Assembly (NCBI RefSeq): GCF_009831105.1
Contig: NZ_WUUQ01000002.1
Location: 1 to 32,000 of the forward strand
DNA from: Copranaerobaculum intestinale
GTDB taxonomy: Bacteria > Bacillota_I > Bacilli_A > Erysipelotrichales > Erysipelotrichaceae
Reading direction: 5' to 3'
Length of the DNA stretch: 32,000 nucleotides
Within the stretch, counting starts at the first letter, position 1; the number at the start of each line of letters is the position of its first letter. A program made the position numbers and the translations under genes. This document shows positions 1 to 32,000 of this stretch, piece after piece. The notes below the pieces were generated by a model, which made no database searches, had not been told where the DNA came from, and worked only from the letters and a program-made list of their open reading frames with translations.

Positions 1-69
1 AGTTAAGCACTCCAGCGGCGACAATAACCGGGCCTGCCCCGTGTGAAGATAGCTCATTGCCAGGTGATC

Positions 70-101
70 GACTCTCTTCTCTTTGTTGAGAGTCTTTTTT
101 T
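70..101 (+). terminator. Rho-independent terminator closing an upstream + strand unit that lies mostly off-window
   Basis: Stem GACTCTC (70-76) / GAGAGTC (88-94), 11-nt loop, T-run 95-101. Confidence 0.7.
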
Positions 102-144
102 ATTCCTTTCCTGCTTCGGTTCTTGTAATATTGTAAGATTACAT

Positions 145-173
145 TTGACAATTATTTGCAAGAGGTTTATCTT
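145..173 (+). promoter_or_regulatory. Candidate sigma-A promoter
   Basis: Perfect -35 TTGACA (145-150), 17-nt spacer, weak -10 TATCTT (168-173). Confidence 0.3.
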
Positions 174-237
174 ATAAGAGGATTTAATGAACAGATAGTC
201 TATAAATGTACACGTTTATAGATAATTGCTTATGTAC

Positions 238-276
238 AAGATATTTTGTATTTTCACAACAAAATATCTTTTTTTC
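238..276 (+). terminator. Terminator-like hairpin in the leader upstream of the first FemAB gene
   Basis: Perfect 12-bp stem AAGATATTTTGT (238-249) / ACAAAATATCTT (259-270), 9-nt loop, T-run to 275. The T-run lies only on the + strand side. Confidence 0.55.
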
Positions 277-340
277 ATTCATTTCATTTTGAATATTCTT
301 AACTATATAACTGTACTTTTACGGATAGGGAGGAATATTT

Positions 341-1571
341 ATGACAAAATATCAATTTCAAGTTAACATATCAGAACAAGAGCATGATGCCTTTGTGACG
401 GTGCATCCGCTGTGCAATCTCTTACAGTCTTCCAATTGGGCAAAGATAAAGAGCTCCTGGAATCATAAGCTGGTTGGAGTAAGAAACGAACAAGGTAATC
501 TGGTTGCTTCCTCACTCGTTTTGATTAAGCCGCTTCCATTATCATTTACTATGTTTTACCTGCCAAGGGGACCAATTCTGGACTTTTTGGATAAGGAGCT
601 TGTTTCGTTCTTTTTTACAGAACTAAAAAAACTGGCTGAATCTGAACATTGTGTCTTTATTAAATTTGACGCGGGAATTTTAAAGAACAGTTACCGATTA
701 GAGAATCGAACTGATGTAACTTTATCATCATCGCTTACGATATTAAATAATTTGAAAGCGAGCGGTTGTATTCACCAAGGATTCTCAAAAGAAATGAGCG
801 ATACCATCCAGCCGCGCTTTCAGGCTCCGGTATTTTATGATCGGCTGTTTGAAGATCATTTACCGCGGCACACGAAGCGTCATATACGTACTGCACGGAA
901 AAAACATGTTACCGTACAGACATACGGAGCTGAAATGCTGTCAGCCTTCACCCGATTGATGAAGCTGACGGAACAGCGAAAACATATTGCACTGCGGGAT
1001 CAGAATTATTTTCAGAGCTTATTAGAAACATACGGATCACAGGATGCGAAGATTTATCTGGCTCAGGATCAATTTACCTGCTTTGCTTGCTGATTGTAAT
1101 GACCGTTTAACAAAGCTTGGGCAGGAACTGAAACGGATTCAAAGGGATGAAGATAAACAAGAATCTTTACAGTACTCGATCATGACCGTAAGGAAGGAGC
1201 TTACGGATATCCAACGTTGTATCAGGGAAGATGGCGAAAATCCTTATATAGCAGGAGCCTTGATCGTTTATTATGGAGATACGGCGGAAATGCTGTATAT
1301 GGGAATGGATGGGAAATACCGTAAGTATATGGCTCCCTATCTGACTCATTTGACTCCGATACTGGATGCTTTTCATCGCGAATGTCGCTTATGCAATATG
1401 GGGGGACTTGAGGGGACGCTGGACGGCGGTCTTACTAAATTTAAGACAAATTTTAATCCGTTGATTCAGGAGTATCTCGGAGAATTTGATTTACCAGTTC
1501 ATAAGCTCCTATATACGGTCGCTCATCATGCATATATGATGCGAAAGCGTAAACGTAAGCGTCATGGATAG
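341..1571 (+). pseudogene. FemAB-family peptidoglycan interpeptide-bridge aminoacyltransferase (FemX/MurM-like), disrupted by a +1 frameshift near 1066-1067
   Basis: ORFs 341..1093 and 1044..1571 are the N- and C-terminal parts of one FemAB-like protein. Removing one G at 1066/1067 joins ...AKIYLAQ to INLPALLADCNDRL. That junction is collinear with DAYIILAKLPIKQALEDAAAAL of the downstream paralog. Shared blocks include LLQS.xWA.IK, PRGP.LD, IHQGFS, TIQPRFQ, LPRHTK and NMGG...GLTKFK.NFNPLI.E.LGEFD.PV. Confidence 0.8.
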
Positions 1572-1635
1572 TAGTCTTTTTATACGATAAGCTTTACATT
1601 CCATGATTTCAAAATTCATCTTGGAACCTTTTAAC

Positions 1636-1663
1636 GGCCTTGAAGATAAGCAGGGCCTTTTTT
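1636..1663 (+). terminator. Rho-independent terminator between the two FemAB paralogs
   Basis: Stem GGCCTTG (1636-1642) / CAGGGCC (1651-1657) with one G-U pair, then T6 (1658-1663). Confidence 0.6.
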
Positions 1664-1683
1664 CGGTTATCCCGTTTAATCTG

Positions 1684-1692
1684 TGGTATAAT
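1684..1692 (+). promoter_or_regulatory. Extended -10 promoter element for the intact FemAB gene
   Basis: TGgTATAAT at 1684-1692. This places the transcription start near 1699, which argues for the ATG at 1719 rather than 1698. Confidence 0.55.
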
Positions 1693-1718
1693 AACGTATG
1701 GTTGTAAGGAGGAATTTT

Positions 1719-2927
1719 ATGCCATATCAATTTACAACGCAGGTGGATGCGGACATATATGATGAATTTGTAAAGAATCATCCGCAATGCTCCCTCCTGC
1801 AGTCAGCGCGTTGGGCTTCGATTAAGCATAATTGGAAATCAATGCGTGTCGGTGTTATGGAGAATCAACAACTGGTGGGGGCTGCATTGCTTTTAATGAA
1901 GCCGCTGCCATTAGGATATACGATGATTTATATACCGCGCGGTCCATTACTGGATTATCAAAATCAATCGTTGGTTACATATTTCATCAAGCAGCTAAAA
2001 GCACTTGGAAAGCAGCACAAGGCACTCTTTATCAAAATGGATCCCAATATTCATTTAAACGATTATCATTCGCATGAACGAAATGATGATGTACATAAGG
2101 AAGCATTGACAGCTAAAAAGAATATTGAAGCTGCCGGTGGAATTCATCAAGGATTCTCGATGGATATGCATGCTACGATTCAGCCGCGGTTTCAGTCAAA
2201 TGTTTACTATGTCGATAATTTTATGGAAAATCTGCCCAGACATACAAAGAAGCTTTTGAAAGTCGCGATGAAACGGCATGTGTTAATTGAAAGACACGGT
2301 ATTGAAATGGTGGATGTTTTTGCCGAATTAACGAAAAAAACCGAAGCGCGTCAGGGCGTGAGCTTACGCAATCGCGATTATTTTCGGCTGTTGATGGAAA
2401 CATATGGCAAGGATGCTTATATCATTTTGGCAAAGCTGCCAATCAAGCAGGCGCTGGAAGATGCGGCTGCAGCATTGTCAAAAGTCCAAAAGGAGATTGC
2501 TGAATGTCCGGAAAATGCGGTCAAGAAGCTTCGTACTTTAAAAGAGCTGGAAGATTCACGAAGCAAGGAAGTTCAGGATTTGACCGCCTTTCAGCAACGC
2601 GATGGTGATGTGGCATATATTGCGGGTACCCTATCGGTGATCTGCGGGCCTACCTGTGAAATATTGTATGCCGGTACTGATGAGTGGTATAAGAAATGCA
2701 TGGCACAATACTATGTCTGGCCAAAGACCATGGAATGGGCCTTTGAGAATGGTTGTCATAGTGTTAATATGGGGGGAGTTGCCAATACGCTTGATGACGG
2801 CTTGACCAAATTCAAGGATAATTTTAATCCTCTGATCAATGAATTCCTTGGGGAATTTGATATCCCGGTTAATCGGATCTTATATAGACCGGCAGTTTGG
2901 GCGCTGCATCAGCGTCAGAAACATTAA
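1719..2927 (+). CDS. FemAB-family peptidoglycan bridge-forming aminoacyltransferase (FemX/MurM-like), intact
   Basis: About 402 aa. RBS AAGGAGG (1706-1712) precedes ATG 1719. The N-terminus MPYQFTTQVDADIYDEF parallels MTKYQFQVNISEQEHDAF of the upstream paralog. A central helical insert (ALEDAAAALSKVQKEIAE...) is typical of Fem proteins. Confidence 0.9.
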   Translation: MPYQFTTQVDADIYDEFVKNHPQCSLLQSARWASIKHNWKSMRVGVMENQQLVGAALLLMKPLPLGYTMIYIPRGPLLDYQNQSLVTYFIKQLKALGKQHKALFIKMDPNIHLNDYHSHERNDDVHKEALTAKKNIEAAGGIHQGFSMDMHATIQPRFQSNVYYVDNFMENLPRHTKKLLKVAMKRHVLIERHGIEMVDVFAELTKKTEARQGVSLRNRDYFRLLMETYGKDAYIILAKLPIKQALEDAAAALSKVQKEIAECPENAVKKLRTLKELEDSRSKEVQDLTAFQQRDGDVAYIAGTLSVICGPTCEILYAGTDEWYKKCMAQYYVWPKTMEWAFENGCHSVNMGGVANTLDDGLTKFKDNFNPLINEFLGEFDIPVNRILYRPAVWALHQRQKH

Positions 2928-2947
2928 AAAGCAAGGGAGGTTTTAAA

Positions 2948-3400
2948 ATGGAAAAACAAATCAAGGTGCATTCACTGAAAGAAACCGATGATTTGGCAAA
3001 ACAATTATCGGCTTTGATTACTCCGCACACCCTGATTACGTTAAGCGGTGATCTGGGAGCAGGGAAAACAACCTTTACAAAATCATTGGGAACGTATCTG
3101 GGAGTAAAACGCAATATTAATTCTCCAACCTTTACGATCCTGAAAATATACCAAGGGGATATGCCGTTTTATCATATTGATGCCTATCGTCTGGAGGGCA
3201 TCGAGCAGGAACTTGGTTTTGAGGAAGTGTTTGAAGATGACGGTATCTGTATGGTGGAATGGCCCCATTATATTGAAAAACAGCTTCCGTCAGAGCGCTT
3301 GGAAGTTTCTATCAGCCGCTGCGAAGGGGAAGAAGAACGAATGTTTACATTCGTTTCGCATGGCCGTAAGTACGATGACATGCTGGAGGAACTTGTATGA
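2948..3400 (+). CDS. tsaE: tRNA t6A37 biosynthesis ATPase TsaE (YjeE)
   Basis: P-loop GDLGAGKTTFTKSLG, plus SPTFT and HIDAYRL motifs. RBS GGGAGG sits upstream of ATG 2948. The ORF-track start at 2897 overlaps the fem gene. Confidence 0.9.
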   Translation: MEKQIKVHSLKETDDLAKQLSALITPHTLITLSGDLGAGKTTFTKSLGTYLGVKRNINSPTFTILKIYQGDMPFYHIDAYRLEGIEQELGFEEVFEDDGICMVEWPHYIEKQLPSERLEVSISRCEGEEERMFTFVSHGRKYDDMLEELV

Positions 3401-3993
3401 AAACATTATGTATGGATACTGCACATCGCTATCTGGTAATTGGTTTATATGAGAATGACTGTTTGATCAATGCGGTTTCACGTCCTTCCTGGAAGCGGCA
3501 GTCGGAAACTATTTTTCCCGAGCTGATTCGTTTAATGGATGAAGCGGGTTGGGTGAGTGAAGATATTGATGAAATCGTGATTACCGATGGTCCGGGCAGC
3601 TATACCGGGGTGCGGATCGCGATGAGTATTGCTAAGGTCTTTTGTACGACCAAAGAGGTACCGCTCTACACGATCAGCACGTTACAGCTGTATGCAGGCC
3701 TTAAGCATGCTTATGTGATGCTCGATGCCCGCAGCAGCCGCGCGTATTTTGGAGAACTGAAAGACGGTACTTTTCTAGATGGTCCATGTATCATGACATT
3801 GGATGAGATTCAAGCGATGAATTCTGATCCTGCACTGTTGATAGGTGATACCTCACTGATTGATGTGGAATCAAAAGAACCGGATTTTGTATCGAACTTT
3901 ATTGCGCTTCGTCCGGTATGGAATAGTGTTGAAAATGTGCATATTCTTGTTCCGGAATATTTGAAGGAACAGAGTGCATATAAGGTTGGATAA
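3397..3993 (+). CDS. tsaB: tRNA t6A37 biosynthesis protein TsaB (YeaZ)
   Basis: ATGA start/stop overlap with tsaE. Carries the GPGSYTGVRIA motif and sits in a tsaE-tsaB-rimI-tsaD context. Confidence 0.9.
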   Translation: MKTLCMDTAHRYLVIGLYENDCLINAVSRPSWKRQSETIFPELIRLMDEAGWVSEDIDEIVITDGPGSYTGVRIAMSIAKVFCTTKEVPLYTISTLQLYAGLKHAYVMLDARSSRAYFGELKDGTFLDGPCIMTLDEIQAMNSDPALLIGDTSLIDVESKEPDFVSNFIALRPVWNSVENVHILVPEYLKEQSAYKVG

Positions 3994-3994
3994 T

Positions 3995-4441
3995 ATGATC
4001 AGGGAAATGCAGGATCGAGATCTGGAAGCTGTACTGGCAATCGAAGCGCAGGCGTTTTCCAGTCATTGGACGCATCAGCAGATGGTTTATGAACTGCATG
4101 AAAATACCTTTGCATATCTTTACGTATATGAAGAGGATGGGATCGTACTCGGCTATATCGACTATTGGATTACCTTTGATACCTGTCAGCTCGCATCAAT
4201 TGCGGTAAGCAAAGAGGCGCGAAGAAGGGGGATTGCGAAGGTATTGATGGATGAAATGATCAAAGCAGCCGAAGCAAAATACTGTAGCGTGATCTCATTG
4301 GAGGTTCGGATGTCCAATGAACCGGCAAAGTCATTGTATCAGCGTTACGGCTTTGTCGAAGCAAGTATCCGTAAAAACTATTATAGTGACAATCATGAGG
4401 ATGCGATCCTCATGGTAAAGGGTCTGGGAGGTGAATGGTAA
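3995..4441 (+). CDS. rimI: Ribosomal-protein-alanine N-acetyltransferase (GNAT family)
   Basis: GNAT acetyl-CoA motif (IAVSKEARRRGIAKVLM). It occupies the conserved position between tsaB and tsaD. ATG 3995 follows the tsaB stop directly. Confidence 0.85.
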   Translation: MIREMQDRDLEAVLAIEAQAFSSHWTHQQMVYELHENTFAYLYVYEEDGIVLGYIDYWITFDTCQLASIAVSKEARRRGIAKVLMDEMIKAAEAKYCSVISLEVRMSNEPAKSLYQRYGFVEASIRKNYYSDNHEDAILMVKGLGGEW

Positions 4442-5448
4442 TGGAGCAGACATGTATACTGGCCATTGAATCAAGCTGTGATGAAACAGCGGTGGCGATC
4501 GTTGAAAATACCAATCAGGTGCTGGCGAATGTAGTTGCTACCCAGATTGATGTGCATAAAGAATTCGGCGGCGTGATACCCGAAGTGGCGAGCCGCATTC
4601 ACGTTGAGAATATTTCCATGGTAATTGCTGAGGCATTGAAAAAGGCGAATAAGCAAGTTTCTGATATGGATGCGATTGCAGTTACCAAGGGGCCGGGATT
4701 AATCGGTTCTTTGCATGTGGGAGTACAGGCTGCGAAAACACTGGCCTGGTCTTTTCATAAGCCATTGGTTCCGGTGCATCACATCTGCGGTCACATTTAT
4801 GCGAATGCGCTGGTAAAAAATTTGAAATATCCGATGTTGGCGCTGGTGGTTTCAGGTGGTCATACCGAACTTGTCTATCTGAAAGCAGAATATGAATTCG
4901 AAATATTAGGTACTACACAGGATGATGCGGTAGGTGAGGCATATGATAAAGTTGCCCGCGTGATGGGACTTCCATATCCGGGCGGCCCGCAGATCGATCG
5001 TCTGGCGAAAGAAGGGAAACCGGTTTATAAGCTTCCGCATCCAAAAACGGCCGGGGAAATGGATTATTCTTTCAGTGGTCTGAAATCGGGAGTTCTCCAG
5101 TTTATCGATCGCTGTAAGCGAAAAGGCGAAACGTATGTGGCAGCCGATTTGGCGGCTTCATTTCAGGAAACGGCTTTGGATGAGCTGCTGGATAAACTGA
5201 AAATCGCCATTGATCAAAAGCATCCGGCGCAGGTAGTATTGGCTGGTGGGGTCGCCGCAAATTCGCGGCTGCGGGAGCGTTTGACCAAGCTGATGGAGGA
5301 AGCGTATCCGGATATCGATTATATCATTCCGCCGTTATCCTGCTGTACTGATAATGCGGCAATGATCGGTGTAGCCGGTACGATTGCCTATCAGCACGGA
5401 GTGCGCGGTGATTTTGATTTAACGGCAGACTGCAGTATGGAAATGTAA
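4435..5448 (+). CDS. tsaD: tRNA N6-adenosine threonylcarbamoyltransferase TsaD (Kae1/Gcp)
   Basis: Motifs ILAIESSCDETAVAIV, HHICGHIYA, LVVSGGHTEL and GVAANSRLRE. An alternative start at ATG 4441 has better spacing from GGAGG (4427-4431). Confidence 0.95.
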   Translation: MVMEQTCILAIESSCDETAVAIVENTNQVLANVVATQIDVHKEFGGVIPEVASRIHVENISMVIAEALKKANKQVSDMDAIAVTKGPGLIGSLHVGVQAAKTLAWSFHKPLVPVHHICGHIYANALVKNLKYPMLALVVSGGHTELVYLKAEYEFEILGTTQDDAVGEAYDKVARVMGLPYPGGPQIDRLAKEGKPVYKLPHPKTAGEMDYSFSGLKSGVLQFIDRCKRKGETYVAADLAASFQETALDELLDKLKIAIDQKHPAQVVLAGGVAANSRLRERLTKLMEEAYPDIDYIIPPLSCCTDNAAMIGVAGTIAYQHGVRGDFDLTADCSMEM

Positions 5449-5455
5449 GTTCAAG

Positions 5456-5495
5456 TTTCCAAAATATTCACAAAGTCCTACTTTTATGCTATACT
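5456..5495 (+). promoter_or_regulatory. rex promoter with an overlapping candidate Rex operator
   Basis: -35 TTCACA (5467-5472), 17-nt spacer, extended -10 TGcTATACT (5487-5495). The 18-mer TTTCCAAAATATTCACAA (5456-5473) matches the Rex box TTGTGAAWWWWTTCACAA at 15 of 18 positions, and the right half is perfect. Confidence 0.45.
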
Positions 5496-5512
5496 TTGAC
5501 GAGGTGATGAAA

Positions 5513-6136
5513 ATGGCTAATAAAAATGTACCGAAGGCGACCCTGCAGCGATATCCGGTCTATCTGAAAGCATTACGTAAATTACAGAACAGCGGAATCG
5601 ATCGGGTGATGTCAAAAGAGCTCGCTAGTGTTGTGAATATTGAACCGACAACAATCCGCCGTGATTTCTCATTTTTGGGCAATCTAGGCAAACAGGGCTA
5701 TGGGTATGATGTTGAGAGATTAATTGAAATTTTCAATCAGGAACTCGGCATGGGCTTTGATGAAAAGATTATTCTGGTCGGAGCAGGCAACCTAGGACGT
5801 GCGTTGATGAAATATAATAAATGGGATTATGTAGTTGGTGAAATAGCTTGTGCGTTTGATATCAATCCAGATCGACAAGGGGTTCGTTTCGGGATTCCGG
5901 TCTATGATCTGGCCGACTTGGAAAAGCGCATACCGGAAGGTTGCCGCATTGCGATTTTAGCGATTTCCAATGATATTCAGCAAACCGTTGACCGCTTGGT
6001 TGATTGTGGAATCATCGGTCTGGTTGACTTTACGCATGAACATATTCAGGTTCCCAAGAGCGTAATTCTCAAAGCTGTTGATGTGGTATCGTCCATTCAG
6101 GAATTGGTGTTTGAAACCAATGCATTAAATCAATAA
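5513..6136 (+). CDS. rex: Redox-sensing transcriptional repressor Rex
   Basis: N-terminal winged-helix signature VPKATLQRYPVYLKAL and Rossmann motif LVGAGNLGRAL. RBS GAGGTGA precedes ATG 5513. Confidence 0.9.
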   Translation: MANKNVPKATLQRYPVYLKALRKLQNSGIDRVMSKELASVVNIEPTTIRRDFSFLGNLGKQGYGYDVERLIEIFNQELGMGFDEKIILVGAGNLGRALMKYNKWDYVVGEIACAFDINPDRQGVRFGIPVYDLADLEKRIPEGCRIAILAISNDIQQTVDRLVDCGIIGLVDFTHEHIQVPKSVILKAVDVVSSIQELVFETNALNQ

Positions 6137-6137
6137 G

Positions 6138-6159
6138 AGTGTGGAAACACACTTTTTTA
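6138..6159 (+). terminator. Rho-independent terminator after rex
   Basis: Stem AGTGTG (6138-6143), loop GAAA, CACACT (6148-6153), T6 (6154-6159). Confidence 0.75.
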
Positions 6160-6222
6160 TGATTGTAAGCAAATTGATAAAATCTGAAAATAAATTATCA
6201 ATTAGAGCTTCGTCAAATATGA

Positions 6223-6531
6223 GATCAAGAAAGAAAAGAAAAACTATGTGCCGAGTATAGCAGCACTCCAAATGCGATTTTTATCCATGTCAAAAATAAG
6301 CAATTTGGTTTTTCTTTTTCAACTGTTAAAATCATTTTAATTGTCTGGAATAAAGCACCAACGAAAATTGATATTGCGGAAAAGAACGACGATGGACCTA
6401 TGTGTGTATATGATGTTAAAAGTCATATATGGTTAAGTAACAGCAGTGTATCGGAAAAGGAGTTATTTTATTTAGACTGCTATAATGCATTTTTGAAATT
6501 TCAGATAAAGAATGAGATCTGCTTATATTAA
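6223..6531 (+). pseudogene. Possible gene remnant: a stop-to-stop open frame of 102 codons whose only canonical start (ATG 6400) leaves 43 aa
   Basis: The frame reads ...NAIFIHVKNKQFGFSFSTVKIILIVWNKAPTKIDIAEKNDDGPMCVYDVKSHIWLSNSSVSEKELFYLDCYNAFLKFQIKNEICLY*. It is followed by a weak hairpin and T-run (6531-6550). I see no ATG/GTG/TTG in the first 59 codons. No family was recognised. Confidence 0.25.
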
Positions 6532-6590
6532 AGGGATCAGTTCCTTTTTTTAAGCGGTGTAATCGATGATAGAAATATTTCAATCTGCTC

Positions 6591-6620
6591 TTGCTTTTCC
6601 TCTTAATAATGTAGTATTAT
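6591..6620 (+). promoter_or_regulatory. Candidate promoter of the T-box leader
   Basis: -35 TTGCTT (6591-6596), 18-nt spacer, -10 TATTAT (6615-6620). Confidence 0.45.
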
Positions 6621-6640
6621 CAATATAACTCAATATTACG

Positions 6641-6858
6641 ATGATATGAGAGCCTTTATCGAATGATCCCAAGCGAGTGAAGATGGTGTGAGTTCATGAT
6701 CAAAACATAAAGCAGCAACACTCATGGAGTAAAACCGGAGAAATCAAGTAGACGGTTTCGGATTTGCACGTTAAGCAAAAATCAAGATGGCTGTTGGCAA
6801 AACGGCAATCAGGATGGCACCGCGTTTATCAAACGTTCCTGTACAGGAGCGTTTTTTT
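6641..6858 (+). promoter_or_regulatory. T-box riboswitch leader, asparagine-specific (AAC specifier)
   Basis: Stem I base ATGAG (6646-6650) / CTCAT (6721-6725). Specifier loop has a 5' GAA (6661-6663) and AAC (6704-6706) plus A6707. F-box-like CACGTTA (6767-6773). T-box sequence AATCAGGATGGCACCGCG (6807-6824). Antiterminator: A1 AGGA/TCCT, 7-nt bulge TGGCACC, A2 GCGT/ACGT. The competing terminator is 6833-6840 / 6845-6852 followed by a T-run. Confidence 0.85.
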
Positions 6859-6875
6859 ATGGGGAGGCGCAGGCG

Positions 6876-7646
6876 ATGGATCTTACACAATTTTATCAGC
6901 AAATCAATGAAGATGAACGTTTTCAAACTCCGGCTACTCAGGTGGAATTTCAAACGACGCTTCATTTTATCAATCAGTATGTGAAAGCGGACGATCGTAT
7001 TTTGGATATTGGGTGTGGCTATGGGGCTTACAGTCTGGAATATGCAAAACGCGGTTATGCGGTTGAGGCGGTAGATTTAATGACGCATCATATTGATGGA
7101 TTAAAGCAGAAAGCGAAACCGGGTATGCGTATACGAGCAAGGGAAGCTGATGCCAGGGATTTATCGATGTATGAGGATGAATCCTTTGATATTGTGCTGT
7201 GTCTTGGGCCCTTGTATCATCTTCACGAAATGCATGATAAGGCTGCCTGTATTGAAGAAGCGAAGCGGGTATGCAAGGCTGACGGGGTGATGATCTTCGC
7301 GTTTTTATCGAATGATATGTGTATGATCACTGAGCAGTTTGCGAATAATCCGCACCACTTCTCTAACGGTGAATATGATCGTACCACGTTTCATTTAACT
7401 GACAATGTTTTCAGCTTTATGACGATTGATGAGGCGCATGTACTCATGAAGCAGTGCGGGTTAAAGAAAATAACCGAGGCAGGAGCTGATGGACTTAGTG
7501 AATTGCTGCGGGATAAAGTGAATAACCTAAGTGAATCGGATTATCAAACCTGGCTGAATTTCCACCTTCACATATGTGAAAAGCCGGAAATGCTGGGAAT
7601 CAGCAATCATGTCTTATTTATAGCGAAAAAAGCAGGAGGAAGATAG
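6876..7646 (+). CDS. Class I SAM-dependent methyltransferase, substrate unknown
   Basis: Motif [17 protein letters not shown], acidic residue after beta-2 (AVEAVDL), and post-I/II motifs [23 protein letters not shown] (6861-6867). Confidence 0.85.
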
Positions 7647-7647
7647 T

Positions 7648-9030
7648 ATGTTTGAATTTATGACAGTAAGGGAATTGTACGAAATGGTGATGAGCGGCTC
7701 CCATGTGGAGCTGGATACAATGGAGTATGTACAGCTTCAGGGGTGGATTCGCACCAACCGCTCCAGCGGTAAACTGGGGTTCATTGAATTGAATGACGGT
7801 ACATATTTCCGCAATGTGCAGCTGGTTTATGTACATGAATTGAAAAACTTCGGCGAGGTGGAAAAATATCCGACCGGAGCGGCGGTAACGGTAACCGGCC
7901 GTTTCAAGCTCACTCCGGAAGGGAAACAACCATTTGAAATCGCGGTGACAGAAATGGTTTTGGAAGGGGATTGTGACCGAGATTATCCCCTGCAGAAGAA
8001 GCGTCACAGCTTTGAGTACCTGCGTGAGATCGCGCATCTGCGTCCGCGTGCAAATACCTTTTATGCGATATTCCGTCTGCGTTCTGTTTTGTCGATGGCG
8101 ATACACGAGTTCTTTCAGGATCAGGGCTTCGTCTACGTGCATACCCCGATTATCACTGGCAATGACGGTGAGGGAGCGGGTGAAATGTTTAAAGCAACGA
8201 TTCGTGACGATGCGAATTACGAGGAGGATTTCTTCGGCAAAGAAGCATTTCTGACGGTAACCGGACAACTTCATGTAGAAGCCTTCGCAATGGCTTTCCG
8301 CGATGTTTATACCTTTGGTCCGGCATTCCGCGCTGAAAATTCCAATACATCTCGGCATGCATCAGAGTTTTGGATGATTGAGCCGGAAATTGCTTTTGCG
8401 GATCTGGACGATAATATGAATCTGATTGAGGATATGGTGAAATACTGTATTACCTATGTATTAGAGAATGCTCCGGAAGAGATGAAATTTTTCAATTCCA
8501 TGATTGATAAGGGCTGTATCGAACGCATCACAAAGGTACGGGACAGTGAATTTAAACGTATGACCTATACTGAGGCGGTTGAGCTTCTGGAAAAGGCTGA
8601 TGTGAAATTTGAAAACAAGGTGTTCTGGGGCATGGATTTAAACTCCGAGCATGAACGTTATATCTGCGAACAGGTCGTGAATGGTCCAGTTTTCCTGATT
8701 GATTATCCAAAAGAAATCAAGGCTTTCTATATGCGTGTGAATGATGATAACAAGACGGTGGCGGCCTGCGATCTGTTGGTGCCCGGCGTCGGTGAACTGG
8801 TTGGCGGTTCCCAGCGTGAGGAGCGCTATGATGTTTTGGATCAGCGCATGAGTGAGTTGAACATGGGGAAGGAAAACCTACAATGGTACATGGATCTTCG
8901 CCGATACGGCGGCTGTAAGCACGCTGGTTTTGGCTTAGGTTTTGATCGCCTGCTGATGTATATGACCGGCATGCAAAATATCCGTGATGTAGAACCATTT
9001 CCACGCACACCAAGAAATTTAGAATTTTGA
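7648..9030 (+). CDS. asnS: Asparagine--tRNA ligase (class IIb)
   Basis: [21 protein letters not shown] (motif 2 region), GGSQREER, and [12 protein letters not shown] (motif 3). The ATG lies 1 nt after the methyltransferase stop. Confidence 0.95.
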
Positions 9031-9105
9031 TCAAATACCGCGTCTTATATAGATGCTTTACATGGGTATCTTTCTGGGTTATGATGAATTAAAGAAGGTG
9101 ATCTT

Positions 9106-9399
9106 ATGAAAAAGGAAACAAAGAGATTGCTTGTTATTATCTATATTGCTTTTGTGGCAGGTTTAACCTTGTTGGACTTATTCCGTATTATGAAGATACA
9201 AATGTATTTTGGTATTGCCATAGCGATTCTGACATTGGCAGCGAGTGCGGCTTATATTCCTTCAATTTTCGGCAGAGTGCCTTGGTATGATCAAAAACAA
9301 GCTGAGGAACAATTCAAGCGTCCATTTTTGAACTACAAAACGTTTCTTGTTTTATCATTGCCATTGATCGTTGGCTTCATTATTTTAATCTATAAATAA
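9106..9399 (+). CDS. Small integral membrane protein (97 aa, about 3 TM), unknown function
   Basis: RBS GAAGGTGA precedes the ATG. Hydrophobic segments include LLVIIYIAFVAGLTLL, FGIAIAILTLAASAAYI and FLVLSLPLIVGFIILI. Confidence 0.6.
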   Translation: MKKETKRLLVIIYIAFVAGLTLLDLFRIMKIQMYFGIAIAILTLAASAAYIPSIFGRVPWYDQKQAEEQFKRPFLNYKTFLVLSLPLIVGFIILIYK

Positions 9400-9481
9400 A
9401 CAGAGCATTAGGAAGCGTTATCGTCAATGAAATAGAAGTAACATGATATGTTTAAATAATCATTTAATATCATCTAAAAAT

Positions 9482-9508
9482 GACCTGGTTATGTACCTGG
9501 TCGTTTTT
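9482..9508 (+). terminator. Rho-independent terminator
   Basis: Stem GACCTGGT (9482-9489) / ACCTGGTC (9495-9502) with one mismatch, followed by GTTTTT. Confidence 0.6.
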
Positions 9509-9594
9509 ATGATAAAGAGCTTTATCATCGTGTTTTCGACATTTTTTACGATAGGGATAGCACTTGTGGTTAATTTCTTCTATAATAACATTAG

Positions 9595-10419
9595 GTGATT
9601 ATTTTGGAAGAATATATATTAAAGACAAACAGTGACGGTAGTACGATTACTGTACGCGATGTACAGCAGGTGCTGCTGCAGATGCTGAAAGATATTGATG
9701 CGGTTTGCCGTAAACATGACATACCCTATTATTTAAGCGGCGGATCATGTCTTGGTGCGGTACGCCATCAGGGCTTTATTCCTTGGGATGATGATGCGGA
9801 TATCTGTATGATGTATGATGACTATAAGCGCTTTTTAAAAGCGGTGAATGATCTGCCGGATTGCTATTACGTGCAGTGCTTTGATACTCATAAGGAATAT
9901 AATGTGCTGATTCCGGCGATGAAAATTCGTCTGAAGGGCACTTATGTGGAAGAATATAATTTTCTTTTGAAAAATCGATGCAAAGATGGAGATGGTTTAT
10001 TCATTGATGTATTCATTGCTGATTATGTCAGCGAAAAACGCTGGAAGGATGTTCTTTGGCGAATCGTACAGCTGGTGCTTCTGCCGTTTATCGTGCTGTT
10101 CGAGAATTTACATCTGAATCCGCTGCCGCTGAAAAAGCTCTTTGTTTGGAATGCCCGTCATTATGGACGAATAAATAAGAAAAAAGGCAGTAAACTGATA
10201 GGGTATGACCTTTGCTGGTGTTTTGATTTGATCAAGGATCCGGTCGTGTATCCGTATGAGGATGTTTATCCAATAACTTATGTACCGTTTGAGGATACTG
10301 AACTGCCAATTCCCAATACTCCCAAATCGCTGCTGGATGCAGAGGTATCGGTTCATCATATGTCCTATCCGCCAAAGGATGACCAAAAGCCAAAACATAT
10401 TAAAGATATCAGATTGTAA
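9595..10419 (+). CDS. LicD-family phosphotransferase (phosphocholine/polyol-phosphate transfer to cell-surface glycopolymers)
   Basis: LicD signature DIDAVCRKHDIPYYLSGGSCLGAVRHQGFIPWDDDADI. The start is uncertain: GTG 9595, or the in-frame TTG 9604 lying 5 nt after AGGTGA (9593-9598). A TATAAT sits at 9581-9586. Confidence 0.85.
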   Translation: MIILEEYILKTNSDGSTITVRDVQQVLLQMLKDIDAVCRKHDIPYYLSGGSCLGAVRHQGFIPWDDDADICMMYDDYKRFLKAVNDLPDCYYVQCFDTHKEYNVLIPAMKIRLKGTYVEEYNFLLKNRCKDGDGLFIDVFIADYVSEKRWKDVLWRIVQLVLLPFIVLFENLHLNPLPLKKLFVWNARHYGRINKKKGSKLIGYDLCWCFDLIKDPVVYPYEDVYPITYVPFEDTELPIPNTPKSLLDAEVSVHHMSYPPKDDQKPKHIKDIRL

Positions 10420-10434
10420 AGGAGGCGTTCGTTT

Positions 10435-11757
10435 ATGGCGTATGTTCCGAAACATCGAAAATTAAAAATTCGCTGGAAAGTGGCTGCACCGCTGCTGGTG
10501 CTGCTGCTTTTGTGTATCTATATTCTTGTGAGCGTGCTGCACAACGCAGTATCACCGGAACCAAAACGCTATACCATCTGTGATTTCTCTCAGGAAAAAA
10601 CTGCTGAGCGGCTGAGTAAGCAATATAAAAGTACATATGCAATCAGCGATTATTTCTATTATGGAGAAACCCTGAATCTGATGCAGAACGCCTATCATCC
10701 AGAAGGAAACGATCCGCTGGCCGGAAAGACCGTACAGCTAAACAATCTTTGTACCGGTGAGAAATTTCCGTTTGTGTTTGAAAGTGCAGCAGACCGTCAG
10801 ATCGCACTGGATGAATTGACGCCCGGCATGTACGAAATTTTTGTAATCGATGATTTACAGCCAAAGCGAGCAGTTTATACATCCGTGTTTCATGATAATA
10901 GCTTTACTACGGTCAAGCGGAAAGGAAGCATAAACAAGATTAATCTGTTTGCGGACAGGAATTTTTTAAAGAAAGATTACCAAAAAACCTTGGATCAGGA
11001 CTACCTGTTCTTGGAAGTGAAAGCGGCGAAACCATCAGATAAGCAATATGATGTGATCCTTGATCCGGCAGGCTATAATAAGGATTTTACCTATGAACTT
11101 GATAAAGGGGTCGAAGCAAACGGATTGGTAGAATATCAGGAAAACTATCAGGCGGCAGTAGCTTTGAAGAAAGATTTGGAAGCCTACGGATTACGGGTCT
11201 TGATTACCCGCGATAAAATGGATAAAGCAGTTGATACGTACGGAGAAAAAGGAAGACTGGGAGCAGCTTATCGAAGCAAAGCCCGCTATATGATTCATAT
11301 CGGACAGAATGAGAGTACGTATGATTCGGTGAAAGGAATGGAAATTTATCACTCCAATTACAGCTCCGCAACTTTTGCCAATGCATTACTATATGATTTA
11401 AAGAAACATACCCAGCTAACGGGTAATACGATTTATGCCACCGATCTGGATAATGCCGGAGTGATGAGTGCGGATTTGGTGGAAGGTGTCGATGGAAGAA
11501 AGATTTATGATGGGGATATGTATATCCGTGAAAGCGGCGGCCGCGCTACTGCAGCCGGTATGTATTCAGAAGCAGCGGCGACGCAGAATGGAGCTTTTGC
11601 GAAAGATAATAGAGAAGGGATCCAAACGATTTCTATTTATTACAGTTATTTTACAAATAAGCAGGATGCTGCTTACTGGAAAGATAATCGTGCCAAGATC
11701 ATGAAGGTTACAGCCGATTCCATCGCCCGAACGTTACATGTAGAAAAGAACAAATAA
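10435..11757 (+). CDS. Membrane-anchored protein with a C-terminal MurNAc-L-alanine amidase (Amidase_3)-like domain
   Basis: N-terminal TM helix VAAPLLVLLLLCIYILVSVL. The C-terminal half aligns by eye to Amidase_3: VILDPAGYN, LVEYQENYQAAVALKKDLEAYGLRVLITRD, YMIHIGQNE, GMEIYHS and YIRESGG. RBS AAGGAGG. Confidence 0.8.
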   Translation: MAYVPKHRKLKIRWKVAAPLLVLLLLCIYILVSVLHNAVSPEPKRYTICDFSQEKTAERLSKQYKSTYAISDYFYYGETLNLMQNAYHPEGNDPLAGKTVQLNNLCTGEKFPFVFESAADRQIALDELTPGMYEIFVIDDLQPKRAVYTSVFHDNSFTTVKRKGSINKINLFADRNFLKKDYQKTLDQDYLFLEVKAAKPSDKQYDVILDPAGYNKDFTYELDKGVEANGLVEYQENYQAAVALKKDLEAYGLRVLITRDKMDKAVDTYGEKGRLGAAYRSKARYMIHIGQNESTYDSVKGMEIYHSNYSSATFANALLYDLKKHTQLTGNTIYATDLDNAGVMSADLVEGVDGRKIYDGDMYIRESGGRATAAGMYSEAAATQNGAFAKDNREGIQTISIYYSYFTNKQDAAYWKDNRAKIMKVTADSIARTLHVEKNK

Positions 11758-11775
11758 CGACAGGAAGGTGATAAC

Positions 11776-13632
11776 ATGAAGTTTCAGATCCATCGTGGTA
11801 CGAAACATTATGGTGCAGATACAGTATTCGAGAATATTCAGTTTGAAATTCGCAATACTGAAAAAGTAGCGATCGTCGGACGCAACGGGTGCGGTAAAAC
11901 CACCCTGCTAAAGATTATCGCAAAAGAAGAAGAATTAGATGCTGGAGAGATTCATCAGGAAAATGGAGTGCGTATCGGTTATCTGGCGCAGACGACCTTT
12001 CAGGATGAAACTCACAGTGTTGAAGAAGAATTGAAAACCGCATTTACATCGATTCATGAGCTGGAGACGAAGCTTGCACAGCTGACTGCTCAAATGGCAG
12101 ACGATCACAGTGAAGAGCTTTTAAATAAATATGCGGATGTACAAAGCCGCTTTGAAGAAATGGGCGGTTATACCTGGGAGTCTGAAATGCGAAGCGTATT
12201 TACGAAATTTGGATTTCAGGAAGAAATGCTGAAGCGTACCCTGGATACCTTTTCCGGAGGACAGAAAACCAGGATTGCCTTTGTTAAGCTATTGTTATCC
12301 AAATCGGATATTTTGTTGTTGGATGAGCCGACCAATCATCTGGATCTGGAGACGATTGAATGGCTGGAGGGTTATGTAAAACGCTATCCGAAAGCGGTTG
12401 TGTTAGTATCGCATGACCGCATGTTTTTGGATGATGTGTGCGATGTTGTTTATGAACTGGAATACGGCGTGATGCGTCGTTACCCGGGAAATTACTCGAA
12501 CTATGTAGAAACCAAGAAAAGTGATATTGAACGTCAGAAAAGTGCTTATGCCCGTCAGCAGAAGGAAATTCAGCGGATGGAGGATCTCATTGAAAAATTT
12601 CGCTACAAGAAAAATAAAGCGGCATTTGCCCAGTCTAAGATCAAATATCTGGATCGGATGGAGCGTATCGATGATCCGAAATCAGATGATCAAACCTTTC
12701 ACGCTCGGTTTACTCCCCGCATCAAAGGCGGTAAGCGGGTGTTGGAGGTCAAGGATCTGACAATCGGCTACGATAAGCCGCTTTGTACGGTGAATCTGGA
12801 AATTCTGCAGGGACAGAAAATCGCGGTACTGGGGCCGAATGGCAAGGGTAAGTCAACGTTTGTCAAAACGATTATGAATCAGATACCGGCTCTTTCCGGC
12901 TCCTTCTTATACGGACATCAAATTGAACCGGGTTATTTTGATCAGGAACTGGCACAGTTTCATTCCACCAACACGGTGCTGGAGGAAATTTGGCAGGAAT
13001 ACAGTGATCTGACCCGCACTGAGGTACGTACGGCGCTGGGATGTTTTTTGTTCAGCGGTGATGATGTGTTCAAAACGGTGGATGTTTTAAGCGGTGGTGA
13101 AAAAGTGCGGCTGAGCTTTGTTCGGCTCATGCTGAATCAGCCGAATTTTCTGGTACTGGATGAACCGACCAATCATTTAGATCTAGCAGGCAAGGAAGCG
13201 CTTGAGGAATCGCTGCGCAATTATGAGGGTACTATGCTGTTTGTATCACATGATCGATATTTCATATCACAGCTAGCTACTGCTATTTTAGTCATCGACG
13301 AGGATGGTGCTGCGTATTATCCGTTAACGTATCGGGAATATATGGATCGCAATCAACCCGCGGCTGATAAAAACAGCCATAAAGTAAAAATAGAAGAGAA
13401 GCATAGTGAACCGAAGAAAACGGTAAATATCGGTCGGGAAGTGAAAAAGCTGGAAACTCAGATTGCACAATTGGAAGAGGAGATCACCGCTTTGCGAGAG
13501 CTTCGATTTGATCCGGAGTATTATCATGACTATCAAAAAATGCAGGAACTCGATGATAAGATCGATGATGTAAACAATGAAATAGAAAATCGGATGGCAC
13601 TATGGGAAACATACAGTGAACAACTGGGATAG
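11776..13632 (+). CDS. ABC-F family ATPase (Uup/YdiF-like; soluble, translation-associated)
   Basis: Two ABC cassettes: Walker A GRNGCGKTT and GPNGKGKST, signatures FSGGQKTR and LSGGEKVR, Walker B LLLDEPTNHLD and LVLDEPTNHLD. No TM domain. A basic interdomain linker and a C-terminal coiled coil are present. Confidence 0.9.
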   Translation: MKFQIHRGTKHYGADTVFENIQFEIRNTEKVAIVGRNGCGKTTLLKIIAKEEELDAGEIHQENGVRIGYLAQTTFQDETHSVEEELKTAFTSIHELETKLAQLTAQMADDHSEELLNKYADVQSRFEEMGGYTWESEMRSVFTKFGFQEEMLKRTLDTFSGGQKTRIAFVKLLLSKSDILLLDEPTNHLDLETIEWLEGYVKRYPKAVVLVSHDRMFLDDVCDVVYELEYGVMRRYPGNYSNYVETKKSDIERQKSAYARQQKEIQRMEDLIEKFRYKKNKAAFAQSKIKYLDRMERIDDPKSDDQTFHARFTPRIKGGKRVLEVKDLTIGYDKPLCTVNLEILQGQKIAVLGPNGKGKSTFVKTIMNQIPALSGSFLYGHQIEPGYFDQELAQFHSTNTVLEEIWQEYSDLTRTEVRTALGCFLFSGDDVFKTVDVLSGGEKVRLSFVRLMLNQPNFLVLDEPTNHLDLAGKEALEESLRNYEGTMLFVSHDRYFISQLATAILVIDEDGAAYYPLTYREYMDRNQPAADKNSHKVKIEEKHSEPKKTVNIGREVKKLETQIAQLEEEITALRELRFDPEYYHDYQKMQELDDKIDDVNNEIENRMALWETYSEQLG

Positions 13633-13641
13633 GGGTAAAGC

Positions 13642-14643
13642 ATGAAGGTATTTGAAAAAGTAAAAATTGGGAATCTGACGTTTGACAACCGCATCGGAGT
13701 GCCGCCGATGTGCACCTATTTATGTGAGACCCACGACGGTGTTGCGAATGACTTTCATACCGCGCATTATACGACCCTCGCGATGGGACAGCCTGGATTC
13801 ATTACGCAGGAAGCGACTGCGGTGAATGAGCATGGGCACATATCCGAAAATTGTCTGGGAATTTATAACCCCCGTCAGCGGGAGATGCTGAAGCGGATCG
13901 TTGATAACGTTCATCACTGCGGCACCAAAATCGGCATTCAGCTTAATCATGCCGGCTTTAAAAATCTATTCGGTAATGATCGCTTTGGACCGATGGACGA
14001 TGAGGGAGTGATCGGTCTGAATGTAAATCAAATTCAGGCGATCGTTCATGATTTCGAGTATGCGGCAATGTGGGCTCGTGAATTGAATTATGATTTTATT
14101 GAGATTCACGGCGCACACGGCTATCTGATCAATCAGTTTTTGTCACCGCTCAGTAATCAGCGGGATGATTTATATGGAGAAAACCGCTGTCTGCTGCTGG
14201 AACAGATTACGGAAGTCTGTGTCAAAATGTTTGAAGGATGTGTCAGCGTCCGCCTGAGTGCGGAGGAATATGAACCAAACGGCTTGCATATGCAGGACTT
14301 TCCGCCGATCATCAACCGTCTGAAAGCACTCGGCGTCAGTATGATCAGCGTATCCAGCGGCGGTTTGAATAAAAGTCCTATATACAGTTATCCGCTGTAT
14401 CAGATGCCATATGCTAAATATTTAAAAGAACACACCGATTTACCGATCATGGGAGTCGGATTGATTACTACGGAGAACGAAATTGAACGCATCTTGGAGA
14501 AGCGTGATTGCGATCTGATTTTATTGGGAAGGAAATTGCTTCGTGATCCGTTCTTTCTGCTGAGATGGCGTGATCATATCGGCATGTTAAGCAAGGATGA
14601 TGTGCCGGAGTATTTGTATCGGGGCATCCACACGCATTCCTAA
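13642..14643 (+). CDS. NADH:flavin oxidoreductase, Old Yellow Enzyme family (YqjM/NamA-like)
   Basis: Motifs PPMC, QLNHAG, IEIHGAHGYLINQFLSPLSN.R.D.YG and LLGRKLLRDPFF. Confidence 0.9.
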   Translation: MKVFEKVKIGNLTFDNRIGVPPMCTYLCETHDGVANDFHTAHYTTLAMGQPGFITQEATAVNEHGHISENCLGIYNPRQREMLKRIVDNVHHCGTKIGIQLNHAGFKNLFGNDRFGPMDDEGVIGLNVNQIQAIVHDFEYAAMWARELNYDFIEIHGAHGYLINQFLSPLSNQRDDLYGENRCLLLEQITEVCVKMFEGCVSVRLSAEEYEPNGLHMQDFPPIINRLKALGVSMISVSSGGLNKSPIYSYPLYQMPYAKYLKEHTDLPIMGVGLITTENEIERILEKRDCDLILLGRKLLRDPFFLLRWRDHIGMLSKDDVPEYLYRGIHTHS

Positions 14644-14665
14644 AAGCACGCTTGCGTGCTTTTTT
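14643..14665 (+). terminator. Rho-independent terminator after the OYE gene
   Basis: AAAGCACG-CTTG-CGTGCTTTTTT. It overlaps the 5' extension of ORF 14656, so that start is unlikely. Confidence 0.75.
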
Positions 14666-14712
14666 GTATGAAAGAAACGAGAATTGCTCATCCTAAGGAT
14701 GAGGTGAAAAAT

Positions 14713-16149
14713 ATGATACAGCTTACTTCTGACTACCAGGAAAATGTTCGGCTGCTGGACACGATGCTGGAGGTTGATCAGAATTTTGATATTGTTAAGC
14801 GTCCATTGTATTTTCAGGGACATGAAATTGTGTTTTATTTTATTGATGGCTTTGTGAAGGATGACATCATGGAGCGGATTATGGAATTCCTGCTGGCATA
14901 TTCCAAAGAACATTCCTTTGCCAGCATTCATGATTTTTCATTATCTTTGATTCCCTATGTGGAGGTAGATGAGCAGGGGAGCTGCAGTGATTTGGTAACA
15001 GCTGTGTTATCCGGCTCCGTTGTCATGCTTGCCGGAGCATATTGTGAAGCGCTGATCATTGATGCCCGAACATATCCGACCCGCGGTATGAGTGAGCCTG
15101 AGGATGACAAGGTGCTGCGCGGTTCGCGCGACGGTTTTGTAGAAACACTGGTTTTCAATACTGCCTTGATTCGGCGAAGAATACGCGATACGCATTTGCG
15201 TATGGAGTATCACAGCGTCGGTACCAAAAGCAAAACCGATGTTGTGCTCTGTTATTTAAGTACCAAAGCAGATGCTCATGTTCTGGAACTGGTAAGAACG
15301 CGGATGAATGAAATCAATGCGGATGCTTTAACGATGGCACAGGAGAGCTTAGCGGAAGCACTGGTGCATACCAAATGGTATAATCCGTTTCCTAAAGTAC
15401 GCTACACTGAACGTCCGGATGCGGCGGCCAGTAATATTCTGGAGGGGAAGCTGGTGCTGATCATTGATAATTCACCGTCTGTGCTGATTCTGCCAACTTC
15501 CTTTTTCGACTTTGTTCAGGAGGCACAGGATTATTATCTGCCTCCGCTTACCGGTACCTATCTAAGAATTGTCCGAATCATGGTCTTTCTGCTGACCCTG
15601 TTAATTACTCCGCTTTGGTATCTGCTGAATTCCAATCCTGAATTGGTTCCGTCATTTCTAAAATTCATCATTATTAAGGATACCGGTGCGGTTTCGATCA
15701 TCTGGCAGTTTTTGATTCTGGAGTTTGGCATTGATGCGCTGAAAATGGCATCCTTGAATACGCCAAGCTCGCTGAACAGCTCCTTCAGTATTATCGGTGC
15801 GCTGATTCTTGGAGATTTCGCTGTGGGAGCAGGCTGGTTTGCCCCGGAGGTTATTCTCTACATGGCGTTTGTTGCACTGGCAAATTTCACGCAGCCAAGC
15901 TATGAGCTCGGTTATGCGATCAAGTTCATGCGGGTGATGCTGCTGGTGTTTACAGCGGTTGGGGGAATCGTCGGGTTTGTGATCGGACTTGCTATGATGG
16001 GGATCATTATCGCCGCTAATAAGACGATAACCGAAACCAGCTATCTCTATCCGCTCATCCCTTTCCAGGCTCATGATTTTAAGATGATCTTTTTGCGCCG
16101 TAAGCTGCAGGATCACGATGCCGGGATTAAGGATGGCACGCGAAACTAA
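14713..16149 (+). CDS. GerA-family spore germination protein, A-subunit type (SpoVAF-like)
   Basis: GerA-family core LRGSRDGFVETLVFNTALIRRRIRD, SKTDVVLCYL, and a C-terminal 5-6 TM region. RBS GAGGTGA (14701-14707) precedes ATG 14713. No adjacent GerB/GerC-type genes. Confidence 0.8.
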   Translation: MIQLTSDYQENVRLLDTMLEVDQNFDIVKRPLYFQGHEIVFYFIDGFVKDDIMERIMEFLLAYSKEHSFASIHDFSLSLIPYVEVDEQGSCSDLVTAVLSGSVVMLAGAYCEALIIDARTYPTRGMSEPEDDKVLRGSRDGFVETLVFNTALIRRRIRDTHLRMEYHSVGTKSKTDVVLCYLSTKADAHVLELVRTRMNEINADALTMAQESLAEALVHTKWYNPFPKVRYTERPDAAASNILEGKLVLIIDNSPSVLILPTSFFDFVQEAQDYYLPPLTGTYLRIVRIMVFLLTLLITPLWYLLNSNPELVPSFLKFIIIKDTGAVSIIWQFLILEFGIDALKMASLNTPSSLNSSFSIIGALILGDFAVGAGWFAPEVILYMAFVALANFTQPSYELGYAIKFMRVMLLVFTAVGGIVGFVIGLAMMGIIIAANKTITETSYLYPLIPFQAHDFKMIFLRRKLQDHDAGIKDGTRN

Positions 16150-16185
16150 AGCATGATATAATTACCCTCGAACGAAGGTGGTAAT

Positions 16186-16554
16186 ATGAAAGGTACAAAA
16201 TGGATCAATCAGATTGAATGGCTGTTCATGATTTATCTGGTATCACTTGTTTTCTTTCAGCGATTCTATACGCAGGATTCCGTGTTTTTTTGGATGCTGC
16301 TTGCCTATATTGATTTTCTGTATCTGCTGGTGATGCGGCCGATGACCCTGTTTATGAATCTTTTGAAACCGCAGGGCAAGGATAAGGACGCATACAAGCG
16401 CATTCGCATCTATATGGGCGGGGTTTTTGCGGGTATTCTTGTTTTGGCTTTTACCGATCTATGGCTGGCGATTTTGCTGATGGTGAACGATTTGGTGATT
16501 TCAGTCGTGGCACAGATGTTGGACCAGCGGCGGTATAAACAGAAATCCAAGTGA
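16186..16554 (+). CDS. Small multi-pass membrane protein (122 aa), unknown function
   Basis: RBS GAAGGTGG. It has 3-4 hydrophobic helices and a basic C-terminus (DQRRYKQKSK). It starts 37 nt after the GerA-family gene with no terminator in between. Confidence 0.6.
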   Translation: MKGTKWINQIEWLFMIYLVSLVFFQRFYTQDSVFFWMLLAYIDFLYLLVMRPMTLFMNLLKPQGKDKDAYKRIRIYMGGVFAGILVLAFTDLWLAILLMVNDLVISVVAQMLDQRRYKQKSK

Positions 16555-16620
16555 GAACTTTTCAGGACGCACAGAATGTGATAAAATATACAAGTACTTT
16601 GATATAGGAGGAAATGAAGA

Positions 16621-17823
16621 ATGGCTAATTGTTTAGTTGCACAATCAGGCGGACCTACTACTGTTATTAACGCTAGCTTAGCAGGAGTTGTGAAAGCCAA
16701 TCAGTTAAATCCGATTTATGACACAGTATATGGCGGTTTGAACGGTATTGAAGGAATTTTGGAAGAGCGTTTATACGATCTTACCAATATGAGTGATTTT
16801 GAAAATCGGGTTCTTCGTCAGACACCGTCTTCTTGTTTGGGAAGCTGCCGTTATAAATTAAAACGGGATGATGAAACAGATTACCGTAAACTGGTAGCGG
16901 TAATGGATAAATATGATATTGAAATCATGTTCTACATCGGCGGAAATGATTCTATGGATACCGTAGATGCACTGAGCCAGTGGGCTAAGAAAAATAATAT
17001 CGCAAAACGCTTTGTCGGCATTCCGAAGACTGTAGACAATGATCTGATGGTTACAGATCACTGCCCGGGATTTGCAAGTGCAGCAAAATTTGTGAATGCA
17101 GTTGTTACATCTACCTGGCAGGATTATAACGTGTATACCCGTTCTGAAGTATTTATTTTGGAAACGATGGGGCGCGACGCCGGTTGGCTGGCAGGAAGCT
17201 CTGTCATCAGTAATAAAGTAGACCTGCTGGTACTGCCGGAAGAAGATTTTGATCAGGAAGTATTCTTGGCAGAAGTAAAAAAATGCATGGAAACGAAAAA
17301 CAAATGCTATATCGTAGTGAGTGAAGGCGCTCATTTCGCTGACGGTTCTTACTTGGCTGCCGGCAAAGCAGTCAATGATGGCTTTGGCCATGCGGTATTA
17401 GGCGGTGCCGGAAACGCAGTTAAAAATATGATTTTGGAAGCAGGAATCGCTCCTCGTGCGAAAGTACAGGATTTGAGCACTGCTCAGCGCTGTGCAAACT
17501 ATCTGCAGTCAGAAGTAGACGTTACTGAAGCATTCCAGTTGGGTATGTCCGCGCATATGCGTTCGATGAATCCAGCATTTACCGGTCAGGTAGTCGGTGT
17601 GGTTCGCAAGGGCGGAGCTGAATATGATGTAAATTATATTGCCGGACCGGCAGATGAATTTGCAAACCATGTAAAGAACATTCCAAGCGAATGGATTCTT
17701 CCGAACTATGCAGGTTTGAGCAAAGAAGCTTATGAATATTTCACACCGTTGATTCAGGGTGAACCGGCATTGATCATGGAAAATGGGGTTCCTGCTTACG
17801 TAAAGCCATACCACATGAGATAG
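16621..17823 (+). CDS. pfp: 6-phosphofructokinase with pyrophosphate-dependent type signatures
   Basis: PFK family motifs SGGPTTVINAS, YIGGNDSMD, GIPKTVDNDL and ETMGRDAGWLA. Asp and Lys sit at the positions equivalent to E. coli PfkA Gly104 and Gly124. Confidence 0.9.
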   Translation: MANCLVAQSGGPTTVINASLAGVVKANQLNPIYDTVYGGLNGIEGILEERLYDLTNMSDFENRVLRQTPSSCLGSCRYKLKRDDETDYRKLVAVMDKYDIEIMFYIGGNDSMDTVDALSQWAKKNNIAKRFVGIPKTVDNDLMVTDHCPGFASAAKFVNAVVTSTWQDYNVYTRSEVFILETMGRDAGWLAGSSVISNKVDLLVLPEEDFDQEVFLAEVKKCMETKNKCYIVVSEGAHFADGSYLAAGKAVNDGFGHAVLGGAGNAVKNMILEAGIAPRAKVQDLSTAQRCANYLQSEVDVTEAFQLGMSAHMRSMNPAFTGQVVGVVRKGGAEYDVNYIAGPADEFANHVKNIPSEWILPNYAGLSKEAYEYFTPLIQGEPALIMENGVPAYVKPYHMR

Positions 17824-17825
17824 TC

Positions 17826-17852
17826 CAAAAACTTCCGAAAGGAAGTTTTTTT
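17826..17852 (+). terminator. Rho-independent terminator after pfp
   Basis: AAAAACTTCC-GAAA-GGAAGTTTTTTT. Confidence 0.8.
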
Positions 17853-18092
17853 ATGTGCAAAATTGGAAATTTTTTGGTAAGAAAGGGTTTAACTCCTTTT
17901 GAAAATATTTTCAGCATTTTTTCAGAATGGTGAAACATATATATTTAAAGTAGTGTAGAAAACCTGCAAATATCGCTTAATATCTGGGAATTTATGGTTA
18001 TTTCATGTCAAAAGTAACGATTTTTCAAGTAAAATTATGTAAAACATGAAAAAATTTTCATGAAAATATGGGATAATGGAAATCAAAACCTA

Positions 18093-18121
18093 TTGAAATA
18101 ACCTGGATATTACGATATAAT
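18093..18121 (+). promoter_or_regulatory. Strong sigma-A type promoter of the opp operon
   Basis: -35 TTGAAA (18093-18098), 17-nt spacer, consensus -10 TATAAT (18116-18121), about 40 nt upstream of the oppA ATG. Confidence 0.6.
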
Positions 18122-18159
18122 GACTACATTATCAATGGAAAATTGATAGGAGGGAAAAT

Positions 18160-20223
18160 ATGAAAAAGTTGTTAACTTTGTTCGTAGCCGGACTGATGGG
18201 CGTTTCATTGGTAGGCTGCGGCAGCGGCGACAGCAAGAAGGACACACTTGTTGTAGCAGCGACTGAGATGAATGGTGATTTCATCGACGGTTTTGGCAAC
18301 AGTTCTTATGATTTGGAAATCAAGAATGTGTTGCACAATTACTACATTACCTATGACAATGATGCTGAAGGTAATTTCGTAACAAACAAAACCATTCTGG
18401 ATGGTGAACCGGTAGCTACAAAAAATGCTGATGGTTCCAAGACCTACACTTTCAAAATTAAGAAAGGCTTAAAATGGTCAAACGGTTCTGATCTGACTGC
18501 AAAGGACTTTGTCTTCAACATCCTGCTGAGCGCTTCCGATGAATGGGTTGCTGCCTTAGCTGCAGATACGATGGGTGAAGGTCTGACCGGTTATGCGAAA
18601 TATCATGCTGGTCTGTCATCTCAGGAAGAAGGCGGTGTTGCTGATATCGTCTACAAACGTGAGACCGATAAAAAAATCCAGAAAGCCAATGCTGCTGATA
18701 ATGAAGTGAAAGTCAGCGATATGTATGATAAAGACGGATATGAATTGGATTCAGAAGGCAAGCGCATTCCGCTGTTAGGTTTCCAGACGGACGAAAACGG
18801 TGATCCTCTTTATGATGCTAATGGTGAATTAGTACCGGAATACCGTGAGAAAAAAGGTGACAACGGTACCTTTGAGGGCGTTAAGCTGAATGGCGATTAT
18901 GAATTCTCTGCAACGATCGCAGCAGATAAACTGCCATACTTCTTCGAGAAGAGCTATGTTGCATTTTATCCGAAACCGATGACTTATCTGGCAGGTAAGG
19001 ATGCAAAAATCGAATCATCAGAAAAAGGCGCAACTTTGGTAGGCGTAGATTTGAATGATGTTGCTCAGAAAACAAAATCTGAATATCGTACCAATCCAAA
19101 AGTTACCAGCGGCCCGTACAAGCTGATTAGTTTCAAAAACAAACAGGTAAAACTGACTAAGAACAAATATTTCAAGGGTGATTATGAAGGACATAAACCT
19201 TCCATTCCTAATATTTTAGTTAAGACAGTCAACCAGAAAACTGATATGGATCAGCTGCTGGCTGGTGAAGTAGATGTATTGACTGGCGTAGTAGAAGGTA
19301 AGAAGATTGAAAAAGCGAAGAAGAACTCCAGCGTTAAAGCAAGCTCTTATGCTCGTAACGGTTATGGTAACGTTCCTATTCACAATGACTTCGGTGCTAC
19401 AAAAGATCCTGCTGTTCGCCGTGCTCTGAACTACATTCTGGATAAAGACAATATCATTCAGACAGTTTTAGGCGGTTACGGTTCTACTGTTTACGGTGAC
19501 TATGGAACTGCACAGTGGATGTACCAGGAAAACAAAGAAGCTGTTGAAAGTGAATTGAATCACTACACTTACAATATCGAAAATGCAAATAAAGAACTTG
19601 ATTCTACGGAATGGAAGTTTGAAGCAGACGGTGTAACTCCTTGGGATGTTACCAAAGCTGAGAAAACAAAAGATTACTATCGTTACAATGCACAGAAACA
19701 GCCGTTGACGATCAACCACTTAGGTACTGAAGACAACACTGTTACCGATGCATTGGAAACTGAATTCTTAAAGAATTCACCAAAGGTTGGTATTAAATTC
19801 TCTATCGAGAGAACTGACTTTGCAGGTTTGATGGATAACTATTACAACGCTGCTCAGAAACCGGAAGCTCAGAGAAAATACAATACCTTTAATATGGCTA
19901 CTGGATTTACACCAGTTTACGATCCATGGAGTCAGGGATCCTTCGCTTCTATCTACGCAGGTACTTCTCTGAATCCTACCAACACAAAAGATGCTGAATT
20001 GGATAAGCTGATGCAGGAAATGCGTAACCTTGAACCAGATCAGCATGAGGAATTCTCAAAAGCATGGCTGGCATTCCAGAAACGTTTCAATGAAATTGTT
20101 CCGGAAATTCCAGTATACGCTAATGAATACTTTGATTTCTACAACGCAGATCTGAAAGGTTTCAAAACGGGACCTATGTCTTCTTGGTCTGAGATCATCT
20201 GTAACGTTAGTTGGGCAGAATAG
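18160..20223 (+). CDS. oppA: ABC transporter substrate-binding lipoprotein, family 5 (OppA/DppA-type), oversized at 687 aa
   Basis: Signal peptide with lipobox SLVG-C20. The family-5 SBP core includes KKGLKWSNGSDLTAKDFVFN. RBS AGGAGGG. Confidence 0.9.
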   Translation: MKKLLTLFVAGLMGVSLVGCGSGDSKKDTLVVAATEMNGDFIDGFGNSSYDLEIKNVLHNYYITYDNDAEGNFVTNKTILDGEPVATKNADGSKTYTFKIKKGLKWSNGSDLTAKDFVFNILLSASDEWVAALAADTMGEGLTGYAKYHAGLSSQEEGGVADIVYKRETDKKIQKANAADNEVKVSDMYDKDGYELDSEGKRIPLLGFQTDENGDPLYDANGELVPEYREKKGDNGTFEGVKLNGDYEFSATIAADKLPYFFEKSYVAFYPKPMTYLAGKDAKIESSEKGATLVGVDLNDVAQKTKSEYRTNPKVTSGPYKLISFKNKQVKLTKNKYFKGDYEGHKPSIPNILVKTVNQKTDMDQLLAGEVDVLTGVVEGKKIEKAKKNSSVKASSYARNGYGNVPIHNDFGATKDPAVRRALNYILDKDNIIQTVLGGYGSTVYGDYGTAQWMYQENKEAVESELNHYTYNIENANKELDSTEWKFEADGVTPWDVTKAEKTKDYYRYNAQKQPLTINHLGTEDNTVTDALETEFLKNSPKVGIKFSIERTDFAGLMDNYYNAAQKPEAQRKYNTFNMATGFTPVYDPWSQGSFASIYAGTSLNPTNTKDAELDKLMQEMRNLEPDQHEEFSKAWLAFQKRFNEIVPEIPVYANEYFDFYNADLKGFKTGPMSSWSEIICNVSWAE

Positions 20224-20259
20224 TATTATTATTTAATCTATTCATAGCACGAAAAGAGA

Positions 20260-20282
20260 GGATAGTTAAATATTAACTATCC
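20260..20282 (+). other. Intercistronic stem-loop between oppA and oppB
   Basis: GGATAGTTAA (20260-20269) / TTAACTATCC (20273-20282), a perfect 10-bp stem with no strong T-run. It could act as a partial terminator or mRNA stabiliser, as seen after SBP genes in many ABC operons. Confidence 0.5.
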
Positions 20283-20308
20283 CCTTTCTTCATGAGAGGA
20301 GTATATAC

Positions 20309-21265
20309 ATGATTAAGTATTCAATAAAACGCATCTTTTCGCTGATACCGGTTATCTTCGCGATCTCGATCATTTTATTCGGATTGAATAAGATTATGCC
20401 GGGGGATCCAGTGAATATGATGATCCCAACGAGTGCGAAACCTGAACAAAAGGAACAGCTGCGTAAAGAAATCACCGAACAGCTCGGTTTGGACAAATCG
20501 CTGCCTGAGCAGTATATCGCATGGGTAAGCAATGTTGCCAAAGGCGATCTGGGTTATTCGACATGGAAAAATGATGATGTGAAAAACGTCATCGCCGATC
20601 CGTTAAAAAATACCGTAATTTTGAATTTCTTCGTTTTGCTGTTGGCATTAAGTATTTCGATTTTAGCTGGAATTCGTTCCGCAATTAAGAAAAACTCAAT
20701 TATCGACCAGTTTTGGCAGGTGTTTTCACTTGTCTGCATGAGCGTGCCGACCTTCTTTATCGGCCTGTGCTTGGTTTATATATTTGCCTTGACATTAAAA
20801 TGGCTGCCGTCTAACGGCATGCCGGCTGATTTAAACAATATCGGTCAATGGGTGAGATATATGATTCTGCCAGTGCTGACGCTGACAATTACATCGCTGG
20901 CTGGTACGATCCGTTACGTTCGTAATGCAATGCTGGATGCTTTGTCGCAGGACTACATCCGTACTGCCCGTTCCAAGGGGTTAAGTGAGAAAGTGGTTGT
21001 CTATTCACATGCTTTCCGCAACGCATTGATTCCAATCGTAACTGTTGTTATTGCACAAATTTCAACCCTATTCAGCGGATCCATGATTACGGAAGCGGTA
21101 TTTGTATGGAACGGCTTGGGGCAGGTATTATTGACGGCGCTGAACCGCCGTGACGGCTTCTTGGTAATCGCCATGAATATGTTCTATGCGATTGTCTATT
21201 TGGCAAGCAACTTTATCGCGGATATCACATATGCATTGGTTGATCCGCGTATTAAATTAGATTAA
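20309..21265 (+). CDS. oppB: Opp/Dpp-type ABC transporter permease (OppB-like)
   Basis: 318 aa. N-terminal MIKYSIKRIFSLIPVIFAISIILF, and an EAA-like loop YIRTARSKGLSEKVVVYSHAFRNALIP. Confidence 0.9.
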   Translation: MIKYSIKRIFSLIPVIFAISIILFGLNKIMPGDPVNMMIPTSAKPEQKEQLRKEITEQLGLDKSLPEQYIAWVSNVAKGDLGYSTWKNDDVKNVIADPLKNTVILNFFVLLLALSISILAGIRSAIKKNSIIDQFWQVFSLVCMSVPTFFIGLCLVYIFALTLKWLPSNGMPADLNNIGQWVRYMILPVLTLTITSLAGTIRYVRNAMLDALSQDYIRTARSKGLSEKVVVYSHAFRNALIPIVTVVIAQISTLFSGSMITEAVFVWNGLGQVLLTALNRRDGFLVIAMNMFYAIVYLASNFIADITYALVDPRIKLD

Positions 21266-21276
21266 GGAGAGGTCTT

Positions 21277-23127
21277 ATGAACGACAAGAAAAAAGAAAAT
21301 GCATTTCAGAAGTTCGGACACTCTCTGAAATCATTGTTCAGCGGCGGTTTCTTTGGCCGTAAACAGTTGAATGTACTGGAAGAAGAGGAAATTCAGAGCC
21401 CGTCTAAGGTCATTATGAAGAACTTTCTTCATAATCGGCTTGCCCAGATCGGAATTGTCGGATTCTTATTCATCTTTTCATTCACCTTTATCGGATCGAT
21501 GTTCTATCCGATGGATCCGTTATATACAGAACCGCTGCTGCAGGATATCAAACCGGGCCGCGGCTATCTGAGCTATGACGAGGATTTGAATAAAGCCGGT
21601 GTAAAAGATATCCAATCGGGAGCGACCTTTACGATCGCGTTGGATAACGACGGCAAGGTGTATAGCTGGGGGCAGAATTTGGAAGGCGCCTTTGATATAC
21701 CAAGTGAAGTAACCGACGAAACAATTGCGAAGATCGCGGTCGGTGATCGTCATGCGCTGGCCTTGACAAAGAACGGTGAAGTGATCGGTTGGGGTTATAA
21801 CAACTTTAATCAGGATCAGCTTCCGTTTGAAGTCAAGAATCGTCTATTTGATCAGAAAGTGGTAGATATCTTCGCCGGTGACAAATATTCGGCAGTATTG
21901 ACTGATCAGAAAAAGCTGTATGTTTGGGGAAGCACGATGACCAATCATCTTGATATTGTACCGGATGAGTATCAGGGACATATCAAGGAGGTTCGCACCT
22001 CTACCTACAATATGCTGCTGTTGCTGGATGATGGCAGACTGGTTCCGCTCGGTGTTAGCGGCAGTCCGTTAACGGATAATATCCCGAAGAAGATCGCCAG
22101 CGGCGAATTGAAAGTTAAGGATTATGCGATGTCCTTCCGTAACGCGGTAGTGCTGGACGATCAGGGAAAGATCCATGTTTGGGGCTCGACGGATAATGGA
22201 CTGCTGAATGTACCGAAGATCAAAGAAAAGGTCATATCTGTTGCCGGTGCCAAGAATGCATTGTACGCGGTTGGTGAAAGCGGTAAGGTTTATGCATGGG
22301 GTTCTGATGCACTGAAGGAAACAAATGTTCCTGCGGATGCAAAGGGCACTAAAAAAGTATATGCGAGCTATTTCCAAATGTATGCGGTCAACGATGATAA
22401 TAAAGTGATCGCATCTTGGGGAAACAATGGTTATCTGCTGGGTACGGACGGTACCGGACGTGATGTCTTTATCCGTTTGATGCACGGCGGTAAAGTAACG
22501 CTTCTGGTCGGCGTAATTGCTGTATTGATTTCTGCATTTATCGGTGTGCTCATCGGTATGGTTTCGGGATTCAAGGGCGGCTGGCTGGATAATCTGCTGA
22601 TGCGTCTGACCGAGATCATCACTTCGATTCCGTTTATGCCATTGGTGATTACCTTATCTTCATTCATCGGAACGCAGATGTCTTCCGATAACAAAATGTA
22701 TCTGATCATGGTTATTCTGGGACTGTTAAGCTGGCCGCCGCTGGCGCGTTTAGTTCGTTCGCAGATTTTGATCGAGCGTGAAAAGGATTTCGTTCTCGCG
22801 GCGCGGGCTATGGGAATCAAGGAACACAGTATCGTGCTTCGCCACATCCTGCCTAACGTTATCAGTATGGCAATCGTGGATATGACACTGAATTATGCAA
22901 TCATGATGCTTCAGGAAGCTGCACTGTCATTCTTGGGCTTCGGTGTTCAGCCGCCAATGCCGTCATGGGGCAATATGCTGAATGCGGCACAGGACTCAAC
23001 GGTTATACAGTATTACTGGTGGCAGTGGATCCTGCCGGCGGTATGCGTACTGATTGCCGCCCTGAGCGTTAACCTGATTGGTAATGCTCTGGGTGATGCG
23101 ATTGATCCAAAGGCAAATGAGAAGTAA
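21277..23127 (+). CDS. oppC: Opp/Dpp-type ABC permease (OppC-like) carrying a roughly 280-aa RCC1-like repeat insertion after TM1
   Basis: 616 aa, whereas OppC is typically about 300 aa. TM1 spans about residues 55-77. The canonical OppC motif LGTDGTGRDVFIRL appears only at residues 388-401. It is followed by 5 TM helices and the EAA-like loop FVLAARAMGIKEHSIVLRHILPN. Confidence 0.9.
   Translation: MNDKKKENAFQKFGHSLKSLFSGGFFGRKQLNVLEEEEIQSPSKVIMKNFLHNRLAQIGIVGFLFIFSFTFIGSMFYPMDPLYTEPLLQDIKPGRGYLSYDEDLNKAGVKDIQSGATFTIALDNDGKVYSWGQNLEGAFDIPSEVTDETIAKIAVGDRHALALTKNGEVIGWGYNNFNQDQLPFEVKNRLFDQKVVDIFAGDKYSAVLTDQKKLYVWGSTMTNHLDIVPDEYQGHIKEVRTSTYNMLLLLDDGRLVPLGVSGSPLTDNIPKKIASGELKVKDYAMSFRNAVVLDDQGKIHVWGSTDNGLLNVPKIKEKVISVAGAKNALYAVGESGKVYAWGSDALKETNVPADAKGTKKVYASYFQMYAVNDDNKVIASWGNNGYLLGTDGTGRDVFIRLMHGGKVTLLVGVIAVLISAFIGVLIGMVSGFKGGWLDNLLMRLTEIITSIPFMPLVITLSSFIGTQMSSDNKMYLIMVILGLLSWPPLARLVRSQILIEREKDFVLAARAMGIKEHSIVLRHILPNVISMAIVDMTLNYAIMMLQEAALSFLGFGVQPPMPSWGNMLNAAQDSTVIQYYWWQWILPAVCVLIAALSVNLIGNALGDAIDPKANEK
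21598..22428 (+). repeat. Seven tandem protein-level repeats of about 40-45 aa (RCC1/ATS1-like beta-propeller blades) inside oppC
   Basis: The blade pattern [hydrophobic strand]-D/N-x-G-K/E-[VIL]-x-x-WG recurs with WG at residues 131, 172, 217, (LG 259), 302, 341 and 381. Examples: ALDNDGKVYSWGQN, ALTKNGEVIGWGYNNFNQDQLP, VLTDQKKLYVWGST, VLDDQGKIHVWGSTDNGLLNVP, AVGESGKVYAWGSD, AVNDDNKVIASWGNNG. Confidence 0.7.
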
Positions 23128-23137
23128 GGAGGCCATT

Positions 23138-24121
23138 ATGAAATTACTTGAAATTAATAATCTCCATACTTATTTTGAAACCAAGCGTGGTTTGATCAAA
23201 GCCGTGAATGGTGTAACCCTGTCTTTGGAAGAAGGACGCACCCTTGGTATTGTAGGAGAATCCGGCAGCGGTAAAAGCCAGACTGCCATGAGTATTTTAA
23301 AATTGTTTGAAAAGAATCAAAAAATCTATGAAGGCGAAATCAAATTCATGGGTAAAAATATTTCAGATTCAACCGCGAAAGAAATGTCTCATATTCGCGG
23401 AAATGACATCTCGATGATCTTCCAGGAACCGATGACATCGCTGAACCCGATTTTTACGGTTAACCGTCAGATATCAGAGGTTTTGCGCCTGCATCAAGGC
23501 ATGTCCAAGAAAGAGGCGGAGGAACAGAGTATCAAAATGCTGGAAAGCGTTAAGATAGCCAACCCCCAGCGGGTAAACAAGAGTTATCCGTTTGAACTCT
23601 CAGGCGGAATGCGTCAGCGTGTTATGATTGCCATGGCTTTGGCTTGCAAGCCAAAACTGCTGATTGCCGATGAACCGACAACTGCTTTGGATGTTACGAT
23701 TCAAGCGCAGATTCTGCGTTTGATGAATGACCTGAAAGCAGAAACCGGAACATCAATTATCTTTATCACTCACGATCTAGGGGTTATAAATCAGATGGCG
23801 GATGATGTAGCGGTTATGTACTGCGGTCAAGTAGTTGAAACGGCTCCAGTAGATAAGATCTTCCAAAAGAGTGAATACATTCACCCATATACGGAGGGGC
23901 TGTTAACATCCATTCCACGTTTGGATTCGGATCCGAAAAAACGCCTGGATGCCATACCGGGAGCGGTGCCTCATCCGTTGAATTTACCAAAGGGCTGTAA
24001 GTTTGCTCCTCGCTGTAAATATGCGACCGACAAGTGCCGTAATGAAGAACCAGAGCTGAAAGCTGTATCTCCGGATCACAATATCCGCTGTTTCTTTCCG
24101 GTAAAGAGAGGTGACAAATAA
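23138..24121 (+). CDS. oppD: Opp/Dpp-type ABC transporter ATP-binding protein (OppD-like)
   Basis: Walker A GESGSGKSQ, signature LSGGMRQR, Walker B LLIADEPTTALD, and C-terminal oligopeptide-type region HPYTEGLL...PKGCKFAPRC. RBS AGGAGG precedes ATG 23138. Confidence 0.9.
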   Translation: MKLLEINNLHTYFETKRGLIKAVNGVTLSLEEGRTLGIVGESGSGKSQTAMSILKLFEKNQKIYEGEIKFMGKNISDSTAKEMSHIRGNDISMIFQEPMTSLNPIFTVNRQISEVLRLHQGMSKKEAEEQSIKMLESVKIANPQRVNKSYPFELSGGMRQRVMIAMALACKPKLLIADEPTTALDVTIQAQILRLMNDLKAETGTSIIFITHDLGVINQMADDVAVMYCGQVVETAPVDKIFQKSEYIHPYTEGLLTSIPRLDSDPKKRLDAIPGAVPHPLNLPKGCKFAPRCKYATDKCRNEEPELKAVSPDHNIRCFFPVKRGDK

Positions 24122-25527
24122 TGGAAAACAATAAAGACATGTTAATCAGTATCAATAATCTGAAAAAATATTTCCCATTAAAAAAGTCAAGCTTTTTACA
24201 GAAAGAAAAATTGTATGTAAAGGCAAATGATGGTATTACGATCAATATTCACCGCGGTGAAACATTCGGTTTGGTTGGTGAATCGGGATGCGGTAAATCC
24301 ACCATGGGACGTGTCCTGCTTCAGCTGTATCCGCAAACGCAGGGTAATACGGTGTATTACGGCCGTACGATCTATGAATATAAGCCTGCTTATGTTGCGA
24401 AATTTCTGAAAAATCTGCCATCTCATGTATCGAAGCTAAAAAGCCTGCAGGAGAAGGCATCGAAAATTACGGAAACAGAAGATGTTCATAATTTTGCGGC
24501 AGATGATGCCGATCGCGTTTATCACCAACTGGCACATTTAGCCGGTGGTCTGATTTACAGTAAGGATCTGTCCAAAGCAGGACAACTGCTGTATGAGGAG
24601 TACCAGGCTGGCTGCAAAGTAGTGGAAGCCGCAGCCAATATGGAAACTGACAGTGCGGCAAAAGCTGCTTATGAACAAGCTGTTGAAAAGCAGGAGGAGC
24701 TGCGCCGCCAGCTTGATAAGCTGCGTTCTGACTGTGAACAGAATGAAGCTTTCCTGAAAGCTGAAAAGCTATGGGATCATGGAATTGATCTAGGGCTATT
24801 GAGTAAAGAAGAACTGCGTATCCTTCGCCAAGATATTCAGATTATCTTCCAGGATCCGTATTCTTCTTTGAATCCTCGTCTTACGGTTGGCCAGTTGATT
24901 TCCGAACCGCTGGTTGGCCACAAAAAATTTAAAAAAGGTTCTCAGGAGCTGGAGGATTATGTGATTGAAATTATGGAGAAGTGCGGTCTTGACCGATACT
25001 TTATTCATCGTTATCCTCACCAGTTCTCAGGCGGACAGCGTCAGCGTATCGGAATTGCCCGCGCGTTGGCTCTGAATCCGAAATTCATCGTTTGTGATGA
25101 AGCAGTATCTGCCCTGGACGTGTCCATCCAGTCGCAGATTCTGAATCTGCTTCAGGATCTGAAACAAAAAGAGAATCTTACGTACCTGTTTATCTCACAT
25201 GACTTGAGTGTGGTAAAATATATCTCTGATCGAATAGGGGTCATGTATCTTGGAAATATGGTGGAATCTGCACCATCAGAAAGAATTTTTGAAAATCCAC
25301 TGCATCCATATACTGAGGCATTATTAAATGCTATCCCTACCACCGATGTTCATAATAAAGAACTGCAGATTTTGGAAGGAGATATTCCAAGCCCTGTCAA
25401 CCCTCCAAAGGGCTGTAAATTCCACACGAGATGTAAATTTGCATTTGATAAGTGTAAGGAGTGCACACCGGATTGGGTTGAAGTAGAACCGAATCATTTC
25501 GTTGCCTGTCATTTGAGGACCAAATAG
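24121..25527 (+). CDS. oppF: Opp/Dpp-type ABC transporter ATP-binding protein (OppF-like) with a roughly 140-aa insertion
   Basis: Walker A GESGCGKST (residues 53-61), but the Q-loop region IIFQDP appears only at 241-246. Signature FSGGQRQR, Walker B FIVCDEAVSALD, and C-terminal HPYTEALL...PKGCKFHTRC. 468 aa, whereas OppF is typically about 320-340 aa. Confidence 0.9.
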   Translation: MENNKDMLISINNLKKYFPLKKSSFLQKEKLYVKANDGITINIHRGETFGLVGESGCGKSTMGRVLLQLYPQTQGNTVYYGRTIYEYKPAYVAKFLKNLPSHVSKLKSLQEKASKITETEDVHNFAADDADRVYHQLAHLAGGLIYSKDLSKAGQLLYEEYQAGCKVVEAAANMETDSAAKAAYEQAVEKQEELRRQLDKLRSDCEQNEAFLKAEKLWDHGIDLGLLSKEELRILRQDIQIIFQDPYSSLNPRLTVGQLISEPLVGHKKFKKGSQELEDYVIEIMEKCGLDRYFIHRYPHQFSGGQRQRIGIARALALNPKFIVCDEAVSALDVSIQSQILNLLQDLKQKENLTYLFISHDLSVVKYISDRIGVMYLGNMVESAPSERIFENPLHPYTEALLNAIPTTDVHNKELQILEGDIPSPVNPPKGCKFHTRCKFAFDKCKECTPDWVEVEPNHFVACHLRTK

Positions 25528-25530
25528 GCT

Positions 25531-25728
25531 ATGCGCAAAAGTTTAAAAGAGAAAATAGATGCACGGATGAAAACAGATGAAGAGCTTCAAAAAAAATTTG
25601 ACGATGTCGAGTTTGAAAAGCACGATGGTCTGGCAATGTTCATTGCAGCGATGATTACCTTCGTTCCAATCATTTTGGCGATTTTGCTGGTAATCTGGCT
25701 GCTGTTGTGGTTTGTTTTCTTACGTTAG
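25531..25728 (+). CDS. 65-aa protein with a charged N-terminus and a C-terminal TM segment, last cistron of the opp operon
   Basis: The ATG lies 4 nt after the oppF stop. Hydrophobic stretch LAMFIAAMITFVPIILAILLVIWLLLWFVFL. The operon terminator follows immediately. Confidence 0.5.
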   Translation: MRKSLKEKIDARMKTDEELQKKFDDVEFEKHDGLAMFIAAMITFVPIILAILLVIWLLLWFVFLR

Positions 25729-25755
25729 AGAGTGATAATTCACTCTCTTTTTTTA
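25727..25755 (+). terminator. Rho-independent terminator of the opp operon
   Basis: AGAGAGTG (25727-25734) / CACTCTCT (25741-25748), followed by T7. Confidence 0.8.
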
Positions 25756-25804
25756 GGTTTTATAATGAAGCTTGCGTATATGTAAGCAAAACGGGGGGAG
25801 AAGC

Positions 25805-26128
25805 ATGCTTACACGGAACTTAAATGAAAAAGACCGCCATCAGCTCATGCTTTATCTGGGACGGATGTATCGGAGCAGTGCCTTAAAAAATAAGCGTCAC
25901 AGCATGTACGAGATTCATGAGGATACGGCACAGTATATCAATCTGGAAGTCGCCTATGAATTCGATCAGATATTGAGTGGCATGGAACCATTTGAACAGG
26001 AGATTTTAAGGAATGACTATCTGCTTCCTAAAGCCGCCGGATGGTGGAAAAACAAGTATGCAAAAGCAGCGTATCTACAGCATAAAAGGTCCGCAATTAC
26101 TACATTTCTGGATTGCTTATACACCTGA
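25805..26128 (+). CDS. Hypothetical 107-aa protein; the C-terminus resembles a sigma-70 region 4 / ArpU-like HTH (weak)
   Basis: RBS GGGGGGAG precedes ATG 25805, and a TATAAT sits at 25761-25766. The C-terminal pattern EQEILRNDYLL...WWKNKYAKAAYLQHKRSAITTFLDCL looks like small HTH regulators. This is a by-eye impression only. Confidence 0.55.
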   Translation: MLTRNLNEKDRHQLMLYLGRMYRSSALKNKRHSMYEIHEDTAQYINLEVAYEFDQILSGMEPFEQEILRNDYLLPKAAGWWKNKYAKAAYLQHKRSAITTFLDCLYT

Positions 26129-26141
26129 AAAATGATATGAT
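26113..26141 (+). promoter_or_regulatory. Candidate ptsI promoter
   Basis: -35 TTGCTT (26113-26118), 17-nt spacer, -10 TATGAT (26136-26141). It would give a leader of about 115 nt. Confidence 0.45.
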
Positions 26142-26263
26142 AACATATAGTGATAAGGGCATTTCTATCAGAGGTACAGAAGGTCACAAATAGCTTTCCC
26201 GTACGATACCTGTGATAGACAACTCTTATCGTCTACGTAAGAAGGATACGAGGAGGACTTATT

Positions 26264-27967
26264 ATGTTGAAAGGTATTGCGGCTTCATCCGGCGTAGCGA
26301 TTGCCAAGGTCTATAAACTGGAACAGCCTGAAATCGTGATTGAAAAGAAAAGTGCTTCTGCAGATGCAGAAATTGAGAAACTGCAAGCAGCTCTGGAGCA
26401 GACAAAAAAAGACATTGAAGGAATCAAGGAGCGTGCAGCCGGTAAATTGGCTGAAGAAGAACTGGCAGTGTTCGACGCGCATTTGATGATGGCATCCGAT
26501 CCGGAGCTGTATTCACAAATGGAAGCGATGATCAAAAATGATCAGGTAAACGCAGAATACGCGGCAAATGAAGTTGCGAATATGATGATCGGTATGTTTG
26601 AATCGATGGATAATGATTATATGCGTGAAAGAGCGGCTGATGTAAAGGATGTTACAGCTCGTTTGATCGCACATCTCTTAGGATTACATATTCCTGATTT
26701 AACGGCAATTGATGAAAGTGTTATTGTTGTTGCCCACGACCTGACGCCTTCTGATACAGCTCAGTTAAACAAAGCTTATACAAAGGGATTTGCTACTGCA
26801 ATAGGTGGTAGAACCTCTCATTCGGCGATTATGGCCCGTTCTTTGGAAATTCCTGCGGTTGTAGGATGTGCTGAAGTAATGGAAACTGCCAAACACGGCG
26901 ATATGATGATTCTGGATGCAGTAGAGGGTGAAGTCATTCTGAATCCGGATCCGGAAACGATCAAGAAATATGAAAAGAAAATGGAAGAAGTAGCCGCAGA
27001 AAAAGAAGCGTTGAAAGTTCTGAAGGATGCTAAATCTATTTCTAAAGACGGACATCAGGTAGAGCTAGCCGGTAATATCGGAACACCGAACGATGTAGAG
27101 GGTGTCCTGAATAATGGCGGTGAGGGTGTTGGCCTGTACCGTACCGAATTCCTGTACATGAATTCCGATCATTTCCCAACAGAGGATGAACAGTTTGAAG
27201 CATATAAAACCGTTTTGGAAAATATGAATGGCCGTAAGGTGGTAGTACGTACGCTTGATATCGGCGGCGATAAAACTCTGCCTTATTTCACATTCCCTGA
27301 AGAAATGAATCCGTTCCTAGGCTATCGTGCGATTCGACTGTGCTTGGATCGTACAGATATCTTCCGTACCCAGCTGCGCGCTCTGATTCGTGCTAGTGTT
27401 TACGGACATCTCTGCATCATGTTCCCTATGATTGCCACTGTGAAAGAGTTCCGTGATGCCAAAGCAATCTATAATGAAGAAAAAGCAAACCTGATCAAAG
27501 AAGGAGTATCCGTAGCGGATAATATTGAAGTTGGTATGATGGTTGAAATTCCAGCTGCTGCTGTCAATGCGGATAACTTTGCGAAAGAAGCAGATTTCTT
27601 CAGTATCGGTACCAATGATTTGATTCAGTATACAATGGCCGCTGACCGCATGAGCGAGCATGTATCTTATCTGTATCAGCCATATAACCCCTCTGTACTT
27701 CGTTTAATCAAAATGACGATTGACGGTGCTCATAAGGAAGGCAAATGGGCTGGTATGTGCGGTGAAATGGCTGGTGAACCATATGCAGCCGCAATTCTGC
27801 TGGGACTGGGCTTGGATGAATTCTCTATGTCAGCGACTTCCATTCTAAAAGCCCGCCGTATGATTAATTCATTAAACAAGAAAGAAATGGAAGCTGTTGC
27901 AGAGAAAGCCTTAAGCTTTGCGACCGCGGAGGAAGTTCTGGATTATATTAAGAAAATTGTTGATTAA
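26264..27967 (+). CDS. ptsI: Phosphoenolpyruvate-protein phosphotransferase (PTS Enzyme I)
   Basis: Active-site region [21 protein letters not shown], plus [31 protein letters not shown] and MCGEMAG. Confidence 0.95.
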
Positions 27968-27973
27968 AAATTC

Positions 27974-28001
27974 AAAAACGGCTGAATACGGCCGTTTTTT
28001 T
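27974..28001 (+). terminator. Rho-independent terminator after ptsI
   Basis: AAAAACGGC-TGAATACG-GCCGTTTTTTT. Confidence 0.75.
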
Positions 28002-28098
28002 GTATCAATCTGTGCTTGATTAAACATGAATAAGCAAAGCATCGTTAACTTGAAATAGGTTGCAAACTACCGGGAGTAAATAAAAGACCGAAAGCTCG

Positions 28099-28129
28099 TT
28101 GACATTTCCCTTAGGGCAAGGTGTAAGAT
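28099..28129 (+). promoter_or_regulatory. MerR-type promoter with a 19-bp spacer containing a dyad operator
   Basis: -35 TTGACA (28099-28104), 19-nt spacer, -10 TAAGAT (28124-28129). An imperfect 21-bp palindrome ACATTTCCCTTAGGGCAAGGT (28102-28122) is centred on CCCT-T-AGGG. Confidence 0.6.
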
Positions 28130-28167
28130 AGATACAGCTGCAGTCAAGCATGGAGAGGAGTATGGAC

Positions 28168-29013
28168 ATGCTTTCCATAGGAGAATTTTCAAATATCTGT
28201 AAAGTTTCCACGAAAACATTACGCTATTATGCCGAGATTGGCTTGATTCTTCCCAAAGAGATCAATCCGGATAACGGATACCGCTATTATTCAAGCCGAC
28301 AGTTGGAAACCATGTTGATGATTAATCGCTTGAAATCATATAACTTCTCACTGGAAGAAATTAAAGCAATTTTAAACAATGAGGATATGCAGGAAGAAAT
28401 GCTATATCGCGCTCTTTGTGACAAGGAAAAAAAGCTTGAACAAAAAATTCAGTCTGATTTGATGATCAGAAAGCAGATACTCGAGGATATAGATGTCTTA
28501 AAACATGGTAAACCGATTATGTCCTATCTGGACGATATCAATGTCAAGCTGACAGAAGTAATGCCGATGAATATCTTATCAATTCGTCGAATGGTCCATG
28601 CGTCTGAATATTCCGATGCGTATTCTGAATGCTTTGGCAGATTATTTCATTGTATTCAAGTTCAGCATCTGACGATGTGCAATTCACCAATGGTGTTATT
28701 TCATAATGAAGAATTCAGTAACCAGGGAATGGATACAGAATTTGCCATACCGATTCAAAAACAAGCTTGTGGCACTCGGATATTTCGTCCTGGACTTTGT
28801 TTGAAGACAGTTCTGCACGGCCCTTACTCAGAGCTTGCTTCGATTTATACCAAACAGCGTGAATATGCGGAACAGGAAGGGTACAGCAACCATGGTCCCC
28901 TATTTGAAGTATATTTGAATGATCCTAGTCAGGTGGAGGATGAGCAGGACTATATAACCGAGGTCTATTATCCGGTTTCAAAGAAAAAAAGAGACAGAGC
29001 ACACAGCATATAA
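28168..29013 (+). CDS. MerR-family transcriptional regulator with a C-terminal GyrI-like effector-binding domain (BmrR-like)
   Basis: N-terminal HTH LSIGEFSNICKVSTKTLRYYAEIGLI.P......GYRYY, then a coiled-coil linker. The C-terminal region of about 150 aa ends ...FEVYLNDP......YITEVYYPV, which is typical of GyrI-like domains. RBS GGAGAGGAG precedes ATG 28168. Confidence 0.85.
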   Translation: MLSIGEFSNICKVSTKTLRYYAEIGLILPKEINPDNGYRYYSSRQLETMLMINRLKSYNFSLEEIKAILNNEDMQEEMLYRALCDKEKKLEQKIQSDLMIRKQILEDIDVLKHGKPIMSYLDDINVKLTEVMPMNILSIRRMVHASEYSDAYSECFGRLFHCIQVQHLTMCNSPMVLFHNEEFSNQGMDTEFAIPIQKQACGTRIFRPGLCLKTVLHGPYSELASIYTKQREYAEQEGYSNHGPLFEVYLNDPSQVEDEQDYITEVYYPVSKKKRDRAHSI

Positions 29014-29060
29014 TCCCTCGTCATAAGGGAATATATCTGAATAAGGAGGGAGCATGAATT

Positions 29061-30050
29061 ATGGAGGATCAAGCATTAATCAATCTGGAAACAATGATTT
29101 CTCAAGAATACAGTAACATCGCCGGTATTGTCGTGCGTAAAAATGATCAGCTGATATATGAGAGATATTGGAACGGTTGTACAAAAACAAGTACACTTCA
29201 TATATATTCAGTAACCAAGAGCATCTTGTCAATGTTGATCGGAATTGCTTTTGATAAAGGATATCTGATGGATATTAATCAGCCGGTACTGGATTTCTTT
29301 CCAGAGTATACAGTAAAGAAAAAGGAAAAAACAATTCAGCACGTCACCTTGAGCAATATGTTAACGATGACTGCTCCCTATACATACAAAATTGGACCCT
29401 ACCTCAAATATTTCACCAGTGAGGATTGGGTGACGTTCTCCCTGAACTTACTGGGCGGGAAAAAGGCGATTGGTGAATTCTTTTATGCGCCGCTGATTGG
29501 ATTGGATATATTATCGGGAATTCTGATGAAGGTCACTCATACCAGTGTACGGGAATTTGCGCAGGAGCACTTATTTTCTCCACTCGCCATCACCGTAAAA
29601 AATTCAATATATTTTCAAAGTAAGCAGGAGCAGCTTGCATTCAATAAGGCAAGGGATATCAGTGGCTGGGCAGTTGATCCTAAGGGGGTGAATGCTGCTG
29701 GCTGGGGGCTGACGCTTTCGGCTCGGGATATGGCAAAGCTGGGACAGCTGTATCTCAACGGCGGAATTTGGAACGGGAAACAGATCATTTCAAAAGCATG
29801 GATTGAGGAAAGTACCAAGGAGCATTCCCGATGGGATAAAATGAAGCTTCGATACGGTTATTTATGGTGGCTGGATGTTGGGGAAAAGAATAGCTTTGCG
29901 GCAATGGGGGACGGCGGTAATGTCATTTATGTTCAGCCTGATAAAAAAATCGTGATATCGATAATGGGGTTCTTTAAGCCAAATGCTAAGGACAGCATCG
30001 ATCTGATTGCAACACATATCAGACCGTTGTTTGATGCAATAGAAATATGA
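29061..30050 (+). CDS. Serine hydrolase of the beta-lactamase/transpeptidase-like fold (class C / esterase-like)
   Basis: S-x-x-K motif YSVTKSILSML near the N-terminus, plus YGYLWW and GDGGNVIYV motifs. No signal peptide is seen. RBS GGAGGG lies 10 nt upstream. Confidence 0.85.
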   Translation: MEDQALINLETMISQEYSNIAGIVVRKNDQLIYERYWNGCTKTSTLHIYSVTKSILSMLIGIAFDKGYLMDINQPVLDFFPEYTVKKKEKTIQHVTLSNMLTMTAPYTYKIGPYLKYFTSEDWVTFSLNLLGGKKAIGEFFYAPLIGLDILSGILMKVTHTSVREFAQEHLFSPLAITVKNSIYFQSKQEQLAFNKARDISGWAVDPKGVNAAGWGLTLSARDMAKLGQLYLNGGIWNGKQIISKAWIEESTKEHSRWDKMKLRYGYLWWLDVGEKNSFAAMGDGGNVIYVQPDKKIVISIMGFFKPNAKDSIDLIATHIRPLFDAIEI

Positions 30051-30080
30051 AGTTTATAGCCTTATATGAAAGACAATAGA

Positions 30081-30120
30081 AAAAGTAGAACGTAATCGTT
30101 TGCAGACACGTTCTACTTTT
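30081..30120. terminator. Bidirectional terminator between the convergent hydrolase and pepF genes
   Basis: AAAAGTAGAACG (30081-30092) / CGTTCTACTTTT (30109-30120). The A-run and T-run flanks allow it to function on both strands. Confidence 0.75.
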
Positions 30121-30134
30121 TGGTTATGAAACGT

Positions 30135-31889
30135 TTATTTTGTAAGCTCCAAAAATTCCTGAATACGTGCTTCCGCAGTCTTTAATGCGGATACCCAGAA
30201 GGCTTTATCGGTAACATCGATATCTGCCATTTTCGCAACATCTTCAACACTGGATACGGTGGTCGCATGAAGCAGAGCCCGATATTTCGGTACAAAGCTT
30301 TCACCCTCCTGCTGATATTTCACAATCAATCCACGGGCAAACAGTCCGCCGAATGCATATGGAAAGTTGTAGAAGCTTAAATCACTTCCATAATAATGAC
30401 TCTTGCACACCCACATGTACGGATGCAAATACTCTTGATCAAGGCCATCACCATATGCTTTGCGCTGACATTCAAGCATTAGTTCCTTTAAATCCTTGGC
30501 AAATAGGAAACGATCCTTACTTGCTTCAAATACTGCTGTTTCAAACAGGTAACGGGAATAAATATCACACATGATCTGGGTGAGATCCTGCAGTTGATTC
30601 TCAATCAGGGCAATTTTTTCTTCACCTTCTGCCGCATCGATCGCCGCATTCATAATGATATTTTCGTTAAAGGTTGACGCTGTTTCTGCCACCGGCATAC
30701 TGTAATCCCAATTCAACGGCAAATGGTCTTCAATCTGCTTGCCATGGTAGGCATGACCGAGCTCATGAGCCAGGGTTACCACATCGCCGATCGCGCCGTC
30801 AAAATTGGTCAGAACCCGACTGGCTTTGAGGTAAGGTAAATTACTGCAGAAAGCGCCTCCGACTTTTCCTTTACGCGGGAAGAAGTCAATCCAATCCTCA
30901 TCAAATGCGGTTTCGATCATATCGGCTAAATCCGGGGCAAATCCTTTAAAATGATCAATCAGATAGGCCTTGGCGTCTTCAATCGTAAAGGATTGATGGG
31001 ATGAACCAAGCGGTGCGAACAATTCGAACCAAGGAAGCCCGTTTTTATATCCCAACAGTTCTCCCTTACGTTTTAAATACGCATGGAAAACCGGCATATA
31101 TTCATCCATAGCCGCAAACATCGCATCAAGCGTTTGCCGCTGCATCCGACTTTGATGAAGTGTCATATCAAGTGGAGAATCGTAGCCGCGCAGACTACTG
31201 ATTGTGTTTACTTGGGATTTGATCTCATTTAAAGAAAAACTGATTGCATCATCAATTTTTTCATATGCTTTCAATTCAGCCTCATACGCTTTTTTACGAG
31301 TATCTTTATCTTCACTGTATGCCATGTTTCGAATTTCGGATAGCGTGACTTCTTTTCCTTCGTACTCGGCAGTGACAATACTTGTCAGGTAAGACTGCAT
31401 GTCTCCCCAGGCAGTACCTCCGGACAAATCCATTTTCGTGATTACTTCCTCAACCTCATCACTCAGCAGATATTTGGCATCCGCTTTGGTTTGGATAAGC
31501 ATGTATTGATAAGGCTGCAGTGCCTCATCCTGAGCGATCATGGCTTCCAAATCATCAATATTCGCAATAAAGCGATTTATCATCGCAATGGCTTTTGATG
31601 ATTCACTCAGCTTATGCTGAAAGCGATTCATCTGTGCCGTTGTTTCACTGTCCTGGGTATTTGTACTCTGACTAAGAGAAATAAAAGAGCCCAGTTTTGA
31701 TGACAGAGTTACCATTTCTTCAAGAACCTCAATAATATTTGTCAATGTTGCGTGCTTGTCATTCTCATTCTTCCAGTCCGGAAAAGCATTGATTTTATCT
31801 GTGCATTGATCCAGCTTCTGAAAATCCTGTTCATAAGCTGGGTCATCATATCCCTTATACAGACTGTCTAAAGACCAGCGTTCATTCAT
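30135..31889 (-). CDS. pepF: Oligoendopeptidase F (M3B family metallopeptidase)
   Basis: 584 aa with zinc motif HELGHAYH. The N-terminal MNERWSLDSLY and overall length are typical of PepF. Confidence 0.95.
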   Translation of the reverse strand: MNERWSLDSLYKGYDDPAYEQDFQKLDQCTDKINAFPDWKNENDKHATLTNIIEVLEEMVTLSSKLGSFISLSQSTNTQDSETTAQMNRFQHKLSESSKAIAMINRFIANIDDLEAMIAQDEALQPYQYMLIQTKADAKYLLSDEVEEVITKMDLSGGTAWGDMQSYLTSIVTAEYEGKEVTLSEIRNMAYSEDKDTRKKAYEAELKAYEKIDDAISFSLNEIKSQVNTISSLRGYDSPLDMTLHQSRMQRQTLDAMFAAMDEYMPVFHAYLKRKGELLGYKNGLPWFELFAPLGSSHQSFTIEDAKAYLIDHFKGFAPDLADMIETAFDEDWIDFFPRKGKVGGAFCSNLPYLKASRVLTNFDGAIGDVVTLAHELGHAYHGKQIEDHLPLNWDYSMPVAETASTFNENIIMNAAIDAAEGEEKIALIENQLQDLTQIMCDIYSRYLFETAVFEASKDRFLFAKDLKELMLECQRKAYGDGLDQEYLHPYMWVCKSHYYGSDLSFYNFPYAFGGLFARGLIVKYQQEGESFVPKYRALLHATTVSSVEDVAKMADIDVTDKAFWVSALKTAEARIQEFLELTK

Positions 31890-31920
31890 AGTATCCCTTC
31901 TTTCTTATTCACATGCTATT

Positions 31921-31929
31921 ATTATACCA
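31921..31929 (-). promoter_or_regulatory. Extended -10 promoter element for pepF
   Basis: The reverse complement reads TGGTATAAT, about 32 nt upstream of the pepF ATG. Confidence 0.45.
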
Positions 31930-32000
31930 TAATTCAAAGATTTCATGAGTACGAAAGAAGTGCTTAGCGCAAGGATCGGCGGGAGCGGGAGTATACGATA

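Follow-up and report, generated by a model that had tools for sequence, protein, structure and literature searches.

To our knowledge, hardly any accessory domains have been described on the extracytoplasmic side of type I ABC importers apart from MalF-P2 and the fused binding domains. The importers OpuA and GlnPQ have substrate-binding domains fused to the permease. In the case of MalF-P2, the substrate-binding protein (SBP) is bound with a Kd of 7-22 uM and the contact is maintained through the whole cycle (PMC6906923, PMC4245157). The stretch between TM1 and TM2 lies on the periplasmic side in the structures of E. coli DppC/OppC; that of DppB, likewise periplasmic, is the element engaging the binding protein, and DppC partners DppF in DppBCDF (PMC12136057).

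The window, i.e., the whole stretch of 32,000 nucleotides analyzed here, contains an opp operon in which the TM1-TM2 loop of OppC has grown from some 20 residues into a propeller of about 285. No prior description of propeller-bearing OppC permeases was found in the literature, and the proteins of this family are named solely "ABC transporter permease subunit" in NCBI/UniRef. The novelty claimed in the initial annotation, which was made from the sequence alone, stands insofar as the family is uncharacterized, but the architecture is not unseen, being common in Bacillota under this generic name. The features of the operon are listed in Table 1.

Table 1. Features of the opp operon in the window, with residue numbers referring to the protein named in each row.
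Feature	Position	Strand	Basis or remarks
Promoter-like site, TTGAAA-17-TATAAT	18093..18121	+	11/12 consensus matches; no more than a consensus match
OppA-like lipoprotein SBP, 687 aa	18160..20223	+	SBP_bac_5; lipobox LVGC
OppB permease, 318 aa, ordinary size	20309..21265	+	BPD_transp_1_N and BPD_transp_1
OppC cytoplasmic N-terminus, residues 1-54	21277..21438	+	Basic, 10 K/R in total
OppC TM1, residues 55-77	21439..21507	+	Hydropathy, AF2 helix, OppC_N
OppC linker from TM1 to propeller, residues 78-108	21508..21600	+	Conserved, mean conservation 0.57
OppC seven-bladed BLIP-II/RCC1-like beta-propeller, residues 109-382	21601..22422	+	Pfam, AF2, Foldseek
OppC propeller blades 1-4	21601-21672, 21724-21795, 21859-21930, 21982-22053	+	AF2 strands
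OppC propeller blades 5-7	22114-22185, 22231-22302, 22354-22422	+	AF2 strands
OppC pre-TM2 motif LGTDGTGRDVF, residues 388-398	22438..22470	+	Canonical; alignment
OppC permease core TM2-TM6 with EAA coupling loop, residues 397-612	22465..23112	+	BPD_transp_1, Foldseek
OppD ATPase, 327 aa, ordinary size	23138..24121	+	ABC_tran and oligo_HPY; gene call on twin contig L045
OppF ATPase, 468 aa	24121..25527	+	ABC_tran split in two stretches
OppF insert, about 144 aa, residues ~77-220	24349-24780	+	After the Walker A strand
Single-pass membrane protein, 65 aa, unannotated, conserved	25531..25728	+	Motif E[FL]EK.D..AM.IAA.ITF.P, then TM helix
Terminator-like hairpin and T-run closing the operon	25727..25756	+	9-bp stem, 4 GC pairs, TTTTTTT tail

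Architecture of the OppC Protein

The OppC-propeller protein is encoded by an uninterrupted reading frame of 616 aa (21277..23127, + strand), which comprises, from the N- to the C-terminus, a basic N-terminal region, TM1, seven RCC1_2-type repeats, the LGTDGTGRD motif, and the OppC/DppC core. The reading frame, the hydropathy profile, and the alignment agree with the anatomy originally described, including the WG/LG positions and the occurrence of LGTDGTGRDVF after the repeats, followed by a core of five TM helices. The WG pairs at residues 131, 172, 217, 302, 341, and 381 and the LG at 258-259 register all seven repeats, with little or no variation at the W/G positions, either among 40 members of the family or in an alignment of 34 sequences from three clades. 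The proline motif initially noticed after several repeats takes the form x(8-10)-[IVL]-P following the WG in six of the seven. Residues 40-54 include three K/R and no D/E, while residues 1-39 have pLDDT values below 50 in the AF2 model. The hydropathy of TM1 peaks at 2.17 over residues 54-79, where AF2 places a helix (54-76), and no 19-residue window exceeding 0.92 was detected in the hydropathy scan of residues 85-385. In the linker, P93-G94 is invariant in A1 and P93 likewise in A3; in the LGTDGTGRDVF motif, G389, D391, G394, R395, and D396 are invariant in the family alignments.

The Pfam matches to OppC_N (27.5 bits, cut-off 23.9, residues 41-86) and BPD_transp_1 (115.5 bits, cut-off 26.4, residues 423-613) flank those to RCC1_2 (PF13540; 119.2 bits, cut-off 22, E 3.8e-35, four stretches) and RCC1 (PF00415; 30.5 bits, cut-off 21.7), as the initial annotation had predicted. 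WD40_RLD also matched the propeller (E 5.7e-35), the architecture in Pfam accessions being PF12911-PF13540/PF25390-PF00528, and no carbohydrate- or wall-binding Pfam signature was found in the protein. It is a genuine OppC/DppC-type ABC importer permease: the operon (18160..25527) encodes a cluster-C SBP, OppB, and two oligo_HPY ATPases, this Opp synteny holds in 14 related loci, and E. coli OppC was matched at E 1.3e-65, along with M. tuberculosis OppC and E. coli DppC (Foldseek, hmmsearch). None of the NCBIfam equivalogs (Opp4C, OppC, DppC, NikC, and others) was reached, the best score being that of Opp4C (306.4 bits, below 350), so that the protein belongs to a distinct subfamily. Elsewhere in the window, a 618-aa ORF (11776..13632) considered as a possible paralog is instead an ABC-F ATPase, and an Amidase_3 is located about 6 kb upstream of the operon.

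Fold and Location of the Inserted Domain

The blades of BLIP-II are themselves three-stranded. In the AF2 model of the OppC monomer, the insert forms a closed seven-bladed propeller, as had been anticipated, with three strands per blade (DSSP) and pLDDT values of about 85-94; the period of the blades is 39-45 residues, and the modeled strands (109-382) agree with the interval 21598..22428 (residues 108-384). The three strands and roughly 40 residues per blade that characterize the compact BLIP-II subclass are thus present in the model. Foldseek matched the insert to BLIP-II, UVR8, RCC1, and the HERC2 RLDs with E-values of 1e-14 to 1e-20. The superposition on BLIP-II (1jtd_B, 3qhy_B, and 3qi0) gave TM scores of 0.80-0.85 at 27-30% identity, with an rmsd of 2.3 A over 261-271 columns, spanning the whole of BLIP-II (268-273 residues), and the profile of the propeller family matched BLIP-II at E 8e-30. 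Based on these models, the insert is a predicted RCC1-superfamily propeller of the compact, three-stranded BLIP-II class. The RCC1/ATS1-type blades first proposed were therefore correct at the level of the superfamily, but the nearest class is BLIP-II and not eukaryotic RCC1/ATS1. The tight binding and inhibition of class A beta-lactamases by BLIP-II would not be expected of the OppC propeller, and nothing in its context supports such an activity.

The propeller lies between TM1 and the LGTD motif preceding TM2. The charge distribution at the N-terminus follows the positive-inside pattern, which is consistent with an extracytoplasmic propeller, and the equivalent region is periplasmic in the E. 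coli structures cited above; both points favor the location outside the membrane suggested initially. The propeller is displayed on the outer face of the membrane, directly above the OppC half of the translocator. Since the propeller is extracytoplasmic, a Ran-GEF activity like that of RCC1 proper is implausible, and the similarity between the folds is also lower in this case (TM ~0.5).

Distribution of the Family and Organization of the Operon

The same architecture was found in hundreds of 90%-identity clusters from Erysipelotrichaceae, Anaerococcus/Peptoniphilaceae, and Ruminococcaceae/Clostridia, with complete genomes of Anaerococcus grown in culture among the further clades. More than 120 clusters with 50-95% identity have an identical domain order. 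The exact protein and operon of the window are present on two independent contigs. All seven blades and the length of the domain have been kept across three Bacillota classes, down to about 35% identity. A recombinase gene adjoins the Ruminococcaceae operon (L048). The contig scan, in which one peptide pattern was used, yielded at least 10 fused loci; loci L011-L044 contain unrelated RCC1 proteins with no Opp neighbors. A search of the representative library with the insert only gave 69,716 matches, the top 150 of which were mostly giant multi-RCC1 proteins. A false fusion resulting from a frameshift, a mis-assembly, or a wrong gene call is practically out of the question: it is already refuted by the continuous reading frame, the identical operon on two contigs, the domain order shared by so many clusters, and the confident AF2 modeling of both insert junctions, and nothing was found in its support.

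The propeller protein is part of a conserved module of six genes encoding a lipoprotein OppA, OppB, the OppC-propeller protein, OppD, an insert-bearing OppF, and a small single-pass protein. Three of these features are conserved additions: the OppC propeller, the OppF insert of about 144 aa, and the single-pass protein of 43-70 aa after OppF. OppB is retained in all the related loci, and a long OppF (457-543 aa) is kept in all the operons of the family. When OppF was compared with the second ATPase domain of M. tuberculosis Rv1281c (8j5q_D), residues 7-76 were aligned and the alignment resumed at 221. OppF is orthologous to E. coli OppF/DppF (E 5e-94 and 6e-88, versus about 1e-55 for OppD/DppD). 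Homologs of the small protein occur directly 3' of OppF in L001-L008 and L046 and 3' of OppD in L010, and genes of 65 aa were called at the equivalent position in L045, L049, and L050; no Pfam family matched the small protein. The terminator-like hairpin begins at the stop codon of this small ORF, and the promoter-like site, the top-scoring one in the region scanned, lies 39 nt 5' of the OppA start codon. In the riboswitch and T-box search for clues to the substrate, nothing was detected above the threshold; a Termite-leu match (E 0.31) overlapping the terminator was attributed to chance.

The OppA model has an overall pLDDT of 87.6, and values of 50-80 across an insert at residues ~153-235. 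The nearest folds are B. subtilis AppA, L. lactis OppA, and NikZ, and the nearest solved sequence is 9p48_A. The initial annotation had suggested that the propeller might be a docking platform for an oversized OppA. The oversize itself does not hold for the family, since the 83 extra residues, modeled with low confidence, are lineage-specific and present in a fraction of 0.09-0.16 (some 10-15%) of the family OppAs, but the OppA subfamily is strictly coupled to the propeller: it accompanies a propeller-bearing OppC in all 15 of the operons sampled, from three Bacillota classes.

Possible Functions of the Propeller

By analogy with MalF-P2, the propeller might be a platform holding the lipoprotein OppA, which is the reading we tentatively favor. 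As a protein-protein docking platform, it would capture its cognate membrane-anchored OppA, hold it beside its docking site, raise the local OppA concentration, and orient OppA for engagement with the scoop region of OppB. MalF-P2 provides a direct precedent of a folded permease-loop domain binding an SBP; BLIP-II, which has the nearest fold among solved structures, is secreted by bacteria and, according to the PDB titles, known for binding other proteins tightly, and the coupling with one OppA subfamily points in the same direction. Since the N-terminal region of OppB is normal, standard SBP docking can be expected. However, an SBP that is a lipoprotein is already tethered to the membrane, and it is not evident why it should require another means of retention, the extra OppA segment of the window is not conserved in the family, and a simple docking role leaves the OppF insert and the small membrane protein unexplained.

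The mean Kimura distance amounts to 1.11 in the propeller and 0.97 in OppA, as compared with 0.36-0.62 in the TM core and the ATPases. The two faces of the propeller do not differ in conservation, scaffold residues alone being conserved, and the family as a whole shows no fixed patch of conserved surface. The similar pace of the propeller and OppA, together with the absence of a conserved patch, is easier to reconcile with an interface between co-evolving proteins than with a fixed site for a small ligand. The same data might also be accounted for by a stabilizing cap or shield on the periplasmic face of OppC with no specific partner, protecting it for example from proteases, phage, or bacteriocins, since only the repeat scaffold is conserved and the propeller evolves faster than the rest of the complex. 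This passive role is highly unlikely, however, because the retention of the blades and of the length of the domain indicates sustained purifying selection on a costly 285-residue domain, and the strict association with a single OppA subfamily suggests that the two are functionally connected.

The lack of a face or patch conserved throughout the family also argues against one fixed ligand. This weighs on the rather doubtful possibility that the propeller is an envelope or ligand anchor, or a secondary receptor, binding an extracellular ligand other than OppA, such as long peptides, a polymer of the cell wall, or a protein or glycan from the host or the environment, and thereby placing the transporter in the wall or pre-concentrating the substrate near the pore. 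Propellers of the superfamily do serve as extracellular ligand-binding ectodomains (the ectodomain of ACR4, a plant receptor kinase, matched the family profile at E 4.9e-06), the carriers are thick-walled Gram-positive organisms, and the Anaerococcus operon is directly preceded by a choline-binding Amidase_5 wall hydrolase. This neighbor is not recurrent, however: the Erysipelotrichaceae loci are flanked by PFK/GerA and PtsI in an ordinary synteny, and the absence of carbohydrate- or wall-binding signatures mentioned above also speaks against an anchor. A muropeptide/amidase link was considered as a recurrent association and rejected, given the plain PFK/GerA...PtsI synteny of the other loci.

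In the mirror-tree analysis of 13 operons, no OppA-specific signal was detected, which does not favor the docking of OppA; the partial correlations (OppA 0.41, OppB 0.52, and OppF 0.57) constitute weak evidence, confounded by shared history. That the propeller distances track OppF and OppB most strongly after controlling for phylogeny would suit a transmembrane regulatory axis, in which the propeller would detect a signal from outside the cell or the loading state of OppA and relay it via OppC to the insert-bearing OppF, possibly with the small single-pass protein, so that the ATPase is gated and the system works as a regulated importer or transceptor. It can also be argued that all three conserved additions are on one half-transporter (OppC propeller, OppF insert), that DppC and DppF are paired in DppBCDF (PMC12136057), OppF here being orthologous to OppF/DppF, that the small TM protein is probably co-transcribed, and that MalF-P2 is reported to communicate substrate availability to MalK. 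We consider this axis unlikely nevertheless, as the argument is purely architectural, the correlations have the weakness just stated, and accessory inserts in the ATPases can be merely structural. It is distinctly unlikely that the propeller, the OppF insert, and the small protein together form a sensing or regulation axis in which the propeller recognizes something besides the transported peptide. The tests of co-evolution, surface conservation, and riboswitches did not single out any of these functional hypotheses.

The family is widespread in human- and animal-associated Firmicutes, including those of the gut and skin (Erysipelotrichaceae, Anaerococcus, and Ruminococcaceae), and cultured, sequenced carriers (Longicatena caecimuris DSM 29481 and Anaerococcus spp.) make it experimentally accessible. 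The roles of the propeller, the OppF insert, and the small protein could reveal new means of recruiting binding proteins or regulating import; a sensing axis, if it exists, would place these transporters in a new subclass of type I ABC importers, that of ligand-gated importers or "transceptors." Knowledge of these roles could also identify a target that is exposed on the surface of gut and skin anaerobes and specific to certain lineages, and the six-gene module provides a recognizable signature for annotating proteins that bear only the generic permease label.

Comparison with Known Systems

The OppC propeller belongs to the same superfamily as RCC1, UVR8, the HERC2 RLD, RPGR, and the "crinkly" ectodomain of ACR4 (Foldseek E 1e-14 to 1e-17), and ACR4 uses this fold as the ectodomain of a membrane protein. 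The eukaryotic RCC1-like domains differ, however, in their longer, four-stranded blades (360-400 residues in all; TM scores of merely 0.5-0.64 to the OppC propeller) and their intracellular roles as GEFs, photoreceptors, or E3 ligases, with no link to transport. BLIP-II of Streptomyces exfoliatus (1jtd, 3qhy, and 3qi0) is closer, being likewise a compact seven-bladed, extracytoplasmic bacterial propeller with blades of about 40 residues, but it is a free secreted protein, whereas the OppC propeller is spliced into a permease loop, and the carrier organisms and gene contexts are unrelated.

Among the importers, OpuA, GlnPQ, and the MalE-MalF fusion of B. bacteriovorus also have an extracytoplasmic module covalently joined to the transmembrane domain. 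In these importers, the module is itself of the periplasmic-binding-protein fold and stands in for a free SBP, whereas the OppC insert has the propeller fold and OppA is encoded by a separate gene. MalF-P2 of E. coli MalFGK2-E is a lineage-restricted folded extracytoplasmic domain in a permease loop of a type I importer, as is the case here, but it is an Ig-like domain of about 185 residues located between TM3 and TM4 of MalF, whereas OppC has a seven-bladed propeller, inserted between its TM1 and TM2. Since the insert does not have an Ig-like fold homologous to that of MalF-P2, it may be at most an analog and not a member of this class, the binding of the SBP being suggested by the analogy. 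The permease itself resembles the OppC/DppC proteins of Opp/Dpp-type (PepT family) type I importers from E. coli (8z21_B and 8z1v_B) and M. tuberculosis (8j5q_C), with profile E-values of 1e-65 to 1e-47: it shares OppC_N and BPD_transp_1, LGTDxxGRD, the EAA loop, and the six TM helices with them and is likewise encoded together with OppA/B/D/F in an operon, and the family profile aligns to E. coli OppC from residue 79 of 8z21_B onward; whereas the canonical proteins have about 290-300 aa and a short TM1-TM2 loop, the protein described here carries a propeller of about 285 residues in that very loop.

An RCC1-type propeller within OppC

The 616-aa OppC-like protein is encoded by an uninterrupted ORF. 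Kyte-Doolittle hydropathy shows a single N-terminal hydrophobic segment (residues 54-79), values of at most 0.92 in every 19-residue window over residues 85-385, and a hydrophobic core starting at residue 397. Seven repeats were aligned on WG at residues 131, 172, 217, 302, 341 and 381 and on LG at 258-259. All the elements described in the initial annotation, the basic N-terminus, TM1 and seven repeats among them, were recovered in place, far above chance. As had been expected, RCC1_2 was detected in Pfam (119 bits versus a cut-off of 22, E 3.8e-35, in four stretches), as well as WD40_RLD (E 5.7e-35), with OppC_N (residues 41-86) and BPD_transp_1 (residues 423-613) on either side.

The AlphaFold2 model, based on 40 family members (mean pLDDT 81.5, pTM 0.72; pLDDT ~85-94 at residues 100-390), contains seven beta-strand triplets (109-132, 150-173, 195-218, 236-259, 280-303, 319-342, and 360-382) followed by the helical permease core. 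The top Foldseek matches in the PDB were Streptomyces BLIP-II structures (1jtd_B, 3qhy_B, 3qi0; E 2.5e-20 to 3e-19), with target-normalised TM 0.80-0.85, 27-30% identity and rmsd 2.3 A over 261-271 columns; the RCC1-like domains of UVR8, RCC1, HERC2, and RPGR ranked next (TM 0.5-0.64), and the C-terminal half resembled E. coli DppC, E. coli OppC and M. tuberculosis OppC. Profile searches against PDB sequences likewise matched BLIP-II (E 8e-30) and paired E. coli OppC residues 79-301 with query residues 382-612 (E 1.3e-65). Since the strand triplets, the Foldseek results and the profile matches agree, the insert is predicted to be a compact BLIP-II-class propeller with three-stranded blades, and the fold initially proposed was thus borne out. 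It takes the place of the ~20 residues separating TM1 from the LGTDxxGRD motif.

The N-terminus of OppC contains 10 K/R; the 15 residues preceding TM1 include 3 K/R and no D/E, and the 15 residues past it 1 K/R and 3 D/E. In the structures of E. coli DppBCDF and DppABCDF, the TM1-TM2 region is periplasmic in both permeases, and that of DppB forms a 'scoop motif' inserting into the DppA cleft (PMC12136057). In view of this homology and of the positive-inside N-terminus, we infer an extracellular position for the propeller, on the docking side for the binding protein; this fits the extracytoplasmic side assigned to it initially.

Organization of the operon and neighboring genes

The gene order is common to the 14 related loci examined (14/14), OppD and OppF being swapped in one of them (L010) only. 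The perfect palindromic hairpin in the OppA-OppB gap (10-13 bp stem, terminator-like score on each strand) may be an attenuator setting a high OppA:OppBCDF ratio, as in other opp operons. Upstream of OppA, neither the window nor ten related operons showed a riboswitch or T-box. The 118-aa ORF preceding ptsI has no Pfam match; weakly conserved homologues (20-37% identity) occupy the same position in related loci L009, L005, L004, and L007.

Coordinates of the features in the window
Feature	Position	Strand	Basis
ABC-F ATPase, 618 aa	11776..13632	+	Pfam-type domains
Strong promoter-like site	18093-18121	+	
OppA, lipoprotein, SBP_bac_5 family	18160..20223	+	Pfam
OppA N-lobe segment, residues ~153-235	18616..18864	+	
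OppA-OppB hairpin	20257..20285	both	
OppB	20309..21265	+	operon part
OppC with propeller	21277..23127	+	operon part
Repeats as initially delimited, OppC residues 108-384	21598..22428		
OppD	23138..24121	+	operon part
OppF	24121..25527	+	operon part
OppF insert, residues ~77-220	24349..24780	+	
65-aa ORF	25531..25728	+	operon part
Terminator-like hairpin, starting at the small-ORF stop codon	25727-25748	+	
118-aa ORF, between operon terminator and ptsI	25772..26128	+	
PF00144 beta-lactamase-fold serine hydrolase	29061..30050	+	
PepF-type M3 oligoendopeptidase	30135..31889	-	

The PF00144 hydrolase and the oligoendopeptidase are encoded downstream of the operon, at a distance of 3.5-6 kb. The former is not of the same family as the class A enzymes bound by BLIP-II, no connection of either gene with the propeller was found, and their nearness looks coincidental. 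The 618-aa ORF, nearly equal in length to the OppC fusion, was considered as its paralogue and rejected, as it encodes an ABC-F ATPase (ABC_tran twice, ABC_tran_Xtn, ABC_tran_CTD). Its neighbors (LicD, Amidase_3, OYE, and GerA) point to a spore-forming Erysipelotrichaceae-like genome.

Genuineness and distribution of the family

That the fusion is an artefact is scarcely conceivable: the ORF is continuous, the identical protein occurs in the same operon on two independent contigs, and homologues are numerous. Searching a collection of 5.8 billion proteins yielded 444 matches at E<=1e-10, and all 120 of those listed carry RCC1 and BPD_transp_1 domains, with 95-100% of the query aligned, 50-95% identity and lengths of 578-621 aa. 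The only names given among the listed matches are 'ABC transporter permease subunit' (Massilicoli timonensis, Erysipelotrichaceae) and 'peptide/nickel transport system permease protein'.

The fused gene is present in at least 10 GTDB species representatives, including Longicatena caecimuris DSM 29481, Erysipelotrichaceae MAGs and one Erysipelothrix MAG. Using the most divergent fused OppC (from locus L009) as the query, we reached a second large clade consisting of Anaerococcus and Peptoniphilaceae (650-660 aa), in which complete genomes of cultured species are represented. Three OppA relatives, two of them labelled Ruminococcaceae and Clostridia, likewise adjoin 622-624-aa OppC genes with RCC1/WD40_RLD inserts. 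The named carriers belong to Erysipelotrichia and Tissierellia (NCBI taxonomy); counting the Ruminococcaceae and Clostridia labels, the family covers no fewer than three Bacillota classes. Across clades, the W/G scaffold shows little or no variation in any of the seven blades. In Anaerococcus cruorum (L046/L047, 1020..3077 and 7001..8980), a choline-binding Amidase_5 wall hydrolase is encoded directly upstream of OppA, and OppC has a low-complexity cytoplasmic N-terminal extension, ~40 residues longer than that in the window. The amidase neighbor does not recur in Erysipelotrichaceae.

On the Ruminococcaceae contig (L048, 15612..17754), a large serine recombinase gene (Resolvase/Recombinase/Zn_ribbon_recom) and a TnpW-like gene directly follow the six-gene module. 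This hints that the module is on or beside a mobile element, a possible cause of its patchy spread across Bacillota classes.

OppF insert and small membrane protein

OppF is long in every family operon (457-543 aa versus ~330). In the window, its insert of ~144 aa, charged and helical-looking from the sequence, is located just past the Walker A strand, before the 'LRxxIQxIFQDP' segment, where solved OppF/DppF-type chains run unbroken. Directly 3' of the last ATPase gene comes a gene for a single-pass protein (43-70 aa) in which the motif E[FL]EK.D..AM.IAA.ITF.P precedes a hydrophobic helix. The unannotated 65-aa ORF of the window has a charged N-terminal half, the motif EFEKHDGLAMFIAAMITFVP and then a TM helix. 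Homologues (43-70 aa) occupy the same position in related loci L001-L008 and L010 and in Anaerococcus (L046), and 65-aa genes were called in contigs L049 and L050; every locus whose sequence extends far enough downstream encodes the protein, the Anaerococcus and Clostridia loci included. It matches no Pfam family and probably belongs to the transporter as its sixth subunit or regulates it.

The OppF of the window matches E. coli OppF/DppF at E 5e-94 / 6e-88, versus ~1e-55 for OppD/DppD, and by homology is their orthologue. Since the partner of DppC in DppBCDF is DppF (PMC12136057), the propeller-bearing OppC should have OppF as its ATPase, and the three additions (propeller, OppF insert, and small protein) would therefore all be on the OppC-OppF half of the transporter.

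Possible role of the propeller

In this conserved six-gene importer, OppC carries a covalently built-in, folded propeller of a protein-binding class on its predicted extracytoplasmic side, where it might serve as a docking or retention platform for OppA, after MalF-P2. That domain, Ig-like and ~185 residues long, is part of a MalF loop; it binds MalE at the N-lobe (Kd 7-22 uM) and keeps contact during the whole cycle (PMC6906923, PMC4245157). We favor this reading tentatively, by analogy. It is supported by the fold class, the known activity of BLIP-II being tight protein binding, and by the location, since in the sister permease it is the corresponding loop that engages the binding protein. 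The propeller and OppA are also the fastest-evolving parts (mean distances 1.11 and 0.97 versus 0.36-0.62 for the others) and surface conservation revealed no invariant patch on the propeller, which likewise supports docking. Against it, mirror-tree analysis showed no preference for OppA (partial r with the propeller 0.41 for OppA, versus 0.52 for OppB and 0.57 for OppF), and a lipoprotein already has a membrane tether. Docking alone also leaves the OppF insert and the small protein unexplained. Among the rival readings, an envelope or ligand anchor or a secondary receptor is unlikely, a transmembrane regulatory axis from the propeller to the OppF insert is rather improbable, and a passive structural cap is quite improbable.

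The presumed partner in docking, OppA, is a cluster-C binding protein (model pLDDT 87.6) with B. subtilis AppA, L. lactis OppA and NikZ as the closest folds and 9p48_A (562 aa) as the closest solved sequence. Its subfamily, down to 37% identity, adjoins a propeller-bearing OppC in all 15 operons sampled. The initial annotation linked the propeller to an oversized OppA. The excess lies mostly in an N-lobe segment (pLDDT 50-80), but since this segment is found in only 9-16% of family OppAs, usually ~600 aa long, the oversize is a lineage-specific trait, which rules it out as the family-wide reason for the propeller. In other members this site accommodates different inserts (the alignment swells to 1008 columns); it is therefore an insertion hot spot.

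Comparison with known systems

The features that define the OppC/DppC permease family and those of the RCC1/BLIP-II propeller superfamily are present, and the protein is a member of both. It lies outside all the named Opp/Dpp/Nik equivalogs, since no NCBIfam cut-off was reached (best, Opp4C, 306 bits versus 350). MalF-P2 is a possible functional analogue only, as its fold and loop differ. Nor does the protein belong with the SBD-fused permeases, since its insert lacks a binding-protein fold and a separate OppA gene is retained. Full-text literature searches pairing RCC1 with OppC or with 'ABC transporter permease' gave no results; the architecture is already in public databases under generic names and appears uncharacterised. 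A propeller-bearing OppC importer would surprise ABC-transporter specialists, and the cultured carriers allow its inferred function to be tested directly. The propeller, the OppF insert and the small membrane protein together define a distinct variant of the Opp-type importer.
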